From assembly GCA_905182145.1 (NCBI GenBank), contig CAJJAN010000023.1, positions 16,668-80,667 of the forward strand: a stretch of 64,000 nt of DNA. Direction: 5' to 3'. The translations under genes and the position numbers were made by a program. The notes below the pieces were generated by a model. It made no database searches. It saw only the letters and a program-made list of their open reading frames with translations, and was not told where the DNA came from. Origin of the DNA: an uncultured Pelagibacteraceae bacterium (GTDB taxonomy: Bacteria > Pseudomonadota > Alphaproteobacteria > Pelagibacterales > AG-422-B15). This document shows positions 1 through 64,000 of this stretch, in pieces (within the stretch, counting starts at the first letter, position 1; each line of letters starts with the position of its first letter).

Positions 1-1788
1 GATGCAAGCATTACTATAGAGGACTGCAATACTAATATTGGTGTTAGAGTTAGTGATGTTGTCGAGGGTGGCGAAGTAATTGTTTCAATTTCTGAGAGAG
101 TTTTAGGTAGATTTGCTCAAGAGGATATTAAACACCCTATTACTGAAGAATTAATAGTTGCTAAAGGAAATTATATTGAAGAAATAATTGCAGATCAGAT
201 TGAAGAATCTGGAATTCAAAACGTTTATATTAGATCTGCGCTTACATGTGAGTCTAAACGTGGACTTTGTGTTAAGTGTTACGGAAGAGATCTAGCTCGT
301 GGCTTCTTAGTGAATTTGGGTGAAACTGTTGGCATGATTGCAGCACAATCAATTGGTGAGCCCGGTACTCAGCTAACAATGAGAACTTTCCACATTGGTG
401 GAACTGCGCAAATAAATGATCAATCATTTGTTGAAGTTAACTGTGAGGGGATATTTAAAATACTAAACAAAAATACCGTTGAAGACTCTAAGGGTGACTT
501 AATTGTTATGGGTAGAAACTGTCAATTGGCAATTCAAGATAAATCTGGAAAAGAATTAGCAAACTATAAAGTTCCTTATGGTACAAGAATTCTTGTGAAA
601 GAAGATTCTAATGTATCTCATGGTACTAAGATTTGTGAATGGGATCCATTTACTAATCCTGTAATTTCTGAAAAAACTGGAACTGCAAACTATGTTGATT
701 TACAATCAGGTATATCTTTAACAGATGAAACTGATGAAAAAACAGGTCTTACAAATATGAAAGTTAAGGACTGGAAAGCCAACCCTAAAGGTGTTGACTT
801 AAAACCTAGAATTACATTAAGAGATAAAAGTGGTGAAGTTATAATGTTAGCAAATGGTACTGAGGCAAGGTATTTTCTTCCACCAGAATCTCTTTTATCT
901 ATAGCTGATGGTGCTGAAGTTCACGCAGGTGATATTTTAGCAAGAACACCCCAAGCAGCATCTAAAACCAAAGATATTACAGGTGGATTGCCTAGAGTTG
1001 CTGAGTTATTTGAGGCGAGAAAACCAAAAGATTTTGCAGTTATAGCTGAAAATTCTGGATATATATCTTTTGGAAAAGATATGCGTGGAAAACAAAAAGT
1101 TATTGTAACACCAGAAGATGAACATGAAGAGCCTAAGGAATATTTAATACCTAAAGGTAAGCAAGTTGCTTATCAAGAAGGTGAAAAAATTGAAAAAGGA
1201 GACTACTTACTAGATGGTAATCCTGATCCACATGATATTTTAGAAATTCTAGGAATTGAACCTTTAGCAAATTACTTAATCAATGAAGTGCAAGAAGTAT
1301 ATAGGCTTCAAGGTGTTCAAATAAATGATAAACATATTGAAGTACTTTGTAGACAAATGCTTAAAAAAGTTAAGGTTGTTAGTTCGGGTGACAGTAGCTT
1401 TATTGCAAATGAAGAAATTGAAAGAGTTGATTATTTAACTGAAAATGAGGAATTGGCATCTCAAGGAAAAGAATTAGCGGTAGCAAAACCAATTCTTCTA
1501 GGTATTACTAAAGCCTCACTATCAACTAAATCATTTATTTCAGCCGCATCATTCCAAGAAACCACTAGGATTCTTACTGATGCAGCAATTAAGGGTAAAG
1601 TAGATACGCTTCAAGGCCTTAAAGAAAATGTAATTGTTGGAAGATTAATTCCTGCTGGAACTGGTAGAACCTTTAAGCAGCTAGAAAAAAGGGCTAAAAA
1701 CCTTGATAATACTGCAAAAGAGGAAATGGCTGCCATGAGAGCAAAAAGAGAGCTGGAAACGGCAGAAATTCAACAAAATATAGAATAA
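1..1788 (+). CDS. rpoC: DNA-directed RNA polymerase beta' subunit, C-terminal ~595 codons (5' end lies outside the window)
   Basis: Frame 1 is open from base 1 (DASITIEDCNTNIG...CVKCYGRDLARG) and continues into listed ORF 310..1788. It carries the beta' motif AAQSIGEPGTQLTMRTFHIGG and C-terminal GLKENVIVGRLIPAGTG. Confidence 0.97.
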   Translation, partial: DASITIEDCNTNIGVRVSDVVEGGEVIVSISERVLGRFAQEDIKHPITEELIVAKGNYIEEIIADQIEESGIQNVYIRSALTCESKRGLCVKCYGRDLARGFLVNLGETVGMIAAQSIGEPGTQLTMRTFHIGGTAQINDQSFVEVNCEGIFKILNKNTVEDSKGDLIVMGRNCQLAIQDKSGKELANYKVPYGTRILVKEDSNVSHGTKICEWDPFTNPVISEKTGTANYVDLQSGISLTDETDEKTGLTNMKVKDWKANPKGVDLKPRITLRDKSGEVIMLANGTEARYFLPPESLLSIADGAEVHAGDILARTPQAASKTKDITGGLPRVAELFEARKPKDFAVIAENSGYISFGKDMRGKQKVIVTPEDEHEEPKEYLIPKGKQVAYQEGEKIEKGDYLLDGNPDPHDILEILGIEPLANYLINEVQEVYRLQGVQINDKHIEVLCRQMLKKVKVVSSGDSSFIANEEIERVDYLTENEELASQGKELAVAKPILLGITKASLSTKSFISAASFQETTRILTDAAIKGKVDTLQGLKENVIVGRLIPAGTGRTFKQLEKRAKNLDNTAKEEMAAMRAKRELETAEIQQNIE

Positions 1789-1794
1789 TTTATG

Positions 1795-1822
1795 TTGACC
1801 TTGGTCGTGCAATAAGTATTAT
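1795..1822 (+). promoter_or_regulatory. Candidate sigma70-type promoter for the rpsL operon (TTGACC-16 nt-TATTAT)
   Basis: TTGACC at 1795-1800 and TATTAT at 1817-1822, in the 147-bp rpoC-rpsL spacer, the largest non-coding gap in the window. The -35 hexamer is identical to the one upstream of rpsM. Confidence 0.4.
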
Positions 1823-1901
1823 GCGCTCACCTTAATAGAAGTATCGTAGTTAAGTCTAAACGCTTCTTTTAAAACAAAGAATTTAAAACTGTTAACTATT
1901 T

Positions 1902-1921
1902 TTCAAGTTAGAAAACTTGAA
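1902..1921 (+). promoter_or_regulatory. Leader hairpin next to the rpsL ribosome-binding site
   Basis: Perfect 8-bp inverted repeat TTCAAGTT (1902-1909) / AACTTGAA (1914-1921) with loop AGAA. It ends 2 nt before GGAG (1924-1927), and the rpsL ATG is at 1936. Confidence 0.35.
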
Positions 1922-1935
1922 GTGGAGAAATATGT

Positions 1936-2310
1936 ATGCCGACTATTAGTCAGCTAGTTAGAAAACCAAGAACTAAAGTTCTTAAAAAAAGTAAGGTACC
2001 TGCTTTAAAAGCTAACCCACAAAAACGTGGTGTGTGTACTCGTGTTTATACAACAACTCCAAAAAAACCTAACTCAGCACTGAGAAAAGTTGCACGTGTG
2101 AGACTTACAAATGGTTTTGAGGTTACAAGTTATATTGGTGGTGAAGGCCACAACCTACAAGAACACTCTGTAATTTTAATTCGTGGTGGTCGTGTTAAGG
2201 ATTTACCTGGTGTTAGATATCACACTGTCCGTGGCGTGTTAGACACACAAGGAGTTTCTGATAGAAAACAACGAAGATCGCACTATGGTGCAAAGAAACC
2301 AAAGAAATAA
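1936..2310 (+). CDS. rpsL: 30S ribosomal protein S12
   Basis: 124 aa. [13 protein letters not shown]-terminus and the [12 protein letters not shown] loop typical of S12. Confidence 0.98.
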
Positions 2311-2790
<480 letters not shown>

Positions 2791-2794
2791 TCAA

Positions 2795-4870
2795 ATGACA
2801 CGTGAAGTTTCCCTAAATAAATACAGAAATATAGGCATCATGGCCCATATTGATGCAGGTAAAACAACCACTACAGAGAGAATATTATATTACACAGGTA
2901 AAAGTCATAAAATTGGTGAAGTTCATGATGGTGCTGCGACTATGGACTGGATGGAACAAGAACAAGAAAGAGGAATTACTATAACTTCTGCAGCTACTAC
3001 TTGTTTTTGGAATGATCATAGAATTAATATTATCGATACACCAGGTCACGTTGATTTTACTATTGAAGTTGAAAGATCTTTAAGAGTGCTTGACGGTGCT
3101 GTAGCTGTATTTGATGGTGTTGCAGGTGTTGAGCCTCAAACCGAAACTGTTTGGAGACAAGCCAACAGATACAACGTTCCTAGAATGTGTTTTATCAATA
3201 AAATGGATAGAACAGGTGCTGATTGGCATAAATGCTTGGCAATGATTAAAGACAGACTTCAATGCAATGCTTTAGTTATTCAACTGCCATGGGGAAGCGA
3301 ATCAAATTTAAAAGGTGTAATAGATTTAGTTAAGAATAAAGGAATTTTATGGGACAATGAAGACCTTGGTGCGAATTTCTCATATGTTGACATTCCAGAT
3401 GAATTAAAAGAAGAAGCTAAAAAATTTAGAATGGAAATGGTTGAAATGGCTGTTGAACAAGATGAAGCCGTTTTAGAAAAATATTTAGATGGTGAAGAAC
3501 CTGATGAAGAAACATTAATTAGATGTATAAGAAAAGGAACCATCGATTTTAAGTTTGTTCCAATCTTAACAGGTAGCGCTTTTAAAAATAAAGGTGTTCA
3601 ACCACTACTTGATGCTGTTGTTAATTTTATGCCTGACCCTAGTGAAGTTCAAGCGGCCACTGGAACACTTAAAGATAGCGAAGATGAAATTACTAGAGAT
3701 GCATCTGATAGTGAGTCTTTCTCAGCACTTGCTTTTAAAGTTGCGACTGATCCTTTTGTAGGAACATTAACTTTTGTTAGAATATATTCAGGAAAACTAG
3801 AAACTAGTTCATCTGTACTTAATTCGGTAAAAGAAAATAAAGAAAAAATTGGTAGAATGTTATTGATGCACGCAAATGATCGTGAAGATATTAAAGTTGC
3901 TTATGCTGGAGATATTGTTGCTGTAGCTGGTTTAAAAAATACTGTTACAGGTGAAACACTTTGCGATCCTTTAAAACCAATTGTTTTAGAGTCTATGGAC
4001 TTTCCAGAGCCTGTTATAGAAATTGCCGTAGAGCCTAAAACTAAAGCTGACCAAGAAAAAATGGGTGAAGCATTAGCTAGGCTAGCTAAGGAAGATCCAT
4101 CATTCAGAGTTACATCCGATGAAGAATCTGGGCAAACAGTTATTAAAGGTATGGGTGAACTTCATTTAGATATTATTGTTGATCGTATGAAAAGAGAATT
4201 TAATGTAGAAGCGAATATTGGCGCACCTCAGGTTGCTTATAGAGAAACAATTTCAAAAGAAGTTGAAGTTACTTACACACACAAAAAACAAAGTGGTGGT
4301 GCAGGTCAATTTGCTGAAGTTAAGATTATTGTTCAAGGTGGTGAGCCAGGCAGCGGCAGAATTTTTGAAGATAAAATTAAAGGTGGTAATATTCCAAAAG
4401 AATATATACCTGGTGTCGAAAAAGGTGTTGAAGGTGTTGCAGATTCAGGTGTAATTGCTGGATTCCCTATAATTGATTATAAAGTAACACTTGTTGATGG
4501 AAAATATCATGATGTTGATTCTAGCAGCCTAGCATTTGAATTAGCTGGAAGAATGGGTTTTAAAGAAGCTTGTCAAAAAGCAAGTCCAAAATTATTGGAA
4601 CCGGTTATGAGAGTAGAAGTTGTTACTCCAGAAGATTATATGGGTGATGTAATTGGTGATTTAAGCAGTAGAAGAGGTCAGGTAAGTGGTAGTGAGACTA
4701 GAGGTAGTGATGCTAGTATCAGTGCAATGGTTCCATTGGCAAATATGTTTGGTTATGTAAATACACTTAGATCTATGACCCAAGGTCGTGCTCAATACTC
4801 TATGTTCTTTGATCATTACGAACAAGTTCCACAAAATGTACAGGATGAGGTTAAAGCAAAATTTGCTTAA
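2795..4870 (+). CDS. fusA: Elongation factor G
   Basis: Start moved to ATG 2795 ([31 protein letters not shown]), with AGGTGG at 2782-2787 as SD. G1 AHIDAGKT and G3 DTPGHVDF are present. The track ORF start at 2669 lies inside rpsG. Confidence 0.97.
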
Positions 4871-4879
4871 TAATTAATT

Positions 4880-5188
4880 ATGGATAATCAAAATATAAAA
4901 ATCAGATTAAAGGCATACGATCATGGTATATTAGATCAGTCTTCAATCGAAATTGTTAATACAGCAAAAAGAACAGGTGCGTTTGTAAAAGGACCTATCC
5001 CTTTACCCACCAACAACGAAGTCTTTACAGTATTAAGATCTCCACATGTTAACAAAAAAAGTCGTGAACAATTTGAAATTAGAACTCACAAAAGATTAAT
5101 TGAAATTGTAGACCCAACACCTCAAACAGTTGATGCTTTAATGAAGTTAGATTTAGCATCAGGCGTAGATGTAGAAATTAAGTTATAA
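4880..5188 (+). CDS. rpsJ: 30S ribosomal protein S10
   Basis: 102 aa. IRLKAYDH...[18 protein letters not shown]. It starts 9 nt after the fusA stop. Confidence 0.98.
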
Positions 5189-5190
5189 TT

Positions 5191-5880
5191 ATGAGAACTG
5201 GACTAATAGCAAAGAAAATTGGAATGAGTAATTATTATACTCCAAATGGTATTAATATACCCGTTACAGTTCTTCACATCGAAGACTGCAAGGTGGTTGA
5301 AAGAATATCAGATGAAAATTCCAATTTAGATAAACTAGTAATTGGTGCCAATGAAATAAAAAAAATCTCTAAACTATCAAAGTCAGTTAAAACTTATTTT
5401 GAGAAAAAAAATTTAAATCCACTCAAAATTACTAAAGAATTTAAAATTGATAAATCTGTAGAACTTAAGGCTGGTGATGAAATTAATGCTGATCATTTTG
5501 AAGAAGGTCAATTTATTGATGTTTCAGGATTTACTAAAGGTAAAGGCTTTGCAGGCGTTATGAAGAGACATAATTTTGGTGGCTTGAGAGCATCTCATGG
5601 TGTATCTGTTTCACATAGGTCGCACGGTTCAACTGGTCAATGTCAAGATCCTGGTAGAGTTTTCAAAGGTAAAAAAATGGCAGGCCATATGGGTGATGAT
5701 CATAAAACTTTACAAAATCTTCAGGTTGTTAAAATCGATGTTAAAAAAAATATATTGTGTGTTAAAGGTGCGACACCAGGCGCAAGAGGTGCATGGTTGG
5801 TATTAGAAGATTCAATTAAAAACAAACCAAGTAAAGACGTAGATATAAAACTCGAAGTTGATACAAAGAAAAAGAAATAA
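5191..5880 (+). CDS. rplC: 50S ribosomal protein L3
   Basis: 229 aa. GLIAKKIGMS and FTKGKGFAGVMKRHNFGG motifs. Confidence 0.97.
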   Translation: MRTGLIAKKIGMSNYYTPNGINIPVTVLHIEDCKVVERISDENSNLDKLVIGANEIKKISKLSKSVKTYFEKKNLNPLKITKEFKIDKSVELKAGDEINADHFEEGQFIDVSGFTKGKGFAGVMKRHNFGGLRASHGVSVSHRSHGSTGQCQDPGRVFKGKKMAGHMGDDHKTLQNLQVVKIDVKKNILCVKGATPGARGAWLVLEDSIKNKPSKDVDIKLEVDTKKKK

Positions 5881-5892
5881 AGAGAATTAGTA

Positions 5893-6519
5893 ATGTTAGT
5901 AGATGTACATAATTTAGACGGTAAAAAAATTGAGACGCTAGAGCTTAATGATGCCGTATTTAATTTAGAACCAAACTCAGAATTAATTGCTTCTGTAGTT
6001 CAGTGGCGCGCTTCTCAAAAGTACCCATTTAGAGCTAAAACTCTTAATAGATCTGAAGTTAAAGGTACAACACAAAGAGTTGGAAAACAAAAAGGTGGTG
6101 GTACAGCTAGACATGGATCAAAAAAAGCAAATATTTTTAGAAGTGGTGGAATGGCTCATAGTTTAAAGGGTGATAGAGCTGTAAAAAACTTATCAAGAAA
6201 AGCTAAAAAGCTTGGTTTAATTCACGCCCTATCATCAAAAATGAAGGACAATAATATTATTTTAATTGATGACCTAAAAATTAAAGAAGTAAAAACAAGT
6301 TCTTTGAAAAAACAGCTTGAGAAATTAAATATTAAATCAGCATTTATTATTGAAAGTGAAAAGCCTGATAACAATTTTGCTCTTTCTAGCCGTAACTTAA
6401 AAGAAGTTAAATACACAACTACTGATGGTGTAAATGTATTTGATATTATTAAATACGAAAAACTTGTTATGAGCAAAGATGCGGTAATGAGTATTGAGAA
6501 AAAGGCATTATCAGTATGA
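5893..6519 (+). CDS. rplD: 50S ribosomal protein L4
   Basis: 208 aa. KGTTQRVGKQKGGGTARHGS motif, at the S10-operon position. Confidence 0.96.
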   Translation: MLVDVHNLDGKKIETLELNDAVFNLEPNSELIASVVQWRASQKYPFRAKTLNRSEVKGTTQRVGKQKGGGTARHGSKKANIFRSGGMAHSLKGDRAVKNLSRKAKKLGLIHALSSKMKDNNIILIDDLKIKEVKTSSLKKQLEKLNIKSAFIIESEKPDNNFALSSRNLKEVKYTTTDGVNVFDIIKYEKLVMSKDAVMSIEKKALSV

Positions 6520-6809
6520 GTTTAATAAAAAACTATAAGGTTTTATTGAATCCTATTGTAACAGAAAAATCATCTATGATATCTGAATTCAATCAAGTAA
6601 CTTTTAAGGTAGCAATTGATTCAAATAAAAAACAAATTAAAGAAGCCGTAGAAAATATTTTTAAGGTAAAAGTTAAAAGTGTAAACACCATAACAACTAA
6701 AGGTAAATTAAAAGCATTTAGAGGAACAATTGGTAGAAGATCAAATTTTAAAAAAGCAATAGTGACCTTACAAGATGGTCAAAGTATTGATATGAGTGCA
6801 GGAGTTTAA
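6516..6809 (+). CDS. rplW: 50S ribosomal protein L23
   Basis: 97 aa. LLNPIVTEKS motif. ATGA overlap with rplD. Confidence 0.96.
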   Translation: MSLIKNYKVLLNPIVTEKSSMISEFNQVTFKVAIDSNKKQIKEAVENIFKVKVKSVNTITTKGKLKAFRGTIGRRSNFKKAIVTLQDGQSIDMSAGV

Positions 6810-6812
6810 TAA

Positions 6813-7658
6813 GTGGCTTTAATTAAATCTAAACCTAATACCCCAGGAACTAGACAGTTAGTACTAGTAGACAGAAAAGGTTTATGGAAAGGCAAGTCGT
6901 TAAAGAAATTGACGGTTGGCTTATCTAAGCCAGGAGGTAGAAATAATAAAGGCCGCATTACTATGAGACATAAAGGTGGTGGTCATAAAAATAAATATAG
7001 ACTGGTTGATTTTAAGAGAAATAAGTTCGATATAAGCGCCACTGTAGAAAGAATTGAGTATGATCCAAACAGAACAGCTTACATTGCGTTAATTAAATAT
7101 GATGATGGTGAGCAAGCTTATATACTTGCACCTAAAGATGTTAAGGTAGGTGAAAAGGTTATTTCTGGAGAAAATGTTGAAATTAAATCTGGAAATTCAA
7201 TGTTAATAAAATATATACCAGTGGGTATTGATGTTCATAATTTAGAGTTGAATCCAGGTGGTGGTGGAATTTTAGCAAGATCTGCTGGAGCCGCTTTACA
7301 GGTTGTTGGAAAATCTGATGGATATGTAAATGTTAAGCTCCCGTCTGGCGAGTTAAGAAAAGTATTAGAAAATTGTAGAGCTTCTGTTGGTGTATTATCT
7401 AATGTAGATAAGAAAAATCAAAAATTAGGTAAAGCAGGTAGAAATAGATGGTTAGGAAAAAGACCTTCTGTCCGTGGTGTAGCAATGAATCCTATCGATC
7501 ACCCACACGGTGGTGGTGAAGGTAAGACATCTGGCGGTAGACATCCAGTGACTCCATGGGGCAAGCCAACTAAAGGTAAAAAAACAAGAAGCAACAAGCG
7601 TACTGATAAATATATTATTAAAAGAAAAACTGATAAAAAAGCAAGGATAGAAGTTTAA
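6813..7658 (+). CDS. rplB: 50S ribosomal protein L2
   Basis: 281 aa with a GTG start at 6813. MRHKGGGHK and [16 protein letters not shown] motifs. Confidence 0.98.
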
Positions 7659-7661
7659 GGT

Positions 7662-7937
7662 ATGGCTAGATCAATATGGAAGGGGCCATTTGTAGATGGT
7701 CATTTATTAAAAAAAGTTTCAAAAGCTTCGGATTCTTCAAGAAATGAAGTTATAAAAACATGGTCTCGAAGATCTACAATTTTACCAGAATTTATTGGCT
7801 TAAGTTTTGCGGTACATAATGGTAAAAAGTTTATACCAGTAAATGTTACTGAGGATATGGTTGGACATAAATTAGGCGAATTTTCACCAACTAGAACATT
7901 TAATGGTCATACAGCAGATAAGAAAACTAAGAAGTAA
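7662..7937 (+). CDS. rpsS: 30S ribosomal protein S19
   Basis: 91 aa. [11 protein letters not shown] and [13 protein letters not shown] motifs. Confidence 0.98.
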
Positions 7938-7939
7938 TT

Positions 7940-8320
7940 ATGAAAAATTTACACAGAAAAGATAATGAAGCATTTGCAATCGGAAAGAACGTTAGAGTTA
8001 GTCCGCGTAAGGCTAGTATTGTTTTAGATACTATTCGAGGTAAAAGAGTTAAAGATGCACAAAACATATTAAAATTTTCTAAGAGAGCTATAGCACAAGA
8101 TATATATAAAATTTTAAGCAGCGCAGCAGCTAATGCGGAAAACAATCATCAACTAGATCTTGATGTTTTGCAAATATCAGAAGCTTATTGTGGCAAAGGG
8201 ATGGTTATGAAAAGGTGGAGAGCTCGTGCTAAAGGGCGTCCAGGTAGAATTCAAAAGTTTTTAAGCAATATAACTATTAAAGTTGCTGAAGTTCAGAACG
8301 ACAAAGAGGAAAGTAAATAA
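7940..8320 (+). CDS. rplV: 50S ribosomal protein L22
   Basis: 126 aa. [18 protein letters not shown] motif, at the operon position. Confidence 0.96.
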
Positions 8321-8325
8321 TTATT

Positions 8326-8991
8326 ATGGGTCAAAAAGTAAATCCAATTGGTCTTAGACTTATCTTGAATAAAAAATGGCAATCAAAATGGTTTGCTAAC
8401 AAGAAAGATTTTGGAAGAGTTCTCCAAGAAGATATTAAGATTAGAAATTTTTTAAAAACTAATTTGAAAAAATGTGGTGTTGCTAAAATAGAAATTGAAA
8501 GACCTGCTAAAAAGGCTCAAATTACTATATTTACCGCTAGACCTGGACTTATAATTGGTAAAAAAGGAAGCGATATTGAAAAGCTGAAGAAAAAAATAAC
8601 TTCTTTTACTGGTCAGGATGCAACTATTAACCTAGTTGAGATAAGAAAACCAGAAGTTGAAGCACAACTCATTGCAGATAATATAGCCGAACAACTAGAA
8701 CGTAGAGTGTCTTTTAGAAGAGCAATGAAACGATCTGTTCAATCTGCGATGCGACTTGGCGCAGAAGGAATTAGAGTTAATTGTGGTGGTAGACTTGGTG
8801 GAACTGAAATAGCGCGAACAGAGTGGTATCGTGAGGGAAGAGTTCCATTACACACATTTAGAGCCAATGTAGATTATGCAGAGTCAACTGCTGCAACTAC
8901 TTATGGAGCTTGTGGAATAAAAGTATGGATTTATAAAGGTGATATTGATGAGAATGTTCCTCATGAAAAATCTCCAAATAGCTTAGGATAA
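8326..8991 (+). CDS. rpsC: 30S ribosomal protein S3
   Basis: 221 aa. [12 protein letters not shown] start and KH-like [14 protein letters not shown]. Confidence 0.98.
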
Positions 8992-8994
8992 TAA

Positions 8995-9408
8995 ATGTTA
9001 CAACCAAAGAAAACAAAATTTAGAAAAGCACATAAGGGTCGAGTTAAAGGTGTAGCTACTTCAGCCACCACTTTAAACTTTGGAACTTTTGGACTTAAGT
9101 CTCTTCAGGCAGAGAGAATAACTGCAAGACAGATTGAAGCAGCTCGTGTTGCAATGACTAGATATATGAAAAGAGCTGGTAGAGTATGGGTAAGAATTTT
9201 CCCTGATATACCAGTTTCAAAAAAGCCAACTGAAGTAAGAATGGGTAAAGGTAAAGGTTCCCCTGAATATTGGGTTGTGCGAGTAAAGCCTGGAAAGATT
9301 ATGTTTGAAGTAGATGGAGTATCGCATGAAATAGCTAAAGCAGCATTTAGTAGAGCTGCCGCTAAACTTCCAGTGAAAACAAAAGTAGTTGAACAATTAA
9401 TTAAGTAG
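8995..9408 (+). CDS. rplP: 50S ribosomal protein L16
   Basis: 137 aa. [16 protein letters not shown] start. Confidence 0.98.
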
Positions 9409-9413
9409 ATTTT

Positions 9414-9608
9414 ATGAAAACTGAAGAAATTAGAAAAAAAACTGAAGATCAAATCTCTAGTGAGATGGAAAATCTTTACAAGGAATCGCTTAATCTGAGA
9501 TTTCAAAAGTCTTCAGGTCAATTAGAGAATACTTCTAGAATCAATAAAGTGCGTAAATTGATCGCTAGAATGAAAACAGTTTTAAATGAAAGGTCTGAAG
9601 GTAAATAG
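9414..9608 (+). CDS. rpmC: 50S ribosomal protein L29
   Basis: 64 aa. [30 protein letters not shown], at the operon position. Confidence 0.95.
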
Positions 9609-9609
9609 T

Positions 9610-9837
9610 ATGCCAAAAAAAATTCTTCAAGGCACGGTAGTAAGTAGCAAACAAGATAAGACTGTTACAGTTTTAGTTGAAAGAAAATTTAAACATCCTC
9701 TCTTAGGTAAGGTAATTAAGAGGTCAAAAAAATATAGTGCACACGATGAAAATAATGAGCACTCTACAGGTGATAAAATTAAAATTATGGAGTCTAAACC
9801 GATTTCTAAAATGAAAAGATGGACGGTAATTAAGTAA
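9610..9837 (+). CDS. rpsQ: 30S ribosomal protein S17
   Basis: Start moved to ATG 9610 ([25 protein letters not shown]), 1 nt after the rpmC stop. The track start at 9586 overlaps rpmC. Confidence 0.95.
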
Positions 9838-10205
9838 TGATACAACCAGAATCAAGATTAAGTGTAGCAGATAACTCAGGTGCTAAAGAAGTATTGTGTA
9901 TAAAAGTACTTGGTGGCTCTAAAAGACGATATGCCTCTGTTGGAGATATTATTGTTGTGACTGTGAAAGAAGCAATTCCCAGAGGAAAAGTAAAAAAAGG
10001 TACAGTTCATAAGGCTGTAATCGTTCGCACGGCTAAAGAATTATTAAGAAAAGATGGCAGTACTATAAAATTTGATTCAAATGCAGCTGTTTTAATTAAT
10101 GCTCAAGGTGAGCCAGTGGGTACTAGAATATTTGGACCGGTATGTAGAGAATTGAGAGCTAAAAAACAAATGAAAATAATTTCATTAGCCCCGGAGGTTT
10201 TATAA
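9837..10205 (+). CDS. rplN: 50S ribosomal protein L14
   Basis: 122 aa. [17 protein letters not shown] start. TAATG overlap with rpsQ. Confidence 0.98.
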
Positions 10206-10516
10206 TGGCTGCTAGAATTAAAAAAGGTGACATGGTTTTTGTTAATTGTGGAAAGGACATTGGTAAAACAGGTGAAGTTTTAAGAATGTTAGGTGTCTCT
10301 GCAATTGTTAAAGGTATAAATGTAGTTAAGAAACATCAAAAACAAGACCAAAAAAATGAAGGTGGTATTCTTAATAAAGAAATGCCAATCAAATTAGATA
10401 ATTTAATGCTTTTAGACAAAAAAGATAATAAGCCTACTAGAGTAAGAACTAAAATTCTTAAAGATAAGAAGAAAGTTCGTATATCAGTTTTATCGGGAGA
10501 TCAAATAGATGCCTAG
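10205..10516 (+). CDS. rplX: 50S ribosomal protein L24
   Basis: 103 aa. KOW-type IKKGDMVFVNCGKDIGKTGEV. Confidence 0.96.
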   Translation: MAARIKKGDMVFVNCGKDIGKTGEVLRMLGVSAIVKGINVVKKHQKQDQKNEGGILNKEMPIKLDNLMLLDKKDNKPTRVRTKILKDKKKVRISVLSGDQIDA

Positions 10517-11078
10517 CTCAAATATTCCTAGATTAAAAGAAATGTATGTATCTCAAATTACTTCTCAACTCAAAGAAAAGTTGGGCCTAAAAAATAATCT
10601 GCAAGTACCTCGTCTCACAAAGGTTGTGTTAAATATGGGTTTAGGTGAGGCAGCGCAGGATTCAAAGGTAATACAAAAAGCTAAAGATGACTTATCTGTA
10701 ATTTCTGGGCAATTGCCAATTACAACAATGGCAAAAAAATCTATTGCAACGTACAAGACTAGAACTGGAATGCCTTTAGGTGTGAAAGTTACTTTACGTG
10801 GTAATACAATGTATGAATTTATTGATAGATTGGTAACAATTGCTTTACCAAGAATTCGTGATTTTAGAGGATTGAAAAAAAATAGTTTTGATGGTCAAGG
10901 AAATTACGCGCTTGGTATTAGTGAGTGTACAATCTTTCCTGAAATAGATGTAGACAGGCTAGATAAAATTCGAGGCCTCGATATCGTTGTATGTACGTCT
11001 GCAAATAACGACGAACAAGCTTTAAGCTTACTTCAATCGCTTAACTTTCCGATAAAAGAATCAAATCAACTAGGATAA
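10509..11078 (+). CDS. rplE: 50S ribosomal protein L5
   Basis: 189 aa. RLKEMY...LQVPRLTKVVLNMGLGEA. 8-nt overlap with rplX. Confidence 0.97.
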   Translation: MPSSNIPRLKEMYVSQITSQLKEKLGLKNNLQVPRLTKVVLNMGLGEAAQDSKVIQKAKDDLSVISGQLPITTMAKKSIATYKTRTGMPLGVKVTLRGNTMYEFIDRLVTIALPRIRDFRGLKKNSFDGQGNYALGISECTIFPEIDVDRLDKIRGLDIVVCTSANNDEQALSLLQSLNFPIKESNQLG

Positions 11079-11083
11079 TTATT

Positions 11084-11389
11084 ATGGCTAAAAAAAGTAT
11101 GATAGAGAAAAATAAGACAAGAATTAGGCTGTCCAACCTAGATTTAGTCAAAAGAAAAGCTCTAAAAGATATAATTATGAACAAGAAAACTCCAATTGAT
11201 GAAAGATTTCAAGCTCAGCTAAAATTAGCAAAAATGAGAAGAAATGGTGCTCAAAATAGAGTCAGAAATCGATGTGAAGTAACTGGTAGACCCCGTGGTT
11301 TCCATGGTCGAGTAAAAATGTCAAGGATTGCATTAAGGGATATGGCTTCATTTGGTCAAATTCCTGGCATGACTAAGGCGAGTTGGTAG
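11084..11389 (+). CDS. rpsN: 30S ribosomal protein S14 (long, non-zinc form)
   Basis: 101 aa. C-terminus RIALRDMASFGQIPGMTKASW. It has a single Cys, so no CxxC pairs. Confidence 0.96.
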   Translation: MAKKSMIEKNKTRIRLSNLDLVKRKALKDIIMNKKTPIDERFQAQLKLAKMRRNGAQNRVRNRCEVTGRPRGFHGRVKMSRIALRDMASFGQIPGMTKASW

Positions 11390-11403
11390 AAAGGTATTAT
11401 TGA

Positions 11404-11802
11404 ATGTCATTACAAGATCCATTAGCAGATTTATTCAGTAGAATAAGAAATGCTCAGATGAGAAATAAAAAAGTAGTTAGTTCTCCAGCCTCTAAACTTA
11501 GAGCTGGAATATTAGATGTTTTAGCTAAAGAGGGTTATATTAGAGGCTATGCGATGACACAGCATGCTTCTGGCAAAAATGAGCTAGATATTGAGTTAAA
11601 ATATGATAGCAACGGCCCAGTAATTTCTAATATTACTCGTATATCAAAACCAGGAAGAAGAGTTTATTCTGGTGTTAAAAGTATTCCATTTATTCATAAC
11701 GGCCTAGGAATATCAATAGTTTCAACTTCTAGAGGCGTAATGTCAGACGCGGATGCTAGAGATCAGAAACTAGGTGGCGAAATTATTTGTAAGGTATTTT
11801 AA
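11404..11802 (+). CDS. rpsH: 30S ribosomal protein S8
   Basis: 132 aa. MSLQDPLADLFSRIRNAQ start. Confidence 0.97.
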   Translation: MSLQDPLADLFSRIRNAQMRNKKVVSSPASKLRAGILDVLAKEGYIRGYAMTQHASGKNELDIELKYDSNGPVISNITRISKPGRRVYSGVKSIPFIHNGLGISIVSTSRGVMSDADARDQKLGGEIICKVF

Positions 11803-11813
11803 GGATTATATTA

Positions 11814-12347
11814 ATGTCTAGAGTAGGATCAAAAATTATAACTGTGCCAGATAACGTAAAAGTTTTTATTGAAAACGGTGCTGTGCATGCTGAAGGACCA
11901 AAAGGTAAACTTTCAACAGTGATCAATAATGGTATTGATGTAAATATTAATGAAAAAGAAATAACCTGTGTTCCAAGAAAAAAAGATCGCCAGTCACTAG
12001 CGTTTTGGGGTTTACAGAGAAATTTAGTGAACAATATTGTTATTGGAGTTTGTGAAGGTTTTACAAAAAAACTCGAAATAAATGGTGTTGGTTACAGAGC
12101 ATCGGTAAATGGTACAAATTTAGAATTACTGCTTGGTTTTAGTCATCCAATTTCATATCCAATTCCGCAAGAACTGGAAATAAAAGTCGATAAACAAAAT
12201 AATATTGAAATATCTGGAGCTAGTAAGCAATTGGTAGGCCAGGTAGCTTCTGAAATAAGAAGTTTTAGAGGACCGGAGCCATACAAAGGTAAGGGTATTA
12301 AATACTCAGGTGAACATATAGTTAGAAAAGAAGGTAAGAAAAAATAA
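11814..12347 (+). CDS. rplF: 50S ribosomal protein L6
   Basis: 177 aa. MSRVGSKIITVP start and PEPYKGKGIKY near the C-terminus. Confidence 0.97.
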   Translation: MSRVGSKIITVPDNVKVFIENGAVHAEGPKGKLSTVINNGIDVNINEKEITCVPRKKDRQSLAFWGLQRNLVNNIVIGVCEGFTKKLEINGVGYRASVNGTNLELLLGFSHPISYPIPQELEIKVDKQNNIEISGASKQLVGQVASEIRSFRGPEPYKGKGIKYSGEHIVRKEGKKK

Positions 12348-12694
12348 TGCCAATTTCAATAAAACAAAAAAGATCTAGTAGAGTTAGATATACGTTAAAG
12401 AAAAGAAATAAAGATCGATTAAGAATGTCAGTCTTTAAATCAGCTAAAAATCTTTACATTCAAGTTATTGATGACACAGCCAGCAAAACAATTTGCAGCG
12501 TATCTTCTCTTGCAAGTAGTAAGAAGAAAAATGGATGCAACATAGAGTCTGCAAAATCATTGGGAACTGCTATAGCTAAACTAGCAAAAGAAAAAGGTAT
12601 TGATAAAGTCTATTTAGATAGAGGTCCAAATATCTACCATGGAATAATTAAATCGCTAGCTGATGAAGCTAGATCTGCAGGATTAACAATTTAA
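12347..12694 (+). CDS. rplR: 50S ribosomal protein L18
   Basis: 115 aa. [26 protein letters not shown]-terminal motif. Confidence 0.96.
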
Positions 12695-12703
12695 GGAATA
12701 AAT

Positions 12704-13243
12704 ATGCGAGATAATAGAGATAATAGAGATAATAGAGATAATAGAGCCCCTAAGGATGACATTAAAGATAAGTTAGTTGCAATTAACAGAGTAACTAAAG
12801 TTGTTAAGGGTGGTAGAAGATTTGGTTTTGCAGCCCTTGTTGTTGCAGGAGATGAATCTGGAAGAGTTGGATTTGGGAAAGGTAAAGCAAAAGAAGTTCC
12901 TGAAGCTATTAAAAAAGCAAATGATGCAGCGAGAAAAAGTATGATTAAGATTCCTTTAAGAGAAGGTAGAACTCTTCATCATGATATTGTCGGCAATCAT
13001 GGTGCTAGTAAGGTTGTTATGAGATCTGCTCCATCGGGTACCGGAATTATTGCTGGTGGTTCTGTTAGAGCTGTATTTGAGTTATTAGGAATTAAAGATA
13101 TTGTTACTAAATCTATTGGGAGTGCAAATCCTTATAATATCATTAGAGCTGCAGTTAATGGATTAAAGCAACAAAAGTCACCTAAAATGGTCGCGGCCAG
13201 AAGAAGTAAGAAGGTTGCTGAAATTAATTCAATTAGAGATTAA
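12704..13243 (+). CDS. rpsE: 30S ribosomal protein S5 with an N-terminal (RDN)4 repeat
   Basis: 179 aa. The S5 core [24 protein letters not shown] is preceded by [19 protein letters not shown]. Confidence 0.97.
12710..12745 (+). repeat. Perfect in-frame tandem repeat, GATAATAGA x4
   Basis: Read directly: gataataga gataataga gataataga gataataga, starting at codon 3 of rpsE and encoding DNR x4. Confidence 0.95.
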
Positions 13244-13245
13244 AA

Positions 13246-13428
13246 ATGAGTCAAAAAATAAAAATTACACTTACTAAAAGTTCAATCGGATCAATTCAAA
13301 AAATAATTGGCACTCTAAAAGGACTTGGACTTAAGAAAATACGAAGTACTTCTGTATTAATTGAAACTCCTGAAGTACTTGGAATGATAAAAAAAGTACA
13401 ACATTTAGTTAAAACTGAGAGAGTTTAA
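13246..13428 (+). CDS. rpmD: 50S ribosomal protein L30
   Basis: 60 aa. KITLTKSSIGS start, between rpsE and rplO. Confidence 0.94.
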   Translation: MSQKIKITLTKSSIGSIQKIIGTLKGLGLKKIRSTSVLIETPEVLGMIKKVQHLVKTERV

Positions 13429-13432
13429 TATT

Positions 13433-13891
13433 ATGAAGTTAAATGAATTAAAAAAACCTAAGGGACATACTTTTACTTCAAAAAGAATTGGTAGAGGAAT
13501 TGGTTCGGGTAAAGGTAAGACTTCGGGTAGTGGTCACAAAGGTCAAAAAGCTAGATCTGGTGTAGCTATTAATGGATTTGAAGGCGGTCAAATGCCCATC
13601 TTTAGAAGACTACCAAAATTTGGTTTTACAAACATTGGTCGCACAGACTATGTTGAGCTGAACTTGGAAGATATACAAAAAATTATTGAAAAAAATAAGA
13701 TAACTGAGGATCAAGTTATTAATATTGAGCTACTTAAAAAATTATCAGTCATTAAGAAAAAAAATAACTTAAAACTTAAAGTTTTAGGGCGTGGCGAAAT
13801 GTTGTCAAAAAACTCTATTGAGTGTGGTAAAATTTCGAAATCAGCTCAAGAAAAAGCCAATAAAACCGGCAATAATATTACAATCAATTAA
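13433..13891 (+). CDS. rplO: 50S ribosomal protein L15
   Basis: 152 aa. GRGIGSGKGKTSGSGHKGQKARSG motif. Confidence 0.96.
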   Translation: MKLNELKKPKGHTFTSKRIGRGIGSGKGKTSGSGHKGQKARSGVAINGFEGGQMPIFRRLPKFGFTNIGRTDYVELNLEDIQKIIEKNKITEDQVINIELLKKLSVIKKKNNLKLKVLGRGEMLSKNSIECGKISKSAQEKANKTGNNITIN

Positions 13892-13897
13892 AAAAAT

Positions 13898-15229
13898 ATG
13901 GCTTCTGCAGCAGAACAATTAGCTTCAAATTTTAGTTTTGGAATGTTTCGTAAAGCTACGGAATTAAAAAAACGCATCTGGTTTACACTTGGAATACTTA
14001 TTGTCTATCGTTTTGGTACATACATTCCACTATCTGGTATCGATATTGAGCAGTTAGCTTCATTAGTTGAAACTAACCAAAGTGGAATACTTGGTATGTT
14101 TGATGTATTTGCTGGTGGTGCCATTAGTCGTATGGCTATATTTGCATTAGGTATTATGCCTTATATTTCGGCTTCTATTATTATTCAATTGATGACTAGT
14201 GTATCACCTGCTTTAGCTAATCTGAAAAAAGAAGGTGAACCTGGAAGAAAGAAGATTACTCAATATACACGTTATGGAACTGTAATTCTGGCAATCCTTC
14301 AAGGTTATGGAATTTCTGTTGGATTAGAGTCAGCTGGACAAATAGTAACCGATCCTGGATTGTTTTTTAGAATATCAACAACAATTACCCTTGTTGGTGG
14401 AACAGTTTTCCTAATGTGGCTTGGTGAGCAGGTAACTAGTAGAGGTATCGGCAATGGAATTTCATTAATTATATTTTCAGGTATTGTCGCTGAAATACCT
14501 AGCGCCTTAATAAATACCCTTACGTTGGGAAGACAAGGTACAATATCTACACTAACTCTTTTACTTTTATTTGCCTTAGTGATTGCAGTAGTTATTTTTA
14601 TAATATTCATGGAAAGAGCGCAACGAAGACTCCTTGTGCAATATCCTAAAAGACAGATGGGGAATAAAATGATGGGTGGTGACACTTCACATTTACCGCT
14701 TAAATTAAACACAGCTGGAGTTATACCGGCAATTTTTGCTTCATCCATATTACTATTACCAATTACAATTGCCAACTTTAACCTTTCAACTGATCAATCT
14801 TGGTTAAGTGATATAGCGGCATTACTTGGAAGAGGTCAGCCTCTTTATATGGCTTTATATGCTTCAGCAATTATATTTTTTGCATTCTTTTATACATCAA
14901 TTGTTTTTAACCCAGTAGAAACTGCTGATAACTTAAAACGGAATGGTGGCTTTATACCGGGTATCAGACCAGGAGAAAAGACTGCTGAATATATTGATTT
15001 TGTTTTATCTAGAATAACTACAATTGGTGCTTTATATCTAGCATTTGTATGTATTCTTCCTGAAATTTTAATAGCCCAATACTCTATTCCATTTTATTTG
15101 GGTGGAACATCTCTATTAATTGTAGTTGTGGTAGGTATGGATACTGTTGGCCAAATACAAAGTCATTTATTTGCGTATCAGTATGAAGGGTTAATTAAGA
15201 AATCAAGAATTAGAGGTAGAAAAAAGTGA
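13898..15229 (+). CDS. secY: Preprotein translocase subunit SecY
   Basis: 443 aa, polytopic. GIMPYISASIIIQLM and LMWLGEQVTSRGIGNGISLIIF motifs. Confidence 0.97.
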   Translation: MASAAEQLASNFSFGMFRKATELKKRIWFTLGILIVYRFGTYIPLSGIDIEQLASLVETNQSGILGMFDVFAGGAISRMAIFALGIMPYISASIIIQLMTSVSPALANLKKEGEPGRKKITQYTRYGTVILAILQGYGISVGLESAGQIVTDPGLFFRISTTITLVGGTVFLMWLGEQVTSRGIGNGISLIIFSGIVAEIPSALINTLTLGRQGTISTLTLLLLFALVIAVVIFIIFMERAQRRLLVQYPKRQMGNKMMGGDTSHLPLKLNTAGVIPAIFASSILLLPITIANFNLSTDQSWLSDIAALLGRGQPLYMALYASAIIFFAFFYTSIVFNPVETADNLKRNGGFIPGIRPGEKTAEYIDFVLSRITTIGALYLAFVCILPEILIAQYSIPFYLGGTSLLIVVVVGMDTVGQIQSHLFAYQYEGLIKKSRIRGRKK

Positions 15230-15795
15230 ATCTAATTTTACTTGGACCACCCGGAGCTGGCAAAGGAACTCAAGCTAAATCTATTTGTGATAAATTTAAC
15301 TTGTGCCATTTGTCAACAGGGGACATTTTAAGAAATGAAGTTGCTAATCAAACTGAATTAGGTAAGCAAGCTAAAGATATTATGGACAAAGGTGAGCTTG
15401 TTTCAAATGAAGTCATTTTACAGATCATAAAAAATTTTATTGATAATAACTTATCAAAATTTACGGGATTTTTGTTTGATGGCTTTCCAAGATCTGCAGA
15501 GCAAGCTGATATGTTAAATAAAGTTCTTAATGATATTAAAGTAAGTATTGATAAAGTAATACTGTTAGATGTAGACCAATCAATTCTTTTAAACCGTATT
15601 ATGAAAAGAAAAGAAGAAGAAGGAAGGGTAGATGACAGTGAAAAAGTTCTTAAATCTCGTTTAGATGTTTACTTTACACAAACACAACCACTAATAGACT
15701 ATTACTTAAATTTAAATTTACTTAAAAAAGTCGATGGAACTAAGGAAATTAACCAAGTAAATCAAGATATTAACACAATATTGGAGGCTGCTTAA
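15226..15795 (+). CDS. adk: Adenylate kinase (short-LID type)
   Basis: 189 aa. P-loop LLGPPGAGKGTQ. The LID region is short (RIMKRKEEEGRVDDSEKV) with no Cys cluster. ATGA-type overlap with secY. Confidence 0.95.
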   Translation: MNLILLGPPGAGKGTQAKSICDKFNLCHLSTGDILRNEVANQTELGKQAKDIMDKGELVSNEVILQIIKNFIDNNLSKFTGFLFDGFPRSAEQADMLNKVLNDIKVSIDKVILLDVDQSILLNRIMKRKEEEGRVDDSEKVLKSRLDVYFTQTQPLIDYYLNLNLLKKVDGTKEINQVNQDINTILEAA

Positions 15796-15800
15796 TATGC

Positions 15801-15829
15801 TTGACCATTTGACTAATAATCATATAATC
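15801..15829 (+). promoter_or_regulatory. Near-consensus sigma70 promoter for rpsM-rpsK-rpoA-rplQ (TTGACC-17 nt-TATAAT)
   Basis: TTGACC at 15801-15806, a 17-nt spacer and TATAAT at 15824-15829. AAGGA (15856-15860) lies 7 nt before the GTG start at 15868. It sits in the only >14-nt gap between rpsL and rplQ other than two short ones. Confidence 0.55.
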
Positions 15830-15867
15830 CGCCAATCTCTCAATAACTGCAATCAAAGGATCTATCT

Positions 15868-16245
15868 GTGGCTCGTATAGCTGGTGTAAACATTCCAAGT
15901 CAAAAAAAATTAGGTATCGCCCTCACTTATGTGTATGGAGTAGGTAGAAAATATTCAGTAGATATATGTAAACAAGCAGATGTTGATGAAAATATTAGAG
16001 TTCAAGATTTATCTGAATTAGATATTAAAAAAGTTACAGATGTAATTGCTGCTGACTTTACAGTCGAAGGTGATTTGAGAAGAGAAATATCTGCTAATAT
16101 TAAAAGATTAAAAGATTTAGGTGCGTATAGAGGTGTAAGACATAGAAAAAATTTACCGTGTCGAGGACAGAGAACTCATACAAATGCTAGAACTAAAAAA
16201 GGTAAAGCTATAGCAATTGCCGGAAAGAAAAAGGTAACTAAGTAA
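15868..16245 (+). CDS. rpsM: 30S ribosomal protein S13
   Basis: 125 aa with a GTG start. ARIAGVNIP start and [29 protein letters not shown]. Confidence 0.97.
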
Positions 16246-16634
16246 TGGCTGATAAAAAAGTAGTTAAAAAGAAAAAAACCAAAAAAAATATTGTTTCAGG
16301 TATGGCTTACATACAAGCTACTTTTAATAATACAATGGTAACTATTACTGATGAGCAAGGCAACAGTGTTGCCTGGTCATCTGCAGGCGTTAAAGGTTTT
16401 AAGGGTTCGAGAAAATCCACACCTTATGCTGCACAAATGGCAGCTGAAGATGCAGGAAATAAAGCTAAGGAATTTGGTTTAAAAAATTTGCAGGTCTTTG
16501 TAAAAGGCCCTGGTGGAGGCAGAGAGTCTGCCTTAAGAGCACTACAAGCAGTTGGATTTTACATAACATCTATAAAGGATACTACTCCTATTCCTCATAA
16601 TGGATGCCGACCCCCTAAAAAGAGAAGAGTATAA
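16245..16634 (+). CDS. rpsK: 30S ribosomal protein S11
   Basis: 129 aa. [14 protein letters not shown] and [13 protein letters not shown] motifs. Confidence 0.98.
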
Positions 16635-16661
16635 AATATTTAATAATATAAGGATAATAGT

Positions 16662-17684
16662 ATGAGCATTATAAATAACTGGCAGGCACTAATTAAACCA
16701 TCAAAACTATCACTTGTACCTTCTGACACTTCTAGTTTTCAAGCTACATTAACAGCAGAACCTTTAGAAAGAGGATTTGGTTTAACTTTAGGTAATGCTT
16801 TAAGAAGAGTGTTGCTATCATCTTTACAAGGAACTGCAGTTACAGCTATCAAGGTTGAGAATGTACTTCACGAATTTTCATCAATTGACGGAGTAAGAGA
16901 AGATGTAACTGATATTGTATTAAATATTAAATCTTTAGCATTAAATATGCATTCTGAGGGTGTTAAGAAAATGTCCTTAAATGTTACAGGGCCTGGAGAA
17001 ATTACAGCAGGAATGATTAATGCTCCTTCTGAAATTGATATAATTAATCCTGAGTTAGTCATCTGTAATTTAGACGAAAATGTAGAATTCAATATGGAAT
17101 TAACAGTAGCAAAAGGTAAGGGTTACGTAGCAGCAGAGCACAATAGAGTTGAAGATGCACCAATTGGATTAATTCCAGTAGATTCAATTTTTAGCCCTGT
17201 AAAGCAAGTAGCTTATAGTGTTGAAAATACACGTGAAGGTAAAGTTTTGGACTATGACAAGCTAACCATGACAATTGAGACAGATGGATCTATATCTCCT
17301 GAAGACTCCATTGCATTTGCAGCAAGAATTATTCAAGATCAACTTCAATCATTTATTAACTTTGACGAGCCTGAAGAAGTCATACCTGAGCCTGATGCTC
17401 TTGAGCCTCAATTTAATAAAAACTTACTTAGAAAAGTTGAAGAGCTTGAGTTGTCAGTCAGATCTATGAATTGTTTGCGAAATGATAACATTATATATAT
17501 CGGTGATTTAGTTCAAAAATCAGAAACAGAAATGCTTAGAACACCTAACTTTGGTAGAAAATCTTTAAATGAAATTAAAGAAGTTTTAGGGGTTATGTCT
17601 CTTTATCTTGGAATGGAAGTTCCAAACTGGCCACCTGAAAACATTGAAGAAATGGCAAGAAAAATAGAAGACCCATATAACTAA
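16662..17684 (+). CDS. rpoA: DNA-directed RNA polymerase alpha subunit
   Basis: 340 aa. N-terminal dimerisation domain ([21 protein letters not shown]) and [26 protein letters not shown]. Confidence 0.97.
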
Positions 17685-17702
17685 AATTTAAGTAGAAAAA
17701 TT

Positions 17703-18068
17703 ATGAGACACGGAATAGCAAAAAGAAAACTAAATAGAACTTCGACACATAGAATCTCTATGTTGGAAAATATGGCTGTATCTCTAATTAAGAGTGAAAC
17801 CATTAAAACAACTTTGCCTAAAGCTAAAGAACTTAGACCATTTGTAGAAAAAATAATTACATTAGGTAAAAAAAATACAAATGCATCAAGAATTAATGCA
17901 TTTAGTAGTTTACGTGATGGTGATGCAGTAAAAAAAGTTTTTTCTGATCTCTCAAAAAGATTTGAAAAAAGACAAGGTGGCTACTGTAGAATTGTTAAAG
18001 CCGGTTTTCGTACTGGCGATAAGGCTCCCATGGCTTATATTCAATTATTAGACCAAGAAGCTAAATAG
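17703..18068 (+). CDS. rplQ: 50S ribosomal protein L17
   Basis: 121 aa. [17 protein letters not shown] start. Confidence 0.97.
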
Positions 18069-18120
18069 TTTTCAATCAATTTTTTTTAAACAAGATTTTT
18101 GGTCAAAAAATGAAAATTTT

Positions 18121-18996
18121 ATGGCTAAACACACCCTCTCATTAATTATTAAAGAAAATGAATCCGATACAAGGCTTGATAGATATTTAGTTAATTCATT
18201 AAATGTACCTCAAAGCCTAATTCAAAAAGATTTAAGAAAAGGCTTCATAAAGGTAAATGATAAAAAATCGCTTGCTAAATATAGAATTCAGGTAGGAGAT
18301 ATAATTCAATTATCAAAAGATTATTCTGAAATTAAACCTAAACAAACAATAGAACCAAATAAAAAAGATTTAGATCGTTTAAAAAAATCAATTATATTTT
18401 CTGATATTAATTTTTTTATAATTAATAAGTGGAATAAAATAGCAGTACAGGGTGGTAGTGGTTTAAAGACAAATTTAGATGATATGCTTTATCATTCAAA
18501 TCTATTTGATAGTAGGCCCTTACTAGTACATCGATTAGATAGAGATACCAGTGGGATTCTCATCTTCGCTCTTAATAGACAATCTGCAAAACATTTCTCT
18601 GATTTGTTTAGTAATAGAGAAATTAATAAAACTTATGAAGCAATCATCATAGGATGCCCAAATGATAATGAGGGAGTGATGAATAATGATATTGAAGAAG
18701 ATGATAAGCGTCATAGCGCAGAAACAAAATATAAGGTCATTAAAAGACTATCAGAAGACCTAACTCATATTGAGTTAACTCCTACAACTGGAAGAAAACA
18801 TCAATTAAGAATACATTGTAAACTTAATGGTTTCCCGATATTAGGTGACAATAAATATTATTTACCAGTGTCAAAAGTCTATAAAAATGAGAACAACCTT
18901 TTTTTACATGCAAAAAAAATTGAATTTAAAGATTCTGACGATGAACTCGTCAATGTTGAGGCAAATTTACCAAATCATTTTTTTAACTACATATGA
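18121..18996 (+). CDS. RluA-family rRNA pseudouridine synthase (RluC/RluD-like)
   Basis: 291 aa. N-terminal S4-like RLDRYL...IKVND and catalytic HRLDRDTSGILIFA. The C/D subtype cannot be called without a search. Confidence 0.85.
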   Translation: MAKHTLSLIIKENESDTRLDRYLVNSLNVPQSLIQKDLRKGFIKVNDKKSLAKYRIQVGDIIQLSKDYSEIKPKQTIEPNKKDLDRLKKSIIFSDINFFIINKWNKIAVQGGSGLKTNLDDMLYHSNLFDSRPLLVHRLDRDTSGILIFALNRQSAKHFSDLFSNREINKTYEAIIIGCPNDNEGVMNNDIEEDDKRHSAETKYKVIKRLSEDLTHIELTPTTGRKHQLRIHCKLNGFPILGDNKYYLPVSKVYKNENNLFLHAKKIEFKDSDDELVNVEANLPNHFFNYI

Positions 18997-19035
18997 TTGT
19001 TTAATTTAGATTAATTAGTTATTATAAGGAATATT

Positions 19036-20568
19036 ATGACATCAATTATTGAAGAATTAGAAAAGAAGAGAAGCCAAGCCAGAGAGGGTGGAGGCAAGAA
19101 GAGAGTTGATGCACAGCATGCTAGAGGCAAGCTAACTGCGCGTGAAAGAATCGATGTTTTGTTAGATGAAGATACATTTGAAGAATACGACATGTATGTT
19201 GAGCACAGAACTAATGACTTTGGCATGGCTAAGAAAAAATACCCTGGAGATAGTGTTGTAACTGGCAGTGGAAAAATAAATGGTAAACTTGTTTACCTAT
19301 TTAGTCAGGACTTTACAGTTTTTGGTGGATCTTTATCAGAAGCCCACGCTGAAAAAATTTGTAAGATAATGGATATGGCATTGAAAGTAGGTGCGCCTGT
19401 TATTGGTATAAATGATTCTGGAGGCGCCCGAATTCAAGAAGGGGTTGCATCGCTTGGAGGTTATGGTGATGTTTTCCAAAAAAATGTATTAGCATCTGGG
19501 GTTATTCCACAGATATCAGTTATTATGGGACCTTGTGCGGGGGGAGCTGTATATTCTCCGGCAATGACAGACTTTATCTTTATGGTTAAAGATACTTCCT
19601 TTATGTTTGTAACGGGACCAGATGTAGTTAAAACTGTAACTCAAGAGAATGTAACACAAGAAGAGCTTGGTGGTGCAAAAACTCATACATCAAAATCATC
19701 GGTTGCTGATGGAGCTTATGAAAATGATATTGAAACTTTATACGAAGTTAAAAAATTAATAGATTTATTGCCATCAAGTAATAAAGAAAAATCAATTAGT
19801 CAAAAATCTGAATTTCAAGATTTAAGTCCTGATCTATCATTGGATACTTTGGTACCAGATAATCCAAATAAGCCTTATGATATGTTAGAGCTTATAAATA
19901 AAGTCGTTGATAATAGTGATTTCTTCGAAATACAGGCTGAATTTGCTAAAAATATGATTGTTGGTTTTGGAAGAGTAGAGGGTCGAACTGTTGGTTTTGT
20001 AGCAAATCAGCCATTAGTATTAGCTGGTTGCCTTGATATAGATGCAAGCAAAAAGGCTGCAAGATTTGTTAGATTCTGTGACTGTTTCAATATACCAATT
20101 GTAACATTCGTTGATGTACCCGGTTTTTTACCTGGAGTATCTCAAGAACATAATGGAATTATAAAAAATGGGGCAAAGCTATTATATGCTTATGCTGAAG
20201 CTACTGTTCCTAAGGTAACTATAATAACTCGTAAGGCATATGGCGGTGCTTACGTAGTAATGGCATCAAAACATTTGAGAGGCGATATAAATTATGCTTG
20301 GCCTACTGCAGAAATAGCTGTTATGGGAGCAAAAGGAGCTGTTGAAATATTATATCGAAATGAACTTAAATCCGAAAAAGATATTGCAGAAAAAACTAAA
20401 GAATATACTGATCAGTTTGCAAATCCTTTTATTGCATCAAGCCGAGGTTTTATAGATGATGTAATCAAGCCTCAATCTACAAGGAAAAGAATAGCTGTTG
20501 CATTAGAAAATTTACAAAACAAAGAATTAACTTCACCGTACAAAAAACACGACAACATTCCATTATAA
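19036..20568 (+). CDS. pccB: Propionyl-CoA carboxylase beta (carboxyltransferase) subunit
   Basis: 510 aa. [35 protein letters not shown] closely resembles PCC beta. Full two-domain carboxyltransferase length. Confidence 0.9.
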
Positions 20569-20569
20569 T

Positions 20570-22549
20570 ATGATTAAAAAAATTCTTATCGCCAATAGAG
20601 GTGAAATTGCATGTAGAATTATAAAAACTGCAAAAAAAATGAACATTAAAACTGTTGCAGTCTATTCTGAGGCAGATAAACAAGCAGATTTTGTCAAGCT
20701 TGCTGATGAGAGTTACCTTATTGGACCATCATCACCAAATGAATCATATTTAGTAATAAAAAAAATAATTGATATAGCTAAAAAGTCTAAAAGCGACGCG
20801 ATACACCCAGGTTATGGATTTTTGTCTGAAAACTACAACTTTGTTAAAGCCCTTGAAAAAGAAAAAATAAAATTTATAGGACCAAATAAAAATGCCATTA
20901 CTAAAATGGGAGATAAAATTGAGTCAAAAAATCTAGCTACAAAATTAAAATTAAACGTCATACCTGGTCACACCGAAGCCATAAAAGATCCAAAAAAAGC
21001 AATTAAGATAGCAGAAAAAATTGGGTTTCCTGTTTTGCTTAAAGCATCGGCTGGAGGCGGTGGAAAAGGCATGAGGATAGTTGAAAATCGCAATGAACTA
21101 GAAGTAAACTTAAAGGCAGCACAAAGTGAAGCTTTGAATAGCTTTGGCGATGATAGAGTTTTTATAGAAAAATTTATCACAAATCCAAGACATATAGAAA
21201 TTCAGATACTTTGTGATAAGCATGGCAATCAGATTCATCTTGGTGAAAGAGAATGCTCGATTCAAAGAAGGTATCAAAAAGTTATAGAAGAATGCCCATC
21301 TTCTTTTGTAGATGAAAAGCTTAGAAATGAAATGGCTGAACAAGCTCTCAAACTTGCAAAAGAAGTTAAGTATGACTCAGCTGGAACAGTTGAATTTGTT
21401 GTAGATGGAGAGAAAAATTTTTATTTCTTAGAAATGAATACGCGACTTCAAGTTGAACATCCCGTTACAGAATTAGTTACAGGCGTTGATCTTGTTGAAC
21501 AAATGATTAACTGTGCTGATGGAAAAAAACTTAACTTAAAACAAAAAGATATTTCTTTAAAAGGATGGTCAGTTGAGTCAAGAATTTATGCTGAAGATCC
21601 TCTAAAAGATTTCTTGCCTTCAATCGGAAGAATTATTGAATACCATGAACCGCAACAAACGTCTTTAAATGAGGTTGTTAGAAATGATACAGGTGTTTCT
21701 TCTGGGTCTGATATTAGTATTTTTTATGATCCAATGATTTCAAAATTAGCAGTTCATGCTAGCACAAGATTAAAAGCAATTGAATCTATGATAAATGCTT
21801 TACAACAATACTATATAACAGGAGTTGATCACAATATAGCATTTTTAATTTCTACTTTAAAAAATAAAGATTTCAAAAACGGAAATATAACAACTAATTT
21901 TATTAAAAAAAATTATCCAAAGGGATACTCTCATAATTATGGTCTAAATAAATCATTGATAAATAAATTTCATCATGCGGCAATATTTATTTATAAAAAA
22001 ATAAATAAAAAAAATAATAGCTCTAATTTTTCAGTAATTTCAGAAAAAACATTATCTAATTTTAAAGTAAAACTAGATAATATTAGTGGTGATAATGCTT
22101 TAATGACTCTTACCGACAAGACCAAAGAAATAACCTTGAGCTCAAAATGGAAGATTAATCAAAAAATAATGTCTTTAAATATAGAGGATGAATTATGTTT
22201 TATTAAAGTAAATAAGATTCATAATTTTAATCAGTATTCATTAACGATTGAAGACTGTAGTTTAAAGTTAGTTGTAACACCCGATAAAAACTATGATTTA
22301 TTTGCGTACATGCCTGAAATTAAGCTCGAAGATTTATCTAAAAAGCTTATTTCTCCAATGCCAGGACTTATTAAATCAGTTGGTGTCAAAAAAGGACAAC
22401 TTGTAAAACAAGGTGAGGAATTAGTGGTTATAGAGGCTATGAAAATGGAAAATATATTAAAAAGTGAGAAAGACTGTACTGTAGATGATATTTTCATAGA
22501 GGAAAGCTCTAGTGTAAGCACTGATGAAGTCTTAATGACTTTTAAATAA
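20570..22549 (+). CDS. pccA: Propionyl-CoA carboxylase alpha (biotin carboxylase + BCCP) subunit
   Basis: 659 aa. ILIANRGEIACRII, ATP-grasp GGGGKGMR and C-terminal biotinylation motif EAMKMEN. It starts 1 nt after pccB. Confidence 0.9.
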   Translation: MIKKILIANRGEIACRIIKTAKKMNIKTVAVYSEADKQADFVKLADESYLIGPSSPNESYLVIKKIIDIAKKSKSDAIHPGYGFLSENYNFVKALEKEKIKFIGPNKNAITKMGDKIESKNLATKLKLNVIPGHTEAIKDPKKAIKIAEKIGFPVLLKASAGGGGKGMRIVENRNELEVNLKAAQSEALNSFGDDRVFIEKFITNPRHIEIQILCDKHGNQIHLGERECSIQRRYQKVIEECPSSFVDEKLRNEMAEQALKLAKEVKYDSAGTVEFVVDGEKNFYFLEMNTRLQVEHPVTELVTGVDLVEQMINCADGKKLNLKQKDISLKGWSVESRIYAEDPLKDFLPSIGRIIEYHEPQQTSLNEVVRNDTGVSSGSDISIFYDPMISKLAVHASTRLKAIESMINALQQYYITGVDHNIAFLISTLKNKDFKNGNITTNFIKKNYPKGYSHNYGLNKSLINKFHHAAIFIYKKINKKNNSSNFSVISEKTLSNFKVKLDNISGDNALMTLTDKTKEITLSSKWKINQKIMSLNIEDELCFIKVNKIHNFNQYSLTIEDCSLKLVVTPDKNYDLFAYMPEIKLEDLSKKLISPMPGLIKSVGVKKGQLVKQGEELVVIEAMKMENILKSEKDCTVDDIFIEESSSVSTDEVLMTFK

Positions 22550-22550
22550 T

Positions 22551-23627
22551 TTATTGTGCCAAGGTTTTAAGTCTGCTTTGGAGTATATCTCTATCTAAGT
22601 AACCCTGCCTAAAATATCTTTGATTTTTTATATCTTTATATTTTGATCTGCCATGCAAAACTCTATAGTTATCCATTATTATCATATCTCCAGAGGTTTG
22701 TTTAATTGTAATATTATTAACTTTACTTTTTATTAACTTCCAAAACTTACTTCTGGCTTCAGTATATTTATTTATTTCACATAAATCATCATAAGGAATA
22801 ATTTCTGTCCGATTATTGTATCGGACTTGAACAATATTATCTTCATAATCAGTCTCTATTAACGAACAATAATTTTCTAAGATTGTATCTTTATCTTTAT
22901 ATTGGAAGAAAGTTTTAAAACTTTTTAAAATATTGAACATCTCAATATTTTTGCTTTTAATTTGTTTCGCTATATTAAAGCCATCAGCCAATGTGTTTTC
23001 ACCTCCGACGTCACTATTTTTAATGCAATGAAGAAATATATAGCCTTGAGTTGGAAATCTATATGGATTATCGGTATGGTTTTCCAAAGCTCTTTCAGTC
23101 ATTGTTAAGTCGTAAGCTTTCTTAATATTCTTTATATCTGCAATATTTCCCCAATTTGTCTCTTTAATAGGACCAATATGCTTTGTTAAAGCATGTATAC
23201 CATTTTTTGTTGTGGGCATATTTTTTATTAAGCAAAAACCATACTCATCAACTGCATTTAAAACATCTTTTAATAATTTTTGGTTAAATTTTTTAAAATT
23301 ATATTGTGGTATCTTTTTTAAAGAACTGTTCCACAAAGTTTTCTTAGGGTATTCTTTTGGAGCTATAAGATCATTAATATTGTAGTTATGTTTAGAGTTA
23401 TTGCTAAAACTAATACTTAATATACTTTTATTAATTTTAAATTTATTGATTTTCAGATTTAAATCTAACTCAGCCGCTTCTATTAATAGTTGATTTGTTT
23501 GCTTGTCTCTTATAGTTATATCTGAACTGTGTTCAATTAACCATATTGGTGAAAATTTAAATATTTTATTTCTGATTTCTAATCTTAAATAATTAGTATT
23601 TTTATTTTTAACTATTGAACATTTCAT
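22551..23627 (-). CDS. Gamma-butyrobetaine / trimethyllysine dioxygenase-family Fe(II)/2-oxoglutarate oxygenase
   Basis: 358 aa. LENHTDNPY...FLHCIK...GGENTLADGFNI and GDMIIMDNYRVLHGRSKY are colinear with human BBOX1 as I recall it (FHTDYP, LLHCIK, DGFNV, DNWRLLHGRRSY). The substrate is not determinable from sequence. Confidence 0.85.
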   Translation of the reverse strand: MKCSIVKNKNTNYLRLEIRNKIFKFSPIWLIEHSSDITIRDKQTNQLLIEAAELDLNLKINKFKINKSILSISFSNNSKHNYNINDLIAPKEYPKKTLWNSSLKKIPQYNFKKFNQKLLKDVLNAVDEYGFCLIKNMPTTKNGIHALTKHIGPIKETNWGNIADIKNIKKAYDLTMTERALENHTDNPYRFPTQGYIFLHCIKNSDVGGENTLADGFNIAKQIKSKNIEMFNILKSFKTFFQYKDKDTILENYCSLIETDYEDNIVQVRYNNRTEIIPYDDLCEINKYTEARSKFWKLIKSKVNNITIKQTSGDMIIMDNYRVLHGRSKYKDIKNQRYFRQGYLDRDILQSRLKTLAQ

Positions 23628-24247
23628 ATATTTAATATTTTTATTAAATTTTCTTTAATTGCAATATCTAATTCATTCTTTGTTACATTTTTACCTAAAT
23701 CTTCAATACTGGTCACATTTTTATTGTCTAGTCCACATGGGTTAATTCCACTGTAGTGCTCTAGGTTGGGATTCCGATTAATGCTAAAACCATGATAACT
23801 TACCCAATTTTTGAATCTACATCCAATACTTGCTATTTTATAGTTTTGACTGTTTTTCTTTTTTACAAATATTCCATGATGATTTTTATTTGTTTCACCT
23901 TTAATCCCAATATCTTGAAGAATACCTATAATTGCCAACTCTAAATTAGAAATATATTTGTTTATATCTTTTTCTCTTTTATTTAAATTAATCAAAGGGT
24001 ACACAATACTTTGCCCTGGACCATGATATGTATATTTTCCACCACGCTTTGATTGATATACAGGAAATTTATCTTTATCTAATAAATCTGTAGAATTTGC
24101 AGTTAAGCCAGCTGTATATAGGGAAGGGTATTCTAATAGCCAAGTAAGATCATCTAACTGATCATTCTTAATCTTTATAATTTCTGACTCCATAAAATTA
24201 ATTGTAGAATCATAATCTTCTAAACTATTAGATATTTTCCATCTCAT
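23624..24247 (-). CDS. lipB: Octanoyltransferase (lipoyl(octanoyl) transferase)
   Basis: 207 aa. LLEYPSLYTAG...KRGGKYTYHGPGQSIVYPLINL and ASIGCRF are typical of LipB. Confidence 0.93.
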   Translation of the reverse strand: MRWKISNSLEDYDSTINFMESEIIKIKNDQLDDLTWLLEYPSLYTAGLTANSTDLLDKDKFPVYQSKRGGKYTYHGPGQSIVYPLINLNKREKDINKYISNLELAIIGILQDIGIKGETNKNHHGIFVKKKNSQNYKIASIGCRFKNWVSYHGFSINRNPNLEHYSGINPCGLDNKNVTSIEDLGKNVTKNELDIAIKENLIKILNI

Positions 24248-24264
24248 AATAATTATATTATAAT

Positions 24265-25104
24265 TTAGATTAATATATTATCAATTAAACGAATATTGTT
24301 TATTTTAGCAGCAATAAATATTCTTGATTTATTATGGGGTAAATTTGATTTTCTTAAATTGCTATCTTTTACTTCAAGGTACTCAATCTTAGAAAAACCA
24401 AGTTTAAGCATATCATCTTCCTGTTTTTTTAATACTGTAGATATTAATTGGCCTTTTTTAATCAATAATCTTGATTGTTTCAAATATTTATAAATATATT
24501 TTGCTATGTTCTTTTCTTTCTCACTAAGATATTTATTTCTAGATGATAACGCTAAACCATCTTTATTTCTAATGGTCTTACCCATTATAATTTTTGTTTT
24601 TAAGATTGTTTGTTTTACAATTCTCTCTATAAAAATATATTGCTGATAATCTTTTTCTCCAAAATAGGCAAAATCAGGATTTATAATGGATAAAAACTTT
24701 AACACTATTTCTGACACACCTAAGTAGTGGTTTGGACGAAATTTACCGCATAATTTTTTTTCTAATCCAAATGTTTTAAATGAATACTTCTGGTGAGTAT
24801 ATTCAGAAATATCTTTAGTCACTGGTGTGAAGACTAGATCAACAGATATTTTTCTCAATTTTTCTAAGTCACTCTTTAATGTTCTTGGATATTTAGAAAA
24901 ATCTTCATTTGGAGCAAATTGAGATGGGTTTACATAAATACTCACAATCACATACCGCCCTTTGTCCTTAGCAAGCTTAATTAAAGATAAATGACCTTCA
25001 TGTAATGCACCCATTGTAGGTATAAATGCTATTTTTTTTCTTAAATTAACCCTTCTTTGTTTTAGGTATTGTTCTATGGAACTTACATTTTTTTTAACTA
25101 TCAT
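24265..25104 (-). CDS. panC: Pantoate--beta-alanine ligase
   Basis: 279 aa. FIPTMGALHEGHLSLI (HxGH) and FGEKDYQQ motifs. Confidence 0.95.
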   Translation of the reverse strand: MIVKKNVSSIEQYLKQRRVNLRKKIAFIPTMGALHEGHLSLIKLAKDKGRYVIVSIYVNPSQFAPNEDFSKYPRTLKSDLEKLRKISVDLVFTPVTKDISEYTHQKYSFKTFGLEKKLCGKFRPNHYLGVSEIVLKFLSIINPDFAYFGEKDYQQYIFIERIVKQTILKTKIIMGKTIRNKDGLALSSRNKYLSEKEKNIAKYIYKYLKQSRLLIKKGQLISTVLKKQEDDMLKLGFSKIEYLEVKDSNLRKSNLPHNKSRIFIAAKINNIRLIDNILI

Positions 25105-25785
25105 TTATGGTCTTATATTCTCGAAAATTATATTATCTGCAATTAAATTAGCCTTCTTTTTTTTATCTTCATTATCAACTGTCCAAGTGATTATAGGTAA
25201 GCCCTTTTTTTTCAATCTATCAACCAAATTTGATTCAATAAATTCAATATCGCATGATACAAAATCTATGTTTAAATCTAAAATTGCTTCAAAATTATTA
25301 GTATTTGAATCTATAACTAAGCCTTTGTAAACATACGGTAAAAATTTAATCAACCATTCTACTGATTTCAAATTAAATGTTTTTAATGCTATAGGTCCTC
25401 TATACGACCGAATAATTTCTTGAATTCTTTCCTCTATAAATGGAGTAAATTTTCCTTTTATTTCTATTATTATTGGAACATGTGCACTCACAACATGTAG
25501 CATTTCATCTAATGAAATTATATTTGAATTGCTTTCATAGATTTTTAGACTTCTTAATTCATTCATTGTTAAGCTAGATATACTTTTATCTAAGTTACAA
25601 AGTCTTTTTAAATTTTCATCATGGAACACTACTACCTCATGATCTTTTGATAATACTACATCACATTCAATCGCATAATTTTCATTTACTGCTGCTAAAA
25701 ATGATTCTTTAGTATTTTCATATATGTTGTTAGCATTACTATGAAGTCCTCTATGTGCAATGGGAAGTTTATTAAGCCAATTCAT
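25105..25785 (-). CDS. Glycerophosphodiester phosphodiesterase family protein (copy 1)
   Basis: 226 aa. IAHRGL...ENTKESFLAA...IECDVVLSKDHEVVVFHDENLKR (GDPD HR...E.D...HD pattern). Confidence 0.88.
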   Translation of the reverse strand: MNWLNKLPIAHRGLHSNANNIYENTKESFLAAVNENYAIECDVVLSKDHEVVVFHDENLKRLCNLDKSISSLTMNELRSLKIYESNSNIISLDEMLHVVSAHVPIIIEIKGKFTPFIEERIQEIIRSYRGPIALKTFNLKSVEWLIKFLPYVYKGLVIDSNTNNFEAILDLNIDFVSCDIEFIESNLVDRLKKKGLPIITWTVDNEDKKKKANLIADNIIFENIRP

Positions 25786-26470
25786 TTTTTAAGTAAATAT
25801 AAATTTCTTCCCAAGTATCAGCTTTTGTAGAGATATCTTCCGGCGTTTTTATCAATCTGGCTAGTCTTTTATCAGATACATAATGTATTAATTTAACATT
25901 AGGGACTTCTTTATTTGCAGATTTTAAGTTAAATACCATATCATCTACAAAAAATACTTTATTTTTAAAATTAGATATTATTTTTTTAATTGTAGGACCC
26001 TTTGAATTAATATTTGTTATAATAGGGTAATCTAAATTATTTTTCTTAAAGCAATATATCCTATCTTGTCTCCGTTTAACTGGAATATTAGTTAATATAA
26101 TTATTTGAAAGTTAAGTTCAGCTTCAATTTTTTTTAAATTTTCAAATGCGCCGGGAACAATATTCATATCTTTAGTATTTAGGTCAAAAAAATTATCAAG
26201 ATGCTTAGTTACTTCTTCTTTAGAAATTGGTTCATCATTATCAATTTTTAATATATTGCCAAACAATGAGTAAGTAGAAAGATCAAATTTGAGTTTATGA
26301 GCTAATAGATATTTTTCAAATGATCCAAGAAAGTCTAGTATTACTTCATCTGCATCTGATATAAATAGCGGTTTATCTGGGTCTAATGATATTTCGCTTA
26401 ATTGCTTTAAGACATCTTCATGTACTGGTGGTGCTACATCTACCTTAATCTTAGCAGTACTTGATGACAT
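25772..26470 (-). CDS. HAD-superfamily hydrolase-like protein
   Basis: 232 aa. Putative HAD motif I FISDADEVILDF (DxDxV), motif II IILTN and motif IV FFVDDM. The specific function is unknown. Confidence 0.6.
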   Translation of the reverse strand: MSSSTAKIKVDVAPPVHEDVLKQLSEISLDPDKPLFISDADEVILDFLGSFEKYLLAHKLKFDLSTYSLFGNILKIDNDEPISKEEVTKHLDNFFDLNTKDMNIVPGAFENLKKIEAELNFQIIILTNIPVKRRQDRIYCFKKNNLDYPIITNINSKGPTIKKIISNFKNKVFFVDDMVFNLKSANKEVPNVKLIHYVSDKRLARLIKTPEDISTKADTWEEIYIYLKNELA

Positions 26471-26478
26471 AGATATGT

Positions 26479-27969
26479 TTACTTTAACTCAATCCATGTA
26501 AGTTTAGTTTGAGTGTACTGTCCCATAGCTTCAATTGACTTATCTCTTCCAAAGCCTGATTGTTTGTAACCTCCATGAGGTACAGACATATCTCCATCAC
26601 TCATACTATTAACTAAAACTTTACCACTTTTAATTCGCTTAGCAAGTTTATGAACTTTATTTAAATCATTAGACCAAATGATTGCATTTAAGCCATAATC
26701 AGTATCATTTGCTATTTCTAAAGCTTGATCTTCACCGTCAAAGTCAATAGCGCATAGCACTGGTCCAAAAATTTCTTCTTTGGCAATCTTCATATCATTT
26801 TTGACACCTTCAAAAATAGTCGGTGCAATATAGTAACCTCCCGACTCTTTTTTCACTTGTTGACCACCAGTAATAAGATTTGCACCTTCTGATTTTCCAT
26901 TTTCTATATAACTTAGGACTCTTGATGTTTGATTTTCATCCACCATTGATCCCATCGAAGTTTCTGGTTGAAATGGATCAGCTGGCATCCAAGGTTTACT
27001 ATATTGAACTAGTTTCTCTAAAAATTCATCTTTTACAGATTTTTCTATTAGTAGTCTTGAAGGCGCATCACATACTTGACCACTATTAAAAAACATTCCA
27101 TCAGCTGCTTGTTTTGCAGCTAAATCTAAGTCTGGTGCATCTGCAAATATTATATTTGGAGATTTTCCACCACATTCAAGAGATACTCTTTTCATATTAG
27201 AGTCTCCTGAGTATTTTAAAAATAATTTTCCAACTTCTGTAGAGCCTGTAAAGCCTAATTTATCTACATCCATATGCATACCTAAAGCTTTTCCAGCAGT
27301 TGGTCCAAATCCAGGTACGACATTAAATACACCTTCAGGTACTCCAGCTTCCATAGCAAGCTCAGAAACTTTTAATGCAGAAAGTGGAGATTGTTCAGCT
27401 GGCTTTAGAATAAAACTATTCCCTGTTGCTAATGCAGGAGCAATCTTCCAAAATGCCATTAGTAATGGGTAGTTCCATGGAGTTACTGCACCAACAACAC
27501 CTAGAGGCTCTTTGGTAATCATTGCAATAATATTATCTCTTGTAGGAGCAACGTCATCATAGATCTTATCTATAGCTTCGGCGTACCAATTTAAGCAATT
27601 TATGCAAGCTGCTATATCTCCAGTAGCCGCAGATATAGGCTTACCCATGTCCAGTGTTTCAAGGATACCAAGCTCTAGGATATTTTTTTTCATTAGGTCA
27701 GCTAATTTAAAAAGAATTTTTTTTCTTTTATTAGGTGCCATACGTGACCAGGAACCTTTTTCAAAAACAGCTCTTGCAGCTTTTACAGCATTATTAATAT
27801 CTTCAATATCGCACTCAGCAACAGAAGTTACTAATTTTCCATCAACTGGTGAGAAATCTTCAAATACCTTTCCTGATACCGAGTTTACATATTTTCCATT
27901 TATAAATGCTTGGTTTTTAATGCTAATAGAGTTTTTAGCATTTATTACTTCTTCGAAACTTAGAGCCAT
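26479..27969 (-). CDS. NAD(P)-dependent aldehyde dehydrogenase, PuuC/AldH-like
   Basis: 496 aa. FTGSTEVGK, LECGGKSP, catalytic GQVCDAPSR and EEIFGPV. End-to-end resemblance to E. coli PuuC as I recall it, including DGDMSVPHGGYKQSGFGRDKS. Confidence 0.9.
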   Translation of the reverse strand: MALSFEEVINAKNSISIKNQAFINGKYVNSVSGKVFEDFSPVDGKLVTSVAECDIEDINNAVKAARAVFEKGSWSRMAPNKRKKILFKLADLMKKNILELGILETLDMGKPISAATGDIAACINCLNWYAEAIDKIYDDVAPTRDNIIAMITKEPLGVVGAVTPWNYPLLMAFWKIAPALATGNSFILKPAEQSPLSALKVSELAMEAGVPEGVFNVVPGFGPTAGKALGMHMDVDKLGFTGSTEVGKLFLKYSGDSNMKRVSLECGGKSPNIIFADAPDLDLAAKQAADGMFFNSGQVCDAPSRLLIEKSVKDEFLEKLVQYSKPWMPADPFQPETSMGSMVDENQTSRVLSYIENGKSEGANLITGGQQVKKESGGYYIAPTIFEGVKNDMKIAKEEIFGPVLCAIDFDGEDQALEIANDTDYGLNAIIWSNDLNKVHKLAKRIKSGKVLVNSMSDGDMSVPHGGYKQSGFGRDKSIEAMGQYTQTKLTWIELK

Positions 27970-28022
27970 AATTTATCCTTAATTAAAGTAGTAACTCTAA
28001 TTTATTTTTTATTAAAACGAAG

Positions 28023-30602
28023 CTATTTTTTCTTAGATGTGGATTTTTTTATAGTTTTTTTCTTTTTCTTTTTAGGCTTTTTATCCATTTTTTTATCAAT
28101 TAACTCAATTGCTTCATCAAGGTCTATTGTTTCTGGGTCAAATGAGTCAGGAATAGTGGCATTAATAGTTTTATATTTAACATATGGACCAAACTTACCT
28201 TTCATAACCTTTATAGGTTTTCCATCGCTAGGATGATCACCCAATGTCTTAAGTTCAGAAGAGCTTTTTAATCTTCCAGGTTTTGCATTTGCAAGAAGTG
28301 TAACGGCCCTATTAATTCCTATGTCAAAAACCTCTGAACTGTCTTCAAGAGATGCATTTTTGCTATCACAAGTTAAATATCCACCATATCTTCCATAATT
28401 AACTAAAATTTCGTGACCTGACTCTGGATGATCACCTACTTTTCTTGGCAAGCTTAATAATAATTTAGCTTTTTCTAAATCAATTTCCTTAGGAGAAATA
28501 TCTTTTGGTATTGTTGCACGTTTTGGTTTTTCTTTTCCTTCCATTTCACCTAGTTGAATATAGGGACCAAACCTTCCACTTAGTAGCTTAATTTCTTTTG
28601 AGGTAATTTCATCAATTCCTAAAACAACATCATCAAATACTTCTTTAACTTTCTTGTGAGATATAGGCCTGGTAAACTTACAATCAGGATAGTTAGTACA
28701 TCCAACAAATGCACCAAATCGACTAACTTTTAAACTTAGTTCTCCACCGCATCCATTTGGACAAACACGTGTAATGGTATTATCTTCCTTATTAGTTGCA
28801 AAAATATGTGATTTCAAACTTTCGTTTAGATTATCTAAAATATTCGTTATTCTAAGCTCAGTTACTTCACTTATATTTTTTGAAAAATCTTTCCAAAATA
28901 AAGACAGAAATTCAGTCCAACTAATTTTACCAGTAGTAATATCATCGAGCTTATCTTCCATATCTGCAGTAAAATCATAATCTACATACTTATCAAAGAA
29001 TCCTTTTAAAAAAGCTGTAATTAATATTGCTCTATCTACTGGAACAAATCTATTCTTTTCAACCTCTACGTAAGCACGCATTTTCAAAACAGAAATTATA
29101 CTTGCGTAAGTTGATGGCCTTCCTATTCCTAGCTCCTCAAGTTTTTTAACCAAACTTGCTTCAGAATATCTCGGGGGAGGTAAAGTAAAGTGTTGACTAG
29201 ATTCTGGTATTTGTTTTGTCAAAATTGAATCCATGGATAGATTAGGTAGAAGTTTTTCATTATTTTCTGAGGTATCTGAAGTTTCTTCATTTGCTACAAT
29301 TTCCTTTTCTTTAAATTCTCCATAAACATTTAGAAAACCGTCAAATTTCTGAATTGAACCATTAGCTCTTAATTCTAGATTTTTATCATTTGATATTATA
29401 TCTATAGATGTTCTTTCGTATTGAGCAGAACTCATTTGGCTAGCTAGAGAACGTTTCCAAATTAAGCGATAAAGTTTATTACCATCTTCATCTAAGTATT
29501 TTTTTACTTTATCTGGTGTTATATTTACATCAGTTGGTCTAATACCTTCGTGAGCTTCTTGAGCATTTTTTGCTTTTTTACTTTTGTATGTTTTAATTTC
29601 ACTTGGTAAATATTCTGCAATAAAATTTTGTTTTAAATATTCTCTATAAGAATTAATTGCTTCTAAAGAAAGCTCTGTACTATCAGTTCTCATGTAAGTT
29701 ATAAGTCCAACAGTTTCACCGTCTATTTCAATACCTTGAAATAGTTTTTGAGCAATTTGCATTGTTCTAGATGCACCAAAACCAAATACGCCTGAAGCTT
29801 CTTGTTGTAGTGTTGAGGTAGAAAAAGGAGCATTTGAATTTCTTTGAGCTGGTTTTTTTGAAATATTCGATATTTTGAAATTTTTATTTTTAAAAGCATC
29901 AATTACTTCGTTTGCCTGATCATTATTTTTAAAGCTATGTTTTTCTACTTTATTACTATTGAAATGGGTGAGGTTTGCTTCAAATTCATCATTTTTGTCT
30001 GTGATAAACTTACATTTTATTTTCCAATATTCTTCTGGATCAAAAGATTCAATTTCTAATTCTCTTTCACATATTAACCTAAGAGCAACCGATTGAACTC
30101 TACCTGCCGACTTAGCCCCAGGAAGCTTTCGCCACAAAACTGGCGATAAATTAAAACCAACTAAGTAGTCTAAGGCTCTTCTTGCTAAATATGCCGATAC
30201 TAAGGAGTCATCTATATCTCTTGGGTTTTCAATGCCTTTAGTTACAGCTGTTTTTGTAATCTCGCTAAATACAACCCTTTTTACAATTTTATTTTTTAAG
30301 ATTTTTTTCTTTTTTAATAGCTCTAATATATGCCATGCAATTGCCTCACCTTCTCTATCTGGGTCTGTAGCTAAAAATAAAGTATCTGATTGTTCGGCTG
30401 CCTTGTAAATTTCAGATAAATTCTTTTTTGATTTATCAGATGTTTCCCATTCAAAAGCAAAATTATTCTCCGGGTCAACAGAACCATTTTTTGATGGAAG
30501 ATCTCTAACATGTCCATAACTAGCTAAAACCTTAAAGTTACTACCTAAGTAAGCATTAATCGTTTTGGCTTTAGCTGGACTTTCTACAATTACTAAATTC
30601 AT
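28023..30602 (-). CDS. topA: DNA topoisomerase I
   Basis: 859 aa. Toprim start MNLVIVESPAKAKTI, DPDREGEAIAWH and active-site region GLITYMRTDS. One C4 zinc ribbon (CPNGCGG...CTNYPDC) plus Cys-less repeats and a lysine-rich tail. Confidence 0.97.
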   Translation of the reverse strand: MNLVIVESPAKAKTINAYLGSNFKVLASYGHVRDLPSKNGSVDPENNFAFEWETSDKSKKNLSEIYKAAEQSDTLFLATDPDREGEAIAWHILELLKKKKILKNKIVKRVVFSEITKTAVTKGIENPRDIDDSLVSAYLARRALDYLVGFNLSPVLWRKLPGAKSAGRVQSVALRLICERELEIESFDPEEYWKIKCKFITDKNDEFEANLTHFNSNKVEKHSFKNNDQANEVIDAFKNKNFKISNISKKPAQRNSNAPFSTSTLQQEASGVFGFGASRTMQIAQKLFQGIEIDGETVGLITYMRTDSTELSLEAINSYREYLKQNFIAEYLPSEIKTYKSKKAKNAQEAHEGIRPTDVNITPDKVKKYLDEDGNKLYRLIWKRSLASQMSSAQYERTSIDIISNDKNLELRANGSIQKFDGFLNVYGEFKEKEIVANEETSDTSENNEKLLPNLSMDSILTKQIPESSQHFTLPPPRYSEASLVKKLEELGIGRPSTYASIISVLKMRAYVEVEKNRFVPVDRAILITAFLKGFFDKYVDYDFTADMEDKLDDITTGKISWTEFLSLFWKDFSKNISEVTELRITNILDNLNESLKSHIFATNKEDNTITRVCPNGCGGELSLKVSRFGAFVGCTNYPDCKFTRPISHKKVKEVFDDVVLGIDEITSKEIKLLSGRFGPYIQLGEMEGKEKPKRATIPKDISPKEIDLEKAKLLLSLPRKVGDHPESGHEILVNYGRYGGYLTCDSKNASLEDSSEVFDIGINRAVTLLANAKPGRLKSSSELKTLGDHPSDGKPIKVMKGKFGPYVKYKTINATIPDSFDPETIDLDEAIELIDKKMDKKPKKKKKKTIKKSTSKKK

Positions 30603-30610
30603 TTTGAACT

Positions 30611-30639
30611 TATTAAGCTAAAATAATTCACTTTGTCAA
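30611..30639 (-). promoter_or_regulatory. Candidate topA promoter (TTGACA-17 nt-TTAATA on the minus strand)
   Basis: Plus-strand tgtcaa at 30634-30639 and tattaa at 30611-30616. Only 8 nt (AGTTCAAA) separate the -10 from the ATG, with no SD, which suggests a leaderless or near-leaderless mRNA. Confidence 0.3.
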
Positions 30640-30688
30640 ATTAAGACATGAGATAAATTATAAATGATAGGAATTAAGGGAATTTTTT

Positions 30689-31279
30689 CTATTTGAGTAA
30701 TTCTTCTTTACCTGTAATTAATCTTAAAATATTTTTCGCGTGTGAGATTAATATAATAAATCCAGTTATAGCATATGTCATTACATGCTCAGTGTTGGGC
30801 AAAAGATAGATCGCTATCAAGAGTATAATAATACTTATCAGGGCTGACATAGAAGATATCCTTGATACTGCAAAAACTAGAATCCAAGCGATCACTACAA
30901 TAAAGAATAAAATAAAGTTAGATGCTAGTAAAATTCCTAAAAATGATGCGTATCCTTTACCACCACTAAAATTTTTAAGCCATATAGGAAAAATATGTCC
31001 AATTAAAATAAATATCGAACAAATTAAGAATGATTCAGGGTAATAATTTTGACATATATTAATTGCAATTATTGCCTTGAGGGCATCAACTAAAAGAGTA
31101 AGTGCAGATGCAAAATAATTTCCCGTTCTCAAAATATTAGTTGCTCCAGTGTTTCCAGAACCAATATTCCTTATGTCCCCAAGATTAAATAGCTTTGCAA
31201 AAATTATACCACTTGGAATTGACCCTAGTAAATATGAAATTAATATACCACTAAAAGTAATTAGCATTTGATTATTCAA
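30689..31279 (-). CDS. plsY: Glycerol-3-phosphate acyltransferase PlsY
   Basis: 196 aa membrane protein with the GSGNTGATN motif. Confidence 0.93.
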   Translation of the reverse strand: MNNQMLITFSGILISYLLGSIPSGIIFAKLFNLGDIRNIGSGNTGATNILRTGNYFASALTLLVDALKAIIAINICQNYYPESFLICSIFILIGHIFPIWLKNFSGGKGYASFLGILLASNFILFFIVVIAWILVFAVSRISSMSALISIIILLIAIYLLPNTEHVMTYAITGFIILISHAKNILRLITGKEELLK

Positions 31280-32210
31280 CCATCATAGCTAAACAAGCCA
31301 TTCTAACTGCTACACCATTTTCAACTTGCTCATTAATAACAGATTTGTTTAAGTCGTCAGCCAAAGAACTTTCTATTTCAACATTTCTATTTATTGGCCC
31401 TGGGTGCATAACTAGTACATCTTTTTTAGCCTTTAATAATTTTTTATAAGTTAATCCAAATGAGTTAAAGTATTCATCTTCTGAAGGTAAATCAGCATCA
31501 TTAATTCTCTCTTTTTGAATTCGAAGCATCATTACTATATCAGCTAATTCAATACCTTTTTCTAAATTATCAAAATACTCCACATCAAAAGTTTCTATAT
31601 TTTTTGGCTTAAAATATTTTGGTGTAACAAATCTTATTTTTGCATCCAATTTTTTTAAAAGATAATAATTTGATTTTGCTACTCGACTGTGTTCAACATC
31701 ACCACAAATTGATACAACTAAATCTTTAAAATTTTTACCTTTATCCTTCATAGTAAATGCGTCTAGCAAAGCCTGAGTAGGATGCTCAATAGAACCTTCA
31801 CCAGCACTTATGACTGGACACTTAATTTTAGAAGATATTTCATTGATAGATCCTGCAGTGGCATGTCTTACTATCACTAAATCAGGGTTCATGGCATTGA
31901 GTGTATCTGCAGTGTCACTTATGGTTTCACCTTTTCTTAAAGATGAACCTTCTAAATTCATATTTATTATGTCAGCGCCAAGTCTTTTAGCGGCAATTTC
32001 AAAAGATATAAGGGTTCTAGTGGAGGGTTCAAAAAATAAGTTAATAATTGTTCTCCCATTTAGAATAGGAACAGCTTTATCTTTTTCTTTATTATTATAT
32101 TTAAATAATTTTGCAGTGTTAATTATTGAATTAATATCTTGCACTGACAAATCTTTAATTGACTGAAGATTCTTAATAGAAAGTTTGGGGATTTTATTTA
32201 TTTCAATCAT
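31272..32210 (-). CDS. pyrB: Aspartate carbamoyltransferase catalytic subunit
   Basis: 312 aa. FFEPSTRTLISFE, HPTQALLD and HPGPINR motifs. Confidence 0.96.
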   Translation of the reverse strand: MIEINKIPKLSIKNLQSIKDLSVQDINSIINTAKLFKYNNKEKDKAVPILNGRTIINLFFEPSTRTLISFEIAAKRLGADIINMNLEGSSLRKGETISDTADTLNAMNPDLVIVRHATAGSINEISSKIKCPVISAGEGSIEHPTQALLDAFTMKDKGKNFKDLVVSICGDVEHSRVAKSNYYLLKKLDAKIRFVTPKYFKPKNIETFDVEYFDNLEKGIELADIVMMLRIQKERINDADLPSEDEYFNSFGLTYKKLLKAKKDVLVMHPGPINRNVEIESSLADDLNKSVINEQVENGVAVRMACLAMMVE

Positions 32211-32700
32211 CTGTGTTGTTACTTATATATTGAAGCGCTCCCTCTAGAATAAATGCTGCTGCCAAGTTATCAATTTCTTTTTTGTTTATTATCTTTTTTT
32301 TACGACTTTTTTTTGGTTTTTCATAAAGCCTTTCAACTGCAGCGCTAGATAGTCTTTCATCCCAAAAACCATATGGCATATTTAAATTTTCAGAAATAAG
32401 TAATGCTGTATCTGTTGCAGACTGTGCGCTTTTACCTTCTGACCCATCCATATTTAAAGGCATTCCAAAAATTAATCCGCCTATTTGAAATTTACTAATA
32501 ACTTCAGTTAGTTCCTCAATTAAAATGCCTATCTTGGTTCTCTCAATAGTTTTAATAGATAAAGCAATTTTTAATTCTGGATCAGAAACAGATATACCTA
32601 TTCTTTTAGATCCTAAATCTAGTCCCATTAAGCGTTGTTTATTTATTAGAATATCTTTAAATTCCCTTAAATCTTGAATTTTTTTTGTTTCATTGCCCAT
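32203..32700 (-). CDS. ruvX: Putative pre-16S rRNA nuclease / Holliday junction resolvase-like YqgF
   Basis: 165 aa. LMGLDLGSKRIGISVSD start and DERLSSAAVE motif. 8-nt overlap with pyrB. Confidence 0.9.
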   Translation of the reverse strand: MGNETKKIQDLREFKDILINKQRLMGLDLGSKRIGISVSDPELKIALSIKTIERTKIGILIEELTEVISKFQIGGLIFGMPLNMDGSEGKSAQSATDTALLISENLNMPYGFWDERLSSAAVERLYEKPKKSRKKKIINKKEIDNLAAAFILEGALQYISNNTDD

Positions 32701-32759
32701 CTTTTACAAGTATATATCATAAATAGTTATGTTATTAACTAGATAATCTAAGTATCACA

Positions 32760-33047
32760 ATGGAATTTGATAAAAATAGCACACTTAAACTAGCAAAACT
32801 TGCTCGCTTGTCACTAAATGCCGAGCAATTGAACAGTTTAGAAAAAGATTTAACCTCTATTGTCTCTTTTATCGACCAACTTAAAGAAATCAACACTGAG
32901 AAGATTGATCCAACTTCAAACTCACTTGATCAAGACCTAATATTAAGAGAGGACGTTGCTGAGAATAAATTATCTAATGAAGATCTACTAAAAAATGTGC
33001 CTGAATCTGAGCTAGGTTTTTTTGTGGTACCAAAAGTTATAGAATAA
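32760..33047 (+). CDS. gatC: Asp/Glu-tRNA amidotransferase subunit C
   Basis: 95 aa. LAKLARLSLNAEQL...FIDQL, immediately upstream of gatA. Confidence 0.93.
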   Translation: MEFDKNSTLKLAKLARLSLNAEQLNSLEKDLTSIVSFIDQLKEINTEKIDPTSNSLDQDLILREDVAENKLSNEDLLKNVPESELGFFVVPKVIE

Positions 33048-33049
33048 TA

Positions 33050-34522
33050 ATGATAGAAAATTTAACCATCGAGCAAACATCAAAACTTCTTAATGATAAG
33101 CAAGCCTCGGCATTAGAAATAACTGATATCTATCTTAAGAAAATTAATACAGCCAAAAAACTAAATTGTTTTATTACTGTATCAGAAGATAAAGCTATAG
33201 AGGCGGCTAAAGAGACTGATGAGAGAATATCCAAAAATAAAAAAATTGGATTTCTTGATGGGGTTCCACTTGCATATAAGGATTTATTTTGCACAAACGA
33301 TATTCTTACTACGGCATCAAGTAAGATATTATCAAATTTTACACCTACTTACGAGTCTACGGTTACTGCTAACTGTAAAGATCAAGGAGCTGTAGTTCTT
33401 GGTAAACTTAATTGTGATGAATTTGCAATGGGATCAACTAATAAAACAAGCTTTTATGGACCTGTTATAAACCCATGGAAATCTATTGATAATGAAGATG
33501 AACTGGTTCCAGGTGGATCGTCTGGTGGATCAGCTGCTTCAGTTGCAGCAGATTTATGTGTTGCATCTCTTGGTACTGACACAGGTGGTTCAATCCGACA
33601 GCCAGCATCATTCACAGGATTAGTTGGGCTTAAACCTACCTATGGTAGAGTTTCAAGATGGGGCACAGTTGCGTTTGCATCTTCATTAGATCAAGCTGGA
33701 CCAATAGCTAAAACAGTTGAAGATGCCGCAATACTACTTCAAACAATTTCTGGCCATGATAATAAAGACTCAACAAGCTCTATAAGATCAAATGAAAATT
33801 TTTATTCTAATCTTGATAGCTCTGTAAAAGGGTTAAAGATAGGTGTTCCAAAAGAATATATGAGCGATGACTTGCCAGAAGAAATTCAAAAATTTTGGAA
33901 CGAAGGTAAAAAAATACTTACTGAAAATGGAGCTGAATTAACTGAGGTAAGCCTACCGTCCACAAAAACAGCACTTCCTGCATATTATATTATTGCACCA
34001 GCTGAAGCTTCATCAAATTTATCAAGATACGATGGAGTTAAGTACGGATTAAGAGTTAAAGAAAAAAGTCTCACTGAAATGTATGAGTCTACTAGATCAG
34101 AGGGTTTTGGAGATGAAGTTAAAAGACGTATTATGATTGGAACTTATGTTCTTTCGTCAGGATATTATGATGCATATTATATAAAGGCACAAAAGATTAG
34201 ATCTATAATAAAAAATGATTTTGATAATGTTTTTAAAAACGTTGATGCATTATTCACTCCCGCAACACCAAATACAGCTTTCCCTATAAATAGAGAAGAA
34301 ACAGATCCAGTTCAAAACTATTTAAATGATATCTTTACTGTTCCAGCTAATTTAGCTGGCTTACCAGCTATTTCTATTCCGTTTGGACTTGATAATTCTG
34401 GTTTACCGATAGGCATGCAGTTAATTACTAATTCTTTTCAAGAGCAAATGCTTTTAAATATTTCTAAAAATCTGCAAGATACGATTAATTTTAATAACCG
34501 ACCAACTCAATGGTGGAAATAG
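33050..34522 (+). CDS. gatA: Asp/Glu-tRNA amidotransferase subunit A
   Basis: 490 aa. Amidase signature GGSSGGSAASVAA...GTDTGGSIRQPA. Confidence 0.96.
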   Translation: MIENLTIEQTSKLLNDKQASALEITDIYLKKINTAKKLNCFITVSEDKAIEAAKETDERISKNKKIGFLDGVPLAYKDLFCTNDILTTASSKILSNFTPTYESTVTANCKDQGAVVLGKLNCDEFAMGSTNKTSFYGPVINPWKSIDNEDELVPGGSSGGSAASVAADLCVASLGTDTGGSIRQPASFTGLVGLKPTYGRVSRWGTVAFASSLDQAGPIAKTVEDAAILLQTISGHDNKDSTSSIRSNENFYSNLDSSVKGLKIGVPKEYMSDDLPEEIQKFWNEGKKILTENGAELTEVSLPSTKTALPAYYIIAPAEASSNLSRYDGVKYGLRVKEKSLTEMYESTRSEGFGDEVKRRIMIGTYVLSSGYYDAYYIKAQKIRSIIKNDFDNVFKNVDALFTPATPNTAFPINREETDPVQNYLNDIFTVPANLAGLPAISIPFGLDNSGLPIGMQLITNSFQEQMLLNISKNLQDTINFNNRPTQWWK

Positions 34523-34525
34523 TTC

Positions 34526-35956
34526 ATGAGTAATAATTGGCAAACAGTAATTGGTATTGAAATACATGCTCAAGTTAATTCAAAATCAAAGCTTTTTTCA
34601 AGTTCATCTACTGGCTTTGGATCTGCTCCAAATACTCAGGTAAGTTTAGTAGATGCAGCTATGCCAGGAATGTTGCCTGTCATTAATAAATTTTGTATTG
34701 AACAAGCAGTAAAGTCCGGATTAGGGCTAAATGCAAAAATAAATAGTAAGTCAATTTTTGATCGTAAAAATTATTTTTATCAAGATCTTCCTCAAGGGTA
34801 TCAAATTTCTCAATTTAAAGATCCAATTGTCGGCGAAGGTTCAATCGAAATAGATCTTGGTGATGAAAAAAAAGTTATTGGTATTGAAAGACTTCATTTA
34901 GAACAAGATGCGGGTAAAAGTTTACATGACCAAGACCCTAATTTAACTTTTGTTGATCTAAATAGATCGGGAATAGCATTAATGGAAATTGTTTCTAAAC
35001 CAGACATGGCTTCGCCTGAAGAAGCAGTAGCTTATGTTAAAAAAGTGAGAACAATATTAAGATATTTAGATACCTGTGATGGAAATATGGAGCAGGGTTC
35101 ATTGAGAGCAGATGTTAATATATCTGTAAGAAAAGAGGGAGATGAACTGGGAACAAGATGTGAAATAAAAAATTTAAATTCATTTAAACATATTAATGCA
35201 GCAATTAATTTTGAAGTTGATAGGCAAATTAAAGTAATTGAAGGTGGTGATAAAATAAAACAAGAAACACGCCTATATGATGTAACTTTAGACAAAACTA
35301 GATCAATGCGATCAAAAGAAGATGCACATGATTACAGATATTTTCCTGACCCCGATTTATTGCCCTTAAAACTTAACCAGAGTTGGATCGATGATTTAAA
35401 AAAAGATTTACCTGAATTACCTGATGAAAAGAAAGCTAGATTTGTTGAGCAGTATAAAATCTCTGATTATGATGCTGAAGTATTAACTTCAGATAGACTA
35501 ACTAGTGAATATTTTGAAAAAGTAGCTAAAAATAGAAATGTTAAACTTGCTGTATCTTGGGTTGCAAGTGAGTTGTTTGCAATTTTAAATAAATTAAATT
35601 TAACTATTGAAAAATCTCCCGTTAATTCTGATCAACTTGGAGATTTAATTGATGAAATTGAAAATGGGATAATATCAAACCGTGCAGCTAAAGAAGTTTT
35701 TGAGGAAATGTGTGAATCTAGTAAATCAGTTAAAGAAATTATCAATGACAAAGGTCTTGTTCAAATAAGTGATACAACTGAAATTGAGAAGTTTATAGAT
35801 CAGGTATTAATTGAAAATCCAGATAATGTTCAAAAATATAAAGAAGGAAAAACAAAACTTCTTGGATTTTTTATTGGGGAAGTAATGAAAGCAACTAAAG
35901 GTAAAGCAAATCCAGGGCTTTTGAATCAAATAGTAAAGAAAAAACTAGATAATTAG
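34526..35956 (+). CDS. gatB: Asp/Glu-tRNA amidotransferase subunit B
   Basis: 476 aa. WQTVIGIEIHAQV start, NRSGIALMEIVSKPD and a C-terminal YqeY-like tail. Confidence 0.96.
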   Translation: MSNNWQTVIGIEIHAQVNSKSKLFSSSSTGFGSAPNTQVSLVDAAMPGMLPVINKFCIEQAVKSGLGLNAKINSKSIFDRKNYFYQDLPQGYQISQFKDPIVGEGSIEIDLGDEKKVIGIERLHLEQDAGKSLHDQDPNLTFVDLNRSGIALMEIVSKPDMASPEEAVAYVKKVRTILRYLDTCDGNMEQGSLRADVNISVRKEGDELGTRCEIKNLNSFKHINAAINFEVDRQIKVIEGGDKIKQETRLYDVTLDKTRSMRSKEDAHDYRYFPDPDLLPLKLNQSWIDDLKKDLPELPDEKKARFVEQYKISDYDAEVLTSDRLTSEYFEKVAKNRNVKLAVSWVASELFAILNKLNLTIEKSPVNSDQLGDLIDEIENGIISNRAAKEVFEEMCESSKSVKEIINDKGLVQISDTTEIEKFIDQVLIENPDNVQKYKEGKTKLLGFFIGEVMKATKGKANPGLLNQIVKKKLDN

Positions 35957-35985
35957 AGATAAAAAGACTAATTAGTACTATACGT

Positions 35986-36079
35986 GGAGTGATGGGTGAG
36001 TGGCTGAAACCGGTTCCCTGCTAAGGAATTTAACGGGCTTATACCCGTTACGAGGGTTCGAATCCCTCTCACTCCGCCA
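35986..36079 (+). tRNA. tRNA-Ser (anticodon GCU), CCA encoded
   Basis: Hand-folded. Acceptor GGAGTGA/TCACTCC; D stem GGT/ACC; anticodon stem GTTCC/GGAAT with loop CTGCTAA. Long variable arm AACGGG-CTTAT-CCCGTT; T arm GAGGG-TTCGAAT-CCCTC; discriminator G then CCA. Confidence 0.93.
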
Positions 36080-36080
36080 C

Positions 36081-38231
36081 CTAAGGTTTTAGAATTGGGA
36101 CTACAATCTTGCTTCTATCTTTTTTGCCTACTGTCAGATTGTAAGATAGAGTATAACTATTTGGTAGATAATTATTTTCAATAAATTCATAAACTTGTAA
36201 ATTTTCCATTACCCTCTGAACATAATTTCTTGTTTCTTTAAATGGTATTAGTTCTATCCAATCTACTGGATCAATATCATTAGTTCTTGGATCGCCATAT
36301 CTTGCTATCCATCTTGTTACTCTTGAGGAACCAGCATTATATGCAGCAAGAGTTAGTATATAAGAGCCATCATATTTTGATAAAAGCTCATCAAGGTAAG
36401 CACTTCCTAATATTACATTATACTCAGGGTCACTCGTTAATCGTGATTTTGAATATTTTAAGTTTAAACCTTTAGATAGTTTCTTAGCTGTGTAGGGCAT
36501 AAGTTGCATCAAGCCTTTGGCTCCAGCGTAACTTCCAGCTTTTGGATCAAACTGACTTTCTTGCCTTATTACAGAGTGAATAAATGGCTGCGAAGGAAAT
36601 ATAATTTTACCAAATTTTGGCTTTTGAACTGAAGGAAAACTTTCTGGCGCTAATAATAGTGTATCGTAATATATAAATTTACCAGCTTGAACAGCAAAGT
36701 CGTTTCGACTTAATTTTTTTGCCAACTTAGCAATTCTTAATCTTTCCTCAGTATTATCAGACCTTGCTATACTCCATATAAATTTTTTCATAATCTTAAA
36801 TTCTTCTAGTTCATCTAAAAGATATATCGCTCGATAAACTTCAATCATTTCTGAATTTGGATTATTTACATCTATTGTTTCAGGGTAGCTATTTACAATA
36901 AATTGACTTTGTTCTCCTAAATATTGATTTGCAAGCTGGCCGTAGAACGTAAAGTTATATTTAGATGACTCTAAAAACCATTCTTGAGCCATCTCATTTT
37001 TATTTAATTCTTTGTAAGATCGCGCCAACCAAAATGAGCCTCTTGCTTTGGATATTGGTCTTGAGGAAATATCGTAGATATTCCTAAAATGAAGTGAGGC
37101 AGTTGCAGGATCATTTAAAAATGAAAAACTCAACCATCCTGCAAGCCACTCAGCAGCTGCAATATCAGCATTGCTTTTTAGACCATGGTTAATTGAAAGT
37201 CGATAAGCCTCATCATAGCGATGTTCATCAATTAGTTTTCTTATTGAGTAGTTTTTAAGCTTCCAGAACTTATCTGGCCTTTCTAGTTCCGCTGAACTAT
37301 TTTTGTTTATTTCTTGTAACAAGCTTAATGCAGAAGAAAATTTCTTCTTTTTTATTCGCCAATTAATTCTATCGTGTACTAGTCCTGAATCATTTCTCAA
37401 TTGATTAGGAACATTGGCAATTAATTGATCTACTCCACCTGAGAATGATATGAGACCAATTCTAGCTTCATAAAGTTTCTGATAATCCTTATCAACATAC
37501 TTAATTAGTCTTTGTGCTGTACGATATTGTTTATTCCAAAGTAAGTTTGATATTCTTTTTTTATGATGTTCAATATCTAGAAAAGATTTAAACTTTATTA
37601 CTATCTGCTTTTGCTCAGTTTTTCCAAAAGAGCCTTCTATATAGCCCTCTCTAATTAATTTAATTCCTTTATCTTTTTTTCCAATTGAAACATATGCATT
37701 ACCTAGATAGATTTTTCCTATACCACTCTGTACATCATTTTCCTTAAAGAAGTTGATAATATCAGATGCTGAGTCTGAAAATCTAATCTTTGACTCTGCC
37801 TTTAATTTTATGTTGTCTATTTCAGGCCAATTATTATTTTTTATTATATAATTTACATAATCAGTAAATGTTAAATCAGATGCACCATTATAATATCTTA
37901 CCCAATCAATTAAATTTAAAGCATCTTCATCCTTTAAGTTTTTTTTGATATTTGAAACTCTTTCCCATTTCCATTTCTTTGATTGTTTGAAAGCTAAGTC
38001 TAAAATATCAAATTCTTTATTTGACAAAGTGTTTGATGATATGGGCGCTTTGGGTTTCTTAACTGGAGATAAAAGAAATGGCTTACTTGGTTTTTTTGAG
38101 GGAAAATTTAATACTAGTATCTTTTGAGTACTTGTATTTGAATCTATTAATTCAATGCTATTTTCTATAGCTGAAGCCTTAAAAGTACCTAAAATAATAA
38201 AAGATAGTAATATAGTTATAGATTGTTTCAC
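36081..38231 (-). CDS. slt: Soluble lytic murein transglycosylase
   Basis: 716 aa. N-terminal signal-like MKQSITILLSFIILGTFKASA, a long helical-repeat region, and a C-terminal SLT domain VIRQESQFDPKAGSYAGAKGLMQLMP...AYNAG. Confidence 0.92.
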   Translation of the reverse strand: MKQSITILLSFIILGTFKASAIENSIELIDSNTSTQKILVLNFPSKKPSKPFLLSPVKKPKAPISSNTLSNKEFDILDLAFKQSKKWKWERVSNIKKNLKDEDALNLIDWVRYYNGASDLTFTDYVNYIIKNNNWPEIDNIKLKAESKIRFSDSASDIINFFKENDVQSGIGKIYLGNAYVSIGKKDKGIKLIREGYIEGSFGKTEQKQIVIKFKSFLDIEHHKKRISNLLWNKQYRTAQRLIKYVDKDYQKLYEARIGLISFSGGVDQLIANVPNQLRNDSGLVHDRINWRIKKKKFSSALSLLQEINKNSSAELERPDKFWKLKNYSIRKLIDEHRYDEAYRLSINHGLKSNADIAAAEWLAGWLSFSFLNDPATASLHFRNIYDISSRPISKARGSFWLARSYKELNKNEMAQEWFLESSKYNFTFYGQLANQYLGEQSQFIVNSYPETIDVNNPNSEMIEVYRAIYLLDELEEFKIMKKFIWSIARSDNTEERLRIAKLAKKLSRNDFAVQAGKFIYYDTLLLAPESFPSVQKPKFGKIIFPSQPFIHSVIRQESQFDPKAGSYAGAKGLMQLMPYTAKKLSKGLNLKYSKSRLTSDPEYNVILGSAYLDELLSKYDGSYILTLAAYNAGSSRVTRWIARYGDPRTNDIDPVDWIELIPFKETRNYVQRVMENLQVYEFIENNYLPNSYTLSYNLTVGKKDRSKIVVPILKP

Positions 38232-38313
38232 AAAATGAATAAATTAATGGTTTTGAGAGTATATTTATGATTTATATTTTTTAAATAATTAAAAATGATA
38301 GAGTATAATATAT

Positions 38314-39189
38314 ATGTTTAAAGGTTCTTTTACAGCATTAATTACCCCATTTAAAGATGGCAAATTTGATGAAACTTCTTTTCGCTCATTAATTGATTTT
38401 CAGCTAAAGTCAGGAACACATGGTTTGGTTCCCACGGGTACTACTGGCGAGTCTCCAACACTAAGTCACGAAGAGCACATAAGAATAGTTGAAGTTTGTA
38501 TTGAGCAAGCAAATAAAAAAGCACCTGTTATTGCAGGTACAGGTTCTAATTCTACAGAAGAAGCTATTTATTTAACTAAGCATGCAGAGAAAGCAGGTGC
38601 TGATGCTGCACTAGTTGTTACACCTTATTATAATAAGCCATCACAAGAAGGCCTTTTGCAACATTTTACTAAAATAGCCAACAGTGTAGATATTCCTATT
38701 GTTATTTATAATATTCCAGGAAGATCAATCGTAGATATGAGCAATGAGACTATGAGTAAATTATTTGAGGTTAAAAATATTGTTGGTGTTAAAGACGCAA
38801 CTGGAGATATTCCAAGAGTATATTTTACAAGAAGTGAAGTAGGTAATGAATATAATATGTTAAGTGGAGATGATTCTACAACATTGGCATTTATGACTTA
38901 TGGTGGGCATGGAGCTATTTCAGTAACTTCAAATATTGCTCCAAAACTATGTTCTGATTTTCATAGTTTGTGTATGGATAAAAATTTTTATGAAGCATCA
39001 CTAATTAATGACAAATTGATGCCATTACATAGAGCTTTATTTTTAGAGTCTAGCCCTGGACCAGTAAAATATGCCGCATCTAAGCTAGATTTATGTTCAG
39101 AGGAAGTAAGGTTGCCTGTAACTAAAATTAATAATGATACAAAAAAAATTATTGATAATGCTTTACGACACGCCTCACTAATTAAATAA
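38314..39189 (+). CDS. dapA: 4-hydroxy-tetrahydrodipicolinate synthase
   Basis: 291 aa. GTTGESPTLSHEEH, TPYYNKPSQEG and VGVKDATGD motifs. Confidence 0.96.
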   Translation: MFKGSFTALITPFKDGKFDETSFRSLIDFQLKSGTHGLVPTGTTGESPTLSHEEHIRIVEVCIEQANKKAPVIAGTGSNSTEEAIYLTKHAEKAGADAALVVTPYYNKPSQEGLLQHFTKIANSVDIPIVIYNIPGRSIVDMSNETMSKLFEVKNIVGVKDATGDIPRVYFTRSEVGNEYNMLSGDDSTTLAFMTYGGHGAISVTSNIAPKLCSDFHSLCMDKNFYEASLINDKLMPLHRALFLESSPGPVKYAASKLDLCSEEVRLPVTKINNDTKKIIDNALRHASLIK

Positions 39190-39191
39190 AA

Positions 39192-39629
39192 TTGACAATC
39201 GTAGCCCAAAATAAAAAAGCTCGTTATAACTACTTATTTTTAGAACTGTTCGAGTCAGGAATAGAGCTAAGAGGCAGCGAGGTCAAATCTCTTCGCTTAG
39301 GTAGAGTTAACATTACAGAGTCTTATGCTAGAGAAGAAGGTAGTGAGTTATTTTTAATTAATTCTCATTTCTCAAAATACACTAACTCTTCTTATATGAA
39401 TCATGAAGAAACAAGGCCAAGAAAGCTTTTGCTTAATAAAAGAGAAATAAGGAAAATTATTGGAAAGCTGAACAAAGAGTCTTTAACATTAGTTCCAACA
39501 AAAATTTTTTTTAACAAGAAGGGATTTGCTAAAATTGAAATTGCGTTAGCCAAAGGAAAAAAAGATCATGATAAGAGAGAGGTAAGTAAAAAAAGATCTT
39601 GGGAAAGAGAAAAGAAAAAATATAAATGA
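39192..39629 (+). CDS. smpB: SsrA-binding protein SmpB
   Basis: 145 aa. VAQNKKARYNY...IELRGSEVKSLR. The frame opens only at 39186, so TTG at 39192 is the only plausible start and no SD is visible. Confidence 0.92.
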   Translation: MTIVAQNKKARYNYLFLELFESGIELRGSEVKSLRLGRVNITESYAREEGSELFLINSHFSKYTNSSYMNHEETRPRKLLLNKREIRKIIGKLNKESLTLVPTKIFFNKKGFAKIEIALAKGKKDHDKREVSKKRSWEREKKKYK

Positions 39630-40141
39630 TTTACGCTATTGGATTAGGATCAAATTTAAACTCTAGATATGGAAATCAATATCAGACGTTAAAAAAAGCT
39701 ATAAGCTGTATAAGAAAAAAAAATATCCAAGTCTTAAAAACTTCAAGAATATATATAACTCAACCTGTAGGCATGAAAGGTAATAATTGGTTTTTAAATG
39801 CAGCCATAATAATATCAACTCAACTACAGCCACTTAATCTTTTGTTATCTCTATAAAAAATTGAAAATGAAATGGGTAGAAATGCTTATAAGCCAAACAC
39901 ATCTAGGCCATGTGACCTAGATATACTTTTAACTAACCAAAATACAATCTTTAACAATAAAGAAAATAAATATCATATTACTATTCCACATAAAAAAATG
40001 CATGAAAGAATGTTTGTATTAAGACCATTGATGGATATATGCCCTCAGTGGAAACACCCAATATTAGAAACAAGTATCCAAAAAATAATATCTACTTCAA
40101 AATCTAGAGAAAAAGTAAGGATATATAGAAATAATTTGTGA
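39626..40141 (+). pseudogene. folK: HPPK (2-amino-4-hydroxy-6-hydroxymethyldihydropteridine diphosphokinase) interrupted by one in-frame TAA
   Basis: ORFs 39626..39856 and 39872..40141 share one frame. Together they give a colinear HPPK: IGLGSNL, NWFLNAA, then LLSL*KIENEMGR, RPCDLDILL, ITIPHKKMHERMFVLRPL. The stop is at 39854-39856. Confidence 0.8.
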
Positions 40142-40144
40142 TAT

Positions 40145-40174
40145 TTGAGACATTTTTAGGTATTTCTTTATACT
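40145..40174 (+). promoter_or_regulatory. Candidate spoT promoter (TTGAGA-18 nt-TATACT)
   Basis: TTGAGA at 40145-40150 and TATACT at 40169-40174, in the 57-bp folK-spoT spacer, about 25 nt upstream of the ATG at 40199. Confidence 0.3.
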
Positions 40175-40198
40175 CAAAATCATGGTTAAAAGTATCTT

Positions 40199-42322
40199 AT
40201 GCAGCAACCAGACTTTATAAAAAACATTAAGTCTAAAGATAGTGATGCAAATCAATCTTTAATAGAGAAAGCCTATTTCTTTGCTCTTGAAGCACATAAA
40301 TCTCAAAAAAGATATTCTGGAGATCCATATATATCCCATCCAGTTAAAGTTGCTGAAATACTAACTAATTTAAAATTAGATACAGCAACAATTATCACTG
40401 GTTTACTCCATGACACAGTTGAAGATACTCCAGCATCAATGGAAGAATTAAAAAAAATATTTGGTAACGAAATTGCAAGCTTAGTTGACGGTGTAACCAA
40501 GATTTCAAAAATGAAAACTCATTCAGATGTCAAAAATCAAGCTGAAAATTTTAGAAAGTTAATATTGGCGGTATCAAAAGATATCAGAGTTCTATTGGTG
40601 AAACTGGCTGATAGATTGCATAATATGAGAACTATAAGCTATGTGCCAAATGAAGAAAAAAGAAAGAGAATAGCTTTAGAAACAATGGAAATCTATGCAC
40701 CTTTAGCTGGTAGACTGGGCATGCAATCTTTTAGAGATGAGCTTGAAGACCTATCTTTTCAAATTTTAAATGCAGCTGCCTATACATCTATAAAGAATAG
40801 AGTTGATTATTTAAAAAATAGCAGCAGTAATCTTACTGAAAAAATTAATATTCAAATAGTTAACTTATTAAAAGAAGAGAGTATATTGTGCGAAGTAATA
40901 GGTAGAGAAAAAAAAATTTATTCAATTTGGAATAAGATGCAGCGTAAGGAAATTGCTTTTAGGCAATTATCAGACATATTTGCATACAGAATTATTACTG
41001 ATAATAAAAATGATTGCTACAAGGCCTTGGGAATAATTCATTCTAAGTGGTCAGTAGTACCTGGATCATTTAAAGACTATATTTCAACACCAAAAATCAA
41101 CAACTATAGTTCTCTACATACAACAATTGTAGGACCTCAAAGACAAAGAGTGGAGCTTCAAATTAGAACTAAAGATATGAGTGAAATTGCAGATAGTGGT
41201 ATTGCTGCACATTGGCAATACAAAGATAACTACAACTTAGTAGATGATTCATCTTCTGATCCAATTAATGTAACATGGTTAAGAGACCTAGTTGATATAT
41301 TGGACTCTGGCGCTACTTCAGAAGAATTATTAGAGGCTACAAAATTAGAGATGTTTCAACAGCAGGTGTTTTGTTTTACTCCGAAAGGAGATCTTATTCA
41401 CTTACCAATTAACTCTAATCCAATTGATTTTGCCTACGCTCTTCACTCTGAGATAGGTAATATGTGCATAGGATGTAAAGTTAATGGAAAGTCCCAGCCA
41501 TTATTTGCAAAGCTTCAAAATGGAGATGAAGTAGAAATTTTAACTTCAAAAGGGCAAGAACCATCAGAGGTATGGGAAAATATTGCAACCACTGCAAAAG
41601 CTCAAACTTCTATAAAACGATACTTTAAAAAACAAGAAAACAGTGACTTTGTAGATTTAGGAAAAAGAATATTATTAAACTCACTTGGTTTTTCAAAAGA
41701 GATACCGGAAAATGTTGCCAATGAAATGATGGTTAAATTCAAGAAAAAATCTTTTAATGATTTAATGATATCTATTGGAAGAGGTCATATAAAAAATAAA
41801 GAAATAATAAAATTTAAGCCAAGAAAAAGATTATCTTTTTTTACTAGATACCGAAAAAATCCTAATCAAATTCTTCCATTGGAAATTAAAGGCTTACAGC
41901 CTGGGTTAGCAGTACATTTTGCTGAATGCTGCTTGCCATTGCCTGATGAGAGAATAATCGGTGTTTCAGAAATTGATATTGGTGTGATTATACATAATTC
42001 AAATTGCAAAAAGTTAAATGAAGATTTTTCAGAAGATCTTTGGCTTGCAGCTACCTGGAAAGATATTAGTGAGGAACAATTATTTACTTCGCGAATAAAG
42101 GTATCGGTGGTTAATGAGCCAGGTTCATTAGGAATGCTTGCTACTCATATTGGCAAACATGGTGGGAATATTATTAATTTAAATATTTCAGAGAAAAGTA
42201 ATGATTTTTTTGATATGATATTTGAAATGAATTTAAAAAGTCTTGATCATTTAAATGTTATTATCAAAAATTTGAAAGAACTAGATAGAGTTAGCATGGT
42301 AAAAAGATTATTTATTAATTAG
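40199..42322 (+). CDS. spoT: Bifunctional (p)ppGpp synthetase/hydrolase (RelA/SpoT homolog)
   Basis: 707 aa. HD hydrolase HPVKVA...LLHDTVEDT, synthetase YSSLHTTIVGP...ELQIRTKDMSEIADSGIAAHWQYK, TGS (VFCFTPKGDLI) and a C-terminal ACT-like domain. Confidence 0.95.
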   Translation: MQQPDFIKNIKSKDSDANQSLIEKAYFFALEAHKSQKRYSGDPYISHPVKVAEILTNLKLDTATIITGLLHDTVEDTPASMEELKKIFGNEIASLVDGVTKISKMKTHSDVKNQAENFRKLILAVSKDIRVLLVKLADRLHNMRTISYVPNEEKRKRIALETMEIYAPLAGRLGMQSFRDELEDLSFQILNAAAYTSIKNRVDYLKNSSSNLTEKINIQIVNLLKEESILCEVIGREKKIYSIWNKMQRKEIAFRQLSDIFAYRIITDNKNDCYKALGIIHSKWSVVPGSFKDYISTPKINNYSSLHTTIVGPQRQRVELQIRTKDMSEIADSGIAAHWQYKDNYNLVDDSSSDPINVTWLRDLVDILDSGATSEELLEATKLEMFQQQVFCFTPKGDLIHLPINSNPIDFAYALHSEIGNMCIGCKVNGKSQPLFAKLQNGDEVEILTSKGQEPSEVWENIATTAKAQTSIKRYFKKQENSDFVDLGKRILLNSLGFSKEIPENVANEMMVKFKKKSFNDLMISIGRGHIKNKEIIKFKPRKRLSFFTRYRKNPNQILPLEIKGLQPGLAVHFAECCLPLPDERIIGVSEIDIGVIIHNSNCKKLNEDFSEDLWLAATWKDISEEQLFTSRIKVSVVNEPGSLGMLATHIGKHGGNIINLNISEKSNDFFDMIFEMNLKSLDHLNVIIKNLKELDRVSMVKRLFIN

Positions 42323-42325
42323 ATT

Positions 42326-42904
42326 ATGAAAAAAGAAGAAATAGTAGACATATTAGAAAAAACAGGTGCCATACAACATGGTCATTTCATACTTTCTTCT
42401 GGCAAGAGATCCGCTATTTATTGTCAATGTGCAAAATTATTTATATACCCTGAAATAGCTGAGAAAATCTGCAATGAACTAGCTATCAAAGTTATAAATG
42501 AAATTAAGTTAGATATAGATTATATTGTTGCTCCAGCTATGGGTGGAGTTTTAGTTGGCTACGAACTTGCCAGGCAGCTAAAAACTAAATCTGTTTTCTA
42601 TGAAAGAGTAAACGGTACATTTGAATTAAGAAGAGGGTTTGAGATTGAACCTAATGCTAAAGTTGTCTTAGTTGAGGATGTTATTACTACTGGTAAATCT
42701 GCGAATGAATGCATCATTGAATTAAATAAAATTGGTGTCAACCTATTGGCAACTGTTTGTTTGATAGACAGAACTAATAATGAAAGTGTAATTAAAGATC
42801 CAATCTCTATTCATAGGCTAGATATCCCAATTTATGATGAAGATTCACTTCCAGATGAATTAAAATTAATTAGACCAATTAAACCAGGCAGTAGAGATAT
42901 ATAG
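42326..42904 (+). CDS. pyrE: Orotate phosphoribosyltransferase
   Basis: 192 aa. HGHFILSSGKRS and PRPP-binding VVLVEDVITTGKS. Confidence 0.93.
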   Translation: MKKEEIVDILEKTGAIQHGHFILSSGKRSAIYCQCAKLFIYPEIAEKICNELAIKVINEIKLDIDYIVAPAMGGVLVGYELARQLKTKSVFYERVNGTFELRRGFEIEPNAKVVLVEDVITTGKSANECIIELNKIGVNLLATVCLIDRTNNESVIKDPISIHRLDIPIYDEDSLPDELKLIRPIKPGSRDI

Positions 42905-42908
42905 TCAT

Positions 42909-43640
42909 ATGTCTAATGCAAGACTTGGAGTTAATATAGATCATGTTGCAACTGTTAGAAATGCAAGGGGTGAAGGCTATCCTAGCCCATTAAGGGCAGC
43001 TTTAGACGCAGAGCTTTATGGTGCAGACGGTATTACTGCACATCTTAGAGAGGATAGAAGACATATAGTTGATAAAGACATAGAAGATTTGGTTGATAAC
43101 CTACAGATTCCATTGAACTTAGAAATGGCTGCAACAGAAGAAATGCTTTTAATAGCATTAAAGCATAAACCTAATGCATGTTGCATAGTTCCTGAGAAAA
43201 GAGCAGAAGTTACAACTGAAGGGGGTATAGATACAGTTAAAAATTTTAAAACCTTAAAAGATTATACTTCTCAGTTAAAAGACAATGGTTCAAGAGTATC
43301 ATTGTTTGTCGATGCTGATAAAATACAAATTGATAATTGTATGGAAATAGGTGCTGATATTGTAGAAATACACACTGGAAAATATTGTCAACTTATTGAA
43401 ACCGGTAGCACTATTGCAGATTCAGAATTGAATAAAATTATGGCTATATCAAAATATTCAGAAAGTATTGGTTTGGAGGTTCATGCGGGACATGGTATTA
43501 CTTTCAATTCAATAAAGCCTTTAGCAAAGATTCAATCTGTAAAAGAGTTTAATATTGGACACTTTATAATCGGTGAGTCAATTTTTATGGGTTTAGAAAA
43601 AACTATTAAAAAAATGAAATCTTTAATTTTAGAAAGTTAA
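42909..43640 (+). CDS. pdxJ: Pyridoxine 5'-phosphate synthase
   Basis: 243 aa. LGVNIDHVATVRNARG and HLREDRRHI motifs. Confidence 0.96.
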   Translation: MSNARLGVNIDHVATVRNARGEGYPSPLRAALDAELYGADGITAHLREDRRHIVDKDIEDLVDNLQIPLNLEMAATEEMLLIALKHKPNACCIVPEKRAEVTTEGGIDTVKNFKTLKDYTSQLKDNGSRVSLFVDADKIQIDNCMEIGADIVEIHTGKYCQLIETGSTIADSELNKIMAISKYSESIGLEVHAGHGITFNSIKPLAKIQSVKEFNIGHFIIGESIFMGLEKTIKKMKSLILES

Positions 43641-43643
43641 TAA

Positions 43644-44033
43644 ATGATTGGTATTGGTACTGATATTCTAGATATTAGAAGAATAGAAAAAACTATTAAT
43701 CGTTTTGGTAATCGATTTAAGAAAAGAATATTTACACAAAATGAGATTAAAAAATGTGAAGCTAGAAAGTTATCAGCTAATTGTTATGCAAAAAGATACG
43801 CAGCTAAAGAAGCTGCATCCAAAGCGCTTGGTACTGGCTTTCGCAAAGGTGTTTTTTGGAAAGATTTAGAGGTTAGTAATTTACCTTCCGGTCAACCTAC
43901 AATAATTTTTCATAACGGTGCAAAAGATTACTTAGCTTATTTGACTCCAGCTAAAAAAGAGGCACTTATAAACCTTACTATTACTGATGAGTACCCTTAT
44001 GCTCAAGCTATTGTAATTATTGAAAGTAATTAA
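43644..44033 (+). CDS. acpS: Holo-[acyl-carrier-protein] synthase
   Basis: 129 aa. IGIGTDILDIRRIEK and YAAKEAASKALGTG motifs. Confidence 0.94.
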   Translation: MIGIGTDILDIRRIEKTINRFGNRFKKRIFTQNEIKKCEARKLSANCYAKRYAAKEAASKALGTGFRKGVFWKDLEVSNLPSGQPTIIFHNGAKDYLAYLTPAKKEALINLTITDEYPYAQAIVIIESN

Positions 44034-44039
44034 ACAACT

Positions 44040-44771
44040 ATGAATCAATCAACATCTTTTGAATGGATAAAGTCAAATGTATTGTCACTATTTTATGCAG
44101 TATTAATAGCCGTTGTAATTAGAACTTTTTTCTTCCAAGCATTTTTTATACCCTCTTCATCAATGGAACCATCTCTTTTAGTTGGAGATAGAATATTTGT
44201 ATCAAAATTTACATACGGTTACAGTAAGCATTCACTTCCTTTTAGTCTGTCCTTGATATCAGATAGAATTTTCTTCTCAGAACCTAAGCGTGGAGACACA
44301 ATAGTATTTAAGACACCAGAAAATTTAAGAATAGATTACATAAAGAGGTTAGTCGGATTACCTGGAGATAAAATTCAAATGATTGATGGAATACTTCATA
44401 TTAATGACACACCTATAAAAAGAGAAAAGATAAGAGAGGAGACTAAAATTATTAATAGTGGCCAAGTGCTAACTGCTTCTGTTTATAGAGAATTTTTTCC
44501 CAATGGAAGATCATTTGAAACTTTCGATATGGGTAATACTAGAGCTGACAATACTAAAGTATTTAATGTCCCTAAAGATGAATATTTTTTTATGGGAGAT
44601 AATAGAGATAATTCAAAAGATAGTAGATTTATAGGCTCAGTACCAAAAGACAACTTGGTTGGAAAAGCTCAGATAATATTTTTTGCAACTGAAGGTGGTT
44701 CTACAATTTTAGAATTTTGGAGATGGCCTTTTGATATCCAGCTTAATAGAATATTCAAAATTATTAATTGA
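44040..44771 (+). CDS. lepB: Signal peptidase I
   Basis: 243 aa. Catalytic SSSMEPSLLVGD, YIKRLVGLPGD and GDNRDNSKDSR boxes. Confidence 0.95.
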   Translation: MNQSTSFEWIKSNVLSLFYAVLIAVVIRTFFFQAFFIPSSSMEPSLLVGDRIFVSKFTYGYSKHSLPFSLSLISDRIFFSEPKRGDTIVFKTPENLRIDYIKRLVGLPGDKIQMIDGILHINDTPIKREKIREETKIINSGQVLTASVYREFFPNGRSFETFDMGNTRADNTKVFNVPKDEYFFMGDNRDNSKDSRFIGSVPKDNLVGKAQIIFFATEGGSTILEFWRWPFDIQLNRIFKIIN

Positions 44772-44773
44772 TC

Positions 44774-45442
44774 ATGGAAATTGAACTTTTAGAGAAACAC
44801 ATCTCATATACCTTTAAAGATAAAGATATTTTAAAAAGGGCACTTACACACAAAAGTACAATGATGTCTATGCACAATGAACAGTATGAATTTTTAGGTG
44901 ACCGTGTATTGGGATTAGTAATTTCTGAAACATTACTTAAAAACTATGATCAAATATCTGAAGGTAATTTAGATAAAGTATTTAGTACTTTAGTAAATAA
45001 GGATATATGTGCAGAAGTAGCACTAGGAATTAATTTAGGAGATTTTTTAATTTTAGGAAAAACTGAAATTGCTTCAGAAGGAAAGAATAAGTTAGGTATA
45101 TTAGCCGATGCGTGTGAGGCCTTGATAGCTTCTATCTATCTAGATGGTGGCTTTACTGCAGCTAAAAACTTCATAATTGATAATTGGACTAAGTACTTCA
45201 ACTCGATTGATTTAGACTTCAAAGACCCAAAATCTGCACTTCAAGAATGGAGCTTAAAAAGATACAAAAGATTGCCAGAATATAATTTGATTAAGCAGGA
45301 AGGGCCCGCTCATTCTCCTACTTTTAAGGTAAATGTAAAGTTTGATAATTACAAAGAAGCTATGGCTACATCAGGTAACATTAAAGATGCTGAAAAAAAA
45401 GCTGCGATTGAATTTATTAAACTGAATGAATTAGAGATTTAA
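44774..45442 (+). CDS. rnc: Ribonuclease III
   Basis: YTFKDKDILKRALTHKS, ...YEFLGDRVL and a C-terminal dsRBD. The ATG at 44774 is preferred. The track start at 44768 is a TTG overlapping the lepB stop and cannot be excluded. Confidence 0.93.
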   Translation: MEIELLEKHISYTFKDKDILKRALTHKSTMMSMHNEQYEFLGDRVLGLVISETLLKNYDQISEGNLDKVFSTLVNKDICAEVALGINLGDFLILGKTEIASEGKNKLGILADACEALIASIYLDGGFTAAKNFIIDNWTKYFNSIDLDFKDPKSALQEWSLKRYKRLPEYNLIKQEGPAHSPTFKVNVKFDNYKEAMATSGNIKDAEKKAAIEFIKLNELEI

Positions 45443-45447
45443 TTATT

Positions 45448-46296
45448 ATGAAAAGTGGAACAATCTTACTTTTAGGAGCAACAAACTCAGGTAAATCTAC
45501 TTTAGTTAATCAAATTGTTGGCAAAAGAGTTTCGATGGTGTCTAGAAAGAAACAATCAACTACTTTTAATCAAAAAGCAGTAAAAAATATTTCAGAAACT
45601 GAATTTATTCTTCAAGATACACCAGGTATTTATTCAGCTAAAACAAAAATTAGCAACAAAATGACTAATACAGCTTTTTCAGCAATTGATGAGGCTAACT
45701 TAGTTTTAGTTGTGGTTGATTCAGGTTCAACTAAGAATAGTGAAATTGATAAGATAATCAAAACTTTAAATGAGTCCAATCAATCAAGTAAGATTTTCTT
45801 AGTATTAAACAAGATTGATAAAGTTAGCCGAGAAACAGTACTAGAAAAGATTAAAGCTTTAGGTGATATGAATTTATTTGAAGAAATTTTTCCTATTTCA
45901 GCACTTATAGGTGATGGTGTTCAAGAAATGTTAGATATAATAAAAAACTACCTACCAAAAGGTGAAAAACAATTTTCTAACAAAAAAACTCTTTTTGTTA
46001 AAAAAGATGTTTATTATACTGAGGTAACAAGAGAGAAGCTTTATGATAGAACTCATAAAGAGATTCCATATGAATGCAAAATTACAACTGATAAAGTTTC
46101 AAATTCTAAAAGTGCAATTACTATTCATCAAACTATACATATTAACAAAAAATCACATAAATATATTTTAGTTGGGAACAAAGGCAGCAATTTAAAATCT
46201 ATAGGTGAGTCATCTAGAAAAGAAATTTCAAAGTTTATGAATAAAAAAGTAAATTTATTTTTGTTTGTAAAGTTAACAAGTGTAAATAAATCGTGA
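45448..46296 (+). CDS. era: GTPase Era
   Basis: 282 aa. G1 GATNSGKST, G3 DTPG, G4 NKID and a C-terminal KH-like LVGNKGSNLKSIG. Confidence 0.9.
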   Translation: MKSGTILLLGATNSGKSTLVNQIVGKRVSMVSRKKQSTTFNQKAVKNISETEFILQDTPGIYSAKTKISNKMTNTAFSAIDEANLVLVVVDSGSTKNSEIDKIIKTLNESNQSSKIFLVLNKIDKVSRETVLEKIKALGDMNLFEEIFPISALIGDGVQEMLDIIKNYLPKGEKQFSNKKTLFVKKDVYYTEVTREKLYDRTHKEIPYECKITTDKVSNSKSAITIHQTIHINKKSHKYILVGNKGSNLKSIGESSRKEISKFMNKKVNLFLFVKLTSVNKS

Positions 46297-47015
46297 GATG
46301 GTCAAGTGAAGGTTTCGTTTTAAGTCTAAAGCCACACAACGAAAAATCATATATCTTAGAAGTATTAACTCGTGAACATGGTAAACATAAAGGGCTTATA
46401 AGGGGTGTTCATTCAAAAAATATTAGATCTATAATTGAACCTGGAAACGAAATTACCGCTCATTGGTCGGGCAGGCTAGAAACGCACTTAGGTAATTATT
46501 CTGTTGAAGGAATTAAGTCATGGTCTTCGTTAATATTAAATGAACGAGAGAAACTATGTGCTTTGACTGCTGCCTGTAGTTTAATTACAAACACTCTTGC
46601 AGAAAAGCAACCAAATGAAGCTATATATACAGGACTTAAATTCTTAATACAGATACTAACCTCAACTAATAAGGATTGGATCAAAGATTATATAATCTGG
46701 GAATTAAACTTGCTAACTGAAATTGGTTATGGGTTAGACCTATCAAGATGTGCAGTTACTAGTGAAAAAGATAATTTAGTTTACGTCTCTCCTTCAACTG
46801 GTTCTGCAGTAACTAAAGCTGGCGCAGGCGAATACAAGAATAAATTGCTAAAACTTCCTAGTTTTCTAATTGATCAAAAAACTTCTATTTCTAAAGAAGA
46901 TATTATTGATGGTTTAATTCTCAGTGAGTTTTTTTTAAAGAAATGGTTCTTTTCTCCAAATAATCTTAATTTCCCTGAATCAAGGAATCGCCTTAAAGAT
47001 ATGTTTGGAAGTTAA
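46293..47015 (+). CDS. recO: DNA repair protein RecO
   Basis: 240 aa with a GTG start in a GTGA overlap with era. EGFVLSLKPHNEKSYILEVLTREHGKHKGLIRG start, at the conserved rnc-era-recO position. Confidence 0.88.
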   Translation: MRWSSEGFVLSLKPHNEKSYILEVLTREHGKHKGLIRGVHSKNIRSIIEPGNEITAHWSGRLETHLGNYSVEGIKSWSSLILNEREKLCALTAACSLITNTLAEKQPNEAIYTGLKFLIQILTSTNKDWIKDYIIWELNLLTEIGYGLDLSRCAVTSEKDNLVYVSPSTGSAVTKAGAGEYKNKLLKLPSFLIDQKTSISKEDIIDGLILSEFFLKKWFFSPNNLNFPESRNRLKDMFGS

Positions 47016-47021
47016 GTCATT

Positions 47022-49235
47022 ATGAGAGAAAAAAAAATACAATTTACACAAGCCTTAGAAGAAAGATATTTGGCCTACGCTTTATCAACTATTACACATA
47101 GGGCACTCCCAGATGTAAGAGATGGACTTAAGCCTGTTCATCGAAGATTACTATATGCCATGTCTCAGTTGAGACTAGGCTCAGGAACCGGTTTTAAAAA
47201 ATCAGCTAGAATTGTAGGTGATGTAATAGGTAAGTACCATCCCCATGGAGATCAATCAGTTTATGACGCCTTGGTAAGATTAGCACAAGAATTTTCTACT
47301 CGATATCTATTGATAAATGGACAAGGGAATTTTGGAAATATTGATGGTGATAATGCAGCAGCAATGCGTTACACCGAAGCAAAATTAACATCAATATCTG
47401 AATTGATGTTACAAGATATTGCCGAAGAAACTGTAGACTTTATTAAAACTTATGATGGTACAGAGAGTGAGCCAATGGTTTTACCCTGCGCATTTCCAAA
47501 TCTTTTAGCTAACGGCTCATCAGGTATAGCAGTTGGTATGGCAACAAATATTCCACCACATAATATAGGTGAAATCTCTAAGGCCTTGATTAAGCTTTTA
47601 AAGAATCCAAATACAACAGTTTCTCAATTAATGACTATTATTCCTGGGCCTGATTTCCCAACTGGTGGTGAAATTATTGACAGCAATTCTCTAATTAAAG
47701 AAGCGTATTCAAAAGGGAAAGGCTCTTTAAGGCTAAGAGCCAAATGGCATGAAGAGAGCCTTGGGCGAGGCCAATATCAGATAGTTATTACAGAAATTCC
47801 TTATCAGGTTAATAAATCAAGAATAATAGAAAAAATTTCAGAACTTATTGATAATAAAAAGATTAATTACCTTGAAACAATTCAAGATGAATCAGCTGAA
47901 GATATTAGAATTGTCTTACTTCCAAAAACTAGAAATATAAAGGCAAACGTAATCATTGAGGATATTTGCAAAGTCTCAGATTTAGAAACTAGGTTTTCTA
48001 TCAATATGAATGCTATAAATGCAAAATTTGAACCAAAACTTTTTAATCTCAAAGAAATTCTTAATTCATTTATAGGTCATAGATTTGAGATATTAAAAAG
48101 AAGAACAAATTATCGCTTAGCTCAAACTGAAAATAGAATTGAAATTCTTAAAGGGTTTCTTATTGTATATAAAAACTTAGAAAAAATTATAAAGATAATA
48201 AGAACTGATAATGATCCTGAAAAAAAACTGATCACTACATTTAAGTTTACCAAAAGACAAGTTGAAGCTGTATTAGCGATGAGATTAAGACAATTAAAAA
48301 AACTAGAAGAAAAAGATATAAAATTAGAATATCAAGAATTAGTAGATTATCGAAAAGAATTAAATTTGATTTTAAAATCTAAGATTAAACAATCATCAAT
48401 TCTTAATGAAGAATTCAACAATATTTTAGATAAATATAATAAATCGTCTTATGAAGGAAAAAGAAGAACGATTATAAATAACGATTATAAGACTGTCGAA
48501 TATTCAATAGATGAATTTGATAGCAAGGAGCCAGTTTCAATTATTTGTTCACACAACGGCTGGATTAAGTCAATTAAAGGACATCAGGATGATTATAATA
48601 ATGTTAAATATAAAGACGGAGATAAATCAAAGTTTATTATTCAATGTAAAAATAATGACAAGCTTCTATTATTTTCATCTCTAGGAAAATTCTATACACT
48701 GAATTGCTCTAAGATTACAACAGGGCGTGGTTTTGGCGAGCCAGTTAGTGTTGTAGTTGATAAGTCCGATAATGAAGAAGTAGTTGAATTATTTGTTTTT
48801 AACGAAAATGAAAATTATCTTATTGCTAGCACTTCTGGCAAAGGATTTATTGTTAACACTTCTGATTTAATTGCTTCAACTCGATCAGGAAAAAAAATAA
48901 TGAATTTAAAACAAGGTGATAAATCTATCTCTTGTAACAGCGCTTCTGGTAACTTTATAGGAGTTATAAGTGGAGATAAAAAATCATTAAAGTTCTTAAC
49001 CTATAAATTATCAGAAATACCACAAATGCAAAAGGGTAGAGGTATAACCCTTCAGAAGTTTAAAGTAGGAAAAACATGTTATGCGTTTACTTATGAAAAA
49101 AATAAAGGCATTACTTTCAATAGCTCTAATCGTAAGCCAATTCCATTTAATGATCTAAAACCATGGCTTGGTAAAAGAGCACAAGCAGGAAAAATTCAAC
49201 CAAAAAACTTACTTAATAGACTACTAGATAAATAA
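47022..49235 (+). CDS. parC: DNA topoisomerase IV subunit A
   Basis: 737 aa. [21 protein letters not shown] and active-site [11 protein letters not shown] saw no GyrA-box (QRRGGKG-type) in the C-terminal domain, which favours ParC over GyrA. Confidence 0.88.
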
Positions 49236-49254
49236 AAATTAGTTATAATTAGCT

Positions 49255-50544
49255 ATGCAAGATTATCCAAATAGTTATTACATAGACAGCTTAGATAGAA
49301 ATCTTATTCAGCATCCATCTCTATTAGATAGCCTTGAATGCGACTTATGTATAATCGGAGGAGGATTTACAGGTCTATCCACAGCTATTGAAGCGTCTAA
49401 AAAAGGATTAAAAGTGATCTTGCTTGAGCAAAATAAAATTGCTTGGGGGGCTTCTGGTAGAAATGGAGGTCAGATAGGAATAGATATTTCCAGTGGTGTT
49501 CAAAATCTAGAAAAAAAATATGGCTTTGAAACTGTTAAGAATTTATGGAATGTATCATTAGATGCAGTGAAATTAATTGATCAAAGAATTGATGAATTCA
49601 AAATTCAATGCGATAAAAAAACTGGTAACCTATCTGTAGCTACAAATCATTCAACTGTAAAAGATTTTGAAAGCGAAATAGATTATTATCAAAATAAATT
49701 AGATTATCATTCAACAAGGATTCTCACTAGAGACGAAGTCACAGAGGCAGTTGGATCAAATAGATATTTTGGCGGTCACTTGCAAAAAGATGGTGGACAT
49801 TTACACCCATTAAAATATGCGCTTGGTTTAGCCGATGCAGCACTATCAATGAATGTAAATATATACGAAGATTCAAAAGTAATTAAAATAAATGAGAAAA
49901 AAAATTATGTTGAAGTATTAACTTCGAATGGTTCCGTTAAAGCTAAAAATATTGCTTTGTGCTGTAATGCATATTTAGAGGAGATTGATGCTGGCATTAA
50001 GAGTAAGATAATGCCTATTATAAATTATATGATTGCAACTAAGCCAATAAGTAATGATTTGCAGAAAACTATTCTCCCCAGTGACTATTGTGTATGTGAT
50101 ACAAATTTTGATTTAAACTATTATCGGCTATCTTCAGATAAACGTATGATTTTTGGAGGTGGTGTTAGCTATTCTCTTAAACACTCTGAAAAACTTGCTA
50201 AACGGACAGAACAAAGAATGCTTAAAGTATTTCCATCGTTATCTAAAGAAAAAGCAGAATATATTTGGGGAGGTTATGTGGGAATAACTGTAAATAGAAC
50301 TCCTGATATAGGCCAAACAAGCTCTAGAATTTTTTATGCCCATGGATTTTCAGGTCATGGAGTTGCACTTACAGGGATTGCGGGTAAAATTATTGCAAAT
50401 TCTATTTTTTCAGGAGAAAAAGGTGCACTTGAAACATTTGAAAAAATTAAGCATAAAAATTTTCCTGGTGGGAGATTATTTAGGATGCCCCTCCTTGTTA
50501 CAATAAGCGCACTTCAAAGAATGACTGATATTTTTAATGCATAA
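49255..50544 (+). CDS. FAD-dependent oxidoreductase, PuuB/OrdL (gamma-glutamylputrescine oxidase)-like
   Basis: 429 aa. Dinucleotide fold DLCIIGGGFTGLSTA, GASGRNGGQ, YYRLSSDKRMIFGGG and GFSGHGV. Colinear with E. coli PuuB as I recall it. Confidence 0.85.
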   Translation: MQDYPNSYYIDSLDRNLIQHPSLLDSLECDLCIIGGGFTGLSTAIEASKKGLKVILLEQNKIAWGASGRNGGQIGIDISSGVQNLEKKYGFETVKNLWNVSLDAVKLIDQRIDEFKIQCDKKTGNLSVATNHSTVKDFESEIDYYQNKLDYHSTRILTRDEVTEAVGSNRYFGGHLQKDGGHLHPLKYALGLADAALSMNVNIYEDSKVIKINEKKNYVEVLTSNGSVKAKNIALCCNAYLEEIDAGIKSKIMPIINYMIATKPISNDLQKTILPSDYCVCDTNFDLNYYRLSSDKRMIFGGGVSYSLKHSEKLAKRTEQRMLKVFPSLSKEKAEYIWGGYVGITVNRTPDIGQTSSRIFYAHGFSGHGVALTGIAGKIIANSIFSGEKGALETFEKIKHKNFPGGRLFRMPLLVTISALQRMTDIFNA

Positions 50545-51400
50545 AATTCTTTTTATAGGATTGGGAACTATGGGCTACCCAATGGCAGGACATCTTAGTA
50601 AAATTAATGAAGTGACAGTTTATAATAGAACTGTATCTAAATCGCAAAAGTGGATTAAGGAGCATAATGGTAAATTTATTTCAAAATTATCAGAAATTGA
50701 AGAACGATTTGATTTTGTTATTTCATGTATTGGAAATGATAATGATTTAATAGAAATAACTACTTCTAAAAACGGTTGCTTTAAAAATCTCAATAGAGAC
50801 TCAATATTTATTGATCATTCGACTGTTTCACCTAAATTAGTAAAAAAAATTTCTGAAGACGCCGAAAAAGTTGGAATAAAATTTCTTGATGCTCCTATTT
50901 CAGGAGGTGAAGCTGGAGCAATTAACGGAGCTTTAAGTATTATGATCGGTGGTAAGTTAAAAACCTATAACGATTCAGAGGAATTACTTCATGCTTATGG
51001 AAAAAAGATTAAATTCATGGGCCAGTCTGGATCAGGACAGCTAACAAAAATTATAAACCAAATCTGTATTGCAGGATTAGTTCAAGGACTAGCTGAAGCA
51101 GTTCATTTTATGAAAAAAACTGATTTAAGTGCAGACGATGTTTTGGATGTAATTTCAGGTGGAGCCGCACAGTCTTGGCAACTTGACAATCGTTTAAAAA
51201 CAATGTCAGAAGATAAATTTAACTTTGGATTTGCTGTTGATCTAATGAGAAAAGATTTAGGCATTGCTTTTGATCAAGCTAAAGACTTTGGAATTAATTT
51301 AGATGTTACAAAAATTGTTGATCAGTATTATTTAGAGTTACAAAAGATGGGACATAATAAACTTGATACATCAAGTTTAGTAAAAAGATTAACTGAATAA
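50537..51400 (+). CDS. NAD(P)-dependent beta-hydroxyacid dehydrogenase (3-hydroxyisobutyrate dehydrogenase family)
   Basis: 287 aa. Rossmann FIGLGTMGYPMAGHL, DAPISGGEAGA and GSGQLTKIINQ motifs. 8-nt overlap with the upstream oxidase gene. Confidence 0.85.
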   Translation: MHKILFIGLGTMGYPMAGHLSKINEVTVYNRTVSKSQKWIKEHNGKFISKLSEIEERFDFVISCIGNDNDLIEITTSKNGCFKNLNRDSIFIDHSTVSPKLVKKISEDAEKVGIKFLDAPISGGEAGAINGALSIMIGGKLKTYNDSEELLHAYGKKIKFMGQSGSGQLTKIINQICIAGLVQGLAEAVHFMKKTDLSADDVLDVISGGAAQSWQLDNRLKTMSEDKFNFGFAVDLMRKDLGIAFDQAKDFGINLDVTKIVDQYYLELQKMGHNKLDTSSLVKRLTE

Positions 51401-52396
51401 ATTAATTTTCTTTGCTACATCTAGAGCAAAGTAAGTCAAAATAGCGTCAGCACCAGCCCGCTTAAAGGAAGTTAACTGCTCAAATATAATTTTTTCTTCA
51501 TCTATCCAGCCATTAGCACCTGCAGCTTTTACCATGGCATATTCACCAGATACTTGATAGGCAAAGGTAGGGAAGTTAAACTCTTTTTTTAATCTTTGAA
51601 TAATGTCAAGATAGCTAATTCCCGGTTTAACCATTATAATGTCTGCTCCTTCAGAGATATCTAAAGCAGATTCTCTTAAAGCTTCATCTGAATTTGTATA
51701 ATCCATTTGATAAGTTTTTTTATCAGATTTTAAATTATTTCCTGAACCAACTGCATCTCTAAATGGACCATAAAAACTAGAGGCATACTTAGCAGCGTAA
51801 GATAATAAAAGAGTATCTTTAAAGTTGCTGTTTTCTAATGCTTTTCTTATTAGTCCAATACGTCCATCCATCATATCAGATGGAGCAATAATATCTGCCT
51901 TATGATCTGCAAGAAGAAGAGATTGCTTTACTAAAACTTCATTAGATTCATCATTTAAGATTTGATTAGTATCGCTCAGTAAGCCGTCATGACCATGTGA
52001 GGTATAGGGATCTAAAGCAACGTCACACATTATGCCTAGATCTAAAGTTTGATTTTTAATTTTTCTTAAAGCTTTACAAACTAAATTGTCTTCATTTAAA
52101 GCCTCACTTCCATTTTTATCTTTTTTATCATTTGGTGTATTAGGAAAAAGTGCAATAAGATTTATTTTATTATCTACTGCTTGATCAGTTACTTCATTGA
52201 GTCGATCAATGGAATATTTGAAAACTCCAGGCATTGAGGCAATTTCTTCTTTAATATTATTACCATCACAAATAAACACTGGCCAAATTAAATCGTTAAC
52301 TGATAGTGAGTTTTCACTAACTAGATTTCTAATCCATTGAGATTGCCTATTTCTTCTTAGGCGACTAGCTGGAAAATTTTGTAAATATTCTGTCAT
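51389..52396 (-). CDS. hemB: Porphobilinogen synthase (Asp-rich, Zn-independent type)
   Basis: 335 aa. The metal-site region is CDVALDPYTSHGHDG (DxALDxY...GHDG rather than the Cys-rich Zn motif). The Schiff-base region is IIMVKPG. Confidence 0.95.
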   Translation of the reverse strand: MTEYLQNFPASRLRRNRQSQWIRNLVSENSLSVNDLIWPVFICDGNNIKEEIASMPGVFKYSIDRLNEVTDQAVDNKINLIALFPNTPNDKKDKNGSEALNEDNLVCKALRKIKNQTLDLGIMCDVALDPYTSHGHDGLLSDTNQILNDESNEVLVKQSLLLADHKADIIAPSDMMDGRIGLIRKALENSNFKDTLLLSYAAKYASSFYGPFRDAVGSGNNLKSDKKTYQMDYTNSDEALRESALDISEGADIIMVKPGISYLDIIQRLKKEFNFPTFAYQVSGEYAMVKAAGANGWIDEEKIIFEQLTSFKRAGADAILTYFALDVAKKINLFS

Positions 52397-53160
52397 TTCT
52401 TCTTTTTTGGTAATATAATAAAAGCACTTGTAGTGTCTATATATTCTTTATAGCCATCTTTAGTATGTTTAATTTGACTTTCTAGCATAGATACACCTGA
52501 AACTTTAAGTAAAAAATACGTCATAATAATTGGTGATACTAATACTATTAACTCAAAAGTAAGACTTAAAGAGTAAATTGATATTCCCCACCAAAAAAGA
52601 CTATTGCCAAAATAATTTGGATGTCTTGAATAGTTCCATAAACCCAAACTCATTACTTTACCATTATTCAGAGTATCTTTTTTAAAGGCTTTTAATTGCT
52701 TATCGGACAATGCTTCAATAGTTATACCAGCTAAAGCTATGATTCCACTTAGCCAAGATATAATATTCAACTCTAAATTATTCGTAGAGAGAACGCTTTG
52801 TAGTGGAAGCGATACAATTGCAATTAAAATAGCTTGGATTAAATAATTAATAAAAAATAATCCAACATTGCCATACTTAGATCTCATTTTAGAATATCTG
52901 ATATCCTCTGGGTGTCCCATATTTCTTATATATAAATATGATCCAAGTCTTATTGCCCATATGCCAACTATAATAACTAGTATCAAATGGGGAAAAGAAG
53001 AATTTTTATTTATCAATAGAAGAGTTAAGCAGCTTAAAAGGAATGATGGCCCCCAATAGATATCAATAATATCTGCTTTTTTATTGACTAAAGATACGCC
53101 AAATAAAATTGATACAACTAATAGATTTATTAAAAAAATAATTATAAGGTTTTCAATCAT
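52393..53160 (-). CDS. DUF1295 / steroid 5-alpha-reductase-like integral membrane protein
   Basis: 255 aa, multi-TM. GLWNYSRHPNYFGNSLFWWG is typical of this family. 4-nt overlap with hemB. Confidence 0.7.
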   Translation of the reverse strand: MIENLIIIFLINLLVVSILFGVSLVNKKADIIDIYWGPSFLLSCLTLLLINKNSSFPHLILVIIVGIWAIRLGSYLYIRNMGHPEDIRYSKMRSKYGNVGLFFINYLIQAILIAIVSLPLQSVLSTNNLELNIISWLSGIIALAGITIEALSDKQLKAFKKDTLNNGKVMSLGLWNYSRHPNYFGNSLFWWGISIYSLSLTFELIVLVSPIIMTYFLLKVSGVSMLESQIKHTKDGYKEYIDTTSAFIILPKKKK

Positions 53161-53178
53161 AATCTATTATATTTCTTA

Positions 53179-53925
53179 ATGGCCTTTAATTATTTAAATT
53201 CAAATTTTGCTGCATTTGCGCATCGAGGTGGAGCAAATGACTTTGTAGAAAATACATTGGAAGCCTTCGAACAGTCAATCAATTTAGGTTTTAAATACAT
53301 TGAAACTGATGTTCGAGCTACAAAAGATAATAAATTAGTCATTTTTCATGATCCAGATTTAAAGCGTATGTTAAATTTAGAAATTGATATTTCATCAATT
53401 AACTATGATGAGTTAAGCAGCTATAAGATAAATGGTGTTCATAAAATTCCAACTTTTTTAGAAACTGTTTCATCGTGGCCAAATATAAATTTTAATATAG
53501 ATCCAAAGTCAGATAAATCAGCTGAACTACTTATAAGTGAGTTAAAATCTGTTGGTAACTTAGATAGATTTTGTGTTGGATCATTTGATTCAACAAAGCT
53601 AAATAAAATTAGAAATGCTTTTGATAACAAATTGTGCACTAGCATGGGAACAAATGAGGTAATTAATTTTTATTTCTTAAGATTTTTTGGAATTAACAGC
53701 ATTAATACACCGTGCTTACAGCTACCTTATTATAAAAATGGATTTAAAATAATTACAGCTAAATTAATAAGAGATGCCCATAAGTTTAATAAAAAAGTCC
53801 ATGCATGGACTATTGATGACCCAAAAGAGATAAGTGAACTTTTAGATATGGGTATTGATGGAATAATGACTGACAGCCCTGAACTTTTAAAAAACGAGAT
53901 GGCAAAAAAGGGAATAAGTATTTAA
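53179..53925 (+). CDS. Glycerophosphodiester phosphodiesterase family protein (copy 2)
   Basis: 248 aa. FAHRGG...ENTLEAFEQS...YIETDVRATKDNKLVIFHDPDLKR...AWTIDD. Confidence 0.88.
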   Translation: MAFNYLNSNFAAFAHRGGANDFVENTLEAFEQSINLGFKYIETDVRATKDNKLVIFHDPDLKRMLNLEIDISSINYDELSSYKINGVHKIPTFLETVSSWPNINFNIDPKSDKSAELLISELKSVGNLDRFCVGSFDSTKLNKIRNAFDNKLCTSMGTNEVINFYFLRFFGINSINTPCLQLPYYKNGFKIITAKLIRDAHKFNKKVHAWTIDDPKEISELLDMGIDGIMTDSPELLKNEMAKKGISI

Positions 53926-53994
53926 GTTTAAATTAGAAACTTAAACATTTTTATTTACAATATTTAGTATTGAAATATCATTCTAGCAACGTAT

Positions 53995-54429
53995 ATGGTA
54001 ACAAATATAAAAATTGCTATTGGTTCTGACCATGCTGGTTTTGAATTAAAGCAGATAATAGTTGAACATCTTTCTAGCAGGAATGTGGATTTGATTGATT
54101 GTGGAACAAACAACTTAGATTCGGTTGATTATCCAGATTTTGCTAAAAGAGTCGCTGATGAAGTTAGTAATAAGGATCTAGTTATGGGAATTCTAGTTTG
54201 TGGTAGTGGACAAGGAATGGCAATGACTGCCAATCGATATAAAGATGTTCGTGCGGCTATATGTCATAATTCTGATGTTGCAAAAGTAACTAGAGAACAT
54301 AATGATGCAAACATCTTATGTTTAGGCTCTCGGTTTATTGAGGAAGCAGAAGCATTAAAATGTGTAGACGTATTTCTATCTACAGATTTTGAAGGTGAGA
54401 GACATTTAAAAAGAATTAATAAAATTTAA
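53995..54429 (+). CDS. rpiB: Ribose-5-phosphate isomerase B
   Basis: 144 aa. [28 protein letters not shown] and [11 protein letters not shown] motifs. Confidence 0.94.
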
Positions 54430-54440
54430 AAGGTATATTT

Positions 54441-55703
54441 ATGAGTTTTTTCAAAAGTAATTTAATTGATATTGATAAAGATATTGCTGATTCAATTAGC
54501 AATGAGTTAAACAGGCAGCGTAATCAAATTGAGTTAATAGCATCTGAAAATATTGTTTCAAAAGCAGTATTAGAAGCTCAAGGTTCAATTCATACAAATA
54601 AATATGCAGAAGGTTATCCTGGCTCAAGATATTATGGAGGCTGTGAGTATGTTGATGTAGCAGAAGAGATAGCGATAAGCAGGGTAAAAGAATTGTATGG
54701 ATGCAATTATGCAAATGTACAGCCACATTCAGGCGCACAAGCTAACGGTGCAGTTTTTTTAGCCTTAATTAAACCCAATGATACAATTCTTGGCATGAGC
54801 CTAGATGCTGGTGGACACCTTACTCATGGAGCAAAGCCTTCACAATCAGGAAAATGGTTTAATCCAATTCAATATGGAGTTAATGAAAGTGGACTAATTG
54901 ATTACGACCAAGTTGAATCGTTAGCCAAAGAACATAAACCAAAACTTATTATTGCAGGTGGAAGTGCTTACTCTAGAAAAATTGATTTTAAAAAATTTAG
55001 AGAGATAGCTGACTTAGTTGGTGCTTATTTATTAGTTGATATGGCTCATTATTCAGGTTTAATTGCAGCTGGCGAATATCCAAATCCGTTAGAATATGCC
55101 GATGTTGTAACATCAACTACACATAAGACTATCAGAGGTCCTAGAGGAGGAATGATACTATCCAATAATCTAGATTTAGGAAAAAAATTTAACTCAGCAG
55201 TTTTCCCTGGATTACAGGGAGGCCCATTAATGCATGTAATTGCTGCAAAAGCAGTTGCTTTTGGTGAGGCATTAAAACCAGAATTTAAGACCTATATCCA
55301 GCAAGTGATTTCTAATGCTAAAATACTTGGAGAAACACTAGTTAATCATGGCTTAAACATAGCATCAGGAGGTACTGACACACATTTATTGCTTGTTGAT
55401 TTAACGCCAAAAGGACTAACTGGAGATGTTGCTGAAGCTAGCCTAGAAAGAGCTAACATAACGTGCAACAAAAATAGCATTCCATTTGATCCCAAGCCAC
55501 CTAAAGTAACTTCAGGCATTAGGATTGGAACTCCGGCAGCTACAACTCGTGGATTTAATAATGAAGATTTTGTAAAAGTAGGAGATCTAATTGCAGAAAC
55601 TTTAAAAGGATTGCAAGATAGTCCTGAAAATAATGATAAGGCAGAAGAAAATGTTCGAGTGCAAGTTAAACAGCTTTGTGATAAATACCCAATTTATAAT
55701 TAA
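54441..55703 (+). CDS. glyA: Serine hydroxymethyltransferase
   Basis: 420 aa. [24 protein letters not shown] and PLP-lysine region [14 protein letters not shown]. Confidence 0.97.
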
Positions 55704-55715
55704 TAAGGTAATTTT

Positions 55716-56174
55716 ATGAAATGTCCATTTTGTAGTAACGAAGATACTCAAGTAAAAGATTCAAGGTCAACTGAGGATAATTCTGCAATTAGAAGAAGAA
55801 GATTTTGCTTAGATTGTGGAGCTAGATTTACTACATTTGAGAGAATACAACTAAGGGAACTTACGGTCGTCAAGAAAAATGGAAAAAAAGTTCCATTTAC
55901 TAGAGACAAATTAGAAAGATCAATTCAGGTAGCCTTAAGAAAAAGACCTGTTGACCCGGATCGTGTAGATAGAATGATTAGTGGTGTAGTAAGAAGAATT
56001 GAGAGTTTGGGAGAAACTGAAGTAGCATCAGAGATTGTTGGTGAAATAGTCATGGAAGGACTTCAGAGCTTAGACTCAGTTGCTTATGTAAGGTTTGCTT
56101 CAGTTTATAAAAACTTTAGAGAAGCTAAAGACTTCGAAGAATTTGTTGGCGTAATTAGCGATAATAAGGAGTAG
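55716..56174 (+). CDS. nrdR: Transcriptional repressor NrdR
   Basis: 152 aa. Zinc ribbon MKCPFC...[12 protein letters not shown] followed by an ATP-cone. Confidence 0.96.
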
Positions 56175-56204
56175 AAAATAATTCTCTCATTTCAGAATTT
56201 TTAC

Positions 56205-57278
56205 ATGGATCTTGCCTTTAGAATGGCAAGTAGGGCAATTGGAACAACAGCAAATAATCCTGCGGTCGGTTGTGTTATTGTAAAAGATAATAATATAATT
56301 TCTCGAGGTTGGACTCAGCCTTCAGGCAGACCTCATGCTGAAGTACATGCTATTAATCAAATTAGAGATAAGACATCACTTGTGGGTGCAGAAATTTATT
56401 GCTCTCTTGAACCTTGCAGTCATTTTGGAAAAACAAACCCATGCGTAGAAAGCATCATAAAATCTGGTATCAGTAAAGTTTATGTAGCTAGTATTGATAA
56501 AAATCCCTTAGTAAATGGCAAAGGAATAGCAAAGCTAAAGAAACTAAATATTAAAGTACAAATGATATTTAATAGAGATATTGATGAGCTAAATAATATT
56601 TTTTTTAATTCTAAGATAAAAAAAAGACCATTAATAATTTCAAAAATTGCTTCAACGCTAGACTCCAAAATTGCAACTGCTAGCAGTGAAAGCAAATGGA
56701 TTACTAATAGTTTATCTAGAAGTCATGGTCATTATTTGAGATTTAAATGTGATGCTATGCTTGTTGGTAAGAATACAATCTTATTAGATAATCCTGATTT
56801 GCGTTGTAGACTTAATGGCTTGCAATTATTTTCACCAAATATTTTTATTTTAGATTCAAATCTAGAGATACCCACTAAACAAAAGATATTTAAATCAAAA
56901 AAAAGGCAAGTTTATATTTTTCATAGAAAAAATCTTGATAAGAAAAAACTAAAAAAATTTAATAAATTTAATGTTGTATTACTGCCTATAACTTTGAAAG
57001 ATGGCGTCTTAGATGTTAATGAGGCTATATTGTCTATGGCAGAATTAGGGGCACAAAGAGTTTTAGTTGAAGGAGGTGCGGAACTACTGACACAATTAAT
57101 AAATAAAAAATTGGTTGATATACTTTATTGGTTTAGAGCCAGTAAATTAATTGGCAAAGACGGATTAAATGCTGTATCTAATTTAAGTGTTTCAAAAATG
57201 AAATCAGTAAAAGAATTAAAACTTATTAGTAGTATGCAAATCCAAACAGATACTCTTGAAGTTTACGAAAGAAAATAA
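56205..57278 (+). CDS. ribD: Bifunctional riboflavin biosynthesis protein RibD (deaminase/reductase)
   Basis: 357 aa. NPAVGCVIV, PHAEVHAI and CSLEPCSHFGKTNPC deaminase motifs, plus a C-terminal reductase domain. Confidence 0.94.
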   Translation: MDLAFRMASRAIGTTANNPAVGCVIVKDNNIISRGWTQPSGRPHAEVHAINQIRDKTSLVGAEIYCSLEPCSHFGKTNPCVESIIKSGISKVYVASIDKNPLVNGKGIAKLKKLNIKVQMIFNRDIDELNNIFFNSKIKKRPLIISKIASTLDSKIATASSESKWITNSLSRSHGHYLRFKCDAMLVGKNTILLDNPDLRCRLNGLQLFSPNIFILDSNLEIPTKQKIFKSKKRQVYIFHRKNLDKKKLKKFNKFNVVLLPITLKDGVLDVNEAILSMAELGAQRVLVEGGAELLTQLINKKLVDILYWFRASKLIGKDGLNAVSNLSVSKMKSVKELKLISSMQIQTDTLEVYERK

Positions 57279-57281
57279 CTT

Positions 57282-57875
57282 ATGTTTTCAGGTATTGTAG
57301 AGCAAGTTGGTAAAATAAATAAGATAGTAGATCAAGGTGATCATTATTTAACTATTAATACAACATTTCTAAAAAAGAATTTAAAAATTGGAAGTTCTGT
57401 TTGTTGTAATGGTGTTTGTTTAACAGTGCACACCATGAAGCAAAATAAAAAGTATTTAGAGCTTAGCTTTGATGTGTCTAAAGAAACTATTAGTTGTACT
57501 AATTTTAAACAATTAAAGACTGGATCTTTAATAAATTTAGAAAAATCTCTTAAGGTTGGTGATGAAATAAGTGGCCATTTTGTATTTGGTCATGTTGATA
57601 CAGTATCAAAATTAAAGTTTTTAAAGAAAGCTGGAAAGTCATATGTACTTGAATTTTCTTTACCAAAAAATATTAAAAAACTAGTAACCAAAAAAGGCTC
57701 TATTGCAATTAATGGTGTTTCATTAACTGTAAATAAGACAACAAAAGACAGTTTCTTTGTTAATATTGTTGATTATACATGGAATCACACCAACCTTAAT
57801 AAAGTTAGAGTAAGTGACATAGTAAACATTGAAGTTGATATGTTGGCGAGATATGTTACGAATTCAAAAAAATAA
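57282..57875 (+). CDS. ribE: Riboflavin synthase
   Basis: 197 aa. MFSGIVEQVGKI start and duplicated lumazine-binding halves (VCCNGVCLTV / IAINGVSLTV). Confidence 0.95.
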   Translation: MFSGIVEQVGKINKIVDQGDHYLTINTTFLKKNLKIGSSVCCNGVCLTVHTMKQNKKYLELSFDVSKETISCTNFKQLKTGSLINLEKSLKVGDEISGHFVFGHVDTVSKLKFLKKAGKSYVLEFSLPKNIKKLVTKKGSIAINGVSLTVNKTTKDSFFVNIVDYTWNHTNLNKVRVSDIVNIEVDMLARYVTNSKK

Positions 57876-57888
57876 TATTTGATTACTT

Positions 57889-59010
57889 ATGAATAAAAAT
57901 GTCACATCTTCAATTGAAGAAATTATTGAAGATCTTAAAAACGGAAAAATGGTTATCATGGTTGATGATGAGGACCGTGAGAATGAAGGCGACTTAATTA
58001 TTCCAGCTGCAAAGGCTGATGCTGATGCTGTCAATTTTATGGCAACCCATGGTAGAGGCTTAATCTGCTTGACCTTAACGGCAGATAGAGTGAAAAAACT
58101 AAACTTACCATTAATGGCTCAAAATAATCAAGCTAGAGACGCAACGGCGTTCACAATTTCAATTGAGTCAGTTGAAGGTGTTACTACTGGTATTTCAGCT
58201 CAAGATCGCGCTACAACTATAGCAAGTGCAATTGATCCTTTAAAAGGACAAAATGATATTACAAGTCCGGGCCACGTGTTTCCTCTTGTTGCAAGAGATG
58301 GAGGTGTTTTGGTTAGAGCTGGTCATACAGAGGCATCTGTTGATTTAGCCCGTTTAGCAGGTTTTGAACCAGCAGGTACTATTTGTGAAATTATGAACGA
58401 TGATGGAACTATGGCAAGAATTCCTGATTTAGTTGATTTCAGTGAAAAGCATAATATTAAGATTGGTAAGATCGTCGATTTAATTTCATATAGAAGAAAA
58501 CACGACACTTTTGTAAATAAAATACTTGATGATAAAATAACTTTAAAAGACAGCAAAGAGTTTGATATTAAGGTATTTGGTAACTCTTTTGATCAAACTG
58601 AACAAATTGTAATGTCTAAAGGCACTATCAACGACGGTAAACCAGTAATGGTTCGAGTGCACGTAATAAGCTATTTTGATGACTTAATTGGCGAGCTTGG
58701 AAGTGGGAATAAATCCCTCAAACAAACTATCGATCTTATTAACGAAGCAGGAAGAGGGGTTTTAATTTTAGTAAGAGATAGCAGCTCTTCAGTAATTAAT
58801 AGTTACCTCTCTGCAAAAGACAAATCTCAAAAAGAAATAGAAGAGCAAAAGCAAAGTGAATTGAGAATCTTTGGAATGGGAGCACAAATTTTATCTGAAT
58901 TAGGTGTTAAAGATATGATCCTTTTAACAAATACTGATTGGAAATTTATGGGTCTTGATGCTTATGGTATAAATATTGTTGAAACAAGGTTTTTAAAGGA
59001 CTTAAAATAA
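57889..59010 (+). CDS. ribBA: 3,4-dihydroxy-2-butanone-4-phosphate synthase fused to a degenerate GTP cyclohydrolase II-like domain
   Basis: 373 aa. The N-half has DDEDRENEGDLI and RAGHTEASVDLARLAG (RibB). The C-half aligns to RibA but reads VRVHVISYFDDLIGELGSGNK where RibA has its Cys ligands. Confidence 0.9.
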   Translation: MNKNVTSSIEEIIEDLKNGKMVIMVDDEDRENEGDLIIPAAKADADAVNFMATHGRGLICLTLTADRVKKLNLPLMAQNNQARDATAFTISIESVEGVTTGISAQDRATTIASAIDPLKGQNDITSPGHVFPLVARDGGVLVRAGHTEASVDLARLAGFEPAGTICEIMNDDGTMARIPDLVDFSEKHNIKIGKIVDLISYRRKHDTFVNKILDDKITLKDSKEFDIKVFGNSFDQTEQIVMSKGTINDGKPVMVRVHVISYFDDLIGELGSGNKSLKQTIDLINEAGRGVLILVRDSSSSVINSYLSAKDKSQKEIEEQKQSELRIFGMGAQILSELGVKDMILLTNTDWKFMGLDAYGINIVETRFLKDLK

Positions 59011-59014
59011 ATTA

Positions 59015-59434
59015 ATGTCTAAAAAAAAATATAAAATACTTATAGTTGCATCAAGTTTTTATAAAGAGATTACTTCTAAAATGATTAGTTCTGCAGAAGT
59101 AGAATTAAAAAAAAATAATTGTTCCTATAAGATTTTTCGTGTTCAAGGATCGTTGGAGATACCAACTTTAATTTCTATAAAATTAAAAAAAGAAAAATAT
59201 GATGGTGCTTTAGCCTTAGGCTGCATCGTAAAAGGTCAAACTAGCCATAATGAAGTTATTGCAAGCACAATTACTAATACATTATTAAATATTTCCATTG
59301 CTAATTTAAAGCCTGTTGGAAATGCTGTTTTAAGTTGCAATAACTTAAAGCAAGCTATCGCTAGAACAAAGGGCTCTAAAAATAGAGCTGCCGAGGCTGT
59401 TGATGCAATTATCTCTGTTTTAGATAATATATAG
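59015..59434 (+). CDS. ribH: 6,7-dimethyl-8-ribityllumazine synthase
   Basis: 139 aa. Between ribBA and nusB. VQGSLEIP and GCIVKGQTSHNEVIA motifs. Confidence 0.9.
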   Translation: MSKKKYKILIVASSFYKEITSKMISSAEVELKKNNCSYKIFRVQGSLEIPTLISIKLKKEKYDGALALGCIVKGQTSHNEVIASTITNTLLNISIANLKPVGNAVLSCNNLKQAIARTKGSKNRAAEAVDAIISVLDNI

Positions 59435-59439
59435 ATAAT

Positions 59440-59859
59440 ATGTCTGACCCTAAATCTTTACAAAGACTTTTGGCAGTTCAAGCGCTATATCAAATTTCAA
59501 TTAATGAATTAAGCAATGAAAACTCCTTTGACACAATTCTTGAAGAGGCTATGCATCAACCTGGCCTTGAAGAGTTAAAGAAAAAGCCAAACTATAATTA
59601 TGCAAAAAAAATTCTTAATGGCTTTATGGATAACTCAACCCAAATTGATTTATTGATTAGAACCAGCTTAACAACCTCTCGTAGTCTTGATAAACTTGAT
59701 AACTTAATTCATGCAATCTTAAAGCTAGCGGTATACGAAATGAAATTTGGGCCAAAAGTTCCAAAAAAAGTAGTTATAAATGAATATTTAAATATTTCTC
59801 ATATTTTTTTTACTGGAACAGAATCAAGGTTAATTAACGGAGTTTTAGACAGTTTTTAG
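59440..59859 (+). CDS. nusB: Transcription antitermination factor NusB
   Basis: 139 aa. RLLAVQALYQ start, at the conserved ribH-nusB position. Confidence 0.9.
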   Translation: MSDPKSLQRLLAVQALYQISINELSNENSFDTILEEAMHQPGLEELKKKPNYNYAKKILNGFMDNSTQIDLLIRTSLTTSRSLDKLDNLIHAILKLAVYEMKFGPKVPKKVVINEYLNISHIFFTGTESRLINGVLDSF

Positions 59860-59868
59860 TGCTATAAT
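59860..59868 (+). promoter_or_regulatory. Candidate extended -10 element (TGcTATAAT) for hppA
   Basis: TGCTATAAT begins immediately after the nusB stop codon (TAG, 59857-59859). I see no convincing -35. It would give a ~110-nt leader. Confidence 0.25.
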
Positions 59869-59983
59869 CCTAATACTATCATCAAATAAAGCTTTATTTT
59901 TCAATAAAAAATAAACATTGCTTATCTAACAATTTTTTGGCATGTTCACCTAAATTTTAGCAACTCTAGGAGTAAAAAATATA

Positions 59984-62053
59984 ATGATTATTAATCTCGT
60001 TATTCTAAGTGGAATTCTTTCTTTAATTTATGGTTATTGGGCAGGAAACTCTGTTCTTAAAAGTGATGCAGGCAATGAAAAAATGCAGGAAATATCTTTA
60101 GCCATTCAAGAAGGTGCCCAAGCTTATTTAAATAGACAGTACTCAACCATAGCAATTGTTGGGGCGGTAATTTGTGTTTTAATGTACTTATTTTTTAGAG
60201 ACCTATGGGTTGTAGGTGGTTATTTGGTTGGAGCTATTTTATCAGGTGTTGCTGGATATATTGGAATGCTTATTTCAGTTCGTGCAAACGTAAGAACAGC
60301 TCAGGCTGCTTCTGAAAGCCTAAGCAAAGGTTTGAGTGTAGCTTTTAAAGCAGGCGCGGTAACTGGCATGTTGGTAGCAGGACTGGCTTTATTATCTATT
60401 GCTGTTTATTATTATTTCTTAGATATGTATAATGTTGATGCTACAACACTTAAACATTCATTAGTTGCACTTGGTTTTGGTGCGTCATTAATTTCTATTT
60501 TTGCAAGATTAGGTGGAGGCATTTTTACTAAAGGTGCTGATGTTGGTGCCGATTTAGTTGGAAAAATTGAAGCTGGAATTCCTGAAGATGATCCAAGAAA
60601 TCCTGCTGTTATAGCTGACAATGTTGGAGATAACGTTGGTGATTGTGCTGGTATGGCTGCAGATTTATTTGAAACATATGCAGTAACAATTGTTGCTACT
60701 ATGGTTTTAGCAACAATCTTCTTTGCAGGTAATGTTGATATGTTGCTTTACCCATTAGCTATTGGTGGTAGCTGTTTAATTGCCTCTATAGCAGGAACTT
60801 TTTTTGTAAGATTAGGTAAATCAAATAATATTATGGGAGCTTTGTATAAAGGCTTTATAGCTTCTGCATTATTGTCATTAGCAATTATGTATCCAGTCAC
60901 AAATTATGTTATTGGTTTTAGTAGTGAGTTTAGTGTTGCTGAATCTTCATTTACTGGTCAAGATTTATATATTTGTGCAATTATTGGACTTGTGATTACA
61001 GGTCTACTAATTTGGATCACTGAATATTACACAGGAACTAATTACAGACCCGTTCAAAGTATTGCAAAAGCATCTACTACTGGACATGGAACAAATGTAA
61101 TTCAAGGGCTTGCTGTTTCTATGGAAGCAACTGCCTTACCGGCTTTAGTAATTGTTATCGGTATAATAGCTACGTTCAAACTTGCAGGCTTATTTGGAAT
61201 TGCAATATCTGTTACAGCAATGCTTTCTTTAGCAGGAATGGTAGTAGCACTTGATGCTTATGGTCCAGTTACAGATAATGCTGGTGGCATAGCTGAAATG
61301 GCAAATTTACCAGAAAACGTTAGAAAAACTACAGATGCATTAGATGCCGTTGGAAATACAACTAAGGCAGTTACAAAAGGATATGCTATTGGTTCCGCTG
61401 GTTTAGGTGCGCTTGTTTTATTTGCGGCTTATACTGAGGATTTAAAGTTAATGCCAAACATACAGCCTGATTTTTCTCTTGAAAATCCCTATGTTGTTAT
61501 CGGCTTATTAGTAGGTGGTTTACTACCTTACTTATTTGCATCAATGGGCATGATGGCTGTAGGTAGAGCAGGTGGAGCTGTTGTCGAAGAAGTCAGACAA
61601 CAGTTTGCTGAAAATCCAGGTATTATGACTGGAGAAACGAAGCCAAATTATTCAAAATCAGTTGATCTTTTAACAAAAGCTGCAATTAAAGAAATGATAT
61701 TACCCTCTATGCTTCCGGTGTTTTCACCATTAGTTCTATATTATGTAGTTGTTTTAGTTGCTGATCAAAATGCAGCAGCTTCTGCTTTAGGCGCAATGCT
61801 TTTAGGAGTTATTGTTACTGGTATATTCCTAGCAATATCTATGACTGCCGGTGGTGGTGCTTGGGATAATGCTAAGAAATATGTAGAAGATGGTAATTTT
61901 GGTGGTAAAGGTTCGGATGCACACAAAGCTGCTATTACTGGAGATACTGTAGGCGATCCTTATAAAGACACTGCTGGTCCAGCTATTAACCCAATGATCA
62001 AGATAACTAATATCGTTGCATTGTTACTTTTAGCTTTTCTAAGTCAACACTAA
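59984..62053 (+). CDS. hppA: Membrane-bound proton-translocating pyrophosphatase, K+-independent type
   Basis: 689 aa, polytopic. [18 protein letters not shown] and [19 protein letters not shown] motifs. It has GNTTKA (Lys rather than the Ala of GNTTAA), the known K+-independence determinant. Confidence 0.96.
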
Positions 62054-62065
62054 AGTTAAATAGAC

Positions 62066-62488
62066 CTATAATCCACGCGTGAACGCGTCATATAGTTGGT
62101 CTAAGACAGAATACTTAGTTCCATAACTATAAGTTTGTTTATTGTTATACTTGATGTCTAACATCTGATTCTTGTCATATATTTCTTGCGAAATCAAAAT
62201 ATCATCTGCATCAAAGTTGAATGCAAAAATAAGTTGATCTTGAAACTCATCTTTTGAAAAAACTTTTTTCTCTTTTGAGGATGCTATATATAGCCATGTA
62301 TTACCAACATCCTCAATTTTAATAGATGGTGATCCATACGAGGCAATTAAGTCTACCTTTGAAGAAATTCCAATTGTTTGAGGTTCGCTTATTAATATAT
62401 CCTCTAATTGATAGCCGTGTGGCTTTATAACCGGTGCACAAGATGATAAAAAAAATGATAATATCAAGAATATTTGTGTTAACTTCAT
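62066..62488 (-). CDS. bamE: BamE (SmpA/OmlA)-like outer-membrane lipoprotein
   Basis: 140 aa. Signal plus lipobox FFLSSC, then HGYQLEDILI...SKVDLIASYGSPS...NTWLY, resembling BamE domains. Confidence 0.65.
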   Translation of the reverse strand: MKLTQIFLILSFFLSSCAPVIKPHGYQLEDILISEPQTIGISSKVDLIASYGSPSIKIEDVGNTWLYIASSKEKKVFSKDEFQDQLIFAFNFDADDILISQEIYDKNQMLDIKYNNKQTYSYGTKYSVLDQLYDAFTRGL

Positions 62489-62500
62489 AATAGATAAAAA

Positions 62501-63034
62501 ATGCCTAATTCAATAAATAAATTAATAATAGAAAATATTTATACGAATATTGTTCAAACTTCTAGAAATAAGATTTTTTTCTTAGATTTTAAGGTCAATG
62601 ACACTGTCGAAAGTCGTTTTGATATTATAATACTTCACTCATTTATAGTTTTTTATTTTTTTATAGACGGTGAAAGAAAAAAATCAGAACTTCCACAATT
62701 ACTTTTTGATCATATGTTTGCGGATTTTGATAGCAACTTAAGAGAAATGGGTTTTGGTGATATTGCGGTTAATAAAAGAATGAAGCAATTTATAAATGCA
62801 TTTTATGGAAGAATTTCTAACTATAGCAAGGGCCTTACGCAATTTAAAAAATTAAATGATGATAAGATGCTTAAGGGCACTATTATCAAAAATATATACA
62901 AAGATAATAATGTGGAGATTGAGAGTATAAATTTTTGGAGTGAATATATAATTAGCAATGTTGATTATATAAACAATAGATCACTAGAGCAAAATATTGA
63001 TAATTTTTTTGGCTTTAAGCAATTGAACGTATGA
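62501..63034 (+). CDS. Ubiquinol-cytochrome c chaperone (Cbp3-like) family protein
   Basis: 177 aa. ESRFDIIILHSFIVFYFF...LFDHMFADFDSNLREMGFGDIAVNKRMKQFINAFYGR matches the bacterial family pattern. Confidence 0.75.
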   Translation: MPNSINKLIIENIYTNIVQTSRNKIFFLDFKVNDTVESRFDIIILHSFIVFYFFIDGERKKSELPQLLFDHMFADFDSNLREMGFGDIAVNKRMKQFINAFYGRISNYSKGLTQFKKLNDDKMLKGTIIKNIYKDNNVEIESINFWSEYIISNVDYINNRSLEQNIDNFFGFKQLNV

Positions 63035-64000
63035 TAGATAACAGGGAAACAATAAAGATTTCGATTGACACACTTGGCAGTGAAACGTCAATAGCAAATA
63101 TAATAAAAGGATTAAACACCTCCTTTCTGCGAAATGATAATTATTTTTTTAGACTTTTTGGACCTAAAGAGAAATTGAACTACGAGCTAAAAAAATTTAG
63201 TACATTAAAAGAAAATGTAGAAATTATCGATTGCAATGAATTCGTTGAGATGACTGATAAGCCTAGTGAGGTAATGAAAACTAAAAAAAACTCTTCAATG
63301 TTTAAATCTATTATTTCTATTTTAGAAACAGACTCTAAAGCTGTTTTATCTTGTGGTAACACAGGAGCTTTAATGGCTATTTCATTATTAAACTTAAAGA
63401 CATTGGATACAATAAAGAGACCTGCCATTGCATCTATATGGCCGAATGTAATAGGTGAGTCAATCGTTCTAGATCTTGGGGCAAACATTAAATCAGATAG
63501 TCAGTTTTTGATTGATAATGCTATCCTTGGTACAAGTTTAGCAACAACTCTTTTAAAAATTAAAACTCCATCAGTTGGTTTACTTAATGTAGGCAAGGAA
63601 GATAGCAAGGGTAATGAAGTTCTTCAAAAAGCTTCTCATGAGTTATCAGCATTAGATGCTAAAGGATTAATTAATTACTATGGATTTGTTGAAGGAAGCG
63701 ATATTTCAAATGGATTGACTAATGTAGTAATAACTGATGGTTTTACAGGGAATATTGCACTAAAAACAGCTGAAGGAACAGCTAGGATGATACAAGTTTT
63801 TTTGAAAAACTCACTTAAAAGCTCGCTTGTATCAAAACTAGGAGCTTTCCTTGCTTCATTCGCACTTTCCTCGCTAAAAGACAAATTAGATCCTAGAGTA
63901 CATAACTGTGGAATTTTTGTAGGCTTAAATGCCCCAGTAATTAAGTGTCATGGTGCTTCAGATCACATCGGTATAACCTATGCTGCAGATTTGCTTTACA
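63031..64000 (+). CDS. plsX: Phosphate acyltransferase PlsX, N-terminal ~323 codons (3' end lies outside the window)
   Basis: Not in the ORF track because it has no stop in the window. My translation from ATG 63031: MIDNRETIKISIDTLGSE...VLSCGNTGALMA...VVITDGFTGNIALKTAEG...VIKCHGAS. ATGA overlap with the upstream gene. Confidence 0.92.
   Translation, partial: MIDNRETIKISIDTLGSETSIANIIKGLNTSFLRNDNYFFRLFGPKEKLNYELKKFSTLKENVEIIDCNEFVEMTDKPSEVMKTKKNSSMFKSIISILETDSKAVLSCGNTGALMAISLLNLKTLDTIKRPAIASIWPNVIGESIVLDLGANIKSDSQFLIDNAILGTSLATTLLKIKTPSVGLLNVGKEDSKGNEVLQKASHELSALDAKGLINYYGFVEGSDISNGLTNVVITDGFTGNIALKTAEGTARMIQVFLKNSLKSSLVSKLGAFLASFALSSLKDKLDPRVHNCGIFVGLNAPVIKCHGASDHIGITYAADLLY

Follow-up and report, generated by a model that had tools for sequence, protein, structure and literature searches.

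A single private stop codon in an otherwise conserved folK gene of SAR11: a possible nascent nonsense allele

Monofunctional bacterial HPPK enzymes of folate synthesis, such as those of Escherichia coli (1hka/1dy3), Haemophilus influenzae (1cbk), and Bacillus anthracis (8sk1), are single-domain proteins of about 170 residues that transfer a pyrophosphoryl group from ATP to 6-hydroxymethyl-7,8-dihydropterin. The folK gene considered here is located at positions 39626-40141 (+ strand) of a 64-kb stretch of DNA of a SAR11 (Pelagibacterales) marine bacterium, referred to below as the window, and likewise specifies a single HPPK domain, in a frame of 171 codons plus a terminal stop. In contrast to the described enzymes, this frame is cut at codon 77 by a premature TAA (39854-39856, + strand), and a full-length enzyme is not encoded by the gene as it stands.

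Genes with such an interruption have been described in several contexts. Strain-specific nonsense alleles, or nascent pseudogenes, are characterized by a single disabling substitution in a gene that every close relative retains intact. The window folK shares both features and, like such alleles, is free of further decay and of an excess of missense changes; judged from the comparison with its relatives, it appears to fit a nascent nonsense allele, which is a well-known kind of variant. Programmed recoding bears only a superficial likeness to this locus, namely, an in-frame stop within a conserved gene. Known recoding includes the insertion of selenocysteine at TGA and of pyrrolysine at TAG, as well as the reassignment of stop codons in some bacteria and phages. 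In contrast, the stop described here is a TAA, it is unconserved, and it is the ordinary terminator of most genes in the window; we know of no bacterial recoding system for TAA. Poly-A frameshifts rescued by polymerase slippage, which have been described for insect endosymbionts, occur in AT-rich reduced genomes. The window folK likewise carries A8 and A9 runs, and one conspecific contig has an additional base in the A9 run, but the lesion in the window is a substitution that breaks the A8 run and is thus beyond repair by slippage.

The interruption divides the gene into two ORFs which, as the original prediction stated, share one frame, with neither a frameshift nor a second stop. The N-terminal ORF (39626-39856, + strand; 76 aa) matches positions 2-63 of the HPPK profile and contains strands, helix 1, and the first half of helix 2, this secondary structure being read from a model of an intact orthologue. 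The C-terminal ORF (39872-40141, + strand; 89 aa) begins at Met83, matches profile positions 73-116, and contains catalytic loop 3, the Mg-binding DLD motif, and the ATP-side residues. Exactly one internal stop occurs in the frame, in the context ...LLLSL*KIENEMGR..., and the terminal stop is a TGA at 40139-40141. The start codon at 39626 overlaps the stop of smpB (39192-39629, + strand) in an ATGA sequence (39626-39629), which bears out the coupling of the two genes that had been proposed. The internal stop arises by a single A-to-T change at 39854 within the A8 run (CTAAAAAAAATT to CTATAAAAAATT), where the ancestral codon is AAA (Lys), while the A9 run in codons 30-33 (39715-39723, + strand) is intact in the window. 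Apart from codon 77, the joined translation is identical to a protein of a public gene collection (P0121).

The description of the locus as an otherwise intact HPPK gene was borne out by profile searches, residue conservation, and structure. The joined translation matches the Pfam HPPK family PF01288 over profile positions 2-116 of 116 with 111.6 bits (cut-off 25.7) and the NCBIfam equivalog TIGR01498 (folK) over positions 3-128 of 128 with 107.4 bits (cut-off 54.1). Either half alone also exceeds the Pfam cut-off (48.7 bits for profile positions 2-63 and 42.6 bits for 73-116). Alignments to solved HPPKs are colinear across the position of the stop, which stands opposite Gln in the H. influenzae sequence ...LQRIENEQGR (1cbk) and opposite Lys in the plant enzyme ...LKKIEKEMGR (7mpy). 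The placement of the stop on the Gln of E. coli FolK, as given in the original prediction, is consistent with the Gln of 1cbk. All HPPK motifs quoted in the original prediction are present in the joined translation, as are the residues of all 17 invariant columns of a 63-sequence alignment; the conserved residues kept include the GSN loop, Glu80, Gly84-Arg85, Arg94, Asp97, Asp99, Pro121-His122, and Arg128. The fold was assessed with the intact orthologue P0001 (99% identical) instead of the truncated products. Its AlphaFold2 model (pLDDT 93.6) has the HPPK alpha/beta fold, and the top 50 Foldseek matches are all HPPKs with TM values of 0.85-0.92. In this model, residue 77 lies in the middle of a helix spanning residues 69-83. 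In sequence, residues, and fold, the locus thus belongs to the HPPK family, and only the open frame is lacking.

The comparison of the gene with its orthologues, which had been suggested together with the family-model alignment, showed that close relatives carry AAA or AAG at codon 77. The gene order slt-dapA-smpB-folK-spoT-pyrE is common to the window and to conspecific metagenome contigs, and in all 21 of these (98.0-99.9% nucleotide identity) codon 77 is AAA (Lys). One of them, a 7.2-kb contig (L018), is 98.3% identical to the window across the whole slt-to-pyrE segment and encodes an intact FolK of 171 aa. In folK itself, six synonymous changes and a single missense change, in addition to the stop, separate the window from L018, and only two synonymous changes and the stop separate it from another conspecific contig, L019. 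The nearest species representatives belong to Pelagibacterales (SAR11), with the same gene order and FolK proteins that are 84, 81, and 68% identical. At this codon, AAA is found in one further species of the clade (L003) and AAG in two (L004 and L005), and among 63 homologues the position is most often K (37), Q (10), or H (6) and is never absent. In the public gene collection, P0121, which equals the window translation with Lys77, is indexed in 518 blocks, and the cluster table places it on 312 contigs, the longest of which is 400 kb.

The interrupted form is found nowhere else in the material that was searched. An exact look-up of the 76-aa product in the public gene collection returned no record, and an allele-specific exact DNA scan of JGI metagenomes did not find the TAA haplotype; when the variable bases were replaced with N, the same scan recovered two conspecific contigs, both with AAA. 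The 89-aa product is recorded on two short contigs only (L001 and L002). These were rejected as further split copies and regarded as assembly artefacts, as both carry AAA at codon 77 and unrelated sequence upstream: in L001, the terminal 32 nt are unrelated (L001:1-32), and L002 is a chimera in which an ORF that is Bacteroidota-like by eye (L002:1-297) is joined to SAR11 folK at the equivalent of window position 39806. From these comparisons, the TAA is derived from AAA and private to the window genome.

The selective regime of the gene was estimated from dN/dS values, which for folK are 0.106 against L003 and 0.103 against L004. The corresponding values for neighbouring genes are 0.094 and 0.095 for pyrE, 0.079 and 0.109 for pdxJ, and 0.082 and 0.113 for acpS. 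Within the species, folK has a pN/pS of 0.09, a value that is biased low, the ten contigs having been picked through the intact protein. These ratios show that folK, like its neighbours, is under purifying selection in the clade. The proposal that the stop reflects decay of the folate pathway was therefore sustained in part only: a recent nonsense mutation remains an even proposition, whereas decay as a property of the lineage is unsupported, given a folK dN/dS of about 0.10 and a common intact allele. An ordinary decaying pseudogene was likewise rejected, since the window copy shows one lesion without any indel, the only further private change in it is synonymous, and dN/dS in the clade is about 0.10.

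We consider a very recent loss-of-function allele, created by the private single-base change, the leading explanation, with a probability of roughly 0.5; it presupposes that the base is real and not an error. The window folK would then be the common, maintained allele of the species except for one derived A-to-T transversion at 39854 (Lys77, AAA to TAA), and it would represent a very young loss-of-function allele carried by one lineage or cell. The nonsense event, if real, would be very recent because the window copy is otherwise undrifted. The target for such a mutation is large: stop-creating changes make up 6% of all single-base changes in the AT-rich folK, and the gene contains 15 AAA codons. 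Translation from the smpB-coupled start would stop halfway through helix 2, with 76 residues made. The same chain would not include loop 3 (Gly84-Arg85...Arg94), Asp97 and Asp99, which bind Mg, or the region of His122 and Arg128, so that no active HPPK would be produced; we infer that the truncated products are inactive. Such a cell would be unable to make HPPK and would depend on an external supply of folate or pterin, or else be on its way to being purged. Under strong selection, a surviving folK knock-out is unexpected unless it is extremely recent or folate is salvaged.

Background on the metabolism of these bacteria is relevant here. Energy metabolism in SAR11 runs through tetrahydrofolate-linked C1 oxidation (PMC3160333), and a 2026 survey reported extensive predicted folate auxotrophy in Pelagibacterales (PMC13408713). 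Because folate auxotrophy is so widely predicted (PMC13408713), repeated loss of folK within this order is plausible, and an independent nonsense allele of the gene is present in a conspecific contig (L022). If the base is real, the knock-out would fit the patchy folate synthesis reported for Pelagibacterales. Our search of the literature for pseudogenes or nonsense alleles in SAR11 returned nothing relevant.

A quite plausible alternative, to which we give somewhat less credence, is that the stop results from an error in sequencing, amplification, or assembly. In this case, the true codon 77 would be AAA, folK would be intact, and the T at 39854, and perhaps that at 39877, would be mistakes of the consensus. 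The TAA allele is a singleton against 21 conspecific contigs and is missing from every collection searched, and purifying selection on folK is otherwise normal. A comparison of 8,779 positions against 5 to 21 conspecific contigs revealed only three private substitutions in the window. The first is the change at 39854 (+ strand; A to T, Lys77 AAA to TAA). The second, also A to T, is a synonymous change of Gly84 from GGA to GGT at 39877 (+ strand), where A is present in 21 of 21 conspecific contigs. The third is a Thr558Ile change in SpoT (41871), at a site that varies between species. Two private A-to-T changes are thus located 23 nt apart, both in folK, with only one other in the remaining 8.7 kb. 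For independent mutations, such clustering would be unlikely, at roughly 1-2% by a rough estimate. A locally poor stretch of sequence would account for the pair, but so would one mutational event affecting several bases or the import of a short haplotype. Artefactual splitting of folK is, moreover, frequent in public contigs, as illustrated by an N run (L021), the chimeric L002, a contig with a coverage of 2 (L020), and several cuts at contig ends.

Other features of the sequence argue against an error. There are no indels between the window and its closest contigs, and no other gene is disrupted across the 64 kb. The differences of the window from L018, L019, and L020, which comprise 12 synonymous, 8 missense, and 1 nonsense change, look as if filtered by selection. 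A substitution within a homopolymer is an atypical error; to our knowledge, it is the usual error type of no sequencing platform, homopolymer errors normally being changes in length. Two mistakes within one k-mer would also need several supporting reads in most assemblies. The original prediction took a sense codon in sister genomes as a sign of a sequencing artefact and an ordinary gene. This criterion did not hold: AAA and AAG were indeed found there, but they show only that the TAA is derived and private and provide no proof of an artefact.

An alternative at the level of the population, which we regard as unlikely, is that this SAR11 species is ceasing to need folK, with seawater supplying folate or pterins, and that knock-out alleles segregate as an early stage of gene loss. 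It draws on lesions in other conspecific sequences. On one contig (L022; ENA ERZ23486584, BILL18-1 scaffold_854; 99.4% identical and present in 3 samples), Gly84 is changed from GGA to TGA in a folK that is otherwise intact; the gene lies at L022:2433-2948, equivalent to window positions 39626-40141, and the changed codon corresponds to 39875-39877. This nonsense codon affects an invariant glycine seven codons downstream of the stop in the window. On L020 (ORXF01008868; coverage about 2), folK (L020:1403-1919) has A10 in place of A9 at codons 30-33, which shifts the frame; the extra A is the only indel of this contig in 4.9 kb, and it could be either a real slippage allele or a homopolymer error due to low coverage. 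On L021 (L021:2627-3144), a scaffold gap of 10 N shifts the folK frame, and the resulting split is artefactual. A 47-aa fragment in the protein collection (P0124) was traced to the N run of L021, to the real TGA codon of L022, and to the ends of contigs L023 and L024, while a 122-aa fragment (P0127) was rejected as a further lesion, as it is caused by a contig end.

Three different lesions thus lie within 55 codons among about 22 conspecific sequences, and folK is the only gene seen broken among these contigs; dapA, smpB, spoT, and pyrE were compared in 10 to 20 copies apiece and are unbroken in all of them. Segregating sites in folK amount to 23 of 516 (4.5%), the highest density among the 12 genes at window positions 38126-46904, the others having 1.1-3.8%. 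The many folate auxotrophs predicted in Pelagibacterales (PMC13408713) point in the same direction. In the improbable event that this explanation is correct, the Lys77 TAA, the Gly84 TGA of L022, and the A9 insertion of L020 would segregate at low frequency in cells that use folate or pterins leaked by their neighbours.

Against such relaxation, the ascertainment of the lesions was biased: L021 and L022 came from a search with folK fragments, and the lesion of L020 is a change of homopolymer length at a coverage of 2. Six of the seven contigs that were chosen independently of folK (L019, L020, and L036-L040) carry it intact. A folK of 171 aa is found at all six listed places that carry the PyrE of the window, and the intact protein is indexed in the 518 blocks mentioned above. 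The polymorphism is mostly synonymous (11 of 15 classifiable folK variants; pN/pS 0.09, biased low), and dN/dS between species is about 0.10. Ordinary rare deleterious variants, combined with assembly noise, would explain the data within the species equally well. From a wider angle, they give a hint of recurring folK knock-out alleles in the species. If loss at the population level were true, it would offer a live snapshot of the evolution of dependency, in the manner of 'Black Queen' gene loss, in the most abundant heterotroph of the ocean.

A far less probable alternative is that enough HPPK is still made, either by low-level readthrough of the TAA or by reinitiation at Met83 with assembly of the two fragments. 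Cofactor-pathway enzymes may be needed in trace amounts only, and either half of the protein alone scores as HPPK. An ATG (39872, Met83) lies 15 nt past the stop, and its leader is A/T-rich and without a Shine-Dalgarno sequence, as are those of real genes in the window. Some reinitiation at this codon is conceivable. However, a protein begun at Met83 would lack residues 77-82. Among these is Glu80, which all 63 aligned sequences share and which corresponds, with an offset of three residues, to Glu77 of the E. coli enzyme, a residue mutated in a structural study (entry 3kue). The break also lies in the middle of helix 69-83, and the modelled structure suggests that an active enzyme formed from two pieces is unlikely. 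No naturally split HPPK was found among the close homologues, as far as these were looked up; the short members of the 90% cluster that were followed were all traced to a contig end, an N run, or the nonsense codon of L022. The proposal of two complementing fragments, and with it that of a naturally split enzyme, is therefore unsupported, the split being private, within a helix, and accompanied by the loss of Glu80.

Readthrough of the stop fares no better. None of the 21 conspecific contigs, 3 sister species, and 63 homologues has the stop, and programmed readthrough or recoding, which the original prediction had kept among its options, is unsupported; because the stop is private and unconserved in any relative, recoding cannot have been selected for. 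TAA terminates 47 of the 73 ORFs of the window, and in 18 of these it is followed by A, as at codon 77. The only tRNA of the window is a tRNA-Ser(GCT), a suppressor tRNA being absent from the 64 kb, and Rfam searches matched neither a riboswitch nor any other structured RNA at the stop, the only match in the window being this tRNA. An altered genetic code is rejected as well, as the code of this genome is standard because TAA is its main terminator.

In the case of a very recent loss-of-function allele, as in that of an error, the finding in itself matters little, and its practical message concerns annotation. The correct annotation of the locus is one folK gene with a premature stop, marked as a pseudogene or, pending inspection of the reads, as 'low-quality sequence', and not two small genes with HPPK domains.

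The surroundings of folK are those of an extremely compact genome with about 31% G+C. Downstream, at a distance of 57 nt, lies an intact gene for a (p)ppGpp synthetase/hydrolase of the SpoT/RelA type (40199-42322, + strand); its domains, like the SmpB domain (PF01668) of the upstream neighbour, were identified on syntenic contigs. A promoter-like sequence at 40145-40174 is a consensus match only and is not enriched, and promoter and terminator scans gave results at chance level. Only a few bases separate the 73 ORFs (each at least 90 aa long) that tile the window, folK itself being the sole large hole; another hole of 428 nt, at 9409-9836 between large ribosomal-protein ORFs, is taken up by two short ORFs of 64 and 83 aa. 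Pfam families were matched by 37 of 40 ORFs scanned in the part from 18 kb to 64 kb, most of them over the whole profile. As far as this coverage extends, it agrees with the earlier observation that no gene of the window other than folK is interrupted. The three ORFs without a match (E <= 1e-5) are located at 25772-26470 (- strand; 232 aa), 62066-62488 (- strand; 140 aa), and 63180-63488 (- strand; 102 aa). None of folB, folP, folC, folA, or folE was found among these 40 ORFs, and the folate-using gene glyA, whose product uses tetrahydrofolate, is present at 54441-55703. The tRNA-Ser(GCT) gene (35986-36079, + strand), the only RNA gene detected in the 64 kb, is situated between gatB and a convergent lytic transglycosylase gene. 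Among the housekeeping genes, the window also carries a gene for a dioxygenase of the TauD/TfdA family and two separate genes for glycerophosphodiester phosphodiesterases (GDPD) (22551-23627, - strand; 25105-25785, - strand; and 53179-53925, + strand).
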